Source: an uncultured virus (IMG/VR IMGVR_UViG_3300034082_000137) (lineage: Duplodnaviria > Heunggongvirae > Uroviricota > Caudoviricetes). From it: DNA of 64,000 bases. Both the position numbers and the translations under genes were made by a program. Numbering within the stretch: the first letter of the stretch is position 1; each line of letters opens with the position of its first letter. The notes beneath the pieces were generated by a model. That model had not been told where the DNA came from, searched no databases, and was given only the letters and a program-made list of their open reading frames with translations. The stretch lies in the IMG/VR virus record IMGVR_UViG_3300034082_000137, one strand, 5' to 3'. Shown piece by piece: positions 1 through 64,000 of this stretch.

Positions 1-152
1 ATTTTGTACCACTCCGTTATGAAATGTTTAAAAATGGGTGTCGAGTGTGCTGCTCACTGTGTAGGGGAGTTAGGAGTCCCTTGTGTAGTTTTGGGGTGGG
101 TGGGGTTGCCCTGTAAGGTGTACGCCGTAATCACTAGGGGAAGGGGTCAAAG

Positions 153-163
153 TGTGTTATAAT
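153..163 (+). promoter_or_regulatory. Extended -10 sigma70-type promoter (P1)
   Basis: TGTGtTATAAT 80 nt upstream of the ATG at 243; no clear -35. Confidence 0.65.
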
Positions 164-242
164 ATGCTCATGCAAGGGAAATCAGTCCTTTGCATAGTGC
201 CCTGAAAAGGGTTTTCAGAGTAAACATTAGAAAAGGTTAGAT

Positions 243-827
243 ATGACTTCCATTAACATCACTCAGTTAGTAAAAGAATCCAATACCCCAACGGTATTGT
301 CTATTGATTCACCCGAAGTAATCAAGGCGCTTGGTGCAGCATGTCAGGGCGAAGCGAAGATGCGTCACCTATGGTTGAAGGCGGCGAATACAGTGCACCT
401 TGCAGGCGTCACCTACATGATGCTGACAAAAGAGGGTTTAGTTAAACCCGTGTGGGATAAACTGCAAAGCATTGTTATCAACTCACAATCGGCAAATGAA
501 ATTGTTTTGTTCAATTCCAAAACAATCGAATTGAATTCAACGCAACGGGCTGAACGCAAAATAGTTGAAGACCATGTGCGCCTTTGCATGCGCCGCATCG
601 GTGAGCACTTGAAAAAGTTCGAGCACGCTGCAAAAAATGGTTTGACCGATGTAAAATCCATGGGCGAAAGCATGGCTAAGCAGGTGCAGGAATTGATCGA
701 CAAAATGCAACGCGCCAAGTCAGAGAAAATCGATTTTCCCTTTAACCCTGCTTTGCAAGCCCTGAAAACAGCAAAGGCGGAATTCATGAAACCCCTGCCA
801 ACGCTGACAGCAAAAGACATCAAATAA
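243..827 (+). CDS. Hypothetical early protein (194 aa), monocistronic
   Basis: ORF with AAGG RBS, own promoter and strong terminator; no recognised motif. Confidence 0.85.
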   Translation: MTSINITQLVKESNTPTVLSIDSPEVIKALGAACQGEAKMRHLWLKAANTVHLAGVTYMMLTKEGLVKPVWDKLQSIVINSQSANEIVLFNSKTIELNSTQRAERKIVEDHVRLCMRRIGEHLKKFEHAAKNGLTDVKSMGESMAKQVQELIDKMQRAKSEKIDFPFNPALQALKTAKAEFMKPLPTLTAKDIK

Positions 828-847
828 ACCCCTAGGGTTTACCCTGA

Positions 848-877
848 CCCTCCTGAGAAATCAGGAGGGTTTTTTTT
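848..877 (+). terminator. Rho-independent terminator
   Basis: CCCTCCTGA-GAAA-TCAGGAGGG followed by T8. Confidence 0.92.
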
Positions 878-933
878 GCCTCGATTTTTCTCGAGGTTTT
901 TTTTGCCCGAATTTTTCCCCGAATTTTTTTTTC

Positions 934-1062
934 TGACCAGTTCCCTGTGCGGAGGTAGGGACAAGGTTACGCATCACACTGTGGTGCAGCGTAGTAAGTA
1001 CGCCGTACTTGTTACAACCCAGTCGGCGAAACTTGACCAGTTCCCTGTGCGGAGGTAGGGAC
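934..1062 (+). repeat. Exact 29-bp direct repeat, two copies (934-962, 1034-1062)
   Basis: TGACCAGTTCCCTGTGCGGAGGTAGGGAC twice with a 100-bp period. Confidence 0.95.
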
Positions 1063-1455
1063 TAGCTTTGTTACGTTTTGTTGCCTGATTTTGCCCTGAG
1101 TGTAACAAGTACGGTGTAAACGTTACAGACAATGTAACAGGGCTGACATAGCATTGATGCGGGTTACGAGGCCGAAACCGAGTGTAATTGTGCGCAATGT
1201 TATCATTGTTACGAAAAAAGCAACATGATGTACGAGTCAAACTTGGAACGAAGGGAACACCAAATGCAATTTGCACCACACCAATAATCCTCAAACCCCA
1301 TTCATACAATCAAAAAAACTGCTACACTAGTAACTTAGTTTATATATATATTTATATTATTCTTTCTTTCCCTTTGTTTTCAAGGGTTCACCGTGTTATA
1401 ATCCCCGTTACGTTTCGTCGATTCCATACCCTCGACTTTGCTACTTTGTTACATT
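960..1455. other. Candidate replication origin / structured non-coding region
   Basis: 11 GTTAC/GTAAC pentamers, inverted repeat 999-1016/1101-1118, several hairpins and an AT-rich (TA)n tract at ~1339-1362. Confidence 0.45.
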
Positions 1456-1489
1456 GCCCCACACACCATTTTATAACATTAGGACTACC

Positions 1490-2035
1490 ATGCAAGACCC
1501 AAAATCGCTAGACGATGCTTTCGCTGCCGCAATCGCACGAGTACAGGTTGCACAGCCCAACCCAATCGAAGCTCTGTTCAAATCCGCAGTTGCCCGTGCC
1601 CAAACTGGAAGCCATTACAGCCAACAACCAACTAAACTACTCAGGCAAACCAAGCAACCCAAACAAAGGTTGTCCACAGGTTCAAGCATTACCATGTCCG
1701 AAGCCTTGGCTGCACAGTTCGACAGATTCTGTGCCGAGAACGCCATGCCACGCTCTAAGGCAATTCGACGTGCTATCTACGACATGATGAACAACCCCAA
1801 CCCGCCGAGACCCAAGATGCCCAAGTTCAACCAAGCACCCAAACGGGATGTGATGGTCAGTTGGTCAATGTCTAAAGACCGAGATGCACTGGACAGAATT
1901 TGCCAAGAGCTTGGTATATCTCAATCGGCTTTCTTGCGCAGGGCAATCTATATGTATACCAAAGCCAATGTAAGCACAGATAAGGCGGAGGCAACGGTAG
2001 CAGCGGTGGATGGATGGGAGAGCCTAAACACTTGA
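1490..2035 (+). CDS. Tandem ribbon-helix-helix (CopG/Arc-like) DNA-binding regulator
   Basis: Two RHH-like units (SITMSEALAAQFDRFCAENAMPRSKAIRRAI; MVSWSMSKDRDALDRICQELGISQSAFLRRAI); start placed at ATG 1490 after AGGA. Confidence 0.75.
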   Translation: MQDPKSLDDAFAAAIARVQVAQPNPIEALFKSAVARAQTGSHYSQQPTKLLRQTKQPKQRLSTGSSITMSEALAAQFDRFCAENAMPRSKAIRRAIYDMMNNPNPPRPKMPKFNQAPKRDVMVSWSMSKDRDALDRICQELGISQSAFLRRAIYMYTKANVSTDKAEATVAAVDGWESLNT

Positions 2036-2060
2036 CACAAAGGTCACTTTGTGGTATACT
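2032..2060 (+). promoter_or_regulatory. Consensus sigma70 promoter (P2) with palindromic spacer
   Basis: TTGACA-17 bp-TATACT; CACAAAG-GTCA-CTTTGTG palindrome at 2036-2053. Confidence 0.9.
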
Positions 2061-2140
2061 ATATCTATTGGGTGGGCAGAGCAAGCAACCCAATACGGCA
2101 ATCCTGCCATATCAGAAGTCGTTAGAAAAGGTTAGAGAAA

Positions 2141-2380
2141 ATGCAAACACAAATTGTTCACAGCAAAAAGTACAAGCCCAACACAGGCTATGGTGTCGAT
2201 ACATACATGCGCACGGAGTTCCGTGTCGATACTTACTACAACCAAAACCTTGAGTTCCTAGACCGTGGCTATGACTCAGACGAGTTCGGCGACATCGACA
2301 ACGAGTTGGAAGGGCTGACAATACATGAGCCTGACAACACATTGGATGCGGTTCGGTTCCTTAACGGTTACGCAAACTAA
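2141..2380 (+). CDS. Hypothetical acidic early protein (79 aa)
   Basis: First ORF after P2, with RBS. Confidence 0.8.
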   Translation: MQTQIVHSKKYKPNTGYGVDTYMRTEFRVDTYYNQNLEFLDRGYDSDEFGDIDNELEGLTIHEPDNTLDAVRFLNGYAN

Positions 2381-2389
2381 GGGGCAAGC

Positions 2390-2617
2390 ATGAGCAAACA
2401 AACCCCAACATGCCGCACATGCGGTGACGACATAAACCCACGCCGAGCCAAGCTAGGGTACAGACTATGCCTATTCTGCGGTGAGGAAGCAGCGACTACC
2501 GAGCGCAGGTCATGGTGCGTAGTACAGGAGTACAGCAAGGGGGCCTATCAGTTGGTAACCCCTGCTAGCGCATCCACAACATTGAAGCAGACTAATCCAA
2601 AGAACATAAGGGGCTGA
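2390..2617 (+). CDS. C4 zinc-finger protein, DksA/TraR-finger-like
   Basis: CRTCGDDINPRRAKLGYRLCLFC resembles the CxxCG-x-I-x-R-x-CxxC pattern. Confidence 0.6.
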   Translation: MSKQTPTCRTCGDDINPRRAKLGYRLCLFCGEEAATTERRSWCVVQEYSKGAYQLVTPASASTTLKQTNPKNIRG

Positions 2618-2619
2618 GC

Positions 2620-2829
2620 ATGAACACACGGACATTTGTGACCGAGGACAACAAGTATCACATTGAGGTACTAGGTAATGGGTGGGCGTACAGCGTCACC
2701 GACCAACGCACAGGGAATAACTTCTTTGTGCAAGACCACGATGCCGAGCTACTCCAACGAGAGACCGATGACTTTGCGTGTACTGGCGCACTGGACTTGT
2801 ATATGGAAGCACTTGGGGGTGAAGCATGA
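2620..2829 (+). CDS. Hypothetical protein (69 aa)
   Basis: Tightly packed operon ORF. Confidence 0.75.
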   Translation: MNTRTFVTEDNKYHIEVLGNGWAYSVTDQRTGNNFFVQDHDAELLQRETDDFACTGALDLYMEALGGEA

Positions 2830-3020
2830 CAGAAATCACAGCGACCAAGGAATACTACTCGTTTTACCTCGAGGTCACCGACCCGCTGAGTGGGGAGACA
2901 GTGCATGTTGAGTGGGATGGCCTAACATTGTTAGAGGCAAAGAAGATGCACAAGCTGACCGAGAAACGGTACTCGAGACCTGCGATGGTGGAGACCTATG
3001 GATGGGAGTTGATGCGATGA
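2826..3020 (+). CDS. Hypothetical protein (64 aa)
   Basis: ATGA overlaps on both sides. Confidence 0.75.
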   Translation: MTEITATKEYYSFYLEVTDPLSGETVHVEWDGLTLLEAKKMHKLTEKRYSRPAMVETYGWELMR

Positions 3021-3223
3021 AAACGCTAGCAGTAGGAGTAACACTATCGGGTGCGTATTGGACATTTTTGTTTGATACTCGTGAGGAAGCATTGGTATTC
3101 GTAGACATAGCAAACATGCTACCCAAGCCCGACCACGAGGCATGGCATGACATACATTGGGACTTAGTGGAGGTTGAGACCACGACTGTCGCTGAGGCGA
3201 TCAAACAATTTAAGGAGTACTGA
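3017..3223 (+). CDS. Hypothetical protein (68 aa, MKTLAVG...)
   Basis: ATGA overlap with the upstream gene, GGAG RBS. Confidence 0.75.
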   Translation: MKTLAVGVTLSGAYWTFLFDTREEALVFVDIANMLPKPDHEAWHDIHWDLVEVETTTVAEAIKQFKEY

Positions 3224-3224
3224 G

Positions 3225-3314
3225 ATGAGCAAGATATTCAACAAGCTACTCGTGCTAGTGTATGTAGTTGCGTTCGCAGCTATTGTTCTAGACATTTTTT
3301 ACTGGAGGCCATGA
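3225..3314 (+). CDS. Small single-pass membrane protein (29 aa, MSKIFNKLLVLVYVVAFAAIVLDIFYWRP)
   Basis: Below the ORF-track cutoff; AAGGAG RBS, hydrophobic helix, ATGA overlap with the next gene. Confidence 0.7.
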   Translation: MSKIFNKLLVLVYVVAFAAIVLDIFYWRP

Positions 3315-3799
3315 TGGATGAATCAGTACGACTAATTGACGCTGAGCACGAGATGAAGTTGCTACTTAGCTACCGACCGTGGGAGCATGAGCCTGACACA
3401 GCCGAGTGGACATGCCAACGCACAGGGTACAAGTGCAGGATATGGCGCAACCCAGAGAACAGAACTCTATGTGGATACGTGGGTATACCTAGAGACCACA
3501 GGCTTTATGGGTTAGACCATACCGACTCACGAGTGGACATCGAGATAGACATTCACGGTGGGCTGACATTCTCAGAGCAGAAGGGCGATGGGTTCACATG
3601 GTTCGGGTTCGACTGTGCCCACATGAATGACTTTTCGCCGGGGATGTACTTGGAGTTTTTGAAACAGTGGTCGCCGTGGGGTGGAACCTCTCTCGACCCG
3701 CACGAGTACCGCACATGGGAGTGGGTGGAGAAAGAGGTAATGGACTTGGCGTTACAGCTACTACATTTAGCCGACTATAAGGATAAACATGTTCCATAG
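3311..3799 (+). CDS. Conserved phage hypothetical protein (CGYV...HGGLT...FGFDCAH type)
   Basis: Motifs LCGYVGIP, IHGGLTFS, WFGFDCAHxxD are recurrent in phage proteins of unknown function. Confidence 0.75.
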   Translation: MMDESVRLIDAEHEMKLLLSYRPWEHEPDTAEWTCQRTGYKCRIWRNPENRTLCGYVGIPRDHRLYGLDHTDSRVDIEIDIHGGLTFSEQKGDGFTWFGFDCAHMNDFSPGMYLEFLKQWSPWGGTSLDPHEYRTWEWVEKEVMDLALQLLHLADYKDKHVP

Positions 3800-3950
3800 A
3801 TTCTACGTAACAGGATGGAGTACCCGCATTGGATGTTGGGTGCCCGAGGTCATTGAGGCCAAAAACAAAACGGCGGCGAAGGAGCGGTTCAAGTTGAGCT
3901 GCCCTACGTTGAAGAAGATTAAAGCGTACCCGCTACGGGACATAACTTAG
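3789..3950 (+). CDS. Hypothetical protein (53 aa, MFHRFYVTGW...)
   Basis: Fills the operon gap; AAGGA RBS; below the ORF-track cutoff. Confidence 0.65.
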   Translation: MFHRFYVTGWSTRIGCWVPEVIEAKNKTAAKERFKLSCPTLKKIKAYPLRDIT

Positions 3951-3959
3951 GAGAATGAA

Positions 3960-4316
3960 ATGAAAACAAGCGAACTAACAGGCGCAGCCCTTGATTGGGC
4001 AGTGGCTAAGTGTGAGGGGAAAACCCCTAGTCTATTTATTTTTCGGCGGACAGGGCAACTTGCAAGCGCTCACCATTACTCAACCGACTGGGCGCAAGGT
4101 GGGCCGATCATTGAGCGAGAGAAAATTGGTTTGCTACATGCGGAAAACACACTGCCGCATCAAAGGTGGGATGCTGGTGAGACGGACGAAACGCCGAACA
4201 CTTTGTGGGCTTTAGCTTGCGGGGCGACACCACTAATTGCGGCGATGCGGACTTATGTCAGAAGCAAATTAGGTGACGAGGTAGAGATACCAATTGAATT
4301 AACTAAAGGAGAATGA
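3960..4316 (+). CDS. NinX/DUF2591-family phage protein
   Basis: LTGAALDWAVAK, YSTDWAQGGPIIERE and GxTPLIAAMR motifs. Confidence 0.85.
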   Translation: MKTSELTGAALDWAVAKCEGKTPSLFIFRRTGQLASAHHYSTDWAQGGPIIEREKIGLLHAENTLPHQRWDAGETDETPNTLWALACGATPLIAAMRTYVRSKLGDEVEIPIELTKGE

Positions 4317-4317
4317 A

Positions 4318-4482
4318 ATGGAAGATGATAGCTTGCAAAGATACCACGAGGCTGATGCCGAGGGCAAGAACGCCATTGTGATTGAGGGGTTGCTGAGTTT
4401 GTTTGCTGAGAGGCTTCCCGACTTGGACGTCACAACGTTACGCGATTTCCTAGTACCCAATGAACTAACTAAAGGAGAATGA
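4318..4482 (+). CDS. Hypothetical protein (54 aa)
   Basis: AAGGAG RBS; ends in the same ELTKGE as the upstream gene. Confidence 0.7.
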   Translation: MEDDSLQRYHEADAEGKNAIVIEGLLSLFAERLPDLDVTTLRDFLVPNELTKGE

Positions 4483-4483
4483 A

Positions 4484-5434
4484 ATGTTTGGAAGCCCTAT
4501 TAGGATTGAAAGAATACCCTACATCAGGAACTTTGCGGAAGCAAAGCAGGTGTATGAGCAGATCAAGCCCGTTCGTGGGAGGTCAGATGGCAAGCGACCA
4601 TTGACAGACCGCAGCGCCGTGGATAGTTACCACATACTAAAGAATGGGGATGGTAGCTATTCGTGCGTACTGTACCAAACCAAGGTGCTTACTTTTTACG
4701 CAGACGATACGGTGAAGATCGACACAGGAACGTGGGAGTCACAGACGACCCGAGCCTTTATTCAGAACATCCTTGGGCTAGGGTGCTACCGCAAGAATCA
4801 GCACGATGTACTGTTGTTGAATACACACCGCAGGGTTGAGCCGTTCTGCATACTAGGGAAGGAGCCGACTGTTGTCCGTCAGGGGCGGGACTCCGAGGTG
4901 TGGGAACTGGTAAAAAGTCCGGTGACCACGGAAGTTAAATTGCTACGCAAAGAAGCCAACGCCGCCTATGCTAGGTACAAAGAGTTTACCGACTACCTAA
5001 AAAATACCATGAAGCTGCGAGCGGATGAGAATGGGCGGGTACAAATTTCCGCTGATGAGTTAGCTAATGCGTTCCCCGAGGGTTCACCATTTCGCAAAAT
5101 GTACTGGGGGCACATGGACTACAAGGAGTACAACACATACAAGGAGATGGGTGAGCTGTTCTTTGGGATGGCGGGAGCCACGAGCGATGACAAGCACGAG
5201 AAGTTCTACCATGCGACATTGCTGTTGGTTGCGAACATAAGAGGGATTATGTTGGAGCATGCGAGTAACAATCCGCACGGTGCTTGGCGAATCACTGACA
5301 GTGGCAAGGGCATGCTCAAAAAGTTCAATGAGTTGGTGCTCAAGTGGCACAGCAAAGAGGTGTTCAAGGTTACTCCCGCTAGGGCAGGTGTAGTGCCTAA
5401 CCCGAAGTACAAGAAGTATGTGAGTGCAGAGTAA
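4484..5434 (+). CDS. Hypothetical protein (316 aa)
   Basis: Long ORF with strong RBS. Confidence 0.85.
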   Translation: MFGSPIRIERIPYIRNFAEAKQVYEQIKPVRGRSDGKRPLTDRSAVDSYHILKNGDGSYSCVLYQTKVLTFYADDTVKIDTGTWESQTTRAFIQNILGLGCYRKNQHDVLLLNTHRRVEPFCILGKEPTVVRQGRDSEVWELVKSPVTTEVKLLRKEANAAYARYKEFTDYLKNTMKLRADENGRVQISADELANAFPEGSPFRKMYWGHMDYKEYNTYKEMGELFFGMAGATSDDKHEKFYHATLLLVANIRGIMLEHASNNPHGAWRITDSGKGMLKKFNELVLKWHSKEVFKVTPARAGVVPNPKYKKYVSAE

Positions 5435-5448
5435 AGAGGGCTAAACCC

Positions 5449-5477
5449 TTGACACAAGTAGCACTTTGTGTTATACT
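5449..5477 (+). promoter_or_regulatory. Consensus sigma70 promoter (P3) with palindromic spacer
   Basis: TTGACA-17 bp-TATACT; ACACAA-N8-TTGTGT. Confidence 0.9.
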
Positions 5478-5549
5478 ATATATAGTGAGTCAGAAGAGTA
5501 AGCAGTTATTAGATCGGGCAATATCGCCCTTAATTAGAAGGAGTTAGAA

Positions 5550-6614
5550 ATGGCTGAAGTATCATTTGGTAAGAGCATCACGCTCAAGCAAGCAGCAAAC
5601 TTAATTTGCAGCAACCCAACAACCCGCTTCCTGTTACAGGGCGAGCCGGGGATTGGTAAGAGTTCTCTCTTGGAGATGATCTCCGAACGGCTAGGTTACG
5701 AGCATGCGTATATTGACGTACCCAATATGGACTTGGGCGACATTGCGATGCCTGTGATTGACCACGAGACCAAGACGACCCGCTATTACCCCAACGCACG
5801 GTTCAAGGTGCATGAAGGCAAGCCTGTGGTAATCATGTTGGATGAGTTCACCAAGGGCGCAGACCCAGTGAAGAATATGCTGCACCCGATGTTGGAGAAA
5901 GCCAACCCACGCTTGGGCGACATTGCCTTGAACAAGGACTGCATTGTGTTCTTGACTGGTAACTTGACGACCGATGGTGTGGGTGACAACCTGAAAGCAC
6001 ATAGCCGTAACCGCTTAGTGCCCGTGACTATCAGCAAGCCCAATGCCGAGCAGTGGATTGAGTGGGCGATTACCAAGGACATTGCGCCCGAGGTGATTGC
6101 GTGGGTGAGCCGATTCCCGCAGGTGTTAGCTTCATACACCGAGGGTGGGCAAGCCGACAACCCTTACATCTACAACCCTAAGCGCAACCAAAACGCTTTC
6201 GTATCTCCTCGCTCTCTAGAGACAGCAGCCAACATTGTCAGTACCCGCAAGGATAACGACGCCGATGCGGTGATTGCAGCGTTGACAGGTGCTATCGGTG
6301 AGAGCGGTGCGAGGGATATGCAAGCATACATTGAGTTCGCCGACCAACTACCGACATGGGAGTCAACCATCGCTAGTCCTAAGACAGCATCAGTACCCAC
6401 GAGCCCGGGCGCATGTTCTATCGTTGTATTCGGAGCCATCAGCCGAGTAACCAAGGAGACCATCGCCCCATTCATGGAGTACTTGGAGCGGTTCGATGCC
6501 GAGTGGCAAGCGGTGTTCTGTATCAACATTGCCAAGGCGACAAGCAAGCAGAACATTGCGTTCAGCAGCAAGGCGTTTGCTAATTGGGTAGCCAAGAATC
6601 AAGACTTACTGTGA
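5550..6614 (+). CDS. MoxR-like AAA+ ATPase
   Basis: Walker A GEPGIGKS, Walker B IMLDEF, sensor TGN, SPRS motif. Confidence 0.9.
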   Translation: MAEVSFGKSITLKQAANLICSNPTTRFLLQGEPGIGKSSLLEMISERLGYEHAYIDVPNMDLGDIAMPVIDHETKTTRYYPNARFKVHEGKPVVIMLDEFTKGADPVKNMLHPMLEKANPRLGDIALNKDCIVFLTGNLTTDGVGDNLKAHSRNRLVPVTISKPNAEQWIEWAITKDIAPEVIAWVSRFPQVLASYTEGGQADNPYIYNPKRNQNAFVSPRSLETAANIVSTRKDNDADAVIAALTGAIGESGARDMQAYIEFADQLPTWESTIASPKTASVPTSPGACSIVVFGAISRVTKETIAPFMEYLERFDAEWQAVFCINIAKATSKQNIAFSSKAFANWVAKNQDLL

Positions 6615-6622
6615 GGTGATGT

Positions 6623-6991
6623 ATGGGATACAGAAGCGATATTAAAGCGGTGTTCTACACCGACGACAAAGAGAAGTGGCCTGTGCTCAAGCTGTACTTA
6701 GACGAGAACTTCCCGAATGAGTGGAGCTTGGAGCCTATTGAGAGTAAGCACTGCTATGGGTATGTGTTCAGCGCAGAGGATGTTAAGTGGTATCCGAGCT
6801 ACACCGATGTAGCTGCGTTCAACAAGTTCGTTGATGCGTACAGGGATTTAATATCTAGCGGGGAGGATTCGCCCCCGTGGGTGTACGAGTTTGTACGCAT
6901 AGGCGAAGACACCACGGACATAGAGACCGACAGCGAAGGTAACTGTAGCTACTTGCTTACTGTTAGTAGAAGTATTGAAACGGATTTTTAA
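6623..6991 (+). CDS. Hypothetical protein (122 aa)
   Basis: GAGGT RBS; lies between the AAA and VWA genes. Confidence 0.8.
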   Translation: MGYRSDIKAVFYTDDKEKWPVLKLYLDENFPNEWSLEPIESKHCYGYVFSAEDVKWYPSYTDVAAFNKFVDAYRDLISSGEDSPPWVYEFVRIGEDTTDIETDSEGNCSYLLTVSRSIETDF

Positions 6992-7001
6992 GGAGTTTGA
7001 A

Positions 7002-8237
7002 ATGAACGAAGAACGGAAATTACAGAAGGCGAAGATCACGCTGATGCGCAACCCTAAATTCGCATTGTTGCAGGGCGTGATGATGGTTGGGCGTACTAAA
7101 GTAGCAGATAACATTCCTACTGCGTGCACCAACGGGCGAGATGAGATATACGGGCGTGAGTTTGTGAAGAACCTGCGTGAGGCCGAGCTTTGCTTTGTGA
7201 TTGCACACGAGGCGGGGCACAAAATGTACCGTCACCTTACGACATGGAAGAAGCTACACGATGAGGATGCGAAGCTAGCCAATGCCGCTTGTGACTACGT
7301 CATTAACTGGATGCTCAAAGAACTCGATCCGACCGAGACCGTAATCGCAATGCCCATATACAAGGATGGCGAGATGCAGGGTAAGCCGATGGGTTTGTGT
7401 GACGCTCGCTTCAAGGGTATGAACTCCAAGCAAGTGTTCGACATTCTCAAGGATGAGCAAGAGGAAGGTGGTGGAGGTGGAGGTGGTGGTGGTGGTGGAG
7501 GTGGTGGAGGCGGGGGTGGTGGTGATGGCCTAGACGACCATGATTGGGGTGGTGCTGAGGAGATGACCGCCGATGAGAAGAAGGAGTTGGCTAGAGACAT
7601 TGACCAAGCTATCCGTCAGGGGTTGATGTCACACAAGAAAGAAGTTGGCGAAGGCGCAGGTGGGCTTGATCGTGAGCTTCAAGAGATGCTAGAGCCCAAG
7701 GTCAATTGGCGTGAGGTACTGCGTGACTATGTGAAAGCTATTTGCAGCAGCAAGGATACGTCATCGTGGCGCAAACCTAATCGCCGATTCCTGACTACGG
7801 GTACGTACATGCCTAGCATGATTGGTGAGAAGGTTGGGCATATCGTAGTAGCCATTGATACATCGGGTTCAATTGGACAAGATGAGTTGTCAGAGTTCTT
7901 AGCCGAGGTCAAGGGTATCGCCGAGGAGGTCAGCCCTGAGACTGTGGACTTGATCTATTGGGACAGCGAGGTGGCTGCGCATGAGACATACACCGAGGTG
8001 GAAGTACCTAACATTGTTAGCTCTACCAAACCCCGAGGCGGTGGTGGTACATCACCAAGCTGCGTGAGTACATATCTAGTTGAGAAGAAGATCGAGCCCC
8101 AGTGCATCATTGTTCTTACTGACGGATATGTAGGCAACGATTGGGGCAACGACTGGACTGCGCCTGTACTGTGGGCGATTGTAGGAGGCAGCGATGTGGT
8201 ATCACCGAATGGTAAGACGATTCATATCAAAGACTAA
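7002..8237 (+). CDS. Metallopeptidase-VWA protein (DUF2201-like) with poly-Gly linker
   Basis: HEAGH zincin motif, MIDAS DTSGS, GGGT, TDGY; 19 Gly codons at 7467-7523. Confidence 0.88.
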   Translation: MNEERKLQKAKITLMRNPKFALLQGVMMVGRTKVADNIPTACTNGRDEIYGREFVKNLREAELCFVIAHEAGHKMYRHLTTWKKLHDEDAKLANAACDYVINWMLKELDPTETVIAMPIYKDGEMQGKPMGLCDARFKGMNSKQVFDILKDEQEEGGGGGGGGGGGGGGGGGGGDGLDDHDWGGAEEMTADEKKELARDIDQAIRQGLMSHKKEVGEGAGGLDRELQEMLEPKVNWREVLRDYVKAICSSKDTSSWRKPNRRFLTTGTYMPSMIGEKVGHIVVAIDTSGSIGQDELSEFLAEVKGIAEEVSPETVDLIYWDSEVAAHETYTEVEVPNIVSSTKPRGGGGTSPSCVSTYLVEKKIEPQCIIVLTDGYVGNDWGNDWTAPVLWAIVGGSDVVSPNGKTIHIKD

Positions 8238-8247
8238 GGAGAGCGAC

Positions 8248-8478
8248 ATGATGATTGTGGAATTGGGTTACACGAAGTACGTGATGAGCAACAAGGATGC
8301 GGTGACTATCGCCGACATCCTAGAGAAGGCCGAGCTGTATGAGCAGAAGTGGCGCAAGGAAGAGGACGGTGGTACTACCTACCATGTGTACGACAACGAC
8401 AAACAGTTCACGTTGACCACGGTTAGTGAGAGCCTGTACCGCATGGCTAAGTTGGCAGGTAAACCTGTTAAGGAGTAG
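8248..8478 (+). CDS. Hypothetical protein
   Basis: AAGGAG RBS before ATG 8248. Confidence 0.75.
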   Translation: MMIVELGYTKYVMSNKDAVTIADILEKAELYEQKWRKEEDGGTTYHVYDNDKQFTLTTVSESLYRMAKLAGKPVKE

Positions 8479-8482
8479 TGCG

Positions 8483-8719
8483 ATGGATTGGGTTAAATAT
8501 AAGTTGGTGAATGGCGACTATGGGTGGGTTGGTAACGACGCCGCTAAGGATTTATACAGTGGGTACAGAACATTGGCAGCAGTGCGGCCTTACCAAGGTG
8601 GGTTCCGTGTAGTTGTGAAGGGTACAGATACGCAAGTACCTATATTTGTCCATTACGCTACCCAAGAGGAAGCTATGGAAGCAGCGGTAGGGTTTGTAAA
8701 ACTTTTGAAGGAGAATTGA
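8483..8719 (+). CDS. Hypothetical protein
   Basis: AAGGAG RBS before ATG 8483. Confidence 0.7.
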   Translation: MDWVKYKLVNGDYGWVGNDAAKDLYSGYRTLAAVRPYQGGFRVVVKGTDTQVPIFVHYATQEEAMEAAVGFVKLLKEN

Positions 8720-8720
8720 A

Positions 8721-8939
8721 ATGACAGATACGAGCAACAAGATGAGCAAGCAGATGCTACTGACTAGCGCAGAGATTCTTAAAGTGTGCAAAGCTAATGA
8801 TCTGACGATACATGAGGCTATGGTTACGCTAGGTATGACCCTTGCTGCGGGTTTCCGTGGGGATGGGCTTACTAAGCATCAGGCAGTTAGTCGGTTTGCG
8901 GAAGTAATATCTATTGTGTACAAAGGAGAATTGAAATGA
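8721..8939 (+). CDS. Hypothetical protein (72 aa)
   Basis: AAGGAG RBS. Confidence 0.75.
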   Translation: MTDTSNKMSKQMLLTSAEILKVCKANDLTIHEAMVTLGMTLAAGFRGDGLTKHQAVSRFAEVISIVYKGELK

Positions 8940-9790
8940 GTATTAGTACATCAGCAGTGTTAGTGGAGTTGAACATTAGTGTGTGGCCTGCATCCAAGAT
9001 TGATCGGGAGATGACCGACAAGGTGAACAGTGATGCGGGTGCGGTGAAGGGTGCAAGTCAGACCAAGAAGAATCTGTTTGCAGGTACTAGCCTACGCAAA
9101 GACATCGAGAAGTTCGCATCACGAGTACGCCTGTATCACAATCAGCATACCTTACCGTGGGCTGATAAGGGTGAGCGCATGTTGCCGACCAAGCTGTTTA
9201 TGGAATACAAGCAGACCATGAATGGGTTTGAAAAGACATTCGACATGATGTGCAATAACTTTTTCATTGAGTACCCACGCCTAGTAGCAGATGCACCTAC
9301 TGCATTGCAAGGGCTATACAAAGCCGACGACTATCCCGACCTTGAGGAAGTCAGGAAGAAGTTTGGGTTCCGTCAGTCTATCAACCCTATGCCCGACTCA
9401 GGTGACTTCCGCTTGGATATACCTGCGAATGACTTAGAGGATGTGCGAGCCGAGTTCCAAGACAAGTTCGATGAGCGGGTCAAGGATGCAATGCGAGCCC
9501 CTTGGGAGAAGCTGCACAAGATGCTAGTGGGTATCTCTGAGAAGCTAGCCGAGAGCAAGGACGATGACGATAAGAAGCGTTACCACGACTCATTGATTAG
9601 CAACCCGCTAGAGCTGTGCGAGCTATTGACAAAACTGAATGTCACTAACGACTTGGTGTTGGAGGAAGCACGTAGGCAAGTAGAGCTAACAATGTTAGGT
9701 GCTAACTTAGAGTCGATCAAAGAAGATGCAGGGTCACGCAATGACCTCAAGGCTAAGGTCGATTCGATCTTAGGTAAGTTTAATTGGTAA
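8936..9790 (+). CDS. DUF3150-like protein
   Basis: N-terminal VLVELNISVW and HxxxTLPW pattern; neighbourhood of AAA/VWA genes; family call from memory. Confidence 0.6.
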   Translation: MSISTSAVLVELNISVWPASKIDREMTDKVNSDAGAVKGASQTKKNLFAGTSLRKDIEKFASRVRLYHNQHTLPWADKGERMLPTKLFMEYKQTMNGFEKTFDMMCNNFFIEYPRLVADAPTALQGLYKADDYPDLEEVRKKFGFRQSINPMPDSGDFRLDIPANDLEDVRAEFQDKFDERVKDAMRAPWEKLHKMLVGISEKLAESKDDDDKKRYHDSLISNPLELCELLTKLNVTNDLVLEEARRQVELTMLGANLESIKEDAGSRNDLKAKVDSILGKFNW

Positions 9791-9800
9791 GGAGAACTAT

Positions 9801-10673
9801 ATGAACGCAATGGAATTGAGCAACGTAATACGCCCCGACAAGGAAGCAGACGACTACGGTGTGAATGGAATCATATCTAACGTGATATGGGAACTGGCAA
9901 CAAAGAATCCGCTTTGGCGTTTCAAAGCAGTAGACGCTCAAGTCGATGACTACGGTAGCAGCAAGCGTTGCATGTCGCATGGCTTTGAAGTATCCGTAAA
10001 CGGTGAGAAGCTAGGGTCTATCAAGCGAGACCACAAGTATCGTGAGGGCAACCGCACTAGTGTTATCGCAGTCAGTAACAAGCGCATACGTGATTCTATG
10101 CAGCGATCAAACTACATAACTACTACGGATGATAAGAAAGCCCTAGCCCTAGTGAAGAAATGGTTTTACCCTGAGTCAACGGTAGAGAGAATATCACAGG
10201 CTAAAGAGGCAGCACAGCAAGTTGTGTATGACGTGGTGCGTGAGAAGAAGCGAGAGCAGAGCCAACACGACATACATATACGAGAAGCGGTGAAGGAGTT
10301 TATCAATACACCCGAGGGTTCCGCTGCGTTTACAGAATATGTAATTCGAGTCAATGACCCTGATGTGGTATTGGCTATGCAAGAGAACGGAAGGCTGATG
10401 GAGGAGAGTGCCACTATCGAAGACATCCGAAGTCGTCTAATGGACGGGAATGGAGAGACAGCGTTGATTATTGTAGATCAGGGTAAGTACTTAGTAAAAA
10501 TTCTTGAAGATGTACAACTTTACGACGATACTACGCTCCCTTTCGACATGCGTGGAAAGCTAGGTATGTTGAAGTTAGTGCAGCCACGACAGTTTGTATC
10601 TAGCGTAGGTTGCCGAGTGAACAACGAAGTGTTTGTTATTGTTATAAATAAAGAAGGAGAAACAAATGAGTGA
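9801..10673 (+). CDS. Hypothetical protein (290 aa)
   Basis: Long ORF, AAGGAG RBS. Confidence 0.85.
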   Translation: MNAMELSNVIRPDKEADDYGVNGIISNVIWELATKNPLWRFKAVDAQVDDYGSSKRCMSHGFEVSVNGEKLGSIKRDHKYREGNRTSVIAVSNKRIRDSMQRSNYITTTDDKKALALVKKWFYPESTVERISQAKEAAQQVVYDVVREKKREQSQHDIHIREAVKEFINTPEGSAAFTEYVIRVNDPDVVLAMQENGRLMEESATIEDIRSRLMDGNGETALIIVDQGKYLVKILEDVQLYDDTTLPFDMRGKLGMLKLVQPRQFVSSVGCRVNNEVFVIVINKEGETNE

Positions 10674-10905
10674 AGCTAATGGGATTGAATTTCCCGGTAT
10701 GGACACCAAGGAAGAAGCTAAAGCTGTACAGGCTAAGGTAGAGTTAGTGATGAGCATGTGTGGTAGAGACCCCGGCATGAAGCTGGCGGTGCTTAGCTAT
10801 GCGTTAGTGTTCACCTCGCTTGAGGCCGAAGTTACATTCGCTAGCTTGATAAAGAACCTTGCAGACATATATGACGTGCAGTACCAACAAGGAGAAGAGG
10901 AATGA
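10666..10905 (+). CDS. Hypothetical protein (79 aa)
   Basis: AAGGAG RBS, overlaps neighbours. Confidence 0.75.
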   Translation: MSEANGIEFPGMDTKEEAKAVQAKVELVMSMCGRDPGMKLAVLSYALVFTSLEAEVTFASLIKNLADIYDVQYQQGEEE

Positions 10906-11135
10906 ACAACGAACAGATTGAAAAAAGAGTCCAAGAAAAAATTGACGACATGATTGAATACGAAACGCCAAGCGTGTTCGACAGACTGTGGGACGGCTTC
11001 ATAGAGATTATGACGATGCTGGGCATGGTAGCTACCGTTGCTTTCATTGCAGGGTATGTCATCTACAAGCAGCCATCGAGCGTAGTGCAGTGCCAGCCTA
11101 CCAAGGTAGTACTAGCGAAAGGAATTTTCAAATGA
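10902..11135 (+). CDS. Small membrane protein (77 aa)
   Basis: Hydrophobic segment IMTMLGMVATVAFIAGYVIY. Confidence 0.7.
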   Translation: MNNEQIEKRVQEKIDDMIEYETPSVFDRLWDGFIEIMTMLGMVATVAFIAGYVIYKQPSSVVQCQPTKVVLAKGIFK

Positions 11136-11338
11136 ACGATATACCAGCATTCCCACATACATGGCTTGACCCGCAACTAAGATCAAGCGTTGTTGCAAAA
11201 GGCATGACCCTGCGTGATTACTTTGCAGCCAAGGCTATGCAGGGATTTTTAACTGGAGACTACGACTTGTACGCACATGAAGTGGTACAAAGAGCTTACG
11301 AAATGGCAGACGCAATGATGAAAGCGAGGGAGACATGA
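11132..11338 (+). CDS. Conserved phage protein (GMTLRDYFAAKAMQ type)
   Basis: PAFP...GMTLRDYFAAKAMQG...AYxMADAM motif common in proteobacterial phages. Confidence 0.85.
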   Translation: MNDIPAFPHTWLDPQLRSSVVAKGMTLRDYFAAKAMQGFLTGDYDLYAHEVVQRAYEMADAMMKARET

Positions 11339-11547
11339 ACCACTTAAAGAACACATGGGAATGGTTGAAAGACCACTACACGATGCCGACACCTGCGGAA
11401 CTCGTGGCAGAAGAATTGGTGAATGCACAGCGTAGCAAGTTGCGCCATCAAACGGCACAGGAGTACCACGCAGCCATCGTTGCCTACAACGTGGCACGGA
11501 TTAAACGCCTTGAGGGGTTAACCGCAAAGCAGGAGGTGGTGGAATGA
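11335..11547 (+). CDS. Hypothetical protein (70 aa)
   Basis: ATGA overlaps. Confidence 0.75.
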   Translation: MNHLKNTWEWLKDHYTMPTPAELVAEELVNAQRSKLRHQTAQEYHAAIVAYNVARIKRLEGLTAKQEVVE

Positions 11548-11921
11548 AAGAAGCATTGAAACTTGCGCTTGAGGCGTTGCATGGATTTATTCCATATCTT
11601 CCGTTGGCAGACGACGACCAATGCGAAAAGTATGACAAAGCCATCACCGCCATTGAAGCAGCCTTGACACAGCCAGCACAAGAGCCTGTGGGTGTCTTTT
11701 GCGAGGATGATGATATTGGTTATGTTCGCCTAATTCCTCACCAGCAAATGAAGTTGAAGGCATGGGACAAGCTCTACACCACCCCGCAACAACGCCTTTG
11801 GGTGGGGCTGACGCATCAGGAGATATCTAATGAGGTAATTTCTGACGAGCCAGATTTTGTACAGGGATTCGTTCAAGGCGCACGGTGGGCAGACGCCCTA
11901 CTCGAGGACAAAAACACATGA
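11544..11921 (+). CDS. Modular hypothetical protein (EALKLALEAL / QEPV / WVGLT modules)
   Basis: Short motifs typical of mosaic small phage genes. Confidence 0.75.
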   Translation: MKEALKLALEALHGFIPYLPLADDDQCEKYDKAITAIEAALTQPAQEPVGVFCEDDDIGYVRLIPHQQMKLKAWDKLYTTPQQRLWVGLTHQEISNEVISDEPDFVQGFVQGARWADALLEDKNT

Positions 11922-12124
11922 AAGACGATAAATTAAAACCGCGCACTGTTCTCACAAGTGCGGGATACATTGCAGACGAAGACGATGACATCCAAGTCTA
12001 CCAACGCCCTTGGGTGGGGCTGACGGAGGCGCAATTCTTGGAGGCTGTACGGCTTGCCGAGAATGGTAATTATTTAGTTGCATTTGTTCGCATTCAAGAA
12101 TGGCTAAAGGAGGGAAACGCATGA
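11918..12124 (+). CDS. Hypothetical protein with WVGLT module
   Basis: ATGA overlap; start MKDDK. Confidence 0.7.
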   Translation: MKDDKLKPRTVLTSAGYIADEDDDIQVYQRPWVGLTEAQFLEAVRLAENGNYLVAFVRIQEWLKEGNA

Positions 12125-12273
12125 ACTGGGAACTTGAAAAAAAAGAACGTGCGCTGTTTGAAGCCGCCCTTAAAAATGCAATTGCGTGGCAAAACAGGTG
12201 CGTTGAATTGTATGAAATTATTGAAATGCTTTGCTTAGATGCAGAAACCAGACTCAAGGAGAAAAACACATGA
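12121..12273 (+). CDS. Hypothetical protein (50 aa, ends LKEKNT)
   Basis: Read from the sequence; ATGA overlaps at both ends. Confidence 0.7.
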   Translation: MNWELEKKERALFEAALKNAIAWQNRCVELYEIIEMLCLDAETRLKEKNT

Positions 12274-12377
12274 CATGGCCTTTCCCACCAGCCACCGGAG
12301 CCGTTCCTTGGACTAAGCAACAAGAGAAGGCATACCAACAACAGAAGCAAGAACAACGGCCTAGTGCGCCGTTTTGA
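12270..12377 (+). CDS. Hypothetical protein (35 aa, MTWPFPP...)
   Basis: AAGGAG RBS and ATGA overlap. Confidence 0.65.
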   Translation: MTWPFPPATGAVPWTKQQEKAYQQQKQEQRPSAPF

Positions 12378-12386
12378 GGAGAACAC

Positions 12387-12599
12387 ATGAAACTAGCAGC
12401 AGGAAACCCGAACCTAAAGAATAGGTACAAGCATTTTGGTAATGGCCCACTTCTTATTGAGCGTACTGAAGATATGGCAAAGCCGAGAACTTTTAATCAC
12501 ATGAAGGATGGGCAGGTGTATGTGCCTGAGAATAGCGAACCAGTACGACCCGGTGCTATGGATGCGTTGAAGATTAAAAGCTACGGATACAGCACATAG
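12387..12599 (+). CDS. Hypothetical protein (70 aa)
   Basis: GAGGAG RBS. Confidence 0.75.
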   Translation: MKLAAGNPNLKNRYKHFGNGPLLIERTEDMAKPRTFNHMKDGQVYVPENSEPVRPGAMDALKIKSYGYST

Positions 12600-12607
12600 G
12601 AGATAGT

Positions 12608-12859
12608 ATGTTTACACAGCACCATAAGACTCAGTTAAAAGATTTAGTTAGACCAAAGATTGGTGACTTCTACCAAGGAACGGTCAACATCCGACTTAAT
12701 GATTTTATTTCAAGGCTGCAGGAGCAGTGCCCTGAAAACTTCCATCAAGACACAAACTCCCTGCGGACTCGTGTTTTCTTTGATGAGCCAACCTACACTC
12801 ATACTCCTATACCTATGGCAGCATTCATTAAACCAAGGAAGGGCTGGCGCAGTGAGTAA
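12608..12859 (+). CDS. Hypothetical protein (83 aa)
   Basis: AGGAG RBS. Confidence 0.7.
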   Translation: MFTQHHKTQLKDLVRPKIGDFYQGTVNIRLNDFISRLQEQCPENFHQDTNSLRTRVFFDEPTYTHTPIPMAAFIKPRKGWRSE

Positions 12860-13097
12860 ATCAAGGCATCCCGATATTCGCAGACTACTGCACCAATACC
12901 ACGATGGGCTTACCCCTATTGAGATAGCCGAAAGGCTTGAGCTGAAGCCGGACTCCGTAAGAAATGCGTTGAGAGATATGCCCGACACATACATTGATAG
13001 GTGGAAGCCTATCGCCCACGAACCACCGCATGCCGTATGGTGTGCAGTAGTACCACCCGAAGATTGTCCTAGACCTACCACGAAAGGAAATATATGA
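12852..13097 (+). CDS. Helix-turn-helix domain protein
   Basis: GLTPIEIAERLELKPDSVRNAL; GTG start inferred. Confidence 0.65.
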   Translation: MSKSRHPDIRRLLHQYHDGLTPIEIAERLELKPDSVRNALRDMPDTYIDRWKPIAHEPPHAVWCAVVPPEDCPRPTTKGNI

Positions 13098-13264
13098 ACG
13101 ATGTACCAAACTTTGCCGTATGGGATGCGGAAGCCTTGATTAAGTTTTCCACAGACGCATATAGGAAGATGCAAGAGCAGCAAGACATACTGATGCAGCT
13201 ACAAGGCGACTTGAAAACTGCGATGGAGAACTATCGAAAACTAATGATGGAGGCCAACAAATGA
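13094..13264 (+). CDS. Hypothetical coiled-coil protein (56 aa)
   Basis: Read from the sequence; AAGGA RBS; ATGA overlaps. Confidence 0.7.
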   Translation: MNDVPNFAVWDAEALIKFSTDAYRKMQEQQDILMQLQGDLKTAMENYRKLMMEANK

Positions 13265-13464
13265 CCACAGGCATAGAGATGCTAAAGGAACCAAAGAAAC
13301 GTAAAGCACGGGGGCTTGGTAAGAACCCTGCGTTGTTTTGCACGAGCTTGCGTTTACCGAAGGATGTAATGGAGTACTTCAATACACACTTTGCGTACAC
13401 AAAGCAAGCCAAGATCAGAGAAATTCTTACCGACTACGTTAACACACACAAACTGGAGAAATGA
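13261..13464 (+). CDS. BrnA-antitoxin-like RHH protein
   Basis: RGxG..P....TSLRLPKDVMEYF......QAKIREIL resembles the BrnA C-terminal RHH. Confidence 0.55.
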   Translation: MTTGIEMLKEPKKRKARGLGKNPALFCTSLRLPKDVMEYFNTHFAYTKQAKIREILTDYVNTHKLEK

Positions 13465-14006
13465 AGATGAAAGTTAAAGTTAATAAAGTGGCAGCGGTAG
13501 CCAACATGATGGTAGCCAATCCCGAGGCTACAGTCACAGACGTGATGAAGAAGTTTAAGGTAAGCAAGGTGTACGGGTACAACCTTATGTCACAAGCACG
13601 GGCAAAGTATCTTAACCGCCGTGAGGAGGCATTGGCAAAACCCAAACACCGGATGATGGCATCGCAAGATACAGTGACAGGCACGACACCTAAAGCAATG
13701 GCAGAACTTGCATACAGCCTAAGCAAAGGCCGTGACAGAGAGGAAGAGCCGCTGTTTGGTCGTAGAGGTGAGCATCTTGAAACAACCGAACCGCCAGCCG
13801 ACAACGTGAACCACCCTGCCCATTACAAGGTAGGCGGTATCGAGACCATTGACTTCATTGAAGCCAAGCTGACAGCGGAAGAGTACCGTGGCTACCTACG
13901 GGGGAACGTGCTCAAATATATGTCCCGTGCCGACCACAAAGGCGACCGCTTGGAGAACCTCAAGAAGGCGCAGTGGTACTTGAACCGAGAGATTGGCAAG
14001 GCGTAA
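13461..14006 (+). CDS. DUF3310 (SaV / T7 gp1.7-like) domain protein
   Basis: DNVNHPAHY..GGIETIDFI...GNVLKY..R...KG...LKKAQWYL. Confidence 0.88.
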   Translation: MKMKVKVNKVAAVANMMVANPEATVTDVMKKFKVSKVYGYNLMSQARAKYLNRREEALAKPKHRMMASQDTVTGTTPKAMAELAYSLSKGRDREEEPLFGRRGEHLETTEPPADNVNHPAHYKVGGIETIDFIEAKLTAEEYRGYLRGNVLKYMSRADHKGDRLENLKKAQWYLNREIGKA

Positions 14007-14010
14007 TTTT

Positions 14011-14037
14011 AGGGGGGCTAACATTGTTAGCCCTCTT
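14011..14037 (+). terminator. 12-bp hairpin after the early operon (terminator or processing site)
   Basis: AGGGGGGCTAAC-ATT-GTTAGCCCTCTT; no real U tract; overlaps the next -35 box. Confidence 0.5.
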
Positions 14038-14063
14038 GACAAAGTCTAATGGTGTGGTATAGT
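14036..14063 (+). promoter_or_regulatory. Sigma70 promoter for the replication operon (P4)
   Basis: TTGACA-16 bp-TATAGT with TGTGG extended -10. Confidence 0.75.
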
Positions 14064-14093
14064 GTAAACATAAATAGTTTGGAGGGTTAGAAA

Positions 14094-14441
14094 ATGTCAG
14101 TGTTTGGTAAAACATCCGTAAATATATTAGGTGACGCTTTGCTGTGTCCCAAGTGTGGTGAGAACTATTTACACCATCGCAATACAACAATCTTTCAGCG
14201 TTCCGAGGACGACAAGTTAACTACTGTCATTGCTCAGTCAGGGCATGAAGTGCAAGCCACGCCATTCCCTTCAGCAGATACATGCAACCCAAGCTCACGT
14301 AGAAACGGGATACTCATTGAGTTCTTGTGCGAGTTCTGCCACTATGACTATGGCGATGATGTTAGCCCTGATGGAGAGATCGATTTGTTTCAGTTAGCCA
14401 TTATTCAGCACAAGGGCAATACCTTTGTGGAGTGGTTGTAA
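14094..14441 (+). CDS. Hypothetical Zn-binding protein
   Basis: CPKC and CEFC pairs. Confidence 0.75.
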   Translation: MSVFGKTSVNILGDALLCPKCGENYLHHRNTTIFQRSEDDKLTTVIAQSGHEVQATPFPSADTCNPSSRRNGILIEFLCEFCHYDYGDDVSPDGEIDLFQLAIIQHKGNTFVEWL

Positions 14442-14737
14442 TGGCAACGACCCCCGAGTCAAAAGTTAAAGCGAAGATCAAGGCGATCTTCAAAGAACAC
14501 AACGTGTACTACGCCATGCCCATCGGTACAGGGTATGGCAATTCAGGTGTACCGGACTTCCTATGCTGCGTTAACGGACACTTCCTAGCTATCGAAGCTA
14601 AGGCTGGCAAAGGCACGACCACTGCGCTCCAAGAGAAAAACCTACGGGAAATCAAGGAGGCTGGCGGTACGGCAACGGTAATCAACGAGACAACGCTTGA
14701 CTACCTAGAACAACTAATCAAACTGATGAGGACATAA
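14441..14737 (+). CDS. VRR-NUC domain nuclease / Holliday junction resolvase
   Basis: TPE..VK, GVPD, IEAK, TALQ PD-(D/E)xK pattern. Confidence 0.88.
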   Translation: MATTPESKVKAKIKAIFKEHNVYYAMPIGTGYGNSGVPDFLCCVNGHFLAIEAKAGKGTTTALQEKNLREIKEAGGTATVINETTLDYLEQLIKLMRT

Positions 14738-14738
14738 C

Positions 14739-15164
14739 ATGGCTGAGTTTTCAACCGGCGTTACTACGCTACTCGCACGTATGGACACAAACCCAAGCGA
14801 GTTTTTCGATGGCGCATACAAGTGGTCATTCATTAACGCAGAATGGGTTAATAAGGCACTAACAGAAGCCGAGCAGATTGCGATAGACAACAAGCTCACA
14901 GAGGTTCGTCGAGTGGCTTTCGACCAAATGGTTATGCAAACTTTGTTGGATAGCGAAGCAGAGAGAGAATCAAGGCTAGGGTTAGGGAACAAAGCGAAGA
15001 TGGCACTACAGGGTAGCTCGTTGGTGACTCCCATGACTACATTTGAACAACAACTACAACAACAACAACTACAACAACGAATGCAAAATCAATACGCAAA
15101 CGCAGCGCAAAGCATGTACCCGAGCGGCACCGGCACCGCTACCAGTAGATTCAGCTCTAAATGA
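14739..15164 (+). CDS. Hypothetical protein with poly-Gln tract
   Basis: Fills the gap before the polymerase; CAA/CTA repeat. Confidence 0.7.
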   Translation: MAEFSTGVTTLLARMDTNPSEFFDGAYKWSFINAEWVNKALTEAEQIAIDNKLTEVRRVAFDQMVMQTLLDSEAERESRLGLGNKAKMALQGSSLVTPMTTFEQQLQQQQLQQRMQNQYANAAQSMYPSGTGTATSRFSSK

Positions 15165-16987
15165 ACATCATTACCCTAGACTTTGAGACCTACTACTCGC
15201 AGGAGTTTAGTCTCACCAAGGTTACCAACGAGGAGTACGTGCGCTCTGCGGAGTTCGAGGTTATCGGTGTTTCAGTACAGGTAGATAACGGTGAGCCCGA
15301 GTGGTTCACTGGGACGATGGAAGACACGGCTGCGTTCCTAAAGACATACGATTGGGCAAACTCCCTAGCCCTAGCGCACAACGCTGCGTTCGATGCGTCA
15401 ATCCTGACGTGGGTGTTTGGCATTAAGCCGAAGGGCTGGCTGGATACTTTGTCGATGGGCAGGGCACTGCACGGTACTGAGGTGGGTGGTAGCTTGGCTG
15501 CACTAGCGCAATACTATGGGGTGGGCGTAAAAGGTACCGAGGTCATCATGGCTAAGGGGCTGCATCGCAAAGACTTCCCCGCCGACCAGCTTGCGAGGTA
15601 CGGTGAGTACTGCTGTAACGACACGGAAATGACGTATGCGATATTCCAAAAGATGAGCGTTGACTTCCCGCCGATTGAGTTGCGCTTGATTGACATAACC
15701 ATCCGCATGTTCTCCGAGCCGTCACTGTACCTAGACACAAGGATACTGAATTCCCACCTACGGGATGTCAAGGAGAAGAAGGCGAACCTGCTTGGCAAGA
15801 TGATGATCGAGAAAGATCAGTTGATGAGCAACCCACAGCTAGCCAAGATACTTGAGGACTTGGGCGTTGTTGTGCCTATGAAGGTGAGCCCTGCTAACGG
15901 TAAGCAGACGTATGCGTTCTCCAAGACTGACGAAGGCTTCAAGGCATTGCTTGAGCATGAGAACGTACTTGTACAGGCCATCGTAGCCGCTCGGCTTGGG
16001 GTCAAGTCAACCATCGAGGAGACACGGACAGAACGCTTTATTGGGATTGCAGCCCGAGGAGCCATGCCAGTTCCCCTCCGTTATTACGCTGCCCACACAG
16101 GCCGTTGGGGTGGTGACGACAAACTGAACCTACAAAACCTGCCACGCAGTTCACCGCTAAAGTATTCCATCGTTCCCGCCGACGGCTACGTAATCCTAGA
16201 CTCAGACTCATCGCAGATCGAAGCCCGTACTTTGGCGTGGCTAGCGGGGCAAGACGACTTGGTGGATGCGTTTGACCGTGGCGAAGACGTTTACAAAATC
16301 ATGGCGTCGGCTATCTACGGCAAGGACATTGCGGAGATCACCAAGGACGAGCGGTTCGTTGGTAAGACTACCATTCTTGGCGCAGGGTACGGCATGGGCG
16401 CAGCAAAGTTTAAGTTGCAGCTAAAGAACTTTGGCGTTGAAGTTGAGTTGGACGAGGCCAAGCGAATCATTGATACCTACCGTGCTACATACCCTAAAAT
16501 TGTTGCGCTATGGGCGGCGGCGAATAATGTACTTAAAGCTATGTTGCGTAATGCGCAGACAAGTTTGGGGCGAGACGATCTGCTAAACGTAGACGGGAAA
16601 GTTGGAATCCTCTTACCCAATGGCCTACGCCTGAAGTATCCAAACCTACGCCTACGTGAGGATGAGGAATCCGGTAAGGTTGAGGTTGTGTACGACACCA
16701 AGAAGGGCAGAGCTGTTATCCCCAACCGTATTTACGGCGGGAAGGTAATCGAGAACGTATGCCAAGCCCTAGCCCGTATCGTAATCGGCGAGCAGATGTT
16801 GCAGATTGCCAAGAAGTACAAGGTTGTGATGACGGTGCATGATGCTATTGCAGTGGTAGTACCCAAGGCCGAGGCCGACACCGCCAAAGAATTTGTCGAG
16901 ATGTGCATGCGCATGCGCCCGAAATGGGCACTCGAGTTACCCCTCAACTGCGAAGCAGGGTATGGAGATAGCTATGGAGCCTGCTAA
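15161..16987 (+). CDS. polA: Family A DNA polymerase with 3'-5' exonuclease domain
   Basis: ExoI LDFET, AHNAAFD, HTGRW, motif A DSSQIEAR, motif B RxxxKxxxLxxxYG, motif C VHD. Confidence 0.96.
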   Translation: MNIITLDFETYYSQEFSLTKVTNEEYVRSAEFEVIGVSVQVDNGEPEWFTGTMEDTAAFLKTYDWANSLALAHNAAFDASILTWVFGIKPKGWLDTLSMGRALHGTEVGGSLAALAQYYGVGVKGTEVIMAKGLHRKDFPADQLARYGEYCCNDTEMTYAIFQKMSVDFPPIELRLIDITIRMFSEPSLYLDTRILNSHLRDVKEKKANLLGKMMIEKDQLMSNPQLAKILEDLGVVVPMKVSPANGKQTYAFSKTDEGFKALLEHENVLVQAIVAARLGVKSTIEETRTERFIGIAARGAMPVPLRYYAAHTGRWGGDDKLNLQNLPRSSPLKYSIVPADGYVILDSDSSQIEARTLAWLAGQDDLVDAFDRGEDVYKIMASAIYGKDIAEITKDERFVGKTTILGAGYGMGAAKFKLQLKNFGVEVELDEAKRIIDTYRATYPKIVALWAAANNVLKAMLRNAQTSLGRDDLLNVDGKVGILLPNGLRLKYPNLRLREDEESGKVEVVYDTKKGRAVIPNRIYGGKVIENVCQALARIVIGEQMLQIAKKYKVVMTVHDAIAVVVPKAEADTAKEFVEMCMRMRPKWALELPLNCEAGYGDSYGAC

Positions 16988-17621
16988 AGTTTGTAGTAAG
17001 TGCAAGGTGGAGAAGGCCACCACTGAATTTACACGCCGCAAATATGTCTACAAGGATGTGGAGCGGTGGGGCTACAAGGCATGGTGCAAACCGTGCCGCA
17101 CGTTAGACAGCAAGTTAGCCCGTGAAGCTAACTTAGAGAAAGCCCGTGCTAGAACAAATGAGTTGCACGCGCAACGTATGGCGCGTATGACGGCGGAAGA
17201 AAAAGAAGCGCACAACGCCAAAAATCGGGGATGGCGTAATGACTGGAGAAAGAAGAATCCCGAGAGAGTAAAGGAACTGAAACGCAAGGATAGGGAAATC
17301 CATAGAGAGCGTATAGCCGCAAAAAAAGCAGCCGATGCAAAAACAGAACATGGACGTGCCTTGGATAAAGCTAGGAGAGAACGGTATTGGGCAGCACACC
17401 CGGAGCGGGTACGTGCATTAGCTAGAGCAAGGAGCGGTAAACGCGCCCCCATAGAAAAGGAGAACGCCAAACAAAAACGAATAAAGTTATCAAAAAGTTA
17501 TGTAGCGCAATTACTTTGCCTACCTACCGCTGTAGTACCCCCGGAACTTATTGAGGCTGAGCGCCTTAGAATTTTTATTAAACGCAAACTAAAGGAACTT
17601 AAAGATGAACCACATCAGTGA
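16974..17621 (+). CDS. Zn-ribbon / charged helical protein without a visible nuclease core
   Basis: CSKC...CKPC N-terminus followed by K/R/E-rich helix. Confidence 0.7.
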   Translation: MEPAKVCSKCKVEKATTEFTRRKYVYKDVERWGYKAWCKPCRTLDSKLAREANLEKARARTNELHAQRMARMTAEEKEAHNAKNRGWRNDWRKKNPERVKELKRKDREIHRERIAAKKAADAKTEHGRALDKARRERYWAAHPERVRALARARSGKRAPIEKENAKQKRIKLSKSYVAQLLCLPTAVVPPELIEAERLRIFIKRKLKELKDEPHQ

Positions 17622-17802
17622 ACTAACAACAGAACTTTCTGCACTCTACACAGGGTTAAAAAACGGTACGGTTGACGTAAAGATCGCCACCGAAATGAAC
17701 AATACTGCTGGTAAGATAATCAACACCCAACGAGTACAGTTGGAATATGCGGAGTTGTGCAAACAGCAACCTAACATTGTTTTTATGAAGCCCAAAGAAT
17801 GA
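17605..17802 (+). CDS. Hypothetical protein (65 aa)
   Basis: AAGGA RBS, overlaps neighbours. Confidence 0.75.
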   Translation: MNHISELTTELSALYTGLKNGTVDVKIATEMNNTAGKIINTQRVQLEYAELCKQQPNIVFMKPKE

Positions 17803-18473
17803 ACTCTAATCCGGTGGTTTGGTCGTTCAGTTCGCTGAAAACATTTCAGCAATGCCCTCGCAAGTACTACTACGCTAAGGTTGCACCGGACAGGATTCGG
17901 GAGCCCGACACCACAGCAACGCTTTACGGCAAAGCTGCGCATACGGTAGCAGAGGATTACATCGGCAACGGAACACCTGTACCACCGCAGTTCGCATACC
18001 TGAAACCCCTGCTGGAGCAGCTAAACGCTATCCCCGGCGAGAAGCTAGTCGAGGTGAGGCTAGGGCTTACTAAAGACTTACAAGCCTGTGACTTTGACGC
18101 ACCGGATGTTTGGTGGCACGGTATTGCCGACTTGGTAATCATTAACGAGGAGAAGGGCTTAGCCCATTCCATCGACTACAAGACAAGCAAGAACGCACGG
18201 TACGCAGACGTGAAGCAGCTTGACCTAGTGGCTGCGGGGATTTTTGCTCGCTGGCCTAACATTGTTAGGGTGAAGTCAGGATTGCTGTTCGTGGTCAGCA
18301 AGGAGTTTATTAAGGCCGAGCACTACGTGGATATGAAGGACGTGTACGTAGCTGCACCAGCCAAAGATGTTGCAAGAATTGAGGCGGCGTTGGAAAATGG
18401 GGTTTGGAACCCAATCAGCGGCCCACTGTGTAAGTTTTGTGCAGTCAAAGACTGTGAATTTAACCGGAGCTAA
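17799..18473 (+). CDS. Cas4-like / RecB-family PD-(D/E)xK exonuclease
   Basis: WSFSSL..F.QCP, GIAD, IDYKT, QL motifs and C-terminal CKFC....C. Confidence 0.88.
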   Translation: MNSNPVVWSFSSLKTFQQCPRKYYYAKVAPDRIREPDTTATLYGKAAHTVAEDYIGNGTPVPPQFAYLKPLLEQLNAIPGEKLVEVRLGLTKDLQACDFDAPDVWWHGIADLVIINEEKGLAHSIDYKTSKNARYADVKQLDLVAAGIFARWPNIVRVKSGLLFVVSKEFIKAEHYVDMKDVYVAAPAKDVARIEAALENGVWNPISGPLCKFCAVKDCEFNRS

Positions 18474-18475
18474 CC

Positions 18476-18757
18476 ATGCCATACGTAAACAAACCTCGCC
18501 CCTACAAGAAGGAATACCAGCAGCAAGTCGAACGAGGCGAAGCTCCCACCCGTGCGGTGCGACAGAAAGCCCGTGACGCTATGGATGCTAAGGGTATCGA
18601 CCGTACAGGTAAGGACATCGACCACGCTATCCCCCTGAGCAAGGGCGGTACTAATGCGCCGAGCAACTTGAAGTTGAAGAGCCCCAGTGCCAACCGTTCA
18701 TTCAGCCGCAACTCAGACCACACGGTCAAGGTGAACAAACCCAAGAAGAAAAAATGA
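18476..18757 (+). CDS. Short HNH endonuclease
   Basis: DIDHAIPLSKGGTN..SNL......NRS. Confidence 0.85.
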   Translation: MPYVNKPRPYKKEYQQQVERGEAPTRAVRQKARDAMDAKGIDRTGKDIDHAIPLSKGGTNAPSNLKLKSPSANRSFSRNSDHTVKVNKPKKKK

Positions 18758-18918
18758 CAGACGAAGGCATTTGGCTTTTGCTTTTTGGTAGAGAGTGGGT
18801 AGCACTAGAATCTTTAGAGATAGAAGAACAAGACCCCCTCTTTACCCGCCTTGCCCAAGCTAAAAAGCTAGAAGTCAATGAAAATTTTGAGTGCGTTAGA
18901 TTTAAGGAAAAAGAATGA
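18754..18918 (+). CDS. Hypothetical protein (54 aa)
   Basis: Read from the sequence; ATGA overlaps at both ends. Confidence 0.65.
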   Translation: MTDEGIWLLLFGREWVALESLEIEEQDPLFTRLAQAKKLEVNENFECVRFKEKE

Positions 18919-20303
18919 GCCTAGCAGAATACGGATGGCCTCGCCCACATGGGTTCACACCATTCGACCATCAGAAGATCACAGCAGAATTTCTTACAAC
19001 GAACCGCAAGGCGTTTTGCTTTAACGAACAAGGTACTGGAAAGACTGCATCAGTTATTTGGGCAGTCGATTATTTGATGCAACGAGGGCTGCTAAAGCGA
19101 GTACTAGTCGTTTGCCCCTTGTCGATTATGAAGTCAGCTTGGCAGCAAGACCTGTTTAAGTTTGCTATACACCGTACAGTCTCCGTGGCCTACGGTAGCG
19201 CAGCTAAGCGCAAGCAGATCATCGCCGGTGATGCCGAGTTTGTCGTCATAAACTTTGACGGGTTGTCTATTGTTAAGAACGAAGTCTTAGCGGGTGGGTT
19301 TGATTTGATCGTAGTCGATGAAGCCTCTGCGTATAAGAACGCACAGACAGACCGTTGGAAAGTATTGCGTGACCTGAACAAAGTAATCAAGGGCTTGTGG
19401 ATGCTGACGGGCACACCTGCTGCTCAGTCCCCTGCGGATGCCTACGGTTTGGCTAAGCTGGTTAATCCAACTGCGGTGTCTCCGTTCTTCGGGCAGTTCA
19501 AAGATACCGTGATGAACAAGGTAAGCCTGTACCGCTGGATACCAAAGCCTGACGCACAGAAAACCGTGCACCGTATTCTTCAACCTGCCATAAGGTTTGA
19601 GAAAGCCCAGTGCCTAGACTTACCTCCTGTTACGCACGTAGACCGTGAAGCCCCGCTGACGCCCCAACAAAACAAGTTCTATCAAGTGCTTAAGAAGCAG
19701 ATGCTAATGGAAGCTGCAGGTGAAGAAGTCTCTGCGGTAAATGCTGCGGTGCAACTGAGCAAGCTGCTGCAAATTGCTGGCGGTGCTGTCTATACAGATA
19801 CCAAGGAAGTCATTGAGTTTGACGTATCCAACCGACTAAATGTGGTGCAGGAAGTCATCGACGAATCTAGTCATAAGGTACTCGTTTTTGTACCCTTTAC
19901 CCATACCATAGAGCTGCTAAAGAAGCACCTCGAAAAGAACAACATAACGTGTGCTGTTATCAACGGTTCCGTCAGTGTAAACGCTCGGTCTAACATTGTT
20001 AAGGACTTCCAAACCACCGACATGGTTAAGGTTCTAATCATCCAGCCGAAGGCCGCATCCCACGGGTTAACACTTACTGCCGCCGACACAATCATCTGGT
20101 ACGCTCCGTGTACAAGTGTTGAAACTTACCTGCAAGCCAACGCTCGTATTGATCGACCGGGACAACTAAACAACATGACCATCGTGCACATTTCAGGTTG
20201 CCCTGTGGAGACAAAGGTCTACTCGCTGCTGCGTAGCAACATCGGTAACCACCAAAAAATAATTGATTTGTACAAACAAGAAATTTCTTCCGAAAGCCCT
20301 TGA
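18915..20303 (+). CDS. SNF2-like superfamily 2 helicase
   Basis: QGTGKT, VVDEAS, LTGTP, HGLTL, QANARIDRPGQ. Confidence 0.93.
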   Translation: MSLAEYGWPRPHGFTPFDHQKITAEFLTTNRKAFCFNEQGTGKTASVIWAVDYLMQRGLLKRVLVVCPLSIMKSAWQQDLFKFAIHRTVSVAYGSAAKRKQIIAGDAEFVVINFDGLSIVKNEVLAGGFDLIVVDEASAYKNAQTDRWKVLRDLNKVIKGLWMLTGTPAAQSPADAYGLAKLVNPTAVSPFFGQFKDTVMNKVSLYRWIPKPDAQKTVHRILQPAIRFEKAQCLDLPPVTHVDREAPLTPQQNKFYQVLKKQMLMEAAGEEVSAVNAAVQLSKLLQIAGGAVYTDTKEVIEFDVSNRLNVVQEVIDESSHKVLVFVPFTHTIELLKKHLEKNNITCAVINGSVSVNARSNIVKDFQTTDMVKVLIIQPKAASHGLTLTAADTIIWYAPCTSVETYLQANARIDRPGQLNNMTIVHISGCPVETKVYSLLRSNIGNHQKIIDLYKQEISSESP

Positions 20304-20327
20304 CAATGTACAATGTTGTGCTAGACT
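20300..20327 (+). promoter_or_regulatory. Sigma70 promoter (P5)
   Basis: TTGACA-16 bp-TAGACT with TGTGC extended -10; the -35 contains the helicase stop codon. Confidence 0.7.
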
Positions 20328-20356
20328 AAGAACATAAACAACTAGGAGTGAGAAAC

Positions 20357-20779
20357 ATGGACAACGAAGTTCAGGGGGAAAAGACCCCTCCAAACCTTGC
20401 GCAGCTTACTGAAATCTACATCAAGATACGTGATGCAAGAGCAGAGTTAAAGGGCAAGTTTGAATCAGAGGACTTGGGCCTCAAAGAACAAATGGGTCTG
20501 CTAGAGACCTCCATGCTTGACGCATGCAAAGACATGAACGCCGACAGCGTTCGTACCCCACACGGCACGATCATTCGCTCAGTTAAGTCACGGTACTGGA
20601 CGAACGATTGGGATTCAATGTACGACTTCATAGAGAAGCATGGTGCATTTGGCCTGTTAGAGAAACGACTTCATCAAACCAACATGAAAGACTTTCTCGC
20701 TGAGAATCCTGACGTTCTGCCTATGGGCTTGAATGTTGACAGTGAATATACCGTGGTAGTTAGACGTTCTAAATCTTGA
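20357..20779 (+). CDS. Conserved phage replication-module protein
   Basis: AGGAG RBS; coiled-coil N-terminus and DW..YDFI motif. Confidence 0.8.
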   Translation: MDNEVQGEKTPPNLAQLTEIYIKIRDARAELKGKFESEDLGLKEQMGLLETSMLDACKDMNADSVRTPHGTIIRSVKSRYWTNDWDSMYDFIEKHGAFGLLEKRLHQTNMKDFLAENPDVLPMGLNVDSEYTVVVRRSKS

Positions 20780-20789
20780 AAGAAACCAA

Positions 20790-21686
20790 ATGAGCAACCT
20801 TACAGTACTCGACCAAGCCGTCCCCGACTTCCTGCAAGCCAGCGGAGTTAGCGACCTCACAAAATCCCTGATGGGCAACACAGGCACCAAGCGTATCGTT
20901 CCTAAGAACGGTATCTTCCGCAAGGAAATTGGTGGCAAAGAGATGGGCAAGGTGAAGGGTGACCTCAACGTCATCATCGTCAACTCATCTCCCAAAGTCG
21001 GGCGTATCTTCTACGCAAAGACATGGACACCTGATGCCGAGCCAACTGCACCTGACTGCTTCTCCAATGACGGTCAAGCTCCTGATGCTAAAGCGGGTAA
21101 CCCACAAGCTGCTCGCTGCGACAACTGCGAGCGCAACATTAAAGGTTCAGGCCAAGGTAACTCCAAAGCTTGCCGCTACTCTCGCCGTATTGCTGTTGTG
21201 CTTGAAGATGATTTTGGCACTGCGCTTGAAGGTGAAATCTATCAAATGAACTTGGCATCCAAGTCTTTGTTTGGAGAGAGCCCTACCGAGAACACACACA
21301 TGTTCGAGAGCTACGTTAAGTACTTGGGCAACAACGGTAAGAGCCTTGACTGGTACATCACCCGTCTGAGCTTCAACGAAGACAATGACAATCAGTCTAT
21401 CCTGTTCACACCTGTTGAGCATATCAAGCGTCCGCAATATGACGTGGTTGCTAGGGTAGGTAATACACCTGCGGTACAGAAGCTGATGACCATGACCCCG
21501 TATGAGGCGCAAACATCGGGCGCACAGAAACTTGCTGCACCTGCTGCGAAACCAGTAGCCGAAGCTAAGCCTGTTGAAGACGCGATTGAAGAGCCGAAGA
21601 AACGTGAGAGCAAGAAGGCAGATGTCGCCCCCTCACCTAAGAGAGACCTTGATTCCGTGCTTAAAGCATGGGGCGATGAGGAGTAA
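20790..21686 (+). CDS. Putative single-stranded DNA-binding / recombination protein
   Basis: Position in the replication module, Cys cluster, flexible A/P/K linker and acidic-aromatic C-terminus WGDEE. Confidence 0.55.
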   Translation: MSNLTVLDQAVPDFLQASGVSDLTKSLMGNTGTKRIVPKNGIFRKEIGGKEMGKVKGDLNVIIVNSSPKVGRIFYAKTWTPDAEPTAPDCFSNDGQAPDAKAGNPQAARCDNCERNIKGSGQGNSKACRYSRRIAVVLEDDFGTALEGEIYQMNLASKSLFGESPTENTHMFESYVKYLGNNGKSLDWYITRLSFNEDNDNQSILFTPVEHIKRPQYDVVARVGNTPAVQKLMTMTPYEAQTSGAQKLAAPAAKPVAEAKPVEDAIEEPKKRESKKADVAPSPKRDLDSVLKAWGDEE

Positions 21687-21689
21687 CGC

Positions 21690-21935
21690 ATGAGCTACGG
21701 ATACAGCCAGCGATTAGTGGATGCCAATAATAAGGCTGATGCTAATTCGTGCGGCGTGTATTTGGGTAGGCGTTGTATCAAACTTGGCGTTCCTGTTAGC
21801 AACGTAGCACACGAGCTCGGCGTAAGTCGGGCAACTGTCTACAACTGGTTTTGGGGGCTAGTAGCACCCAGTCCTACTCATGCTGACAAGATCGCCGAGT
21901 TTATACGCACTCTCAGAAACAACAAATATGTCTAA
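21690..21935 (+). CDS. Cro/XRE-like HTH protein
   Basis: VSNVAHELGVSRATVYNWF. Confidence 0.85.
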   Translation: MSYGYSQRLVDANNKADANSCGVYLGRRCIKLGVPVSNVAHELGVSRATVYNWFWGLVAPSPTHADKIAEFIRTLRNNKYV

Positions 21936-24777
21936 TTTCAATCTACTTGACGCAGTGCTTCCCACTGAGGGGCGTTACTGTGTACTAGGGGTTGGGCGGT
22001 ATGTAGATCAGCAGTTTGTCGATACTCGAGAAGAGCTAGACGAGATTGCAGCGGACTTTGTAAGCAGGAATGTAGATGCGTATTTTGGGTGTGCCAAGTT
22101 CGGCCCCCTGAATAAGCGGGTGCATGAAAACGCTACTTATTTCAGAGCGGTGTGGATGGACATTGACTGCGGCCCTACAAAGGCTGTGCCCGATAAACGG
22201 GGTATCGTCAATGGGTACATAGACCAAGCCACAGGGCTAGCTGAATTTAAGAAGTTCTGTATTGCAGTCGGCCTACCGCAACCAATCTTGGTGAGCTCAG
22301 GGTATGGCATCCATGCCTACTGGCTGCTCGAGGAGACTATATCTCGTCGGGAATGGGAACCGTTAGCCGAGCGGCTGCGGGAGCTGTGCGTAGAGCAAGG
22401 CTTCATAGTTGACCCATCTGTGTTTGAGGCTTCTCGTGTGCTGCGCATCCCGGGCACATTTAACTTCAAGCAGGAAGAACCGAAGCTCGTCGAAGTACTT
22501 AACGAGAACAGTGCTCGCATCCCGTATGCGCAACTGAAAGAATTGTTAGGTGCAGCCGAGCCCAAACCTGATCGCCCTGACTTCATACCTCAGTCGATGA
22601 GCCCCATGATGGAAGCGTTGTTGGGCAACAAGGTAAAGCGGTTCAAGACAATTATGATGCGCTCGGCTAACGGCACAGGCTGTAACCAGCTACTCAACTG
22701 CTACGAGAACCAAGCGACCATTGAAGAACCGTTGTGGCGTTCTGCGTTATCCATTGCTACGTTTTGTATCGACCGAGATACCGCCGTACATAAGATTTCT
22801 AAAGAGCACCCGGGTTATGACCGATACGAGGTAGAGCTAAAAGTAGAGAACCTGTTAAAGAACGGTGGGCCACATCACTGCGCTACGTTTGAGAAGTTAA
22901 ACCCAACAGGGTGCGATGACTGCCCCCACAAAGGGAAGATCAAGTCACCAATTGTTTTGGGTATTGAGATAGAAGAAGCAGACGCAGAAGACAACGAAGT
23001 AGAAATAGTTACCGAGGAAAGCACCGAGATAGTAAGCATCCCTGAGTATCCGTTCCCGTTTTTTCGGGGTAAGAACGGTGGTATTTACCGCAGGGCAGAA
23101 GATGATGAGGGAGACCCAGCACTAGTTTACGAACACGATTTGTACGTGGTGAAGCGGATGAGAGACCCGTCAGCGGGTGAGATGGCGCTATTCAAATTGC
23201 ACCTGCCGCACGATGGGGTTAAAGAATTTGCCATATCCACGGCAGTTATATCCGCGAAGGATGAATTACGAAGGGTGCTAGCACAGAACGGAGTGGTTGC
23301 ACATCAAAAGCAATACGAGAACTTAGCCAGCTTTGTGGTTACGTTTATTAAAAATTTACAGTACGTTAGGAGAGCAGACATTATGAGAACACAATTTGGA
23401 TGGATAGATAAGGACAGTAAGTTCATCATGGGTGACAGAGAGATTACTAAGGACGGTGTGTTTTACAGCCCACCGACTAAAGCAACAGAATTTTTTACCC
23501 CTAACATTCACCCCAAGGGCGACTTTGACAAATGGAAAGAAGTCTTTAATCTGTACGCACTACCGGGCATGGAGCCACATGCGTTTGCAGCACTCACAGC
23601 ATTCGGTGCGCCGCTTATGCCGTTTACTGGTTTGGACGGGGCTATTCTTAACGTGATTTACGAAGAGGCGGGTTCAGGCAAGTCCACCATCTTGCGTATG
23701 TGCAACAGTGTGTATGGCGAGCCTAAGAAGATGATGGCGATTGAGAAGGACACAATCAACGCAAAGATGCAGCAGTTAGGTGTTATGAACAACCTACCAA
23801 ACACCATCGACGAGATTACCAACATGCGCCCCAAAGACTTCTCAGACTTGGCTTACGGCATTAGTCATGGCAGGGGTAAGAACCGTATGGTCGGGTCAGA
23901 AAACGCAATGCGCCTCAACAACACTACATGGAAGAACATGACGCTGGCATCGGCTAACGCTAGCTTTCACGAGAAGCTAGCTGTGTTTAAGGATACACCG
24001 GACGGCGAGTCTGTGCGTTTGATGGAATACAAGATTGAGCCCAACAATGTCATCGGCGTAGCCCGTGGTAAGGAAATGTTTGACCACCAATTGCAGGATA
24101 ACTACGGTCACGCAGGTGAGGTTTACATTAGCTGGCTGGTAAATAACTTAGAGGAAGCTAAAGGATTGCTTAAAAAGGTTCAGGCCCGCATCGACAAAGA
24201 AGTTCAGTTTACAAGCCGAGAGCGTTATTGGTCAGCACAAGCAGCATGCAACATCACTGGGGGTTTGATTGCCCGTAGCCTTGCACTGCACGACTATGAC
24301 ATGGGCAGGGTCTACGCTTGGATGAAGACCATGTTGGCTGAAATGCGCTTTGATGTAAAACCACCCAAGGCAAACCCAGTCACCGCACTCGGCGAGTTCA
24401 TCAATACCTATATCTCCAACGCCCTCGTGGTCAACGGTGAAGTTGATGCCCGAAGCAACCTGCCGACTATGCCGATACTGGAACCCCGTGGAGAGTTACT
24501 GATACGCTACGAGCCAGATACCAAAGAACTGTACGTGGCAGCAAAACAGTTCAAAGAATTCTGCGTTAAGCAGCAGACCAACTACCGCAATACCATAGCG
24601 GAGCTTACAGCTATGGGTGTATTTATTGAGTCCACGAATAAGCGGATGTCAAAAGGTATGCGGGTTGTGTCCCCTCCAGTGCGTGTACTACGGTTTAACG
24701 CATCTACATCCGAGTTCTTACAAATGGATACGCTGATAAAGCAAGATGAAAATAGAGACAGTCTCGTATCAGATTAA
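21928..24777 (+). CDS. Primase-helicase (AEP/RepB'-like primase, DUF927-like domain, P-loop helicase)
   Basis: WMDID, SSGYGIHAYW, RVLRIPGTFN, Cys cluster, GSGKST, TIDEIT. Confidence 0.88.
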   Translation: MSNFNLLDAVLPTEGRYCVLGVGRYVDQQFVDTREELDEIAADFVSRNVDAYFGCAKFGPLNKRVHENATYFRAVWMDIDCGPTKAVPDKRGIVNGYIDQATGLAEFKKFCIAVGLPQPILVSSGYGIHAYWLLEETISRREWEPLAERLRELCVEQGFIVDPSVFEASRVLRIPGTFNFKQEEPKLVEVLNENSARIPYAQLKELLGAAEPKPDRPDFIPQSMSPMMEALLGNKVKRFKTIMMRSANGTGCNQLLNCYENQATIEEPLWRSALSIATFCIDRDTAVHKISKEHPGYDRYEVELKVENLLKNGGPHHCATFEKLNPTGCDDCPHKGKIKSPIVLGIEIEEADAEDNEVEIVTEESTEIVSIPEYPFPFFRGKNGGIYRRAEDDEGDPALVYEHDLYVVKRMRDPSAGEMALFKLHLPHDGVKEFAISTAVISAKDELRRVLAQNGVVAHQKQYENLASFVVTFIKNLQYVRRADIMRTQFGWIDKDSKFIMGDREITKDGVFYSPPTKATEFFTPNIHPKGDFDKWKEVFNLYALPGMEPHAFAALTAFGAPLMPFTGLDGAILNVIYEEAGSGKSTILRMCNSVYGEPKKMMAIEKDTINAKMQQLGVMNNLPNTIDEITNMRPKDFSDLAYGISHGRGKNRMVGSENAMRLNNTTWKNMTLASANASFHEKLAVFKDTPDGESVRLMEYKIEPNNVIGVARGKEMFDHQLQDNYGHAGEVYISWLVNNLEEAKGLLKKVQARIDKEVQFTSRERYWSAQAACNITGGLIARSLALHDYDMGRVYAWMKTMLAEMRFDVKPPKANPVTALGEFINTYISNALVVNGEVDARSNLPTMPILEPRGELLIRYEPDTKELYVAAKQFKEFCVKQQTNYRNTIAELTAMGVFIESTNKRMSKGMRVVSPPVRVLRFNASTSEFLQMDTLIKQDENRDSLVSD

Positions 24778-24940
24778 CTGGGCACGGTTTAGGCCGGGGT
24801 ACTCTTTCTTTGTACCCTGCGTAGATCATCGCGCAGCCCGAGAGTCTATTGGTACCACAGCTCGCCGACTAAAGATGAAGGTAGTCACGAAAGTAGTACT
24901 TGTAGAGGGTATCAAAGGCTTGCGAGTTTGGCGCGTTTGA
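24746..24940 (+). CDS. Hypothetical small basic protein (64 aa)
   Basis: Last ORF of the + arm; SFFVPC and GLRVWR motifs. Confidence 0.7.
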   Translation: MKIETVSYQINWARFRPGYSFFVPCVDHRAARESIGTTARRLKMKVVTKVVLVEGIKGLRVWRV

Positions 24941-24948
24941 GTTAAAGT
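24920..24948 (+). promoter_or_regulatory. Candidate sigma70 promoter for a small RNA
   Basis: TTGCGA-17 bp-TAAAGT with no downstream + strand ORF. Confidence 0.55.
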
Positions 24949-24953
24949 AAATC

Positions 24954-25031
24954 CACTGACGCAGTTGTCGGTGTTTCTCCTCCTCGGTGGCGACCCCACC
25001 TTTACCCCCGGCTAATCCCCGGGGGTTTTTT
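24954..25031 (+). ncRNA. Candidate small RNA with exposed anti-Shine-Dalgarno tract
   Basis: Hairpin CACTGAC/GTCGGTG, linker TTTCTCCTCCTC, hairpin GGTGG/CCACC, then terminator. Confidence 0.55.
25004..25031 (+). terminator. Rho-independent terminator at the convergence of the two arms
   Basis: ACCCCCGG-CTAATCC-CCGGGGGT followed by a T run. Confidence 0.88.
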
Positions 25032-28000
25032 ATTCCCCGCGCCCTTTGCGCTCGGCTTCGTCAGCAGCTAGTCGTGACGGCAGTAAAGCATCAGCCACTA
25101 ATGCGGCATTCTTTTCGTTAAGCGTGAACCCGCGCCAAGATTCTCCCCGCTGCTTCGCCCGTTTTTCCATAGAATCCACAAGGTTGTCTACAGTAATCTC
25201 AGCAAAGGGATACTTCTTGTTGAACTCATTACGCTTGTCTAAAATCTTTACGTAGGCATCAGCATTGTCATTCCTGTACTCCCTGTCGAGGTTGTTCAGG
25301 ATTTGGTTTCTTTCATTCTTTATTTTTTGCTCTAGGCCGAGTACCTTAAAGGTAGCGTACTGTGTGTTAGCCAACAAGTCGGGCCGGAAGCCTATTGATT
25401 GGGCAATTAACTGCCCAGTGCTAAACGCATCCTCAGATAAGATTTGCGCACCCTTATTATCCTGTGCGCCCTTACTAGCGAGCTCGTGGGCAGTGACGAA
25501 GTTACGGAACCCAGCAGGAGCCCACTTCTTAACCGCCTTAGCGTAGTCACCCTGCATTGCTGCGTCTGCACCATCCGCATAAGACAAGATCATGTTCGCC
25601 GAGGGGCCCATCTTCTCTAGCGCCATAGCGGTTGCGCTTTCCCGTAGGGTCGCGCTTTCCTTGGAGTCTCGGAACCACATGTTGTTTGCGCCAGTACGAC
25701 CAGCTACATCCAACCCAGTCGCAGCATTTACGAACCCACGGTCAACTATGTCAGATAGTTTTTTACCAAAGATAGTTATTCCACCTAGCTGCTCATCCAA
25801 AAACTTAGTGCGGAAGAAAAGTTCAAAGTCCATAGACTTGAGGTCTTCGGGCAGGTCATCCCGTATTTCATCCCATGCAGCGCCGAGTAGCCCCATAACG
25901 GTGCTAAACATAGGTAGGCCAGAAGCGCCAGCAAGTACGAACGTAGTGCCTAGAGTACCAAAGAACCTTTGCGCAGCCTCACCACGAGTGCGCTTGTCCA
26001 TCGGCTTAATCATCTCCCGGAAGTTCTTAATCAAAAATGTTGTTATGTGCAGGGGGTACATCATGAACTGCGTAAGCAACTTGCCGCTTAGTCCGTTCAT
26101 AAAAGCAGGGCGGGCATACTCGTCGTAGTTACCTAGTGCCGCATTGGTATCTAGTACCGCTTGCTCAACCGCACGGCTAAAATTCTTGTGCTCTTTCATG
26201 TTCAGGTTAAACGAAGCCATGAACATCATCTCTCGGGATATACGCTCCGAGGCATTCATAAGCCCGCCGAATACAAGCGCGTCCAAAGCGCTGTTAGCCA
26301 GCTTTACTTTTGGAGACTTTAACTCGTCGGTAGGGGTAGCCTTGTACTCGAATACTGATCCTGCTTGCGTAGCTGTAAACAAGTTCATAGCCGCCGCTGC
26401 GTTATATGCTCGGCGTTCTTCGGGAGATAGTTTTGAATGTTCCATAGACGGCGCAACCCAAGACTTAGTTCCGTCGTTGTTAGTTTTGTGCATACCAAGT
26501 TGGTTCCACACCTTGAGCATTTTGCCCATTTCCTTAGTAGCGTTGAACGCGCCATAGCGAGCTAGCACAGGCAGTCCAGTCTGGAAAACACTTAGCGGCT
26601 GCAGCAAGGCGGAGGACGCGCCGCTCAAATAGTAAATGAACGATGCTTTATTCAACCCACCAACTATCCTAGATGCAGTAGATTGCGCTTTAGGTGCTAT
26701 TGCAGCATCCACACGCTCCTTCATGTCATTTACGAAAGGCTCAAACTCAACCCGACCCTTAATGGAGTCTTCTGCTGCCGACAGTGAAGTGCGGAGCAGT
26801 GGGGAATATTTGATACGTGCAAGTTGAGTAGCCATACGCGCAGACGCATGGGCTGTATTACGGAGTACATCAGGACGGAAACCAGCAACACCCTTACGGT
26901 GGATGAACTGTTTACGGAAACTTTGGTCGGGCATTGTTTCTAGGAAAGCCTGATAGATAGCATCCTTCAAAGAGTCGTTAGCCTCGGGGCTACCCAAGTC
27001 GGTTTTATCAATTGCGTCAAATACTTCGGAAAGCATGTTGCCTTCGCCCTGAGAGTACGCTTTCTTGCGCAGTGCTCGGATGTCATTGCCGCGCTCAAAA
27101 GCTCCATCGGAATATAGCTCAGCCAACTTATCGTCTATACGTTTTTCCCACACAGAATCTTTTTCACCATCTTTGCGCTTTAGTTGCTCTGCAGCAAATT
27201 CCCGCGCTACGTTATCGCGCTCGGTCTCAGTTTCCGCCATAAAGAACTGACGAGTTTTACCCTCACCCATTGACAACCAGAAATCACCATCACGCACCAA
27301 AGCAAAGTACGGGTTAATCTTACCGCCACGTTCAAAGGTAGACCTAATCTTCTTCATCAAGTTTGCTTTATCCAGCGCACTCAGCTTCGAGTTGTTGACT
27401 TGGTCATCCAGCAGCTTAGACAGATACTTAGACAAGTCACCAAAATGATTCCGAATTTGCTTATACACACGTTGACCTTCAGGGCCAAGGTCTTTCCACA
27501 GCTTGTCCAACGCAGGGCTACGGTCAGAAGTGTCTATAGTTGCTGGGTCTATCTCAGCTAGAGTAGCTATAGAAGTAATTTTGTTGAGCTTCGCTGGCAA
27601 CTCAGGGTCTGCTCTGTAAGCACGTTCTACATCGTTGGAGAGCTCACTAGCACCACGCAATAGCTGGTTAGTCATGCCTGCCATTTTCTGCATGAGCGTG
27701 TACGTATTTTGTAGCTCAGGTACGTCGTTACCAACCCAGTCAACTAAAACTTGAGTCGGAAGTACTTTTACCAACGCATTGCGCTTAGCAGAATTAGTTC
27801 TTTTCCATAGGGCTTTCAGGGCGGGTATAACCTTTTTGGGGTCCTGCATCATTTGAATAGCCGATACACCCTTAGCAGCCTCAGCCGCTTTCTTTGAAGT
27901 TTCAAACTTGAAGCTTGCTTTAGCAACCGCTTTATCAAGGTCTTTTTGGCTACGTGCGCCAGCCTCAATTTTTGCGGGTTCTTCGTCTTCTTCTATTTTG

Positions 28001-31000
28001 GTTGACTGCAAGACTTTGCCTTCGTTCTCCAGCTTAGCCTGCAACTGCATGTTGCGGGAACCTTTTGCCGATAGCAATCTGTCTGAGGCCACGATTAAGT
28101 CCATCAACGCGTTTTCTTGCTGCACAGCCATGCCGAAGAACTTAGCAATAGTGTGTACAAACTTGCTGAACGCACTTGAGTCCTCTCCAAACCCCTTAGT
28201 ATTCATAAGGAACTTTTGGAATGTCTCATCGCTCATACCATAAGCAAGGAACTCGTCTACGTCAGTAAACACACCTGACTTTTCTAGACTTGCAATGTAC
28301 GCAGGTAACTTACCCGAAGCCTTGAGTTCGTTAAAACGCTGTTGAGCGTTCCCCATAATCATTATGAGGTCCATAGTGGAGGCTACTACGTCGTTAGTTT
28401 TACTAACTCCTTGGCGTATAGCAATTTTACCGAGCCGTATCTTCTGACTAGTGGCTGCGTGCAGTAGCTCATGGAGCACAACGATATTGTTGACACCTTG
28501 CATGTCGCCGAAACTTGCGCCACGAACATAGACTGTACGGTCGCCCGGTACATACGCACCGAAAGCAGTACTCCATTTAGCGGCCTCTTCCTTTTGGAGG
28601 GCAGTAGGGGTAGGGTCACCCTTCTCTAAGACTACGAACTTGATACCACCTAAAGCTCCGCGCAAACGCTTGGCAAGGAATTTCTGAAACACATTGCCTG
28701 TCTTCATGATGTGCGAAGCAGCCTGCACACCGTTGGTAAACCCAGTGAACTTAGTATCAACCTTGCTTTGACCAACTTTAGAAGCAGTTAATACCCGTGC
28801 CCCTACTCGGTAATCCTTGGGGTCAACTTCGCTATCCAGCAATTGCTGAGCATAGGCTCTAGCAGCTTTAGGCTTTTCTGCATCGTTAGCAGTTTTGTAT
28901 ATTTGCTGCGCCGAGTTCTTTGCACTGTTTTCGTCTGAGTTATTGTTGTAGTTGCTGAGCAGGTCGTCTAGGAGCTCAACTTCTTCCCGTGATTCTGGGT
29001 CAAGCGCTTCCCGATCAATAACAGGTGCTTCAGTAGATGTCTCGGTAGTTGTTTTAGCAGGTGCTGATTTGGCTTTTAAGGCTCTGTACAGCGCACTCAG
29101 AGCTTCAGCCCGTACTCCTTTAGGGCTACGTTCTTTAGGCATCCGCCCATCCTTAGACCGCAAAGAGTTGAATTCAGCATCAACCTTTAGCATTAGCTGT
29201 TTAATTTCAGCCGGGTCGGTTACCTCAGACGCAGCATCAATATCTATCCCCGTTACATTTGTGGTTGCGGGTGCTTTTTGTCTTTTCGTTTTTGTTTTGA
29301 CGGTTTCAGGGGCTTTAGTGCCATCGGTTGTGGTTCCTTGTTTTGCTTTGTGTTCTGCAACTAAACGGGTAAATTCGCGGTCAGCGGTATCGAGAAGGTA
29401 GCCAAACTCTGGGTCTTCCTTAAACCCTTCCTCGCTCAACGTGTCGTATGTATTTTGCTTATACGAGTCAAACGCGGCATCAATATCCCCACCATACTCA
29501 GGATCATTTGCTTGGTCTAGAGCGGCGTTAAAGTTAGTCTTTGCTATGTTGCGGACTTCTTCACGCTTAGCGTCTTTCTCCGCTTGCTGACGGTCTATCT
29601 CATCTGCTTCTGCAAGTAGTTCTTCGTCTGTTTTTAATGCACCGGATTGTTGTCCCTGCTGTGCTTGTTCATCATTAGCTAGTTTTAATCTAAACCATGC
29701 GTCTGTTTTATTTGGAATTTCTTTGTTTAGCGCTTCCCACCTAGCGCGTTTTGGTGACTTAACATTTGGTACGCGTCCGTTTACTGACACCAACGATCTT
29801 TGTTCTTCCTCAAGTTTTTTAATTTCTTGGAGGAGCTCTTTTTCTTTTAGGCGGGTATCCGTTGGTGTTAATGCACCGGATTGTTGTCCCGCTCCCACTG
29901 CAGCCCCATCAGTAGCTGGTCCAGTAGAAACCACTGTGTCGGGCTGAGACTCTTCAATTCCTTCGGCTGGCGGTGCTGTTTCGGGTTGCTCAGCCACACT
30001 AACGCCTGCTCGATCTGCTCCACCGATAGGCTCTCCAAGTGCATCGCTTCCTTCTGTAACGGGTTCAACTCCGGGGGCTGCTGCTGGTTTTGCTGCTCGC
30101 TTCCCAGTTTTTTTGCCTGTGGGTCCGGTAACATCTAAGGCTCCTTGTTCCGCATTGAGTGCGTCGTTCTCGAGCTCAGCCTGTACTTGCTGCATAGCAG
30201 TGGCGTAAGCAGTAGCTGGGTCTACACCAGCATCAATTAGTTCTACAGCGCGTGTCTTTACTTGCGTAGGGGTAGGTACAGCTTTGCCTGCCACTGCGTC
30301 CCGCACATTAGTTGTGTTGAGCGCCGACAAGTCTTTTATTCTCTGCTCTTCCGCAGCCACGTCGTCCTCAGCTAGGCGGATTGCGTCGTCTGGAGCTATG
30401 CCAGTTCTCTCGAGTTCCTGTGTACGCTGCGCAACTTTTTGCTCCCGGTCTTGCGAACCTGCTGGAGCCGCAGGGGGAGCTTCAGTTGCGGGTGGGGGAG
30501 CTTTGCCTTCCATCTGCGCTTTTTGCTCAGGTGTAAGCTGGGTGTCAGTCGAAATAGTGGTTGTATTGTCACCAGTCTTCTTCGTGATGTCTGTTCTCTC
30601 TGGTCCTTTGCCCAGTGCGACGTCTGTAACACCCGTAATAACACCGCCGCCAACACCGCCTTTAAGCGTAGCGTCTAGGATTCGGCTAAAGTTTTTCTTG
30701 TTAAAGAAGTCTGCATTCTTGGCTACAAAGTTTTCAGCCGCGATGGTGGTCGTTTCTTGGGCTCCCTCTGTAAGACCCTCGATAGCAGCACCCTGAGCTG
30801 CGCCTTTACCCAAGCGTTTGTACCAAGCTGCCGCGAGTTCTTCGGGGCCAATACCTGCTTTAGATGCCTTACTCAGCAAGTTGATAGGCATGATTGCATC
30901 TAACGCACCCATGAATAGGCCCGCTGGAATGGCGACACCTAAGTCTTGTTGGCCTGTTTTCTCGTAAATACTCTGGTACACGCTAGGTACGTTTTGCGCA

Positions 31001-31680
31001 GAAGAGCCAGCGACTGCACCGACCGCCTGTTGTTTTAAGGCTATTCTTTGCGCTGCTTTTGTACCCGCTTCCATAGCAGCGGTTTTAATCTGAGCTTCGG
31101 TTGCGCCTTTAGCCACCTGTGCCAGCACTGCTTTTTCTGCTGCTACTTTACCCGCAGCTACCGCACCACGACCTAATACCGTGGCAGCGCCACCAGTAAA
31201 CAAACTTGGGAGTAAGGATGGGATAGCCTCTCCGACAGCTTCAACTACGTAGGTACCAAAATCGCCTAAGCCTTTGATGTTCTCGTATGAACCAACTGCA
31301 GCGGGGTAGAGCTTTTCAGTCTCTTTGTTGTAGGCCACGGCATCTTTCATCCGTTTTTCAGCAGCAGCTTCGTTGCCGAGAGCATTCTGTGCCATAGCCA
31401 TACCGATATTCGGTAGTGATGCAAGCCCACGACCACCACGCATAAGGGACGGCAAAGCTGCGGAAAAACCTGTAGCCCCTTGTGTTTCTGCTGGAGCTGG
31501 TGCTGCTGTAGGCGTGGCTGTAGGTGCGGCGGTTTTTCTACCGCCATCAAGTGCAGTTACGCTCTTGCCAAATTCTTTCTCAGCCCGTGCTTGAATATCA
31601 CTGGGGGTAATATCATCAGGAGCATTTTGATAGATGTGCGACGACCCATCGCCGAATGTAACGGTTACATCGCGTGCCAT
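25030..31680 (-). CDS. Large internal virion / ejection protein (polyvalent type) with zincin motif
   Basis: 2216 aa, last gene of the virion arm, LHELLHAAT HExxH motif. Confidence 0.8.
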   Translation of the reverse strand: MARDVTVTFGDGSSHIYQNAPDDITPSDIQARAEKEFGKSVTALDGGRKTAAPTATPTAAPAPAETQGATGFSAALPSLMRGGRGLASLPNIGMAMAQNALGNEAAAEKRMKDAVAYNKETEKLYPAAVGSYENIKGLGDFGTYVVEAVGEAIPSLLPSLFTGGAATVLGRGAVAAGKVAAEKAVLAQVAKGATEAQIKTAAMEAGTKAAQRIALKQQAVGAVAGSSAQNVPSVYQSIYEKTGQQDLGVAIPAGLFMGALDAIMPINLLSKASKAGIGPEELAAAWYKRLGKGAAQGAAIEGLTEGAQETTTIAAENFVAKNADFFNKKNFSRILDATLKGGVGGGVITGVTDVALGKGPERTDITKKTGDNTTTISTDTQLTPEQKAQMEGKAPPPATEAPPAAPAGSQDREQKVAQRTQELERTGIAPDDAIRLAEDDVAAEEQRIKDLSALNTTNVRDAVAGKAVPTPTQVKTRAVELIDAGVDPATAYATAMQQVQAELENDALNAEQGALDVTGPTGKKTGKRAAKPAAAPGVEPVTEGSDALGEPIGGADRAGVSVAEQPETAPPAEGIEESQPDTVVSTGPATDGAAVGAGQQSGALTPTDTRLKEKELLQEIKKLEEEQRSLVSVNGRVPNVKSPKRARWEALNKEIPNKTDAWFRLKLANDEQAQQGQQSGALKTDEELLAEADEIDRQQAEKDAKREEVRNIAKTNFNAALDQANDPEYGGDIDAAFDSYKQNTYDTLSEEGFKEDPEFGYLLDTADREFTRLVAEHKAKQGTTTDGTKAPETVKTKTKRQKAPATTNVTGIDIDAASEVTDPAEIKQLMLKVDAEFNSLRSKDGRMPKERSPKGVRAEALSALYRALKAKSAPAKTTTETSTEAPVIDREALDPESREEVELLDDLLSNYNNNSDENSAKNSAQQIYKTANDAEKPKAARAYAQQLLDSEVDPKDYRVGARVLTASKVGQSKVDTKFTGFTNGVQAASHIMKTGNVFQKFLAKRLRGALGGIKFVVLEKGDPTPTALQKEEAAKWSTAFGAYVPGDRTVYVRGASFGDMQGVNNIVVLHELLHAATSQKIRLGKIAIRQGVSKTNDVVASTMDLIMIMGNAQQRFNELKASGKLPAYIASLEKSGVFTDVDEFLAYGMSDETFQKFLMNTKGFGEDSSAFSKFVHTIAKFFGMAVQQENALMDLIVASDRLLSAKGSRNMQLQAKLENEGKVLQSTKIEEDEEPAKIEAGARSQKDLDKAVAKASFKFETSKKAAEAAKGVSAIQMMQDPKKVIPALKALWKRTNSAKRNALVKVLPTQVLVDWVGNDVPELQNTYTLMQKMAGMTNQLLRGASELSNDVERAYRADPELPAKLNKITSIATLAEIDPATIDTSDRSPALDKLWKDLGPEGQRVYKQIRNHFGDLSKYLSKLLDDQVNNSKLSALDKANLMKKIRSTFERGGKINPYFALVRDGDFWLSMGEGKTRQFFMAETETERDNVAREFAAEQLKRKDGEKDSVWEKRIDDKLAELYSDGAFERGNDIRALRKKAYSQGEGNMLSEVFDAIDKTDLGSPEANDSLKDAIYQAFLETMPDQSFRKQFIHRKGVAGFRPDVLRNTAHASARMATQLARIKYSPLLRTSLSAAEDSIKGRVEFEPFVNDMKERVDAAIAPKAQSTASRIVGGLNKASFIYYLSGASSALLQPLSVFQTGLPVLARYGAFNATKEMGKMLKVWNQLGMHKTNNDGTKSWVAPSMEHSKLSPEERRAYNAAAAMNLFTATQAGSVFEYKATPTDELKSPKVKLANSALDALVFGGLMNASERISREMMFMASFNLNMKEHKNFSRAVEQAVLDTNAALGNYDEYARPAFMNGLSGKLLTQFMMYPLHITTFLIKNFREMIKPMDKRTRGEAAQRFFGTLGTTFVLAGASGLPMFSTVMGLLGAAWDEIRDDLPEDLKSMDFELFFRTKFLDEQLGGITIFGKKLSDIVDRGFVNAATGLDVAGRTGANNMWFRDSKESATLRESATAMALEKMGPSANMILSYADGADAAMQGDYAKAVKKWAPAGFRNFVTAHELASKGAQDNKGAQILSEDAFSTGQLIAQSIGFRPDLLANTQYATFKVLGLEQKIKNERNQILNNLDREYRNDNADAYVKILDKRNEFNKKYPFAEITVDNLVDSMEKRAKQRGESWRGFTLNEKNAALVADALLPSRLAADEAERKGRGE

Positions 31681-31689
31681 TCTTACCCC

Positions 31690-33927
31690 TTAGTTCCAGT
31701 TGCTTACTGTCGGACCACCTGTAGCTTGGGCTGGCTCACTCCCACTGCGTTGATTTCGTGCAAAGTTTCTTCGTACCTCTGCTTCTTTATCTTCCATAGC
31801 TTTGTCCTGCGCACCGGGAATTTTCGCTAGCTTTAAAAAGTTCTTGTCGTACTTTAGCTTATCTTTTGCGTTTGCAACCGCTTCGTTAACTTTTGTGCTT
31901 CTAGCGAGTTCAGCCGTGTCTTCCCTTACAGCAAGTGCGCCGGGGCCCATTTCTTTTAGAGCGGCTGCAGAACGTCTTGCTGCCTCTACTACTATTCTGT
32001 TTGCCGTTGTTGGGTTTTGCGCATACGCAAGTTCCGCTTTGTTGATTACGTCGAAAGGCTTAGGTGCGCCACCACCAGACTTGGTTACCTTGTTAGCTTT
32101 AGCTATGCCCGTTTCAAGTTGTATAAGTTTAAACAACCTGTCAGCTTCTGCCGTGTTACCTTCTTTAATCGCTCTGTCGAGTGCATCTGAGTTCGCCTGC
32201 GCGTCTTTAAGGTAAGCAAGTTTCTCTCTGCGTTTTGAGTCCGCAATGTCAAAAAGCCCTTTAGTGTTAGCGCGTTTGTTAGCTCTAGCAGCTTTAGTCC
32301 CTTCGCCGTATGACTTAGAGAAAGCCCCAAACGCATTACCCGCTGCCGTAGTAAAGTCGTTACCCTTTAATATTTCTGGAATTGCAGCAAACGCAGCCAT
32401 TGCTCTGTTCTGTTTAAGGTCATCTTCGTAGGACGCCTTATCCGCTTTCAGTTCGTTTTCGTAGTCGGCATAGATGTCTGGCCCGCTCATCTCTTTCATT
32501 TTTTCGTAGTAGCGGGTTACGTCATCGTCACGTTGTTTTGTGGTTCTTGATGGCGTTGGCTTGAGGCCGTACAACTGCGCCAGTAACTGATTCGCTTTGC
32601 TCATAGAATTCTTGAACGCCACTGGGTCACCGGGAGAATAAACCCCAGCACCAACCAAACTTCCGTCTTCTTCATCCCCGTTAAAAGCAACAATACCACC
32701 GCGAGCCATGCTTTCCTCAGTCGGCATCATCTTGCTCATATCCACAGGCATAGAACCCAGACCACGAACCATAGAAGCACGTTCAGCCCGCTCGTTGTTC
32801 ACTACTTTTAACTGCTCTACGTCACCGCGAGCCTGAGCTGCTTTCGCTGCTTGGTCTAACTGCTCATTGCTTAGAGTCTTCACAATAGACGCAATGTTGT
32901 CTTCACTATCAACGCTACCGCCGTCGGCGAAAAATTTGCTCAACCCGAACGAAGGCATTTGGCTCAGACCATACGCACCCATGCCGAGAGCGCCCAATGT
33001 TTGTAGCCCAGATGGACTACCGGGAGTGCCTGTAGTTGTGCCTGTGCTGGTAGAGCCAAGTGGCAATCCGTTAATCATGTTCGCCATGTAACCCAACTGC
33101 TGTTGTGGGTAGTTTCTTTGATTTTGGAAATCTTGGTAGGCTAGGTCAAGACCCTGCTGTTTCATGCCTTGTTCCTGCGCACCGTAAGCACCTTGCAACT
33201 TGTTGATGTCCATACCCTGCTGGAACTGTTGACCACCGAGCTGACCGAGAGTGTTGGCTGCTTGACCCGCTACTTGTAGCCCTTGGAGGCCACGGTTTTG
33301 ATCGGCATTAAACTGCTGTTGGGCGTTTGTGTACGCCATTTGATTACCCTGCGCCTGAATGTCACCCATCTGGGTTCCTAAATTGCGCTCACGCTCAGCA
33401 CGCATGATTGCGTCACGGCTACCACCGAAGGCTCCGGCTTGGGCGGCTTGTGATTGTTGCTGGGCTCCTTGGATACCAGACTGGCGTTGGGCTTCACGTT
33501 TACCAATATCGACTACATTTTGAATGTAGGGGCTCATGTATTGCTGAGCTTGCTGGCTACCAAAGTTTTGAGTATTCAAGCCGCCAAGACCCGCCATACC
33601 AGCCAGACCAATACCCGCGCCTGTAGCTCCGCTTGTCTCCATACCTGCAGCGGTGTTCTTAGCCTGCTCTTGCAACGGGCTAAACCCAGCAATACGTTCG
33701 GCACCGTATGCCTCGTATGGGCGATCTGACAGCGCTTGTTGCTTAGCCAGTGTGTCTTTCGCATAGGGGAGTGCCCAAGAAGGCAAGCCTGTAGTTTTGG
33801 TTTCTGTTTGGGTTGGGGATGAACCACCGCCTTGAGGGATAATCCCACCGCCAGCTTTGCGGATAAAGGCACGGGGAGGCAAGTCTGGGATGCCCAGCAA
33901 AGCCATTGAACGGTCATTAAATTTCAT
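31690..33927 (-). CDS. Internal virion / DNA ejection (pilot) protein
   Basis: Q/G/A-rich helical protein; position typical of podovirus ejection genes. Confidence 0.7.
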   Translation of the reverse strand: MKFNDRSMALLGIPDLPPRAFIRKAGGGIIPQGGGSSPTQTETKTTGLPSWALPYAKDTLAKQQALSDRPYEAYGAERIAGFSPLQEQAKNTAAGMETSGATGAGIGLAGMAGLGGLNTQNFGSQQAQQYMSPYIQNVVDIGKREAQRQSGIQGAQQQSQAAQAGAFGGSRDAIMRAERERNLGTQMGDIQAQGNQMAYTNAQQQFNADQNRGLQGLQVAGQAANTLGQLGGQQFQQGMDINKLQGAYGAQEQGMKQQGLDLAYQDFQNQRNYPQQQLGYMANMINGLPLGSTSTGTTTGTPGSPSGLQTLGALGMGAYGLSQMPSFGLSKFFADGGSVDSEDNIASIVKTLSNEQLDQAAKAAQARGDVEQLKVVNNERAERASMVRGLGSMPVDMSKMMPTEESMARGGIVAFNGDEEDGSLVGAGVYSPGDPVAFKNSMSKANQLLAQLYGLKPTPSRTTKQRDDDVTRYYEKMKEMSGPDIYADYENELKADKASYEDDLKQNRAMAAFAAIPEILKGNDFTTAAGNAFGAFSKSYGEGTKAARANKRANTKGLFDIADSKRREKLAYLKDAQANSDALDRAIKEGNTAEADRLFKLIQLETGIAKANKVTKSGGGAPKPFDVINKAELAYAQNPTTANRIVVEAARRSAAALKEMGPGALAVREDTAELARSTKVNEAVANAKDKLKYDKNFLKLAKIPGAQDKAMEDKEAEVRRNFARNQRSGSEPAQATGGPTVSNWN

Positions 33928-34331
33928 AGTTTTACCCCAACAATACGGTATTTTTCTTCAAAGCCATAACGCTTCCAAAGCCTAGCAATTGACTCTCTAG
34001 CAGCCCCTTCGATAGCTGTAGCACCCATAGACCTTGCGTAGGTTTTTAGTTGCTCGAACGTATCGACATTACTGACTAGTTTGCCGCCAATAGCGGTAAT
34101 AAATGCAACCCGATCATCAGGGCGATTAAAAAACTCAACTGTCGCTGCGCCGTGTAACTCATTGTCGTCGCCTACACCAACTAGTAGCAGCCATTTTCCT
34201 TGGGTAACAAATACCTTAGCCTGCTCTACTGTGTAGTCTCCGTTAGAGTGCGCAAGTGCGTCGGCAATATACCCTTCAACCTTACCCCAAGTATAGTTCA
34301 CCCACTCAGGGGAGACATACTGAATTTTCAT
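33924..34331 (-). CDS. GNAT-fold-like virion assembly protein
   Basis: 135 aa; position resembles T7 gp13; AFITAIGG and RLWKRYGF motifs. Confidence 0.55.
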   Translation of the reverse strand: MKIQYVSPEWVNYTWGKVEGYIADALAHSNGDYTVEQAKVFVTQGKWLLLVGVGDDNELHGAATVEFFNRPDDRVAFITAIGGKLVSNVDTFEQLKTYARSMGATAIEGAARESIARLWKRYGFEEKYRIVGVKL

Positions 34332-35656
34332 GCTGGCAGGTTCTTATCTGCACGGCTATTTACTGCGACTTTCTTTTTGCCAATAGACTTCTTACGTCCG
34401 GCTTGAATACGGTCAAGCATCGCATATAGCTTACGGGCACCAGCATCGGTAGAGCCATTGCCCAACTCCGAAACAATACGGGCGGGCACTACGAATTCAC
34501 CGTCGGCTAACCGAGCAGGGCGCTTGCCGCCAATACTTGCAGGGATGGAATCAGATACGCCGTCTCCGGGGCCACGCAGTAAGCGTCCGCCGTCAGAGTA
34601 ACCGCCGAGATCACCGAGGCCACCTTTAGCAAATGCAGCCAGACCTCCATTAGCCATGTATCCGCCTGCCGCTCCGTCGGCTGCTGCTGCTGCGCCTAAA
34701 CCACCAACATCAGAAAACCCGCCACCACGCTGTGATGGATCAGAACTATGTGGGCTAGAAATCATGCCGCCACCTGTATCTGATGCTGGAGAGCTAGTAA
34801 ATCCGCCGTAGCCCGGACCTTCGCTTAGTCCCCCGGAAAATCTTCCACTAGGGCTAACTGTTGATCCGTTGTACCCGCTTGTACTGCCCATGTTTTCTGC
34901 AACCACACCTTGATACGCGGTTGCGGGGTTATAACCACTGGGGAGACCCTCCATACCTACTGACCTTAACCCCTGCCCTTCAAGATTTGCTAGGCCAACT
35001 GCACTCATACGCCCGCGAGGTCCACTATCGTAGCCGGGACCCGTACTAAAAAAGTCACCTATACCTCTACCAATTTTTGCCCCAAAACCCTGATTTGATG
35101 TATCCCGTGGATCCATAAACCCTTTGTAGGCATCAGATAAAGACGTAATCAAACCAACTCCCGGTATCAAGCCAGCGAGTGAACCCAAGTCGTTTTTGAT
35201 TCGTTGACCCTGTGTAAATTTATCGGGTACGGGAGCATATTTATCGCCGTATTCAGCATTTTCATAGGTTCGTAAAGCCTGATCTTTTGCAGTTTCCGAA
35301 TCCATGAAGGCATCAATACGAGCTTTTTCCGCTGGGTCTACTTCCCGTCCACCACCACGTTCTTGATTTTGCGCTGCGGATAAACCCGCAGTTGCTGGTG
35401 CTGTAGTCCCTGCTGGAACCCAAATGTATTCGCCTGTTGAGGAGTTATAGATGTACTTTCCGTTAGCTGGGGTTCTGTCGGCGCTAATAGAAGCAGCAGA
35501 AGCGTTATTTGCAGCAGCCATAGTTTCTAGGTCAGCAACTGCTGATACAGGTCCTCGCTTAGCGTAATTTACTTCGCGCCCATAGTCTTTGTTCATTGCG
35601 TTGTAATCTGGTACATCGGGTAGTGGGAACCCATTAGCGTCATAGCGTTGTATCAT
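34328..35656 (-). CDS. Internal virion protein with GPGDGVSDSIPA...LADGEFVV domain
   Basis: Gly-rich; C-terminal motif seen in tape-measure and ejection proteins. Confidence 0.7.
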   Translation of the reverse strand: MIQRYDANGFPLPDVPDYNAMNKDYGREVNYAKRGPVSAVADLETMAAANNASAASISADRTPANGKYIYNSSTGEYIWVPAGTTAPATAGLSAAQNQERGGGREVDPAEKARIDAFMDSETAKDQALRTYENAEYGDKYAPVPDKFTQGQRIKNDLGSLAGLIPGVGLITSLSDAYKGFMDPRDTSNQGFGAKIGRGIGDFFSTGPGYDSGPRGRMSAVGLANLEGQGLRSVGMEGLPSGYNPATAYQGVVAENMGSTSGYNGSTVSPSGRFSGGLSEGPGYGGFTSSPASDTGGGMISSPHSSDPSQRGGGFSDVGGLGAAAAADGAAGGYMANGGLAAFAKGGLGDLGGYSDGGRLLRGPGDGVSDSIPASIGGKRPARLADGEFVVPARIVSELGNGSTDAGARKLYAMLDRIQAGRKKSIGKKKVAVNSRADKNLPA

Positions 35657-35952
35657 GTTTTTACTTTCAGTACATTACTGGCGGTTGTATCGTAGTAGAC
35701 GTCGCCTACTCGAAGGTTAGCTAAATCTGCTTGAGTTGGCAAGCTCGGCAGGGCTGTCCCGGGCGTCGGGGGAACGCTCAATGCCGCAATTATATTGGCT
35801 CCGTTACGTTGTGTGGAGATATTGATTGGGCTGTTATTGTCCAATTGGTTGAAATACAACCGCAGCAGGTTGGTTAGTTGGTCTTGGTAAACCCGGTCGT
35901 ATTGGTCTGGTGCACTGGGCAATCTAGGAGCAATTACGTTTTTCTGTGCCAT
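35653..35952 (-). CDS. Virion-associated hypothetical protein (99 aa)
   Basis: Translationally coupled to the nozzle gene. Confidence 0.75.
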   Translation of the reverse strand: MAQKNVIAPRLPSAPDQYDRVYQDQLTNLLRLYFNQLDNNSPINISTQRNGANIIAALSVPPTPGTALPSLPTQADLANLRVGDVYYDTTASNVLKVKT

Positions 35953-38309
35953 TAACCACCCCTGCGACCGTCAGGCCGTACATCAATACGTGGCGCACCT
36001 AACTGCCACTGGGTACCTAGCGTATTTGAAGTAATCCGCATAGACATCTGCCGACCACGAACCCGGATATTGACTTGCCCAGTAAAGGTGTCTAGGTCAA
36101 TTGGGTATGTTTGCGTAGCTGTTACCGGCAATGAGGCTGTAGAGCTTGTACCACCGATTGACAGAGGGTTGTTATACCCAGAACCCGAGTTCTGCAACGG
36201 TAAAAGCTGCATAGTCAGGCTAGGTGTTGTTCCATCTGTAGAGCCACGGAAGGTTAAGTCAGGCAGCATACGCCATACAAACGCCATGTTGTGCCCGTCA
36301 CCAATGTCAAACTGAGATGTTGTGATACTAGTAACAATAGGTACAAGAGTAGCTAAAGTGCCGTCGTCTACACCACTCTCGTGATAGACCAAATTATTTA
36401 CATAAGTAGCCGCAACAGGGTAATTCCGCAAAGACGAATCTAACCACGCAGTACGAGCCATACTACCGTAGTACCAAATATCTTCGCCATAGTTGTAAAC
36501 CACATAGCGGTCAATCGTTGTGCTATTTTCCGTGCAATAGAACCACCAGACTTCATTGAAGCCTTCATTGGTACTGGAAAATATTTGAGAGAACTGTGTA
36601 CGGTTAATGTCGTCGTATACAAAGCGCAATAAGTCGCAGCGCAGTGTTTGCACCCGACCGTCATACTTGTAGAACTTATCTTGCCCCATCCAATACGCAG
36701 TGCCGTTGGTGTACGTTGCGGCGTTAAGGCCCACAATAGAGATGTTATCGCTGAGCAGTTGTGAGCCCCATACGTATGGAGGTCCTAGGTATTGCAGAGA
36801 ATAGATAGCCGCGTCAGTAAACACCAAAATCTCTTGGCGGGCTTGTAACGCGGTTTGAATAGCTGAGCCATGCGACAGGCGTAAGCTACCCGACTGGTTT
36901 GTAATCGCAGGTGTCCAGTTTGTAACGCTTTCTTGGTCCGACCAGCGAATCAGCATGGGGTCGTACACTGTGCTAAGGTAGTCGGTAGCACCAAAACAGA
37001 ATGTAAACCGGCTGGCATCTGACACCAAAATTGAGTTTTGGAAGTCTGGAACGTCGCTAGCCCCAGCCAAAGATGACACAAGTACAGCACGGGGGGAAAG
37101 CGTTTGAACCCCCGACCCAGCGGAAGTGGTGTTTATAAAAGTCCCCGCCACATAATTTGCATACGTAGTGGACAGCTTGTAAGTAGTATCTGTAACGTAT
37201 GTAACGTAATACACAGTAAACGGCACAAGGGGTAACGGCAACGCCCCTGTGGTCTCAAACATTATCACGGTACCACTTGGTAGGGGTGTAGTTGTATTGC
37301 TAGTTAAAGTAACAACCGCAGGGATTGCATTAGAGATTGTTACCGTGGTGGGAAACAATACAGTCGGCGCTGTAGTAGCGTTCCAGTAGTACAAATGCCC
37401 CAGTTTTGGGCCAAGTATGAGGTTTTCACCAAAGTTATATTGGCTCCATACATTAAGGGTAGCCCGTGCATCGTATCCTAATCCGCCCCAGTTTCCACTA
37501 CTCCATGAATTAGCGCTCCAACCAGCAGCGCTGGTAGAAATAGCCGAGCCGATGTGCAGTATGTACGCTGCATAGACTACAGAACCACCCCCTGAACCAG
37601 AGGCGTTTGCCACGGTGGTAGCAGTTACTTGGTATGAGCTTGCTACTGGGGTAGCTGTAATAGTGGTAGAGGCGACAGTTTGTGAGGCGCTAACTGTGTA
37701 AGTACCAGTTCCTCCGGTTCCTGTACCAAAGGCAGTAATCTTAGTGCCTCCAGTAACACCCGAACCAGTAAGCACATGCCCAACAGCTAAAGCACCACCA
37801 GAAAACGCCGTAACAGTGAGGGTAAACCCGGAGATACTTCCCGTGGTAGTTACAGTTGACAGCACTGTGGCTTCGTATTCTCCGTTAAGAGTTACGTTAT
37901 TAACTGCTGTAGCCCCTGAAAAAATAACAAAATCGCCTGTTAGGGGTATGTAAGAAGCAGATACTACCGTAACCGAAGACGACCCGTTAATCGTTGTAAA
38001 CGGGCTAGGTGAAAGTAGGTAGGTGCCTGATATTGGTGTAATGTCGGCGTATTGACCTGTCTGCTCAATGTAGAACTTTTTATCTGTGCCTACGCCTACA
38101 AGGTTTGCACCGGTTGTAGTAACCCAATTCCACAAAGATCGGCAGAGACCTATAAACGTATTAGCTGAAAGACGAGTCCACCCACCAATTTTCTCCGGTG
38201 TGCCCTGACGAAAACGAACCATCTCAGATTCATAATAGCCACCTTCGTTGGTGTAACGAGTGTTCTCGCGGTTAACACCGGGCTTTAGGACAACTTTTTG
38301 TAAGGGCAT
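35952..38309 (-). CDS. Tail nozzle / DNA stabilisation protein (P22 gp10, T7 gp12-like)
   Basis: 785 aa, beta-rich, IRWSDQE motif, podovirus gene order. Confidence 0.7.
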
Positions 38310-38327
38310 AGCTCATTTTCCCATGAA

Positions 38328-38756
38328 TCAGGCAAAAGGTCGAGTGCCCGCTTTGTCGATGATAAGCGCATTGCCTCTTGGTTCTGCATCTTCAGTATTT
38401 GGGATACTGATGTGTGTCCAACGATCAAACTCACGGATGATTTGGTCAAAGGGTAAACCCGCAGCAATAACGGCACGGACTACTTCGTCTGGAGTTACCC
38501 CGGGTACTCGGAGGTCAGCCGCGCACCCCTTACGATGCTGAGACTTGTCAGAGCTTCCAACTGCATCATTGACCTGCTTACTGCGGAAGGCAGAGTTAAT
38601 CATTACAGGCTTGCCGCCAAGAGTTTCTTTGACCTGCTCCAACAGTTGCGCCAGCCGTTGCAAGTTGCTGATTTCCTCTTGGGTTGGCGAGTTGTCAAAC
38701 TCCCTGTGATCGGTGACGGTTAACTCGGCAAGGGTAAAGTGGGGTGAGAGGTTCAT
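38328..38756 (-). CDS. Endolysin, peptidase M15A family
   Basis: SAFRS..VN.AVG....SQH..G.AAD and WTHIS zinc-ligand motifs. Confidence 0.9.
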   Translation of the reverse strand: MNLSPHFTLAELTVTDHREFDNSPTQEEISNLQRLAQLLEQVKETLGGKPVMINSAFRSKQVNDAVGSSDKSQHRKGCAADLRVPGVTPDEVVRAVIAAGLPFDQIIREFDRWTHISIPNTEDAEPRGNALIIDKAGTRPFA

Positions 38757-39169
38757 TTTTTACCCTTCATGTCGGCTAATTTCTCAAGCGTTCTGCCACC
38801 AAAATACGCACCCATTACAAGCATCCCCCACTGCCCAAGCAGCGTAACGTAAGACTCGGAAATCTTAAAGCCGAAGCCGTCCAGAATAGCCAGTGTGAGG
38901 TAAGCGGTCAGGATATACACCAAAGTCATTGGGCGAACATTTTTAGACAGCCACGAATCCGAAGCCATGTCAGCAGTCCAGCGGTCTGTGGTGTTTTGCT
39001 GCTCGGCTTTAAACATCTCGGTCTCGTTTGCCATCTTCGCCAGTTCACCGTTTTGCTGCATCTGAAACAGTTCAGCTTTGGCCTTTTCAGCAGCAATTGG
39101 GTCAGGCAAAAAACGGTCAATGAGTTTGCCGCCAATAGCGGCAAGTGGGTTCAGGTCACTCAAGGTCAT
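38753..39169 (-). CDS. Holin (3TM / GTA-holin-like)
   Basis: DSWLSKNVRP, two hydrophobic segments, YFGGRTLEK; adjacent to the endolysin. Confidence 0.8.
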   Translation of the reverse strand: MTLSDLNPLAAIGGKLIDRFLPDPIAAEKAKAELFQMQQNGELAKMANETEMFKAEQQNTTDRWTADMASDSWLSKNVRPMTLVYILTAYLTLAILDGFGFKISESYVTLLGQWGMLVMGAYFGGRTLEKLADMKGKK

Positions 39170-39783
39170 TGTTTACTCCTAGATAACATGGTTGCGGCAA
39201 TACTCAGCATGGTTCGTGCTGATTCTAAGTTTTCGGGTTCGGTTTCCCATCCCACGGTTATCTGCCCCACGAACCGCCCCGGCTCTGGTGGAACACTGAT
39301 TCTGCAAGTATAGGTAACGCCCTTGTTGATGTACCAAATACCCATCTCAGACTGCGCTGTGCGGTACTCACCGCAAGGGATTTCGTTTGCCATCAGCTTC
39401 ACAACGTCGGCGTTATTGGCTGCGTTGTTTGTAAACAGTCCGACATCCAGCCCGTCATTGGTTTTGTCTCTGCCGTCCTTGGCGTAGGCTCGGTACAGTA
39501 TGCGAGTCCCGAACATTGGGTTGACTTTAAACACCGCAACGATAGTGGCGTTGGTGGTTTTGAACAGGTGGGCGGAGGCATCCTCAACACGGTCCTCGGC
39601 AATGCTGGGTATCTTCTTGGACTCTTTGTAAGCACCAATAAGCAGGTCTTGGTTTGTGTACACAAAGTAGCCAGCGAAAGCAACTACGCCCATGATAAGG
39701 ATGGCAGCAAGTTTAAATGGCGAATCCACATACCCCAGAACTTTGTCAAGGGTTGAATTGGCGTTTAAATTTTCTTCGCTCAC
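39166..39783 (-). CDS. T4 T-like holin (single TM plus GAF-like domain)
   Basis: GTG start overlapping the upstream stop; one TM; motifs parallel T4 T as remembered (YKESK, AVFKVNP, GQITVGW, AATML). Confidence 0.6.
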   Translation of the reverse strand: MSEENLNANSTLDKVLGYVDSPFKLAAILIMGVVAFAGYFVYTNQDLLIGAYKESKKIPSIAEDRVEDASAHLFKTTNATIVAVFKVNPMFGTRILYRAYAKDGRDKTNDGLDVGLFTNNAANNADVVKLMANEIPCGEYRTAQSEMGIWYINKGVTYTCRISVPPEPGRFVGQITVGWETEPENLESARTMLSIAATMLSRSKQ

Positions 39784-40253
39784 AACTTCCCTTTCATTGC
39801 AATAATCCCCCACGCCACCAAGAAAAATATGGCAGCGGCTACCAGTATGCAAAGCCCCATCGTAATGGCTTCGTCTATCTCTTGCTTGCGGTTCTTTGCC
39901 GCCCTAGCGTCTAGTATCTCCTGCGTCCGTCTGCGCTGCACAATGCTGTTGCGCTCAAGCAGAATCTGGCTCCAAAGCTGGCTGTGGCCTTGGTTGATAA
40001 AGTGCCACTTCAGTTCTTCCTCGGCTTTATTAAGTTCATGCAGTTGCATCACTGTGCTCATGGCCTGACTAGTGTCAGAGGAGTACTTTTTCTTTGGGTC
40101 TTTTACCGCTTCCTTGGCAACCTTTTCCTTTGCGTCGAAGAACTTCATCACGTCATTCGTGATGCCCTGCACATCTTTGCCCATTTTGATTGCGGCTTGG
40201 ATTCCTTTTATAGCACCCTGTGCTATGGCGAATGCGCTAATTGGGTCGATCAT
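39780..40253 (-). CDS. Membrane-anchored protein of the lysis region
   Basis: MIDPISAFAIA start, coiled coil, C-terminal TM. Confidence 0.75.
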   Translation of the reverse strand: MIDPISAFAIAQGAIKGIQAAIKMGKDVQGITNDVMKFFDAKEKVAKEAVKDPKKKYSSDTSQAMSTVMQLHELNKAEEELKWHFINQGHSQLWSQILLERNSIVQRRRTQEILDARAAKNRKQEIDEAITMGLCILVAAAIFFLVAWGIIAMKGKL

Positions 40254-40407
40254 TCTTGACCTCCACAACCCAGCGGCACACCCTCCCGTCCTTGTCTAAA
40301 AACTCATTGGCTCCATACTTCTCGCTCGGCAGTACGACGCGGCACACCAACACGATTTTTGTCTCGGTATTGGGCCACGGTACTTGAGCAGAAGCAAGGT
40401 CAATCAC
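40237..40407 (-). CDS. Hypothetical protein (56 aa, two Cys)
   Basis: Read from the sequence; GTG start, fills the gap, weak RBS. Confidence 0.5.
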   Translation of the reverse strand: MIDLASAQVPWPNTETKIVLVCRVVLPSEKYGANEFLDKDGRVCRWVVEVKNDRPN

Positions 40408-40416
40408 GTTACCCTA

Positions 40417-40686
40417 TTAACTCTTTGGTATCTGAGCTTTAACCGCTAAACATGCGTCAATGTACGCCTGAACCTGTGCTGCATCTCCTTTAACAATGCC
40501 ATCTAGGTAGTCGTTTACAGATGGATACGCTATTGCACGTTTCTGAGCATATGTAAGTTCCGCTGGTTTAGGGCGTAACTCCTCTGCTTCTGCGTCTGTA
40601 ATTTGTACAGAGCCAGCGGGTAGTCGGTGCTCATAGTCAGTAGACTCAAGGAAATGGATGGAACTGTCTGGTGCTTTGTAGTGCAT
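40417..40686 (-). CDS. Tail fibre assembly / chaperone-like protein
   Basis: Follows the fibre gene; YAQKRAIAYP...VKAQIPK pattern. Confidence 0.65.
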   Translation of the reverse strand: MHYKAPDSSIHFLESTDYEHRLPAGSVQITDAEAEELRPKPAELTYAQKRAIAYPSVNDYLDGIVKGDAAQVQAYIDACLAVKAQIPKS

Positions 40687-40695
40687 TTTGTTTCC

Positions 40696-41931
40696 TTAAC
40701 GAAGTTCGTAAGCGGCGCTGTATGACTGTACGCTAAATGCGTAACTTGCTCCTAGCGGGATAATTACTGTTCCACCCCAAATATAAACACCGCCATTCCC
40801 CTGTACGCCGCCGCCATAAGGAAAATATGCACCGCCATCTATAGATATAGACATAGCAGTATTGGCTTGGTTTGAGGCTGCTGATGTAGCCAGCATGATT
40901 GGTTTACCTGTGGTGTTGTAGTACGTTACACCGTTTGACCGGGATACACTTTGCCAAGTTTGACCAACTCCAATTCCTTGGTTAGCCGCAGACTGCCATA
41001 CCTGTACCGTGCCTGTTATGGTTGTGCTAGATACCGTCTGTGACGCGCTTACCGTGTATGTGCCTGTGCCGCCTGTGCCTGTACCTAGGGCAGTGATGGT
41101 TGTACCCCCAGTAACTCCTGTGCCAGAGATGGTCTGACCAATGGAGAGGGTTCCAGAGGTAACCGCAGATACAGTCATTGTTGTGGTACTAATAGTCGCA
41201 GTAACCACCGCTACGGACGCAGTAGAAGTAAGTAAGTTTCCGTCAGTTCCGGGAGCTACTAAGGTTACATTTTCTGTATCCTTGCCAATAACAACGCTGT
41301 TGCGTGTAAGTGTTGCTAGCCCTGTACCGCCGTTGGCTACGGGTAAAGTTCCGGTTATGCCAGTAGTTAGTGGTAGCCCAGTAGCATTAGTTAACACGCC
41401 AGAAGCGGGTGTGCCAAGTGCAGGAGTTACTAAGGTGGGGCTAGTAGACAGGACTACATTACCTGAACCTGTAGAAGTAGCGACTCCCGTTCCTCCGTTA
41501 ATTACAGGGACAATACCCGTTAAAGATGTAAGCGACGTGGCTTCAAAATCAGAACCATTCCAAACAGCTATGCACTTGTACCCCGCTGGAATGGTAATTC
41601 CTGTAGTTGGCCCAACACCGACAAGTTTGATGCTCTGTGTGCTGGATGTCTTGTTAATAACGACGTAGGTCTTAGACTGCGCCGGGGCTGTGATTGTCCG
41701 AGTAACTGTGCCGCCTGCAGTCCACAAAATGATTGCCTGACGCGCTTGGTTTGCTACCTGAACGGTGGTAGAAAGAGTTACATCCGCATCAGAGCTAAGG
41801 GTAGTGGTTCCTGAAACTGCATCGTCAAGCAAGGATGTAATTGCATTATTGACGGTGTCGCCCCATACACCAGACAATTCGCCTGTAACGGGGAGGGCTA
41901 AACCTAAAAGCGGTGTTGATGCAGTAGTCAT
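40696..41931 (-). CDS. Tail fibre protein
   Basis: T/G/S-rich; LPVANGGTG repeats; C-terminal GVGQTWQ...NTTGKPI domain. Confidence 0.8.
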
Positions 41932-41940
41932 AAGGTTCCT

Positions 41941-42909
41941 TTACTGTAAGTTGTCTATTGGTGTCCAGCCTGCGGACTCTGTTGTATCCACTGCCGTCCA
42001 GCCTGCTGTTTCAGGGTTATTGATTACTGCCCAGTTTTCAGTTTGAGCACTGTTTACCAGAGACCAGCCTGCTGTTTCTGGGTTGTTAATAAGCGCCCAG
42101 TTTGCCGTCTGGTCGTCGATAATTTTAATCCAGCCCGCTACCTCTGTATTGTCCAACAAATTGATGTTTTCGGCAATAACGGCTTGGAACGCAGCTTGAA
42201 CGGCTGGCACGTCCACAATACTGATATTTTCAATGACCGTGAAGTAAACCTCAAGGATAGCGGTCTGGGTTGCATCTACACCAAAATTCTCTGTAATATC
42301 CAAGAAGAATATCGAAATGATGGTGATGGCTTCGGTAACCGTGATGTCTTCGGTGATGCTGGCTAAAAACTGTGCAGCAATGGCTTCAGCTTCCTCTAGC
42401 GTAATGGCTTCGGAAATAGCTACGGCAAACTGCGCCGTCATAGCCCGTATGTCGTCTACAGTGATTGGCTCTGTAATGCTCTGTAGGAACGCAGACTGCT
42501 GGGTGTTGTTGTCTTCTACGGTAAACGGTTCTGCACGGTCATTTAGCATAGCTGTGTAAACGGCTTGGCTGTCTTCGAGGACGATGTTTTCTGTCTGGGC
42601 TACGGCAAAGTCGGCAAATACTGCTTGGCTGTCCGAAAGGATTATGTCTTCTGCTATGGATTGCAGGAATGTAGATGCCTGTGTGCTGAAGTCGTCCAGC
42701 GTGATTGTCTCTGTAACGCTGCCAAAGTAATTAGTCCCTGCGTCGTTGTCAACGTCGTCTACCCCGATTGGCTCGGTGACGGATTGCAGGAAGGCAGATG
42801 CTTGGGCGCTAAAGTCGGTTAAGGCAATGTCTTCGGAAATGGATAGAACGAATGCCGTCCCGCCAAGCGAGGCAAAGGACGATTGGGCAAACGCTGCTAT
42901 TCCGAACAT
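41941..42909 (-). CDS. Acidic repeat-rich virion protein
   Basis: About 21-aa repeats F...ITE.I...D and C-terminal 11-aa Trp repeats. Confidence 0.75.
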   Translation of the reverse strand: MFGIAAFAQSSFASLGGTAFVLSISEDIALTDFSAQASAFLQSVTEPIGVDDVDNDAGTNYFGSVTETITLDDFSTQASTFLQSIAEDIILSDSQAVFADFAVAQTENIVLEDSQAVYTAMLNDRAEPFTVEDNNTQQSAFLQSITEPITVDDIRAMTAQFAVAISEAITLEEAEAIAAQFLASITEDITVTEAITIISIFFLDITENFGVDATQTAILEVYFTVIENISIVDVPAVQAAFQAVIAENINLLDNTEVAGWIKIIDDQTANWALINNPETAGWSLVNSAQTENWAVINNPETAGWTAVDTTESAGWTPIDNLQ

Positions 42910-43484
42910 TATTCGTACAGTATGTTAATTGAGCCAGCATCGAAGGTATCTGTGCCGTTGACGGTTGTGATGCGAACACGGTCTAGTGTGCCTGCAAGAG
43001 TTACAGCGCCAGCTAACATGAAAACACCATTTGAAGATGTTCTCATTAAATTTCCTGAACAAGTGTAAATGTTTCCTGATAACAAAGTAATGAAAATACT
43101 TCCATTTCTTGTATCTGCGGCAGCAACTTCATGGCATATAAAGCCAGCAGTAGAATTTGCCCCGCTTACTCCAGCAGTAGTATTGATATATCCTGCTTGA
43201 GCGACATATCCTGTTGTTGTTACAGAACCTGACCCGATTTGAAAAAGAAAACTAGAAGTTCCGTTTGTACTTACGCCATTAAACATCACAGTAATCCGCT
43301 TCACCCACGATGGGATGCTGGTGAAGTTAATCGAAGTGCCGCTTGTAGACGCAACAGCAGTGCCAGACGTAATCACGCTTGCGCCCATTACTGGAGTCCC
43401 GTTAATTGTTGGACTGGAAAGGGTTGGGCTGGTTATTGTTTGCCCAGAGGCTATCAGTCCACCTGCTACTTGTGTTAAAGCCAT
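42909..43484 (-). CDS. Tail-associated paralog A (IPSWVKRITV...FDAGSINILYE domain)
   Basis: Shares its C-terminal domain with 43494-44018 and 45392-45949. Confidence 0.8.
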   Translation of the reverse strand: MALTQVAGGLIASGQTITSPTLSSPTINGTPVMGASVITSGTAVASTSGTSINFTSIPSWVKRITVMFNGVSTNGTSSFLFQIGSGSVTTTGYVAQAGYINTTAGVSGANSTAGFICHEVAAADTRNGSIFITLLSGNIYTCSGNLMRTSSNGVFMLAGAVTLAGTLDRVRITTVNGTDTFDAGSINILYE

Positions 43485-43493
43485 GTCTACCCC

Positions 43494-44018
43494 TTATTCG
43501 TACAAGATGTTTATGGAGCCAGCATCGAAGGTGTCTGTACCGTTTACAGTGGTGACGCGTACTCGGTCTAAAGTTCCACCAAGAGCAATAGAACCACCAG
43601 TATGCGATGCCCTTGCTTCGTTAGAACACCCGACAACACCAGAACAAACCCAAGTATTTGACCCAAGAAAACTTAGTGTTAACGCACCATGTTGAATTCT
43701 AACCGCAGCATTTTCCTTACCAACACCAAATCCGGTCGTGTAATTTGCAGCCCCAGTTACAGTATCTAATATGGCTGAACTTGCTCCTAGATACCCAGAA
43801 GTTGTTACTGATCCAGCGCCAATTTGTAGTAAAAGAACGCTTGTTCCATTAGTGGAAACGCCTTGAAACACCACAGTAATTCGTTTAACCCAAGACGGGA
43901 TGTCAGTGAAGTTAATAGCTGTACCTGATGTGGAAGCTACGGCTGTGCCCGATTGAAGCAATGTTCCTGTAGCTGTTGCGTTAGAGCCGACTGTGGCTAG
44001 GTTTACTGCGAATGTCAT
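43494..44018 (-). CDS. Tail-associated paralog B
   Basis: Same domain. Confidence 0.8.
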   Translation of the reverse strand: MTFAVNLATVGSNATATGTLLQSGTAVASTSGTAINFTDIPSWVKRITVVFQGVSTNGTSVLLLQIGAGSVTTSGYLGASSAILDTVTGAANYTTGFGVGKENAAVRIQHGALTLSFLGSNTWVCSGVVGCSNEARASHTGGSIALGGTLDRVRVTTVNGTDTFDAGSINILYE

Positions 44019-45388
44019 GCTGTATAACTCCCCGAAGAAGCAAAACGCAAAATAGTATTACTACCTGATGTTGTTACTGTTGGTGAGCCTGTAGTTACAC
44101 CTGTGTATAGCGTGGTTTTTATGGATAGGTACACAACACCACCAACACCTGCACCAGTAGCTTGTCCACCGCCACCATAGCCTGTAGAACCCGCTCCTCC
44201 AGCAGCAGTTGCACCGCCGTAAGTAGCCCCTCCGCCTCCGCCAGCTAAAGTAACCGAACTTCCTGTAATTGTTGTGGTATACCCCGCACCGCCGGGTCTT
44301 CCCCCAGTATTATTAACAGCATCACCACCCGCCGCAGTAGCTCCACCGCCACCGCCACCGCCAGCACCGCCGCCTCCGTTGTTATATCCTGTACCGCCCC
44401 TAAACCCTTGTCCAGATGTCCCAACACCTCCAGTTGAAGTGCCAACTCCGCCGGGGTAGTTAGCGCCCCCTCCAGAACCCCCTGCTGTCCCTGCTGTTCC
44501 GCCGCCTATAGCAGTAAGGCTAAGAGCAGTAGTATTTGTTCCGCTTGTAGCAGCGCCACCTGCACCACCAACAACAAACGAATAGTTAACGCCGGGAGTT
44601 AAATTTGTTGTGCCGTAAAGTACGCCACCCGCTCCCCCGCCTCCAGCGCCAGAACCACTTCCTCCTCCGCCACCACCTGCAACAATAAGATATTCTGCTG
44701 AATAAGGAACAATAACAGCGCCCCACGCAGAATTTTGATAGACCTCTACAAGTCCAGTTGTGGTGTTATACCTAATTTGCCCTGCTGTTGTAGCGGATGG
44801 TCTTTGCGCGGTTGTGCCTGATGGAAGCACCATTGACCCTGTACCGTTTTGATTTCCTGAGTCTAGGTATGTTGTATTTACAGCCCCGCCCGTAGCAGGG
44901 ATGGCATTCAGCACCGAACTGACCAAGAAGCTCTCTGTGACCACTGCATCGCCTACTGTGCAGGCGTTGTTCAAGACTACCGTTGTGCCTGTGGTGGCTA
45001 CAAAGTCTGTAGATACAAGCCGTACCCCGTTCCTGTAAACGTCGATGTAGCCAACGGTGTAGGAAGGCACACTGAATGATGTCTGGCCCGCTGTTGCCGT
45101 GAAGTTAGTTACGGTTCTGTAGGCTGTAGTCGTTACGCCGCTAGCTGGGATGCCAAGGTATCTGACGCTGATGTTGCTTGTACCGCTTGGTGGGGCGGCT
45201 GAGAAGGTCAGGGTTGTGCCTGATACAGAGTATGTACTTGGGTCTTGGAGTACACCCGTTACAGCAACAATGATTGAAGACGTGTTGGCAGGGGCCACCG
45301 TCATGGTGTAGCCTACAGTTGTTCCATCCCCGCTGAACGTATCCGTCAGAAATGCAATTGAAGTTGGGGTGTTGCCGATGTATGACAT
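44015..45388 (-). CDS. Tail fibre with Gly-rich C-terminal domain
   Basis: GTTAQRP...GQIRYNTT motif; EYLIVAGGGG Gly-rich domain. Confidence 0.8.
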   Translation of the reverse strand: MSYIGNTPTSIAFLTDTFSGDGTTVGYTMTVAPANTSSIIVAVTGVLQDPSTYSVSGTTLTFSAAPPSGTSNISVRYLGIPASGVTTTAYRTVTNFTATAGQTSFSVPSYTVGYIDVYRNGVRLVSTDFVATTGTTVVLNNACTVGDAVVTESFLVSSVLNAIPATGGAVNTTYLDSGNQNGTGSMVLPSGTTAQRPSATTAGQIRYNTTTGLVEVYQNSAWGAVIVPYSAEYLIVAGGGGGGSGSGAGGGGAGGVLYGTTNLTPGVNYSFVVGGAGGAATSGTNTTALSLTAIGGGTAGTAGGSGGGANYPGGVGTSTGGVGTSGQGFRGGTGYNNGGGGAGGGGGGGATAAGGDAVNNTGGRPGGAGYTTTITGSSVTLAGGGGGATYGGATAAGGAGSTGYGGGGQATGAGVGGVVYLSIKTTLYTGVTTGSPTVTTSGSNTILRFASSGSYTA

Positions 45389-45391
45389 AGG

Positions 45392-45949
45392 TTACTCGTA
45401 AAGAATATTGACGCTGCCAGCATCGAAGGTGTCTGTGCCGTTGACTGTAGTGATGCGTACCATATTAAGAACACCACCAAGGGACACAGTACCGCCTAAA
45501 GAAATAGACATTGCAGTAGAAGCAGAACTAGAAACAGTACCTGAACCTACCCAAGTATTTCCTGATAAGTTTGCAAAAGTTAAAATACCTTGGCTTACAA
45601 ATGCTGCATTGTCCCAACCAATAATAAAACCTGCTGTACTAGTTTGTGTAGAAGTTCCTGTGTAAACTCGACCAGCCGCACTTACATAACCCGTAGTTGC
45701 TGGAGTGCCTCCAGTTCCTAATTGAATTAAATAATTTGACGCACCATTAGTAGAAACTCCACTAAACATCACGGTAATCCGCTTAACCCAAGACGGGATG
45801 TCGGTAAAGTTAATGCTAGTACCCGATGTGGAAGCTACGGCTGTGCCAGATGTAAGAACACCCACACCTGTTGGTGTGCCAGATGTCACAGGGCTGGTTA
45901 AAGTTATCGGTGCGTTTAAACCCGCCTGACTTATTGTGCTGATTGGCAT
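45392..45949 (-). CDS. Tail-associated paralog C
   Basis: Same domain. Confidence 0.8.
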   Translation of the reverse strand: MPISTISQAGLNAPITLTSPVTSGTPTGVGVLTSGTAVASTSGTSINFTDIPSWVKRITVMFSGVSTNGASNYLIQLGTGGTPATTGYVSAAGRVYTGTSTQTSTAGFIIGWDNAAFVSQGILTFANLSGNTWVGSGTVSSSASTAMSISLGGTVSLGGVLNMVRITTVNGTDTFDAGSVNILYE

Positions 45950-45958
45950 AGGTGTTCC

Positions 45959-46459
45959 TTATGTTGCACTTATTTTAGGTGCTAGCTTGCCGTATGCAGA
46001 TTCTGCAATGTGTTTTTCAATCAAAGATGCCATAGATACGACAACACGGTCTCCATTTTTTATAGGTGTAGACGAATGCTCCTCAATACTGGAAAAGCAT
46101 ATCCAAACATCCCCCTCTTTCACGTCAAGTTCTACTCCATCCAACACAGGTTTTCCGCCGAACTTAGGCATTTCTATGGCTACGTTGCACCGAACATGGT
46201 GAAACCCTACTGGCGCTGGGTCGGTATGCACATGCACATGCGCCCCCATTAAGTAGTTATTCCCAATAAAATGCCCCAACTCAGGCTCTTCCATTTCCCA
46301 AACAAGACCAAAACGGGAAAACAACTCATCAACAATGCTTTGGTCTATTTTTAACTTTGACGCAAAACGTCTCCCATATCCATTCGGGCGCATTAAGTTA
46401 CCCGTTGCCAACGACCCCAACTGTTTGGCTATATCAGGGGCGTGTATAACCCGTTGCAT
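45959..46459 (-). CDS. 2OG-Fe(II) oxygenase superfamily protein
   Basis: HTD...H (EEHSS) facial triad and distal R (GDRVVVS). Confidence 0.8.
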   Translation of the reverse strand: MQRVIHAPDIAKQLGSLATGNLMRPNGYGRRFASKLKIDQSIVDELFSRFGLVWEMEEPELGHFIGNNYLMGAHVHVHTDPAPVGFHHVRCNVAIEMPKFGGKPVLDGVELDVKEGDVWICFSSIEEHSSTPIKNGDRVVVSMASLIEKHIAESAYGKLAPKISAT

Positions 46460-46461
46460 TT

Positions 46462-46824
46462 TTACGCACTAACGGTAGGTTTAGCAAAGGACAGCGGGTT
46501 CACGCCTTTTGGGATGGTGTCTGGGTCAATGATGTCTTCAACTTTATCCCCAAAACGTAGCGCATGTATGCAATAGGCTACGGTGTCTGGTTCCAACGCC
46601 ACCAGCTTATGTTCCTTTTCCGCCTTAATGTAGATCATGTGCGGGGCTGAAAACTGCGTAACTACGCCATCTACCTCAAGTTCCACAGAGCCGGAAGCCA
46701 AAAGCGTCAGATGGTCAAATGGGTGTGTATGCCCAAGCTCAATGTCCCCTGCAGCTTTGAAGTGCATCATCCGGCAAAACAAGTTTGCTACGCAGCTTAT
46801 TGCTATATGTGGGGGTAAGTTCAT
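46462..46824 (-). CDS. Cupin-domain protein
   Basis: GHTHPFDH.....GSV and IYI.AEKEH motifs. Confidence 0.82.
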   Translation of the reverse strand: MNLPPHIAISCVANLFCRMMHFKAAGDIELGHTHPFDHLTLLASGSVELEVDGVVTQFSAPHMIYIKAEKEHKLVALEPDTVAYCIHALRFGDKVEDIIDPDTIPKGVNPLSFAKPTVSA

Positions 46825-47147
46825 TGGTTGCCATCCATAAATAAAGTACTTGGTATTTCATTCCAAAACCACGTCCACGTTGTTGGGTCTAGCGTAGCTT
46901 CTGGGTGGGGCTTTACACCATAAAAAACGTCGTTTTGAGGGTCGTAAGTATACCCAACACCTGCATAATTCCCTCGTAGCGCTAGTCCACCATCTGGTTG
47001 ACCATCAGCGCCGTAATGCAAATTACCGCGTGTGTTGTATGAAGTCTGCACCCATAAATCTTTATCTGGTAGGGTATCAATAAAATCTTGCTCGGCAACG
47101 ATAACCGAGTCCACTACGCCGTCAACAACCCGTGCAAAATGGCTCAT
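46821..47147 (-). CDS. Tail-fibre-associated protein
   Basis: MSHFA...WVQTSYN...RGNYAGVGYTYD; coupled to the Gly-rich fibre. Confidence 0.7.
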   Translation of the reverse strand: MSHFARVVDGVVDSVIVAEQDFIDTLPDKDLWVQTSYNTRGNLHYGADGQPDGGLALRGNYAGVGYTYDPQNDVFYGVKPHPEATLDPTTWTWFWNEIPSTLFMDGNQ

Positions 47148-48427
47148 GCTGTGTATGTCCCAGAAGTTAAGAAGGTGTGGTACGAGTACCCGCCCGAAGA
47201 TGAGTAAGTTCCGCCAGTTCCTCTTTGTGCACCAGCGTACCGGATTATGATAATACCTGACCCACCCGGAGAACCTGCGGATGCAGCGTATGCAGAACGC
47301 CCTGCACCACCCGCGCCACCACCTGTATTGGTAACTCCAATTCCACCACCACCCGAAGTTGCCCCTGCGCCGCCGCCGCCTAGACCCGCTGCTCCGGGAG
47401 TAGCATTGTATGCTCCACCGCCTCCGCCCCCGCCATAGTAAGTGCTATTAGCAGCCCAAAGATAGCCCGTGCCACCCGTGCCGCCAGTACCTTTATATCC
47501 TACTGCAGCCGATCCATTTGCAGCAGCACCGCCCGCACCTCCGTAAACCCATGTGTTATCGCCTCCAGTTACAAAGCCGTTTCCACTAACACCTGCAGTA
47601 GTACCACCAGTAGCGCTTGCTACGGTAACAATAGTTGAGGTAACCCCGGTTGCATTTTGCGCCCCCCCGCCTCCAACAGTAACTGTATACACTGTAGAAG
47701 TAGCTAGTGTAGTAGTGGCAGTTGCAGTTCCACCCCCGCCACCTGCTCTGTTAATGAAACTAGCAAAACTAGAACCGCCCCCGCCAGCAACAATAAGATA
47801 TTCCGCTGAGTAGCCAAAAACTGTAGCTGTGGTAAAAGAAGTTGGGGAAGACCAGTCTGACCAAACATCAGTAACAACATTCCTATACCGTACTCTCCAA
47901 TAGTACAAAGTGCTAGTGCTTAGGCCACCAAACGGTTTAGTAAAAGTAATTACTGCGCCTTGTGTACCGCTATCGTAAGCCGTTGTAGCAAAAATGGGGC
48001 TTGTAGATATTTGCCACTGACTGCTATTTTGTGGGTAGCCATATAGCGCATAGTACGCTGTTCCAGTCATAGCTATAGGGTCTTGTACAGCAGTCGCCCC
48101 TTGAGCAGGTGTTACATTGGTTGGGGTAGCTACTGTCGGTAAGGTAGTCCCACCGGTTGTTGCGATGACTTGAGTTATAGGACTTGTGTAGTACACATAG
48201 ATATTATTAGTCCCGGTCAACGGAGCAGAAGTAAATGTAATGGTGTTGCCGCTGACTGAATACGCCGAACTAGGGTTCTGGGCTACGTTATCAACCGTGA
48301 CCTGTATCTGTGCTACAGACGCAACTTGTCGAGACAGTGTAAACGCCGTAGTAGAAGCGTTACCATTGAAATAATCAATGGCTGGTGTAAACGCCTGTGT
48401 AATATTGGTGTTGCCTATAAAAGCCAT
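47144..48427 (-). CDS. Tail fibre with FN3-like and Gly-rich domains
   Basis: LYYWRVRY...WSDWS FN3-like motif; EYLIVAGGGG domain. Confidence 0.8.
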   Translation of the reverse strand: MAFIGNTNITQAFTPAIDYFNGNASTTAFTLSRQVASVAQIQVTVDNVAQNPSSAYSVSGNTITFTSAPLTGTNNIYVYYTSPITQVIATTGGTTLPTVATPTNVTPAQGATAVQDPIAMTGTAYYALYGYPQNSSQWQISTSPIFATTAYDSGTQGAVITFTKPFGGLSTSTLYYWRVRYRNVVTDVWSDWSSPTSFTTATVFGYSAEYLIVAGGGGSSFASFINRAGGGGGTATATTTLATSTVYTVTVGGGGAQNATGVTSTIVTVASATGGTTAGVSGNGFVTGGDNTWVYGGAGGAAANGSAAVGYKGTGGTGGTGYLWAANSTYYGGGGGGGAYNATPGAAGLGGGGAGATSGGGGIGVTNTGGGAGGAGRSAYAASAGSPGGSGIIIIRYAGAQRGTGGTYSSSGGYSYHTFLTSGTYTA

Positions 48428-48751
48428 TTAGACCACCGTCAATCCTGATACCCAAGCGTCTGCTGATGTTGCTGCGCTTGAGACTACCACCAAAACATCT
48501 GAAGCCTGCAAAATAATCCTATTGCCTTGGATTACCTCTAACGACCCGCCAACTGGGACGGTTGCCGTCTCTACCAAATAGTAGTTGACCGCCGAACGGG
48601 TGATGTAAACGTCACAGGTAATTGGAGAAACGGAAGTGTTGGACACCACAAGGCTGGCTACAGCCAATGTGCCAGAAGAAACTGTTGTGACGGTTGAACC
48701 GCTGGTGCTTATGTTCTTAACCCCATACGATACGTTGGTGTAGGTTGCCAT
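48428..48751 (-). CDS. Virion structural protein (107 aa)
   Basis: Beta-rich ORF in the tail module. Confidence 0.75.
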   Translation of the reverse strand: MATYTNVSYGVKNISTSGSTVTTVSSGTLAVASLVVSNTSVSPITCDVYITRSAVNYYLVETATVPVGGSLEVIQGNRIILQASDVLVVVSSAATSADAWVSGLTVV

Positions 48752-48754
48752 TTC

Positions 48755-49798
48755 TTATCCCATCATAAAAGCTAAATAGTACGCATCATCTAGCGAGGCT
48801 GCGGAGCTTGCAACCCATGTCGGGCCTGTACCATTTGAAGTCAAAATAGTCCCGTTTGCCCCAATTGGCAATTTAGACAGAGCAGTGCCAGAAACATAGT
48901 AAGAAATGTCACCAACAGCATAGCTTGTTAGTCCTGTACCGCCGTAATTACTAGCAATAGTTCCGCCCTGCCATGTACCGCCTGTGATGACCGTAGAGTT
49001 CATGTTAAGGGCGTTAGTACCCCAAGTCACATTCTCTGGGAGATACCCGTGGTAGTCCCATGTACCCGCAACAGTGGCGTTAGATACCAATACAAGTTCA
49101 ATCGCGCCACCAGAGGTAATCGTTCCAATCGAGCCAGTGGCATAGTCTTGGAGTGTCAGTGTTCCAGTTGCGTTATTGTTAAACCCAAACGCTACGCCTG
49201 TACTCAGGGTAGTCGCATCAGGCATTGTGTAAGTCTGATTGCCTGTGCCAGTAAGGGTCTGAGAGTAACTAGATGCCGCAGTTAGCGCCGTTGTGCCACC
49301 TGCCGCTGCGATAGAGGTATTGGACTGGTTTAAACGGTTAATAGATACGTTCTGGTTAGCATCACGAATCATTACCGAGTTAGCGCCAGAGGAAGAAGTT
49401 ACGCCTGTGCCACCATAAGCCACGCCTATGGTTGTACCCTGCCAAGTACCGGAGGCAATTGTGCCCAACGGACTGACGTTACCAGATGCGTCTAAATTAA
49501 CAGACTTGCTAGATGGATAGGTTACAAAGACATTGACCGTACCGCTAAACGTAACCGCTGAACCAGAGTTGCTGGACGACAGAATGGTTGTGCGTGTAAG
49601 CGTAGGCCCGGTAGTTGAGTACGTGCCAATTCCTACCTCAAAGTTGCCCGTAGCGTCAAAGGAAGAGTAGTAGGTGGTATTGCCGTCGCCCACCACGGCA
49701 AAAGATTGGAAGCCCGCGACAGAGCCAGTAAGCGTAAAACTTACTGTGGTGTTGGCTGTGCCAGTCTGTTGTACCCGGTCATTTAGGGCTAGAGCCAT
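48755..49798 (-). CDS. Tail fibre / proximal fibre protein
   Basis: GTWQG..I...YGGTG repeats. Confidence 0.75.
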   Translation of the reverse strand: MALALNDRVQQTGTANTTVSFTLTGSVAGFQSFAVVGDGNTTYYSSFDATGNFEVGIGTYSTTGPTLTRTTILSSSNSGSAVTFSGTVNVFVTYPSSKSVNLDASGNVSPLGTIASGTWQGTTIGVAYGGTGVTSSSGANSVMIRDANQNVSINRLNQSNTSIAAAGGTTALTAASSYSQTLTGTGNQTYTMPDATTLSTGVAFGFNNNATGTLTLQDYATGSIGTITSGGAIELVLVSNATVAGTWDYHGYLPENVTWGTNALNMNSTVITGGTWQGGTIASNYGGTGLTSYAVGDISYYVSGTALSKLPIGANGTILTSNGTGPTWVASSAASLDDAYYLAFMMG

Positions 49799-49808
49799 TT
49801 AAGACCCC

Positions 49809-50408
49809 TTATGAAGTCGCAGTAGTCGAGTACGTAACAGTTACGGTGTCGCCAGAAGTAACAGTCTTGGCAGTGCTGAAGTTTCCTTCGGAGTACAAAG
49901 TACCCGCAGTGCTGGAGATTGTGCTGACCGCGCCAGTACCTGTTACCAAGAAACAACCATACACAGTAGCGGAACCTGTCATTGTGTAGGTAATTGCTGT
50001 GGCTGTAGACGTAGTCACGTTTGATGGAGTTAAGCCAGACGAACTAGCCACCGCAAATACTGCTGTACCGCGAACCGCTGAACCGCCCACGGTGTAGGTG
50101 GTCAACTCAGTCCATGTCTTAGAAGCCATAGTGTCTGCGGCTGCAAACGTGGTGCTGTTGTTAATCAGGCCAAGGAACGGCCCAACTGTGGTGTATGTTC
50201 CAGAGGTACGGAGCAGGGTGTCCAGCAACAACTGCTTACCAACAGCCACAACCAAGTTAGGGAACGCTTCGTCCCACTTGAGGTTGCCTTGTGCGTCACG
50301 GCACTCGACTTTGTAATAGCCTTCGATGCCCATACCTTCTGGGATAGACGCATTAGCTTGCAGGGTGGCTACAGCGTTGTCTCCAAAACCTGATTGTTCT
50401 TTGTGCAT
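49809..50408 (-). CDS. Virion structural protein (199 aa)
   Basis: T/S-rich ORF in the tail module; AGGAG RBS. Confidence 0.75.
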   Translation of the reverse strand: MHKEQSGFGDNAVATLQANASIPEGMGIEGYYKVECRDAQGNLKWDEAFPNLVVAVGKQLLLDTLLRTSGTYTTVGPFLGLINNSTTFAAADTMASKTWTELTTYTVGGSAVRGTAVFAVASSSGLTPSNVTTSTATAITYTMTGSATVYGCFLVTGTGAVSTISSTAGTLYSEGNFSTAKTVTSGDTVTVTYSTTATS

Positions 50409-50416
50409 GGTGGCTC

Positions 50417-50830
50417 CTAATTAGAACTGCGAATTAACGCAGAAGTGGCTGTATTGGCTGGCATTGTGATGGTGAACGTACCGGTAGATGTCTTATCTGA
50501 CCCAAAATCCAACACCGCAATGGATTTATTTCCTTGGCTGTAATTGTAAATCAAGGCACACCGTGCCGTCACTGATGTTGACCATGAAACATTTGCAAAA
50601 TTAACGTACACCGTATAGCCAGAAGAGTTAAGCGTTACCCCTGTCATAACGGCTCCACCCGCTGTGTAACCTGACGCTACAACCTCATTTGAGGTGCTAT
50701 ACACCGTGGTATCTTCATCAAGACTAGCATCTGCCGTGTACAGGGCGATCTTGATTGTGTCCGTCAGCAGGTTATGCACCGCTTGGTACACCTCTGCTTT
50801 AAATGAAGTAGTCTGTGTTTGGACGATCAT
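50417..50830 (-). CDS. Virion structural protein (137 aa)
   Basis: KIALYT...GYTAGG...ALIYN...VLDFG pattern. Confidence 0.75.
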   Translation of the reverse strand: MIVQTQTTSFKAEVYQAVHNLLTDTIKIALYTADASLDEDTTVYSTSNEVVASGYTAGGAVMTGVTLNSSGYTVYVNFANVSWSTSVTARCALIYNYSQGNKSIAVLDFGSDKTSTGTFTITMPANTATSALIRSSN

Positions 50831-51510
50831 TACATGACCCCATTATTCTGGGGTAAAGGCGCAGCGCGGTACTGACCACTACGATACGCATCGCTACGCT
50901 CAAGGCCATCACCCAGACGTTTAGCGAGCATTAACGCTTCCTTGTACTTGCCATCGTACAGTGCAACCATGTCGGCTTCGCCCTTCATGTAGGTATACGC
51001 CTCTACCAACGCGCCGTAAAGCAGCACAGAGTCAAAGTTGTCACCTAACCAAGTGGTTAACGCAGTGGTAATGGACTCTGGGTAGTAGTAATAGTGAAGC
51101 TCTGCAGAATACGTAGCATCCGGCGTTGGGCCAAGAATGAACGAAAGCTCATTACTTATTGTGGAGCTAGTAACTGTTGGGCCAAACAAGGCGTAGTACT
51201 TAGGGGTAGCTGTGTCAGTTGGCTGTGGATACGCTTCACGAATGAAGTTGACGTCCTTGTTAAGTAAAAACGTGTACACCCCAGCCGCATCAATTACCGC
51301 TAGAGAATAAGACGAAAGGTAGTCGTTGGGGCACGACAGGTACTTATTGTTAACTGTAACTGACCCCGTCACGTTTTTCCGCAACGAGGGGAACTGAACG
51401 GTGTTGTAAACGCGCTGCTCTGCCTGCTGAATGAACGTATTCATGTCAGTAGTGCTGAACGTGTTCTCCGTGTAATCGGAGATTGCAGTGACTAGAGCAG
51501 CGTAGTTCAT
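50830..51510 (-). CDS. Head-tail adaptor / tail tubular protein A-like
   Basis: Size, position and GPTPD..Y..ELHYY, LLYGAL motifs. Confidence 0.65.
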   Translation of the reverse strand: MNYAALVTAISDYTENTFSTTDMNTFIQQAEQRVYNTVQFPSLRKNVTGSVTVNNKYLSCPNDYLSSYSLAVIDAAGVYTFLLNKDVNFIREAYPQPTDTATPKYYALFGPTVTSSTISNELSFILGPTPDATYSAELHYYYYPESITTALTTWLGDNFDSVLLYGALVEAYTYMKGEADMVALYDGKYKEALMLAKRLGDGLERSDAYRSGQYRAAPLPQNNGVM

Positions 51511-51513
51511 ACT

Positions 51514-51780
51514 TTATGCCATTGGGCCTCGAGCCATCACACCTTTGGTAGCACAACCAGTTCCACGAATTTTGATGCCAGAGGTTTTGGTTGGCTCGTT
51601 GCCAGCGGACTTGCTGATAGCGCCAATGCTTACATCCAGCGAATCCAGCTTGCTACGGTTAGGTTCTTTGCCGGGGTTCTCAGCTACGGTTACGCTGCCG
51701 CCTGACATAGTGTGAGGTTTAGCGTAAAGGCTGGCAGGGCCAACTTCTTTGCCCATGCGTTTCATGCTTTGTGTTGCCAT
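51514..51780 (-). CDS. Small basic protein (88 aa)
   Basis: RGTGCATKG motif. Confidence 0.75.
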   Translation of the reverse strand: MATQSMKRMGKEVGPASLYAKPHTMSGGSVTVAENPGKEPNRSKLDSLDVSIGAISKSAGNEPTKTSGIKIRGTGCATKGVMARGPMA

Positions 51781-51781
51781 A

Positions 51782-51970
51782 TTAGCCTCGCTTTTGGTTA
51801 GCTACTTTAGCCAGACCACGGCCTAGCTTCAGCATATCTTCATTGGTCTTGCCGCCTTTACCACCTTTGCCGCCGTGCATAGCGCTAGATGTGGGGCCAC
51901 TATCACCAAGATTTTTGCCTTTGGTCTTGCCTTTTGAAACAATACCGTCTGCGGATTTTGTAAATGCCAT
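51782..51970 (-). CDS. Small basic protein (62 aa)
   Basis: ADGIVSKGKTKG motif; AGGAG RBS. Confidence 0.75.
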   Translation of the reverse strand: MAFTKSADGIVSKGKTKGKNLGDSGPTSSAMHGGKGGKGGKTNEDMLKLGRGLAKVANQKRG

Positions 51971-51979
51971 GATTATCTC

Positions 51980-52369
51980 CTATGAAACCGTAATACTGAC
52001 TATACCAACATTCGTCGTTGCAACCAAGTAGTTCTGCGTCAACGCAACGTCAAAAAATGATGCCCCACCTACCGGGTACCAACCCCACTGAATATCTCTA
52101 GAGCCCCCCGCAGGGTACCCACTTGTGTTTGTGCCCGATGTAACATAAGTCGGGTCATGGCGCGGGTTACGCACAGCCTGTGGATCATCTACTGGAAACA
52201 TACCCAACTGCAACTGCGGTTGATCTGGGTCCCAGCACTCAGGACACACCAAAAGGTTGTATTCTTTGAGCTTGATAATCTCTTTCTTTAGCTGCTTCAG
52301 TTTATACCGTTGCCCACAGCGGTCGCACTCGGCGATGCTGTGTTTGCCTGACGCGAATCTATTGCCCAT
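51980..52369 (-). CDS. Zn-binding conserved phage protein
   Basis: CDRC...CPEC. Confidence 0.78.
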   Translation of the reverse strand: MGNRFASGKHSIAECDRCGQRYKLKQLKKEIIKLKEYNLLVCPECWDPDQPQLQLGMFPVDDPQAVRNPRHDPTYVTSGTNTSGYPAGGSRDIQWGWYPVGGASFFDVALTQNYLVATTNVGIVSITVS

Positions 52370-52372
52370 AAC

Positions 52373-53293
52373 TTAATTTATAAACATCTGACGTGGGACG
52401 AACCGCGACGCCGCTGATTCCCTATCTTCTGTTGCAGCAAGCTGCCATGCTTCGTCGTACTGTGCTTTGAGGATGTCCAGCCGCATTGCCCCGTTAGGGA
52501 CCTTCAGAGCCAAGTAATAGGCCAAACCTGCCACCATGCAGGGTAAGAACCGGAACGGTACATCCATTGTGTTTACACCGCCACCTGCATCGTCAATACG
52601 GCGCATGCGGTAATAAACTAATTGGTAAGTAGTAGTGTTGTCTGGGGTAGGCCATACCGTCACGCAGGGTAGGTTCTGCGCGTATACGGGGGTTCCATTG
52701 ATGTGCGATGCCGCAGTGGTGTTAGCCTGCCCACGGTAGCAATATAAAAGTTGGTTGCCTTCGACAGAACCGTAGTAAATGATCTCTGACTCAATTATTA
52801 CAAAGCCAGATGTAGCCAGACCTACTGTAGTAGCCACAGTAATCGTAGTATCCGTAGCTGTGATTGCGCTTGTCAAAGCTGTACCGATAGCTGACCGCTC
52901 ACCGTCAAGCCGCTGTATCCAAATTTGAATAGGGCGAGCCTGCTGAAGTTTGTTAGGGATCGTAGCGTAGGTAGATACACTAATGCGTGTGATTGTTAGG
53001 TCAGCTTGTGTTGAGGCACTGCCTGCTCCAGTACGTATAACGTGCTCTAAAAGGTCCACAGTGTCCACGGGCAAGGCGTAGGTGGATAGGCCCGGAGTCA
53101 GGGTGATTGTCCCTTGCTCAAACGTCCACATGTTTACGCCGCGATTGGCCCAGTCAGCAAACAGTAAGTTAAGCGATCGGCGGGCTGTCTTCAAGTCATA
53201 ACCCGAGCGAAGTTCAGAACCCGCACGCTCAAACGCCTCCTCCACCAACTCGGTGAGGTCTAGGTTAAACGCTGAGGTTCCTGAACTTGCCAT
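52373..53293 (-). CDS. Head-tail connector / adaptor-like protein with inserted beta domain
   Basis: Helical N- and C-termini, VWPTPD motif; position after the head genes. Confidence 0.65.
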   Translation of the reverse strand: MASSGTSAFNLDLTELVEEAFERAGSELRSGYDLKTARRSLNLLFADWANRGVNMWTFEQGTITLTPGLSTYALPVDTVDLLEHVIRTGAGSASTQADLTITRISVSTYATIPNKLQQARPIQIWIQRLDGERSAIGTALTSAITATDTTITVATTVGLATSGFVIIESEIIYYGSVEGNQLLYCYRGQANTTAASHINGTPVYAQNLPCVTVWPTPDNTTTYQLVYYRMRRIDDAGGGVNTMDVPFRFLPCMVAGLAYYLALKVPNGAMRLDILKAQYDEAWQLAATEDRESAASRFVPRQMFIN

Positions 53294-53295
53294 GA

Positions 53296-53472
53296 TTATT
53301 TCATGCCTTTAAGGGTTTGGGCTAGGCGAGCACGTTGGCCCATTTTACCGGGCTTCTTTGCTGCAGCGGCTAGTTTTTTAGCGGGGATCGGCTTATCGCC
53401 TTTAACTCCAAGCGCGGCACGCAATGCACCGGGCTTTTTAATCGCGCCAGCAATCCAGTTTTTCGTAGCCAT
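53296..53472 (-). CDS. Small basic protein (58 aa, MATKNWIAGAIKKPGAL...)
   Basis: Read from the sequence; TAATG overlap with the upstream gene. Confidence 0.75.
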   Translation of the reverse strand: MATKNWIAGAIKKPGALRAALGVKGDKPIPAKKLAAAAKKPGKMGQRARLAQTLKGMK

Positions 53473-53705
53473 TATCTAAACCCCGCTGTTTTCTTAGCAA
53501 TTGTTTTTGGCTGTGCTACGAATTGTTTTCCGGCTTTTTTGCCAGCACGCTTCGCACGCGTTGTTGCAGCATACTCACTAGGGCTAAGACTTTTAATCGC
53601 AGCACTTGGTAGGTATCTTTCACCTGTGTCAGAAGATTTTTTACCACTTTTAGTTCTCCATTTTTGGTCGCCCCAATCTTTGAGCGATTTTTGCGGGGCT
53701 TTCAT
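53472..53705 (-). CDS. Small basic protein (MKAPQKSLKDW...)
   Basis: QKWRTKSGK...GERYLP motif; start set at ATG 53705. Confidence 0.75.
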   Translation of the reverse strand: MKAPQKSLKDWGDQKWRTKSGKKSSDTGERYLPSAAIKSLSPSEYAATTRAKRAGKKAGKQFVAQPKTIAKKTAGFR

Positions 53706-53706
53706 A

Positions 53707-53985
53707 TCAGTCTCTGTACCCGCCACCTGCCGCCTTGTATTTCTTAGCGACAAGCTGTGCTTTACGTGCTGACCATTTGCCCGCTCCGGTGCCTTGGGTT
53801 GCCGCAGCTTTTACTTGCGACAAAATCTTCTTGCGAAGACTAGGCTTTGTGTAGTTGCCCGCAGCATTAACCTTGCCGCCTTCAGCGTACATTTCAACCT
53901 TGTTCGGATCATCCTTACGGGTGATCGTCTTGCCTTTGGGCATCTTGGAGGGGTTAATAGCCCCCATGCCGCGACTGGCAATCAC
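53707..53985 (-). CDS. Small basic protein (YTKP.LR...WSARKAQL...GGGY type)
   Basis: Conserved motif recurrent in phage head modules. Confidence 0.75.
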   Translation of the reverse strand: MIASRGMGAINPSKMPKGKTITRKDDPNKVEMYAEGGKVNAAGNYTKPSLRKKILSQVKAAATQGTGAGKWSARKAQLVAKKYKAAGGGYRD

Positions 53986-54212
53986 TTCTTGCCCCTAGAC
54001 ATGCCGCCACTGCACATGGTAATCATCTTACCTTTAGTCTTGCCACGGGACTCGATACCGCCGCCACGGATGGACCCACCCTTGGCCTTTTTTACTACTG
54101 GTTCATCCACAGGTACTGAGTCAGGGTACTGTACGGGTTTTGGCTTTGGTTTCGGAGCAGGCTTTGGCTTAGCTACAGGCTCGTCCACCGGAGTAGCGTC
54201 GGGGTATTTCAT
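53982..54212 (-). CDS. Small basic protein with internal YPD..PVDEPV duplication
   Basis: Direct peptide repeat around a PK linker. Confidence 0.72.
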   Translation of the reverse strand: MKYPDATPVDEPVAKPKPAPKPKPKPVQYPDSVPVDEPVVKKAKGGSIRGGGIESRGKTKGKMITMCSGGMSRGKK

Positions 54213-54716
54213 TTAGCAAATCTTTCCACGAGTTTTGCCTTTGGTAGCAATACCGTCGGCACGGGATGAAGCTGACACTGAACCACCTGAAGCATAACCT
54301 TTGCTAGCGTAGCGTTCCTGAAAAGTCATTTGAGCTTTTGGTTTTGCTTTTTCGCTTTCACGTAAGGCAGAACGGCTGGCTGAGTCTTTTTCCGACGCTG
54401 ATTTCGGCCTGAAAAAATCTGCGATTGCTTTTGGTACATTAGTCGTTTGGATTTTACGCGCAGGAGTAGTTGGGGCGGGGGCTTTGGAACTGCGGCCTTC
54501 GTTGCTAAAGTTAGGCTTAGGTTTAGGCATTGTCGTTTTACGCATCGCAGGGGCTTCTGGTTCTTTAGAACTCATAAAGTCTTGCTTTGGCATTGCTTTC
54601 TCGTCACGGTCGCCTTCTTCCATGCCACGTTTAATCATAGTCGCTTCTTGGTCCGCCAAATCTTGATCGACAAAACCAGCTTCAGCGAAGCGTTTTACAC
54701 GTTTTTTAGTAGCCAT
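54213..54716 (-). CDS. Basic low-complexity protein (167 aa)
   Basis: C-terminal YASGG...RADGIATKGKTRG. Confidence 0.75.
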   Translation of the reverse strand: MATKKRVKRFAEAGFVDQDLADQEATMIKRGMEEGDRDEKAMPKQDFMSSKEPEAPAMRKTTMPKPKPNFSNEGRSSKAPAPTTPARKIQTTNVPKAIADFFRPKSASEKDSASRSALRESEKAKPKAQMTFQERYASKGYASGGSVSASSRADGIATKGKTRGKIC

Positions 54717-54718
54717 GA

Positions 54719-55138
54719 TTATTTCCCGCCTTTCATTTTGATCTGAGTACCTTTGGTCATGCCGCGTTGGGCTACGCCATCAGGCTTAGGGCTGGTCTTA
54801 ACAGAGCCCATCTTGGTCATACCACCGGCTTTGAGGCCAGCGTGAGCTTTGGAAGCAGGTTTAGCTGCGTGTTTTGCTAAGGCGGCTGGCATAGCGCTCT
54901 TAGCGCCGTCTTTTTTCTTTGCCATCATTGCCATGAAGCCGGGGTTCATTTTAGAAGCCATAGTATCGCCGCCTTTCTTGAAAAACTCCGTAGAGCCTTG
55001 GTTGGTTTTGGGTTTGTTTATCTTTTGGAGATCGGCACGGTTACCGCTGCTCTTAGGGATTTTGATAGCCTTAGCATTGCTAGGCGGATTCTTTGGATTC
55101 TTTGGATTCTTTGGGTTCATTGGGTTAGTTTTCATCAT
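54719..55138 (-). CDS. Basic low-complexity protein (139 aa)
   Basis: NPK tandem repeat; DGVAQRGMTKG motif; start uncertain. Confidence 0.7.
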   Translation of the reverse strand: MMKTNPMNPKNPKNPKNPPSNAKAIKIPKSSGNRADLQKINKPKTNQGSTEFFKKGGDTMASKMNPGFMAMMAKKKDGAKSAMPAALAKHAAKPASKAHAGLKAGGMTKMGSVKTSPKPDGVAQRGMTKGTQIKMKGGK

Positions 55139-55380
55139 TTGCCCCCGGGGATTGAATGAATAATCTGGGTCAGCATTGCGCCTACTACGCCACCTGCACC
55201 ACCAAACATCATGAGCACTTTCCAGCCGCCTTTAGCTTCCGCAAGTGTGTTGCTGATGCTATTAAGCGTAGCTTTTATCTCCGCCATGTCTTTAGCCATC
55301 TTGTCCATGTCTTCTTGGAGATGGTTAATGTCCGCCGCGTGTGTGGCGAGTTCTCTTGCAGTTTGTATTTCAGCGTTCAT
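55135..55380 (-). CDS. Coiled-coil protein with C-terminal TM (XhlA/holin-like)
   Basis: Heptad pattern followed by a hydrophobic Gly-rich helix. Confidence 0.6.
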   Translation of the reverse strand: MNAEIQTARELATHAADINHLQEDMDKMAKDMAEIKATLNSISNTLAEAKGGWKVLMMFGGAGGVVGAMLTQIIHSIPGGK

Positions 55381-55381
55381 T

Positions 55382-55636
55382 TCAGCATTTCCATCTTGCT
55401 AGTGAAGCAGCCTTACGAGTAGGCTTGCCTTTCTCGTCTTTCATCGGGCCGGGCATACCAGACATACGAGCACAGAATGACTTCTTGCGAGCACCGCCTT
55501 GTGGCTGTGGCGCTTTGAGGTTTGATCCTGTGGCTGCATTGTACTTAGCACGGCCTTTGGCAGTCAGCCCAGCCCCTTTGGAGACCGGCAGCTTCTCGCC
55601 GCGACCTACTGCAAGGGATGGGGTTTTCTTAGCCAT
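55382..55636 (-). CDS. Small basic protein (RKKSFCARM type)
   Basis: GLTAKGR..YN..TGSNLK...SFCARM...WKC. Confidence 0.75.
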   Translation of the reverse strand: MAKKTPSLAVGRGEKLPVSKGAGLTAKGRAKYNAATGSNLKAPQPQGGARKKSFCARMSGMPGPMKDEKGKPTRKAASLARWKC

Positions 55637-55910
55637 AGAACACTGTTATTTTTGCAGTGGCGGGTAGCGTCACATGCACGTCAGTGGCGAACAAAATCCC
55701 CTCTCCGGGAATCGTAAACGATAACGGATTCAATGGCGTAGCAGAAATGTTAAATTGAAGTCGTACAGTTCCAGAAGCACCGCCGTCTCGAAGAATAATA
55801 TCCCCCGCCGTACCGCCCCCTAGAAACTGATAACCTTTAACACGTACACGCCCAGACACCATAGTGCCAGTAGCTTCAACGTGTACTGCTTTAACGTCTG
55901 TTTGCATCAT
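55629..55910 (-). CDS. Virion structural protein (93 aa)
   Basis: AGGAG RBS; beta-rich. Confidence 0.75.
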   Translation of the reverse strand: MMQTDVKAVHVEATGTMVSGRVRVKGYQFLGGGTAGDIILRDGGASGTVRLQFNISATPLNPLSFTIPGEGILFATDVHVTLPATAKITVFYG

Positions 55911-55929
55911 AATTAATCTCCTGTAATGC

Positions 55930-55945
55930 GGGGGCCGAAGCCCCC
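55930..55945 (-). other. Intergenic cUUCGg hairpin without U tract
   Basis: GGGGGC-TTCG-GCCCCC immediately before an RBS. Confidence 0.7.
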
Positions 55946-55953
55946 AAGATCAA

Positions 55954-56373
55954 TTAAGCAGTACGGGTAAAGACGTATGCAGTGGGGCTAGAGAACATGA
56001 TGGTGAAACGACCGATGCCGGTTGCGCCAGCGGCAACAGTCAAGTCACCAAAGCTACCAGCAGTGTCAGCGGCTGCGCTTGACAAGATACCGTTTGTAGC
56101 TACAGCAATCGTAACGACATCAGCACCAGCGGTGTTGTCAATGTACAAATCCAAAGATGTACCCTGCACAGCGCCTAATTGTGTTCCCAACAAAGTGCCT
56201 GTAGGCAAAGTGATAGTAGTGGCTGCTGCCGAAGTAGATGTGATGTAGCCGGTTGCAACTTGTGCTGCGGTGGCTGTTGCGGTTGCGTTGATCGCGTTAG
56301 CTGTGCCAACTTGGTGACCAGCGATAAATCCATTTTGCGATCTGACCGGGCCGTTAAATGTGGTAATTGCCAT
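55954..56373 (-). CDS. Putative capsid decoration / head fibre protein
   Basis: MAITTFNGPVRS start; directly after the capsid gene. Confidence 0.6.
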   Translation of the reverse strand: MAITTFNGPVRSQNGFIAGHQVGTANAINATATATAAQVATGYITSTSAAATTITLPTGTLLGTQLGAVQGTSLDLYIDNTAGADVVTIAVATNGILSSAAADTAGSFGDLTVAAGATGIGRFTIMFSSPTAYVFTRTA

Positions 56374-56379
56374 GATAAT

Positions 56380-56455
56380 TCCTTACATACAAGTTAGGCG
56401 CATTAGTCTGTATGTCGTCAGCCGGGACTGTCTAATGCACCGGAAAGCCCGGATT
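56380..56455 (-). ncRNA. Multi-pseudoknot structured RNA, candidate Mu-gpT-DE motif
   Basis: Three interleaved helices (CCGGG/CCCGG, GGTGCATTAG/CTAATGCGCC, ACATACA/TGTATGT) downstream of a Mu gpT-like capsid gene. Confidence 0.65.
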
Positions 56456-56461
56456 AGCAGC

Positions 56462-56490
56462 AATATATCACTTTATTTGGTGGTGTGCAA
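56462..56490 (-). promoter_or_regulatory. Sigma70 promoter downstream of the capsid terminator
   Basis: TTGCAC-17 bp-TATATT with TG extension. Confidence 0.7.
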
Positions 56491-56491
56491 C

Positions 56492-56521
56492 AAATAAAAA
56501 GGGCCCCCGAAGGAGCCCTTT
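56492..56521 (-). terminator. Rho-independent terminator after the major capsid gene
   Basis: AAAGGGCTCC-TTCG-GGGGCCCTTT followed by TTATTT. Confidence 0.88.
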
Positions 56522-56538
56522 CTAGTAAGCCCGAGGGC

Positions 56539-57450
56539 TTAGGACGAACCGGGAGAACCGAATACGCCCAATGGGTCTGACCAGCCAAAGCTGTAACGCT
56601 CGCGGGACTTGTAACGGACGTTACCGGTATCGAAGTCACCGTCCATGCCATTTTGCAATGGGGTACGAACAAAGTGTTTCAAACCGTTAGGCACGTCAGT
56701 AGTCAAGTACCAGCCGTTGCTGTCAGTCAAGAAGTTGTTGACTGTGTAGCCTTCTGCGACCGAACCGTTGTTTTTCAACGCGTTGATGTCGTTATCAGCA
56801 GTACCAACACGGAGGCTGGTTTCTAACAAACGAGTAGCAACGAACTGCAAAGCAGGGGGAACAATCAGCTTCTTAGGCTTAGCAGCGATCAGCAAACCGC
56901 GCTCGTCAGTCCAAGCAGCGATCTGGATAACGGCGGCTTCCAAGGAAGTCTCGTTAAGGTCAGCGCCAGTTGTAGGACGATTGCTGTTAGTGCCGCCACC
57001 AGTCAAGGGGTGAGCAGTGCTGAACAAAGATACACCGTCGCCACCTAAGTAGCTGCTGGAGAAACCGTTGTTGATAACAGCAGCAGCCTTAACTTGCTTG
57101 GTATACGCCATAGCACGAGCCAAACCTTTGGTGTAACGAGCAGACAATGAGTCATACAAGTTATCTTCCACAGCTTCTTCAGTGATGGAGAAGCCCAAGG
57201 CGATGGTTTCGTGGTTGTAACGAGTTGTCCATGCTTCCTGTGCATTGTCGTAAGAGATGGCTTGGCCCTCGTTCTTCACCGGAGCGGCGGAGAAACCAGA
57301 CAGCTTTGTCTCTTCTTCAAATGAACGCTCAGAGGTTTCAGTCTCGTAGAGTTCCTTATGCTGCTCACCGTAGCGAGCATATTCCAAACCAAACAATGCG
57401 TTCAATCCGGGCAAGAGTTCTTTAAGTAGTTGTGCGCGTGAAATAGCCAT
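56539..57450 (-). CDS. Major capsid protein (Mu gpT-like)
   Basis: 303 aa, strong RBS, highly biased codons, PKKLIVPP motif, followed by a terminator. Confidence 0.88.
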   Translation of the reverse strand: MAISRAQLLKELLPGLNALFGLEYARYGEQHKELYETETSERSFEEETKLSGFSAAPVKNEGQAISYDNAQEAWTTRYNHETIALGFSITEEAVEDNLYDSLSARYTKGLARAMAYTKQVKAAAVINNGFSSSYLGGDGVSLFSTAHPLTGGGTNSNRPTTGADLNETSLEAAVIQIAAWTDERGLLIAAKPKKLIVPPALQFVATRLLETSLRVGTADNDINALKNNGSVAEGYTVNNFLTDSNGWYLTTDVPNGLKHFVRTPLQNGMDGDFDTGNVRYKSRERYSFGWSDPLGVFGSPGSS

Positions 57451-57463
57451 GATTTAGCTCCTT

Positions 57464-58087
57464 TTACAGACCAACAGCGTTGCTGTAAGAGTGGTATCCG
57501 GGGTTGAACTTCACCAGAATATCAGTATATGCGTCACCCACTACGGAGAAGCCTTGCATGTTTACAAAACCAACGACGCGGAAAGCGGCGGTAGTAGTAA
57601 CAGCGGAAGCTCCAGCCACAACGGAAGCGGTAGAGTTACCAGTAGTTGTGCTACCAGTAGCCACTGCGCCAGTGGTGAAGAACACGTTTGCACCCAGAGC
57701 AGCGATGGTAACAGTACCAGCAGACTGAACTTGGAACACGGTACGGTCGTCGTCAATCACAAATGCTACTGCGTTCAACGCGCTGGCTGGGTAGTATTGA
57801 GAGAAAACGGTTTGACCTTGTGCGTTAACGTAAGAGCATCCAACGAACACACCAACAGCGCCGGTGTTAGCAGTGCCAACAGGGAAGCCATTTGTGGTTG
57901 CGTCAGCGCCAGTAGCGGTAACGATTTCGATGTAACCCGAGGTTGTAACATACACCAAACTTCCGTTATAGATGTTTGTCGCATAACCAGCGGGGTTGAT
58001 TGCAAACGAGCGAGTGCTACCTGCGTAAGGTAGGCCACCCAACTCGTTTACGGCACGGAGGCCGTAGGGAGAAGCGGTAGATGCCAT
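57464..58087 (-). CDS. Putative head decoration / minor capsid protein
   Basis: A/T/G/V-rich; immediately upstream of the capsid gene. Confidence 0.6.
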   Translation of the reverse strand: MASTASPYGLRAVNELGGLPYAGSTRSFAINPAGYATNIYNGSLVYVTTSGYIEIVTATGADATTNGFPVGTANTGAVGVFVGCSYVNAQGQTVFSQYYPASALNAVAFVIDDDRTVFQVQSAGTVTIAALGANVFFTTGAVATGSTTTGNSTASVVAGASAVTTTAAFRVVGFVNMQGFSVVGDAYTDILVKFNPGYHSYSNAVGL

Positions 58088-58106
58088 TTAAGGACTCCTA
58101 AAAAAT

Positions 58107-58580
58107 TTAACCACCAGAACCAAAAGTAACCTTCGATTTCTTGTCCGAGAACAAGGGCATACGAGGATCACTATCTTTGAGAAAGTTATTGTCTACTGAC
58201 TCCATCTGAGCTTTGTTTTGATTTGCGTAGTACGCATCTCGCTGTTTCAAAAACTCTTCCGGAATACGGCAAAGCAATAGTCCGCCCACTTCGATGTTTC
58301 CTTTGAAACGACCTTCAGTAGAAGCGTGCACCAATAGCTCGGGATATTCTTCCGCTTTCACGGGTTCATAGCCTTCGCGTAACTTAGAAGAAGTGTTACC
58401 CGGATCAGCCTGCCCCAACATACTAATGCGAATCCATCGATGCTTCCAACCCGGACGATCATCTGGGGATGGTAGTGTCTCTGGAGGACGCCATGCTGTT
58501 GGGCGAGCAAAAGACTCGCGTGTATCTAGTTCACGAACCAGACGATTTTGAGCTTTTTCTGCTACTGTAGTCTTTTCCAT
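58107..58580 (-). CDS. Conserved head-module protein (157 aa)
   Basis: HRWIR...N.SSKLREGYEPV motif. Confidence 0.8.
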   Translation of the reverse strand: MEKTTVAEKAQNRLVRELDTRESFARPTAWRPPETLPSPDDRPGWKHRWIRISMLGQADPGNTSSKLREGYEPVKAEEYPELLVHASTEGRFKGNIEVGGLLLCRIPEEFLKQRDAYYANQNKAQMESVDNNFLKDSDPRMPLFSDKKSKVTFGSGG

Positions 58581-58582
58581 TT

Positions 58583-59575
58583 TTAACCTCTATTAAGTAA
58601 AGCAACCTGTTTCGCGTATTGTTCTGGAGTCACCCCAAGACGACGAGCTATCGCCACTTCGGATGCCTTCAATCGAATACGATTAGGCGGTGTGCTGCGG
58701 GTAGCCGGGGCTACAACCGAAGCTGGTTTTGTTGCACGGACGGGAGTGAACTCCTCTTCCGGTTCTAATGACCTTTTCTTTGGAGGCGGTTCATCATCCT
58801 CATAGCTCTGAGAATCATCAAAATTCTCAGGAAATCGTTTGCGCATCGTCTTATCGATGGTATCGAAGTACTCTTTAGTACCGATATAGTCAGGACCATA
58901 CTCTCTTTGTAACTTCCTGTCAAGTCCAGTAGCTGCAGCAGTCATTTCTTCGTCTTTACCCCACCAATTAGAGTTAGCCTCTAACCACTTAGCAGTGCGG
59001 GGATGCGCCGGTGCTTGCCTAGCTGGGGGCTCAAACTCCTGCTCCACTACTGGAATAGGTCTCATGTTCTCTACTTTGTCTAGAGTAAGAGTAGCTCGAG
59101 CAATCTTCTTCTGCGCAGAAACAAGAGCGTCGGCGTCACCAGCATCGTAAGCCTCTTTGTAGCTACGTTCTGCGGCCTCTAACTCACTCTCAGCGGAGGT
59201 TTTTGACTGGGCAATATAGGCTTCACTACCGGTAGCTAACTCTTTCTGCAAGCGTTTATTCTCTTCAAACACCTGTTTTGCAAAGTTTTCAGCAGCCTGC
59301 CGTTCGCGCATAGCCTCTTCTTTTGCCCGTCGCTCATCGTGGTATCCACGGGTGAACTTCTTAATTCGGGCCTGCACTTTCTCGTCATACGAGGCTAATT
59401 CTTCTTCCGAAGGGTCCTCTGGAGGGGGTGCAGCTTTACGATTACGGTCCTCTGGGGGCGTATCGTTCTCAATTTCTATCTCAAACTCTTCTTCTTTGGG
59501 TGCCGTATCTACGGGTTTACCCTTAGCTTCCTTCTCGTCAGGAAACTCAAAATCATCACCACCAAATTTAGACAT
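58583..59575 (-). CDS. Putative scaffolding protein
   Basis: Acidic coiled-coil protein between portal and capsid; C-terminal ARRLGVTPEQY. Confidence 0.65.
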   Translation of the reverse strand: MSKFGGDDFEFPDEKEAKGKPVDTAPKEEEFEIEIENDTPPEDRNRKAAPPPEDPSEEELASYDEKVQARIKKFTRGYHDERRAKEEAMRERQAAENFAKQVFEENKRLQKELATGSEAYIAQSKTSAESELEAAERSYKEAYDAGDADALVSAQKKIARATLTLDKVENMRPIPVVEQEFEPPARQAPAHPRTAKWLEANSNWWGKDEEMTAAATGLDRKLQREYGPDYIGTKEYFDTIDKTMRKRFPENFDDSQSYEDDEPPPKKRSLEPEEEFTPVRATKPASVVAPATRSTPPNRIRLKASEVAIARRLGVTPEQYAKQVALLNRG

Positions 59576-59585
59576 TTTTTACTCC

Positions 59586-59996
59586 TTACGATGCACGTGT
59601 AATGCCACGGGGGTCTTCAACGGTTCCTTCAACTGAGTCGTCGTTAATGATTCGGAACTCACGTCCATGAATCTTCAAACGAGTGCCAGAGTTAGGTCGG
59701 CAGATAATGAAATCACCTTCCTTGCATGAGGGGCCGCTAGGGAAACGAGTTACGTCTTTGTACGCATCTGGGCCCACCTTAACTACAAATAGCACTGGGG
59801 TCAGCACTTCTTCGTAATACATAGATTGGCTAGATTTGATAATTCCAGACTCACTCTCAGCAAAAGACTCCATTGCTTCTGGTACTACACAAAGCAAGTG
59901 AAAGGTCTTCGGGTCAGGCAACTGCTTTGCTTTTTCTTCAGAACTTGTATTCAAGATTCCAGAGAGGTCCACCGCAGCGGTATCAAATTCATTCAT
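59586..59996 (-). CDS. GroES-like co-chaperonin
   Basis: SGII mobile-loop-like segment, VVKVGPDAY, KEGD, FRIINDDSV. Confidence 0.8.
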   Translation of the reverse strand: MNEFDTAAVDLSGILNTSSEEKAKQLPDPKTFHLLCVVPEAMESFAESESGIIKSSQSMYYEEVLTPVLFVVKVGPDAYKDVTRFPSGPSCKEGDFIICRPNSGTRLKIHGREFRIINDDSVEGTVEDPRGITRAS

Positions 59997-60189
59997 CTTC
60001 AAATTTCTCCATACGTTGCACGAGGTCGTTAACAATAGATTCTGCATGGCTCAGACCCCGGATGATCCCGCAGATGTGCCGGTATTCAGAGTAGTCCCCT
60101 GCTCTACCGGTGGAAAGAAAACTCGCTTGCTCCCCGCGTAACTTGTCAATTTCGCGTGCAATGTGTGCAAGTACTCTATGGTTGTCCAT
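59989..60189 (-). CDS. Hypothetical protein (66 aa)
   Basis: DYSEYR..CG.IRGL; coupled to the portal gene. Confidence 0.78.
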   Translation of the reverse strand: MDNHRVLAHIAREIDKLRGEQASFLSTGRAGDYSEYRHICGIIRGLSHAESIVNDLVQRMEKFEDE

Positions 60190-62681
60190 TATTTTTCCTT
60201 CTTAGGAGGTTGCTGTTGCTGGCGCTGCATGAAAGCTGTGCGCTGCTGCTGAGCCATTTGTGACTTGTGTTTAGCCATGTCTACACCCATGCGTGCTTGC
60301 TCAGTCTCCTGCTGTCTAGAGACGCGTTCGCGGGCGGAAGCTGCCGTAGCATTTACCTGCATACGTGCGATCTCTTTCTGCGCCTCAATGCGAGAGTGCT
60401 CGATAGTCAGTTGAGCTGCTTTAGCTGACGCTTCTGCTTGCTGTTTCTGAGCTTTAAGCTGGAGCTCCTGTTGACGAATTTGCAACTCTTGCTGCTGCAT
60501 CTGTACCACTGGGTCCTGCATCTGCTGTTGAGCGGCTTGCTGTTGAGCCTCTTGCTGGTGCTGCTGGAACAACTGCTGTGTAGCCTGAGCCGCTGCAATC
60601 GCAATCTGGTCAGCCATCTGGGGCGAGACATCTTTAGTCTGGTCTTTATCTGGGAGTGTCATGCCCATCTTCTCTTCGATCTGACGGCGATACTCGAACG
60701 CAATGTGCTCGTTAATGTGCGCCATAGCCGTAGCCATGATTGCCTGAGCCTGTGGGTTCATCTGCATCAACTGCTGGATTTGCGGGTCCTGCATCGCCAT
60801 CTGGTGAACCGCGATATGCGCTTGGTGGTTTTGCTCGATAAACGCCTTAACAGGTTTGCCTGTCAACAAGTTCTGGTTCTCTTGCACTGGGTCGGTCGCC
60901 ACTTGGTCATCTTCAGTAGGCACAAGTTTCGCTGCGTTCTTTATGCCCAGAATCTCAATCATCTGGCGGTGTAACAGAGGCAAGTCGTACAGTTGGGGAG
61001 CTGACTGTGCAAGCTGCAGTACAGCCTGATACTGCACAATCTTCTGCGCCATCGTTGCTGCGTTAGGGTCACTGACTGGGATGACATCCACAGCGTCGTA
61101 GTCGGACTTCTTAACGTCACGGTTGCCGTTCTCTGGCTCGTATGCGTACTCTTCTGGTGTGTAATCGGCAATGATGACTTTGAGGAGTTTGAACTCCTGC
61201 TTCATAGCGTAGTGCAGTCGTGCTTGCACTGCTGTCATTACCTTCAAAGTACGCTCTAACAGAGCCAAAGTCGTACCAACAGGAGCATTGGCGCTCATGT
61301 CGCTGACGTTCATATCACCGCTTGATGCGAAGCTGCGGCCTTCCTGCACGATGTTCTGGAACAGAGCGAACAAAACTTGGCTTGGCTCTTTGTATGGAAG
61401 CGGTAAGATGTTGTCACGGATGCTTCCACTAGGCACATCTACGTCTCGGAACTCTCCGGGGGAGATCGGTGTATCGTCACCCTTAATACGGAGGCCGCGA
61501 GATTTCAAGCCACCGGGCAAGTTAGACAGCGTACCAGCGTCCACCAACTGACGAATCAGCATGGTAGAAGACTTAGCGTATCCACCAATCAAGTGAATCA
61601 AACCATAGCCGTAGAACCCAAAGCCGGGGATGTATTGGTAGTGCACGAAATGCTGGCGTTTCAGGTGCAGCTTGTCACCCTCGTACCAATTGCGGCGTAC
61701 AGCCAAAATCTTCGCTGTACCCTTCTCGATAGTCACAACATAAGGCAGCGCAATACCTGTGGGCTCGCCATCTTTGCCCACGTCCTCGAACCCCTCGAGG
61801 TCCAAGTCAACGTGCATCTCAAGAACACGGAAGCGGTTATCCTGAGTAGCAGACAGACCCATCTCTTCTGCTTTTTGTTTCTCAATCTCGTCAATCTCGT
61901 TGGATGGCTCGCCTAAGTCAATGTCCATGTAGAACCCTGCAGCTTGCAGTTTCTTCATCTCGTTAGGTGTCTTGCGCATCACATGCGTAACACGCTCTGC
62001 TGACTCTAAGTTAGACGCGCCGTATGGGACGACGATGTCTTCAGCGGGAATAAACATAGCGACTTGGCGACCTTTGCTTGGGTCGTAGTACACCTTCTTG
62101 AACGCACTACCTGCTAGAGGCAGTGACCACAATAGTTTCTCGTGCTCTGGGCGATACTCAACCATCACCTCAGTAAGCTGGTAGTTCATGTCATCACGAA
62201 CACGGGCTGCGGCTTCTTCTGCTAGTAAGTCAATAGCTCCAACGATCTGAGTCTTGACGGGGCCCATCGCTGGGAACGTCTCCATCATTGCCTCTGACTG
62301 GAACCTTACAACTGACTCGGTGAGCATCGGGTGGAATACACCACAAGCGCCCTGCCAAGGTTCTGTACGCTCTTCGTACTTCAAGCCCAACAACTTCAGA
62401 CCATCTACGTATGTGCGTATCCAGTCTTTACGGTCATTTAAGTCTTTGTCTACGTCAGCTACTAATTCTGACCCTAGTGCGTCTAGAACTGATTCATCAA
62501 GGAACTCTGCAAGGTTGGCATCAAAGTCTTCCGCAGTGCCTTCTTTAGGATCAATCTCAATCTCTAGCCCGTCAATACCAATAGTTACTGACTCTGGGTC
62601 TTCGATCTCAATCTCAATTTCTGGCGCGTCATTCTCCATATCGGCTAAGCCTTGAGGAGCTGCGTATAAACCTTTGTCCAT
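60189..62681 (-). CDS. Portal protein
   Basis: 830 aa directly after the terminase; Q-rich coiled-coil C-terminus typical of podovirus portals. Confidence 0.85.
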   Translation of the reverse strand: MDKGLYAAPQGLADMENDAPEIEIEIEDPESVTIGIDGLEIEIDPKEGTAEDFDANLAEFLDESVLDALGSELVADVDKDLNDRKDWIRTYVDGLKLLGLKYEERTEPWQGACGVFHPMLTESVVRFQSEAMMETFPAMGPVKTQIVGAIDLLAEEAAARVRDDMNYQLTEVMVEYRPEHEKLLWSLPLAGSAFKKVYYDPSKGRQVAMFIPAEDIVVPYGASNLESAERVTHVMRKTPNEMKKLQAAGFYMDIDLGEPSNEIDEIEKQKAEEMGLSATQDNRFRVLEMHVDLDLEGFEDVGKDGEPTGIALPYVVTIEKGTAKILAVRRNWYEGDKLHLKRQHFVHYQYIPGFGFYGYGLIHLIGGYAKSSTMLIRQLVDAGTLSNLPGGLKSRGLRIKGDDTPISPGEFRDVDVPSGSIRDNILPLPYKEPSQVLFALFQNIVQEGRSFASSGDMNVSDMSANAPVGTTLALLERTLKVMTAVQARLHYAMKQEFKLLKVIIADYTPEEYAYEPENGNRDVKKSDYDAVDVIPVSDPNAATMAQKIVQYQAVLQLAQSAPQLYDLPLLHRQMIEILGIKNAAKLVPTEDDQVATDPVQENQNLLTGKPVKAFIEQNHQAHIAVHQMAMQDPQIQQLMQMNPQAQAIMATAMAHINEHIAFEYRRQIEEKMGMTLPDKDQTKDVSPQMADQIAIAAAQATQQLFQQHQQEAQQQAAQQQMQDPVVQMQQQELQIRQQELQLKAQKQQAEASAKAAQLTIEHSRIEAQKEIARMQVNATAASARERVSRQQETEQARMGVDMAKHKSQMAQQQRTAFMQRQQQQPPKKEK

Positions 62682-62690
62682 GATGTTTCC

Positions 62691-64000
62691 TTAAACTGTG
62701 TAGAACCGCTCACTGCGGTAACCCTTGAACCATTTAATATCTTCAGGCTCGTCACTTGGTAGGCGAAGAAACCCACCCTGACGGAACCGCATGAGTGCTA
62801 GAGTGGTCGCGTCAACCAAGTCATCGTGCTCCCCAGAAGGGAACGCAGCGACCTCATCCACTAACTCTTCAGCCCAGCGGGTACGAGGAACCCATACTTT
62901 CCCAGACGCAATTATGTCTGAGACTGCGTTCAAACGGGCAATTTTGTCTTGCCCCTTGCCCGGAGTAAATTCTTGGGCCGGTATGCCCATAGCCCGGAGC
63001 TCATATATTAGAGGTGCGCCAGACGCTTTCTTCTCGATTAACACTCCGTCAGGCTGATACTCGTTGTACTCCTTCAGAACATCTCGTTTTAGGTCGGGAT
63101 ATTCGACACGTTTCTTATACGTGTTCAAAAGGATGATGTTTTTCGTCTGATCTTTATAGTGCGTGAAGATTCCCCACGTCGTCCCAGCAGAATAGTCGGC
63201 CCTGTTGTTCTTCTCGAACGCCGTGTCCCACGTTTGTAGAATATATTCACAGTCTGGCGGCTCATCTTCCTCCCACCACTGCCACCAATCGCGTTTTACG
63301 ATGGCTGACTCGTTGCCCACAGGGTTTTGCTGGTACTGAGCCTGCCATTTAGAGTTCGGGAGCTCGTCTTTTAAGGCTGTAAGCTCCTGCATTGACCAAA
63401 ATTCAGGCCAAAGTGGGGTGTTGGAGGGCAAAATAGCCGGAAATTCGATCACTTCCCACTCTTCACCAGACCTTTGGGCCGCTGCTTTGAGCACTTGGCC
63501 CGTCAAATCCCTCTGGGCCCACCGTGTCATCACTATAACAATAGAGCCGCCCGGTTGCAGACGCTGACGCGGACCTGACGTGTACCACTCATACACTTTA
63601 TCGTAGATTTCTGGGTTGCTTGCTGCCATCGCAGCCTCTTGCTCCGAGTGCGGGTCATCAATAATTAGTAGGTCAGCGCCCTTACCGGTCACCGTACCGC
63701 CCACACCGATCGCAAAGTAGTCACCACCCTTGGATGTGTTCCACCGGCCCGCCGCTTTCGAGTCCGCTTGGAGCTGCAGCTCTGGAAAGTTGCTGTGATA
63801 TACCTCGGAATCTACCAAGTTACGCACCTTTCGTCCAAAGCCCACGGCTAACTCGCCTGTGTTGGAACTCTGGATGACCTTCTTATTAGGGAACTTCCCT
63901 AGAAACCAAGCTGGAAGAAGATAAGATGCGAACTCAGACTTAGTATGACGAGGAGGCATGTTAATAATAAGACGCTTGCACTCACCTCGAGCCACACGCT
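62691..64000 (-). CDS. terL: Terminase large subunit (5' end outside the window)
   Basis: MPPRHTKS, LIIDDP, VMTRW, WDTA, HDDLVDA; frame open to the window edge. Confidence 0.95.
   Translation of the reverse strand, partial: RVARGECKRLIINMPPRHTKSEFASYLLPAWFLGKFPNKKVIQSSNTGELAVGFGRKVRNLVDSEVYHSNFPELQLQADSKAAGRWNTSKGGDYFAIGVGGTVTGKGADLLIIDDPHSEQEAAMAASNPEIYDKVYEWYTSGPRQRLQPGGSIVIVMTRWAQRDLTGQVLKAAAQRSGEEWEVIEFPAILPSNTPLWPEFWSMQELTALKDELPNSKWQAQYQQNPVGNESAIVKRDWWQWWEEDEPPDCEYILQTWDTAFEKNNRADYSAGTTWGIFTHYKDQTKNIILLNTYKKRVEYPDLKRDVLKEYNEYQPDGVLIEKKASGAPLIYELRAMGIPAQEFTPGKGQDKIARLNAVSDIIASGKVWVPRTRWAEELVDEVAAFPSGEHDDLVDATTLALMRFRQGGFLRLPSDEPEDIKWFKGYRSERFYTV

What the first reader, a model, noticed from the sequence alone, without database searches (positions are those of the whole stretch)
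24920..25031. Candidate phage small RNA displaying an anti-Shine-Dalgarno tract
Seen: the gap between the converging arms holds a sigma70-like promoter (TTGCGA-17-TAAAGT), a 7-bp hairpin (24954-24973), an unpaired TTTCTCCTCCTC tract, a second hairpin (24986-25000) and a terminator, with no ORF. The tract is complementary to the phage's own early RBSs: AGGAGAAACA at 10655-10664 (10 nt), GAGGAGAA at 12376-12383 and AGGAGAAA at 12257-12264. Inference: a ~78-nt trans-acting RNA that occludes strong SD sequences, either switching off early genes or suppressing host translation.
Basis: partly seen in the sequence, partly recalled or inferred. Interest (0 to 1): 0.75.

Follow-up and report, generated by a model that had tools for sequence, protein, structure and literature searches.

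The report
Conserved phage small RNA, anti-ribosome-site motif
An uncultured phage and about fifty relatives keep a tiny gene, with its own promoter and stop signal, for a short non-coding RNA. The RNA always exposes a stretch that mirrors ribosome-binding sites, so it probably dampens translation, but its expression and targets remain untested.

Summary
In this one sequence none exceeds chance, and the claim of "no ORF" is wrong. The left two thirds of the 252-nt gap is a conserved 64-aa gene (24746-24940) that contains the -35 box. The truly non-coding gap is 24941-29.

Comparison with relatives supports the core idea. In 49 distinct gap sequences the -10 positions T, A, A, T are invariant just after the aligned stop codon. 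The -35 TTGCG is frozen against synonymous change, at a fixed 17-nt spacing. The terminator and hairpin 1 show compensatory changes. A CUCC-type tract is present in 50 of 51 RNAs, although its position moves. It is predicted to be unpaired. A relative with only 42% primase identity keeps the same layout.

The unit matches no Rfam family. The nearest, below threshold, are anti-SD sRNAs (betaproteobacterial toxic sRNA, anti-hemB, ar14).

The tract is a generic anti-SD. It does not co-vary with each phage's own RBSs, and the bias towards early genes is mixed. No usable expression data were available.

Verdict: a probable new phage sRNA family of a known mechanistic kind.

The parts
24746..24940 (+). 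Conserved 64-aa ORF that overlaps the primase 3' end by 32 nt. Its last codons (G-L-R-V-W-R-V-stop) carry the -35 box.
   Evidence: ORF list. Codon-position entropy is 0.62/0.40/1.19 in 49 distinct relatives. The stop codon is aligned (TGA 19, TAG 19, TAA 11). No Pfam, PHROG or PDB match.
24920..24925 (+). -35-like hexamer TTGCGA.
   Evidence: TTGCG is invariant in 49 of 49 gap sequences. This Leu codon is TTG 49 of 49, while another invariant Leu at 24869 uses 5 different codons. The Arg here is CGN only, while the Arg at 24932 uses AGR 20 times and CGN 29 times. Exceptions: CTACGG in L011 and L169.
24943..24948 (+). -10-like hexamer TAAAGT (TAnAnT), 2 nt after the ORF stop.
   Evidence: T24943, A24944, A24946 and T24948 have zero entropy in 49 distinct sequences, while flanking columns have 1.1-1.9 bits. 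The motif is also present in L011, L169 and L170. Spacing to the -35 box is fixed at 17. It matches the TATACT/TATAGT flavour of the phage's strong early promoters.
24955..25031 (+). Predicted small RNA of about 77 nt. The start is inferred as 7 nt after the -10 box, and the end is the terminator U-run.
   Evidence: Fold. Homologous units of 43-86 nt, median 72, occur in 44 distinct relatives. It is the single strong copy in the window by covariance model (62.3 bits). Start and end have not been measured.
24954..24973 (+). Hairpin 1, with the conserved loop and 3' arm GCAGTTGYCGRY.
   Evidence: There are 6 of 7 pairs with changes on both sides, and 82.5% of cells are paired. The hairpin is absent from 15 of 49 sequences, so it is dispensable.
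24974..24985 (+). Unpaired CU-rich anti-Shine-Dalgarno tract TTTCTCCTCCTC.
   Evidence: Unpaired probability is 0.99. CTCC is present in 48 of 49 sequences against 8.3 expected and in 50 of 51. Same-composition controls do not exceed the shuffled expectation: CTTC 6, CCCT 9 and TTCC 11 of 49. The median unpaired probability of the best tract is 0.86, against 0.51 for the rest of the RNA body.
24986..25000 (+). Hairpin 2 (GGTGG-CGACC-CCACC).
   Evidence: Relatives of the same architecture have a hairpin here built from unrelated sequences, for example in L011, L012, L014, L020, L024 and L029. It is absent where the CU tract abuts the terminator.
25004..25031 (+). Intrinsic terminator: an 8-bp GC-rich stem, a 7-nt loop and a T-run. 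It is flagged on the + strand only, and its T-run overlaps the stop codon (25030-25032) of the converging 2216-aa gene.
   Evidence: In the relatives 92.8% of cells are paired, and compensatory CG<->UA (13 sequences) and GC<->AU (4 sequences) changes occur.

Best explanation
This is a small-RNA gene of an uncultured tailed phage, placed at the junction of the converging replication (+) and structural (-) arms. A weak sigma70-type promoter straddles the end of a 64-aa gene: its -35 box lies in the last codons and its -10 box just after the stop. It drives a transcript of about 77 nt (43-86 nt in relatives) that ends at the intrinsic terminator shared with the upstream operon. This is the layout of sRNAs that sit in a 3' UTR but have their own promoter.

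The only sequence feature of the RNA body kept in essentially all relatives is at least one single-stranded CUCC(U) tract. The most likely action is therefore base-pairing in trans with Shine-Dalgarno regions of mRNAs, which would block 30S binding and lower translation. Messages with strong AGGAG-type sites would be hit hardest, and in this phage those are concentrated in the early/replication arm.

Shown here: conservation of the promoter, terminator, hairpin covariation and the tract, and the tract's predicted accessibility. Inferred only: that the RNA is made, that it acts in trans, which mRNAs (phage or host) it hits, and whether a chaperone is needed.
For: Promoter. The -10 positions T, A, A, T are invariant in 49 distinct gap sequences amid variable flanks. 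TTGCG is invariant although it lies in codons. The synonymous freeze is clear: Leu is TTG 49 of 49, against 5 codons at another invariant Leu, and Arg is CGN only, against a mix of AGR and CGN nearby. Spacing is constant at 17.

Terminator and hairpin 1. Both show compensatory changes: covariation score 0.202 against 0.134 in shuffles (0 of 500 reach it), 88.9% of cells paired against 38-57% when the partners are slid.

Tract. CTCC occurs in 48 of 49 sequences (8.3 expected), and 6-mers in 47 of 49 (2.9 expected). Same-composition controls do not exceed the shuffled expectation. It is 50 of 51 after adding L011 and L169. The tract changes position: before the UUGGUUGC motif in one group, after it in another, and at the 5' end in the minimal 43-44-nt form. 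Presence is kept, not place. It is accessible, with median unpaired probability 0.86 against 0.51.

Depth. A relative with 42% primase identity (L170) keeps the small ORF, then a TG-extended TATAAT directly after the stop, then GGUUGCUCCUUCC, then a terminator.

Targets in the window. Early-arm start regions pair better with the tract than late-arm ones: mean -10.1 against -7.5 kcal/mol (p 0.001), and AGGAGAA occurs in 9 of 47 against 0 of 48.

Closest Rfam models, all below threshold, are anti-SD sRNAs. The phage uses host-type promoters elsewhere, with three near-consensus sites.
Against: There is no expression evidence. The only runs found are assembled contigs, which cannot show starts, strand or level.

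The promoter is weak in this sequence (8 of 12; not called). Two of 51 relatives have CTACGG at the -35 place.

The complementarity is generic to any SD. There is no co-variation between each phage's tract and its own early RBSs (p 0.56). In 2 of 6 genomes the late arm pairs as well or better. The gene starts used for these tests were called crudely, as the first ATG of each ORF.

The 49-51 sequences are related, so shuffle-based counts overstate independence.

The nearest cultured relative, Pseudomonas phage Rollin, has no gap and no such unit, so no model system exists.

The sRNA region would also be the 3' end of read-through early mRNAs, and it is fully antisense to any read-through of the late operon.
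Confidence: 0.5

Rival explanations
1. It is a cis-antisense element at a convergent junction. The short + strand RNA exists to pair with read-through of the late (-) operon, which has no U-tract terminator of its own. This would define or process the late mRNA's 3' end, or shield the replication genes from antisense transcription. The CU tract would be incidental, or would serve another role.
For: The terminator is flagged on the + strand only. After the hairpin the - strand reads UAAAGG rather than a U-run, so late transcripts probably run into the unit. In 13 of 49 distinct gap sequences the late gene's stop lies inside the terminator loop, so the two transcripts must overlap.
Against: Perfect antisense pairing needs no conserved motif. 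Yet the one thing kept in the RNA body is an accessible CUCC tract, whose position shifts while the surrounding sequence is replaced. Hairpin covariation indicates selection on the + strand RNA's fold.
Confidence: 0.2
2. It is only the 3' untranslated end and terminator of the early/replication operon. The promoter-like conservation would reflect something else, such as the end of the 64-aa gene or a protein-binding site. The CU tract would be a 3'-end stability or chaperone-binding element rather than a seed.
For: The unit shares the operon's terminator. The promoter is weak in this sequence, and 2 of 51 relatives lack TTGCG. A contig from an RNA library of a 91%-identical relative runs from inside the primase gene to exactly 25030, which is compatible with a long mRNA ending there.
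Against: Invariant TAnAnT lies in non-coding DNA at a fixed 17 nt from a synonymously frozen TTGCG. In L170 the -10 box becomes a perfect TG-extended TATAAT. These features are hard to explain without promoter function. A 3'-UTR origin and an own promoter are also not mutually exclusive.
Confidence: 0.15
3. The motif is a real Shine-Dalgarno site on the minus strand (AAGGAG) that serves a tiny minus-strand ORF.
For: An ATG follows an SD-like core by 4-12 nt on the minus strand in 18 of 49 sequences, giving 1-20 codons.
Against: In 28 of 49 sequences, the window included, no start codon of any kind lies within range (31 of 49 have no ATG). Where ORFs exist, they are in different frames relative to the conserved GCAGTTGC block and differ in length. 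The largest clade has an in-frame stop and no start.
Confidence: 0.03

Closest known systems
Betaproteobacteria toxic small RNA (Rfam RF02278)
   Same: Both are short RNAs (57-92 nt in Burkholderia cenocepacia; PMC4603805, passages read) with a 5' CU-rich UCUCC element followed by a GC-rich intrinsic terminator. It is one of the two best Rfam resemblances for the window (23.3 bits; anti-hemB has the lower E-value) and the only family matched by a relative, L010 (26.8 bits). A 69%-identical phage contig is binned in a betaproteobacterial MAG.
   Different: Scores are about half the 50-bit gathering threshold, and most of the score comes from the terminator. The toxic sRNA is chromosomal and this unit is phage-borne. 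The paper states that its function in Burkholderia was unknown. A CM search of 151 genomes from the order of that MAG found only chance-level matches that look like plain terminators.
Cuckoo / ar14 (RF02344) and anti-hemB (RF02837) CU-rich sRNAs
   Same: They carry CUCCUCC-type anti-SD motifs. Weak model matches align the window's tract to those motifs (19.9 and 22.1 bits).
   Different: Both are below threshold (58.8 and 49.5 bits). In the Rfam consensus the motifs sit in hairpin loops and are repeated. Here a single tract lies in an unpaired linker.
3'-UTR sRNAs with their own promoter inside the upstream coding region (DapZ/MicL type; recalled, no paper read here)
   Same: The promoter overlaps the end of the upstream gene, and the sRNA shares that operon's intrinsic terminator.
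   Different: Those are enterobacterial, Hfq-dependent and have specific targets. Here the host, chaperone and targets are all unknown, and the seed is a generic anti-SD.
Known phage regulatory RNAs, such as c4 of P1/P7, which blocks the ant ribosome-binding site (review PMC12197685, passages read), and a lambda-encoded sRNA (bioRxiv 10.1101/2024.10.31.621285, search listing only)
   Same: They are phage-encoded short RNAs that act by base-pairing, c4 at a ribosome-binding site.
   Different: Those have one specific, extended target. This RNA keeps only a short generic SD complement and shows no sequence relation to them (no Rfam hit).

Membership tests
Rfam RF02278 Betaproteobacteria toxic sRNA | Covariance-model score at or above the gathering threshold (50 bits) | tested here: not met
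   The window scores 23.3 bits and L010 scores 26.8 bits. There are no hits at gathering level in the window or in 15 relatives.
Rfam RF02278 Betaproteobacteria toxic sRNA | Toxicity when cloned in E. coli | not testable with these tools
   This is an experimental property.
Rfam RF02344 ar14 / cuckoo RNAs | Model score at or above 58.8 bits; repeated CCUCCUCCC motifs displayed in hairpin loops | tested here: not met
   The score is 19.9 bits. There is a single tract, in an unpaired linker and not in a loop.
Rfam RF02837 anti-hemB | Model score at or above 49.5 bits | tested here: not met
   The score is 22.1 bits.
Sigma70-type promoter | -35 and -10 hexamers at 16-18 nt spacing, close to consensus | tested here: inconclusive
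   The window matches 8 of 12 positions and is below the scanner's cut-off. However, the key positions and the 17-nt spacing are invariant in 49 distinct relatives, with a synonymous freeze at the -35 box. L170 has TG-TATAAT. Activity has not been measured.
Intrinsic (Rho-independent) terminator | GC-rich stem-loop followed by a U-run | tested here: met
   The stem has 8 pairs (7 GC) and is followed by a T-run. It is conserved with compensatory changes.
Own-promoter 3'-UTR sRNA | Promoter within or overlapping the upstream CDS, and a terminator shared with that operon | tested here: met
   The -35 box lies in codons of the 64-aa ORF, and the -10 box lies 2 nt after its stop. This is the only + strand terminator downstream of the ORF.
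Own-promoter 3'-UTR sRNA | Detectable discrete transcript; chaperone dependence | not testable with these tools
   Only assembled contigs of RNA libraries were available.
Trans-acting anti-SD sRNA | Accessible, conserved pyrimidine seed complementary to the SD core | tested here: met
Trans-acting anti-SD sRNA | Identified targets with seed-target co-variation or experimental repression | tested here: not met
   No own-versus-other preference was found across 8 phages (p 0.56). Repression has not been tested.

The most novel reading that the evidence does not exclude
The RNA may be a phage-encoded, class-wide translation switch. By mimicking the ribosome's own anti-SD, it would bind every strong AGGAG(AA) leader more tightly than the 16S tail does. 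As it accumulates, it would shut down the SD-rich early/replication genes (and strong-SD host messages), while the SD-poor structural genes keep being translated. That would be a temporal early-to-late switch operating on RBS class rather than on individual targets, conserved across a large clade of uncultured phages.
Probability: 0.15. Interest if true: 0.8.

Novelty: new member of a known kind. Interest (0 to 1): 0.5.

Why it matters
Phage-encoded small RNAs are known mostly from a few temperate model phages, and each has one specific target. This unit is a compact RNA gene that is not in Rfam and that was found in every relative whose contig reaches the site. Those relatives are a well-sampled clade of uncultured phages: 80 related loci, 51 distinct versions, and one relative at only 42% primase identity. 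Its only constant feature is an exposed mirror image of the ribosome-binding site.

If it works as inferred, it would show that phages use generic anti-SD RNAs to reshape translation during infection. It would also offer a very small natural part (43-44 nt in the minimal form) for studying or engineering RBS-class-specific repression. Earlier notes of this scan report other CU-rich phage RNAs in unrelated phages, which hints at a recurrent strategy worth a systematic survey.

Tried and rejected
- **Rfam at gathering thresholds.** No hits in the window or in 15 relatives. E-value mode gave only sub-threshold matches.
- **tRNA/tmRNA.** None found.
- **blastn of the region against cultured phages.** No match.
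- **The window's own assembly.** It is not held. G001 is identical over the region and adds nothing.
- **Expression.** One search found 3 runs, all kept as contigs. Laying them cannot show starts, strand or level. In the one run on record as RNA (a marine metatranscriptome), a 970-nt contig of a 91%-identical relative ends at 25030 without a loose end, while a probably-DNA run's contig continues to 25069. This is a weak hint of a 3' end at the terminator, from a single study.
- **Seed-RBS co-evolution across 8 phages.** No diagonal preference (p 0.56).
- **Early versus late bias in 6 genomes.** GGAG enrichment in the early arm in 5 of 6. Own-sRNA pairing is stronger for the early arm in 4 of 6 and opposite in 2.
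- **Covariance model R1.** Only 4 consensus pairs. It finds a single strong copy in the window.
- **R1 in bacterial genomes.** In 151 genomes of the order of the MAG that holds L169, 19 have E <= 0.1, against about 15 expected by chance. The alignments are generic terminators.
- **Minus-strand micro-ORF.** Not conserved.
- **Nearest cultured relative, Pseudomonas phage Rollin.** The converging genes abut, there is no unit, and R1 gives no hit.
- **The 64-aa ORF.** No Pfam, PHROG or PDB relative.
- **Earlier findings of this scan.** Nothing by place or by sequence.
- **Not done.** Hairpin 2 could not be tested by aligned covariation because its sequences are not alignable. No host was identified beyond the binning hint.
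- **Literature.** Five full-text searches found no description of this RNA. That covers only the held open-access library.

Full report
**Context.** The window is a tailed-phage genome with two converging arms. The + arm (1 to about 24940) carries replication genes: family A DNA polymerase (15161-16987), an SNF2 helicase (18915-20303) and a DUF927 primase/helicase (21880-24777). The - arm (25030-64000) carries structural genes: terminase, capsid, and a 2216-aa LPD39/DarB-like protein that ends at 25030. No cultured phage matches at the DNA level. The nearest cultured primase is that of Pseudomonas phage Rollin, at 30% identity.

**The observation.**
- TTGCGA at 24920-24925, a 17-nt spacer, then TAAAGT at 24943-24948.
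- A hairpin at 24954-24973.
- TTTCTCCTCCTC at 24974-24985.
- A second hairpin at 24986-25000.
- A strong + strand terminator at 25004-25026 followed by a T-run.

The predicted RNA folds exactly this way, with the tract unpaired (-29.7 kcal/mol, z -2.59). The three complementary sites are real ribosome-binding sites.

Taken alone, nothing here beats chance. The promoter matches 8 of 12 positions and is not called by the scanner. Its pattern is expected 0.74 times in the window. AGGAGAAA occurs 3 times against 1.78 expected.

**Relatives.**
- A protein-guided scan returned 80 IMG/VR loci whose primase is 66-100% identical.
- In the 59 loci that reach the converging gene, the gap is 202-259 nt long.
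- Together with the window they give 49 distinct gap sequences.

**The gap is mostly a gene.** The first ~165 nt of the gap vary mainly at every third base (entropy 0.62/0.40/1.19 by codon position). They end at an aligned stop codon (TGA 19, TAG 19, TAA 11 of 49). This is the ORF at 24746-24940. It encodes 64 aa, overlaps the primase end by 32 nt, and has no known family. "No ORF" is therefore wrong. The non-coding gap is only 24941-25029, and the -35 box lies inside the codons G-L-R.

**The promoter is conserved as a promoter.**
- In non-coding DNA just after the stop, T24943, A24944, A24946 and T24948 are invariant in all 49 sequences. Neighbouring columns carry 1.1-1.9 bits of entropy.
- TTGCG is invariant too, beyond what the protein requires. 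This Leu is TTG in 49 of 49, whereas another invariant Leu (24869) uses five codons. The Arg here is always CGN, whereas the Arg at 24932 uses AGR 20 times and CGN 29 times.
- The spacing never changes.
- The TAnAcT flavour of the -10 box matches the phage's three near-consensus early promoters at 2032, 5449 and 14036.
- Exceptions: two further relatives, L011 and the MAG-binned L169, have CTACGG at the -35 place but keep the -10 box.
- L170, whose primase is only 42% identical, has the same small ORF. It is followed at once by a TG-extended TATAAT, then GGUUGCUCCUUCC, then a terminator.

**The RNA.**
- On the alignment of 49 promoter-to-terminator sequences, the terminator (92.8% of cells paired; CG<->UA in 13 sequences, GC<->AU in 4) and hairpin 1 (6 of 7 pairs changed on both sides) covary.
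- The whole-structure covariation score is 0.202 against 0.134 in shuffles (0 of 500 reach it). Pairing collapses to 38-57% when the partners are slid.
- Hairpin 1 is missing from 15 of 49 sequences, so it is dispensable.
- Predicted RNAs are 43-86 nt long, with a median of 72.

**The CU tract.** It is the one constant of the RNA body.
- CTCC occurs in 48 of 49 sequences (8.3 expected from shuffles, maximum 15). Six-mers such as CTCCTT occur in 47 of 49 (2.9 expected).
- Same-composition controls do not exceed the shuffled expectation: CTTC 6, CCCT 9 and TTCC 11 of 49. GGAG occurs in 5 of 49.
- With L011 and L169 added, CTCC is in 50 of 51. The exception, L016, reads TTTCTTCTT.
- The tract's position moves: 8-28 nt before the terminator with a hairpin between (the window's type), flush against the terminator (the largest group), or at the very 5' end of a 43-44-nt minimal RNA (L022/L025). 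Several relatives carry two tracts. Selection therefore keeps presence rather than place.
- The best tract per RNA is predicted to be open: median unpaired probability 0.86 against 0.51 for the rest of the body, and at least 0.7 in 38 of 42.
- The sequences are related, so these counts are not independent events. The turnover of position and of surrounding sequence argues against mere inheritance.

**What it is not.**
- It matches no Rfam family at gathering thresholds, in the window or in 15 relatives.
- The best sub-threshold matches are all CU-rich anti-SD sRNAs: toxic sRNA RF02278 (23.3 bits for the window, 26.8 for L010, threshold 50), anti-hemB (22.1 against 49.5) and ar14 (19.9 against 58.8).
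- It is not a minus-strand micro-gene. An ATG follows the minus-strand AAGGAG in only 18 of 49 sequences, in different frames and with 1-20 codons.
- It is single-copy in the window.
- A model search of 151 genomes of the order of the MAG holding L169 gave 19 weak hits, against about 15 expected by chance. They look like generic terminators.
- Phage Rollin has abutting converging genes and no such unit.

**Targets.**
- The tract is the complement of the SD core.
- In the window the early arm is rich in AAGGAGAA-type sites (AGGAG 16 of 47, AGGAGAA 9 of 47), while the late arm is poor (7 of 48, 0 of 48).
- Predicted pairing is stronger for early leaders: -10.1 against -7.5 kcal/mol, p 0.001. Twelve of 47 early leaders reach -12 or better, against 3 of 48 late leaders and 63 of 800 random windows. 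A generic 16S-tail control shows the same direction.
- Across six genomes, GGAG is more frequent in the early arm in five. Own-sRNA pairing favours the early arm in four and the late arm in two.
- Across eight phages, each sRNA pairs no better with its own early leaders than with those of the other phages (p 0.56). Clades whose tract reads CCCUCCUU still use mostly AGGAGAA leaders.
- Gene starts in these tests were called crudely, as the first ATG of each ORF.

**Expression.** Laid on 22000-28000, they cannot show starts, strand or level. One contig from the RNA library, from a 91%-identical relative, ends at 25030. This is a weak hint of a 3' end at the terminator.

**Mechanism and odds.**
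- I put about 0.8 on this being a real, selected, independently promoted short transcription unit.
- I put about 0.5 on the full reading: a trans-acting RNA whose exposed CUCC tract pairs with SD regions and lowers translation.
- That it specifically switches off the phage's early genes is possible but unproven, at about 0.15-0.25.
- Rivals: an antisense role against read-through of the late operon, which lacks a U-tract on its own strand (0.2); a mere 3'-UTR element (0.15); a minus-strand micro-ORF (0.03).

**Literature.**
- In PMC4603805 I read passages only. Toxic sRNAs of Burkholderia cenocepacia are 57-92 nt, end in a terminator, and were of unknown function at the time.
- In the review PMC12197685 I read passages only. 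c4 RNA of P1/P7 blocks the ant ribosome-binding site.
- Other titles were seen only in search listings.
- The comparison with DapZ/MicL-type 3'-UTR sRNAs is from recall.

**Earlier notes of this scan.** One search lists other CU-rich RNAs in unrelated uncultured phages. They are unchecked leads and were not used as evidence here.

Noticed in passing
window 24746-24940 (+): A conserved 64-aa ORF overlaps the primase 3' end by 32 nt. It is present in all relatives, including the one at 42% primase identity (L170), and has a near-invariant NW.KF..G.SFFVPC motif and a GLRVWR C-terminus. It has no Pfam, PHROG or PDB relative.
   Followed up: partly
window 2032-2060, 5449-5477, 14036-14063 (+): Three near-consensus sigma70 promoters with a TG-extended -10 box (TTGACA-17-TATACT twice, TTGACA-16-TATAGT once) lie in intergenic gaps of the + arm. 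The phage evidently relies on host RNA polymerase for this arm.
   Followed up: no
window 846-897 (+): Tandem terminators follow the gene at 243-827. The first stem pairs CCCTCCTGA with TCAGGAGGG, so an SD-like and an anti-SD-like sequence are locked together inside a terminator.
   Followed up: no
window, whole; also G002, G004-G007: Start regions of the early/replication arm carry GGAG far more often than those of the structural arm (window: 24 of 47 against 9 of 48). The same direction is seen in 5 of 6 genomes, with crude gene calls.
   Followed up: partly
L169 (3.9-kb contig), 2940-3036: A contig with 69% primase identity and the same sRNA unit is binned in an uncultured betaproteobacterial MAG. 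This is a weak hint to the host. Its -35 place reads CTACGG, and the RNA carries two CU tracts.
   Followed up: partly
relatives, RNA body (A1/A3 alignments): A second short motif, (U)UGGUUGC, recurs in about half of the RNAs (G[GA]TTGC in 25 of 51, against 1.3 expected). It lies either just after or just before the CU tract. Its role is unknown.
   Followed up: partly
L193 (Pseudomonas phage Rollin) 5194-5780: In the nearest cultured relative, two small genes follow the primase and the converging genes overlap by 4 nt. There is no non-coding gap and no sRNA unit.
   Followed up: yes
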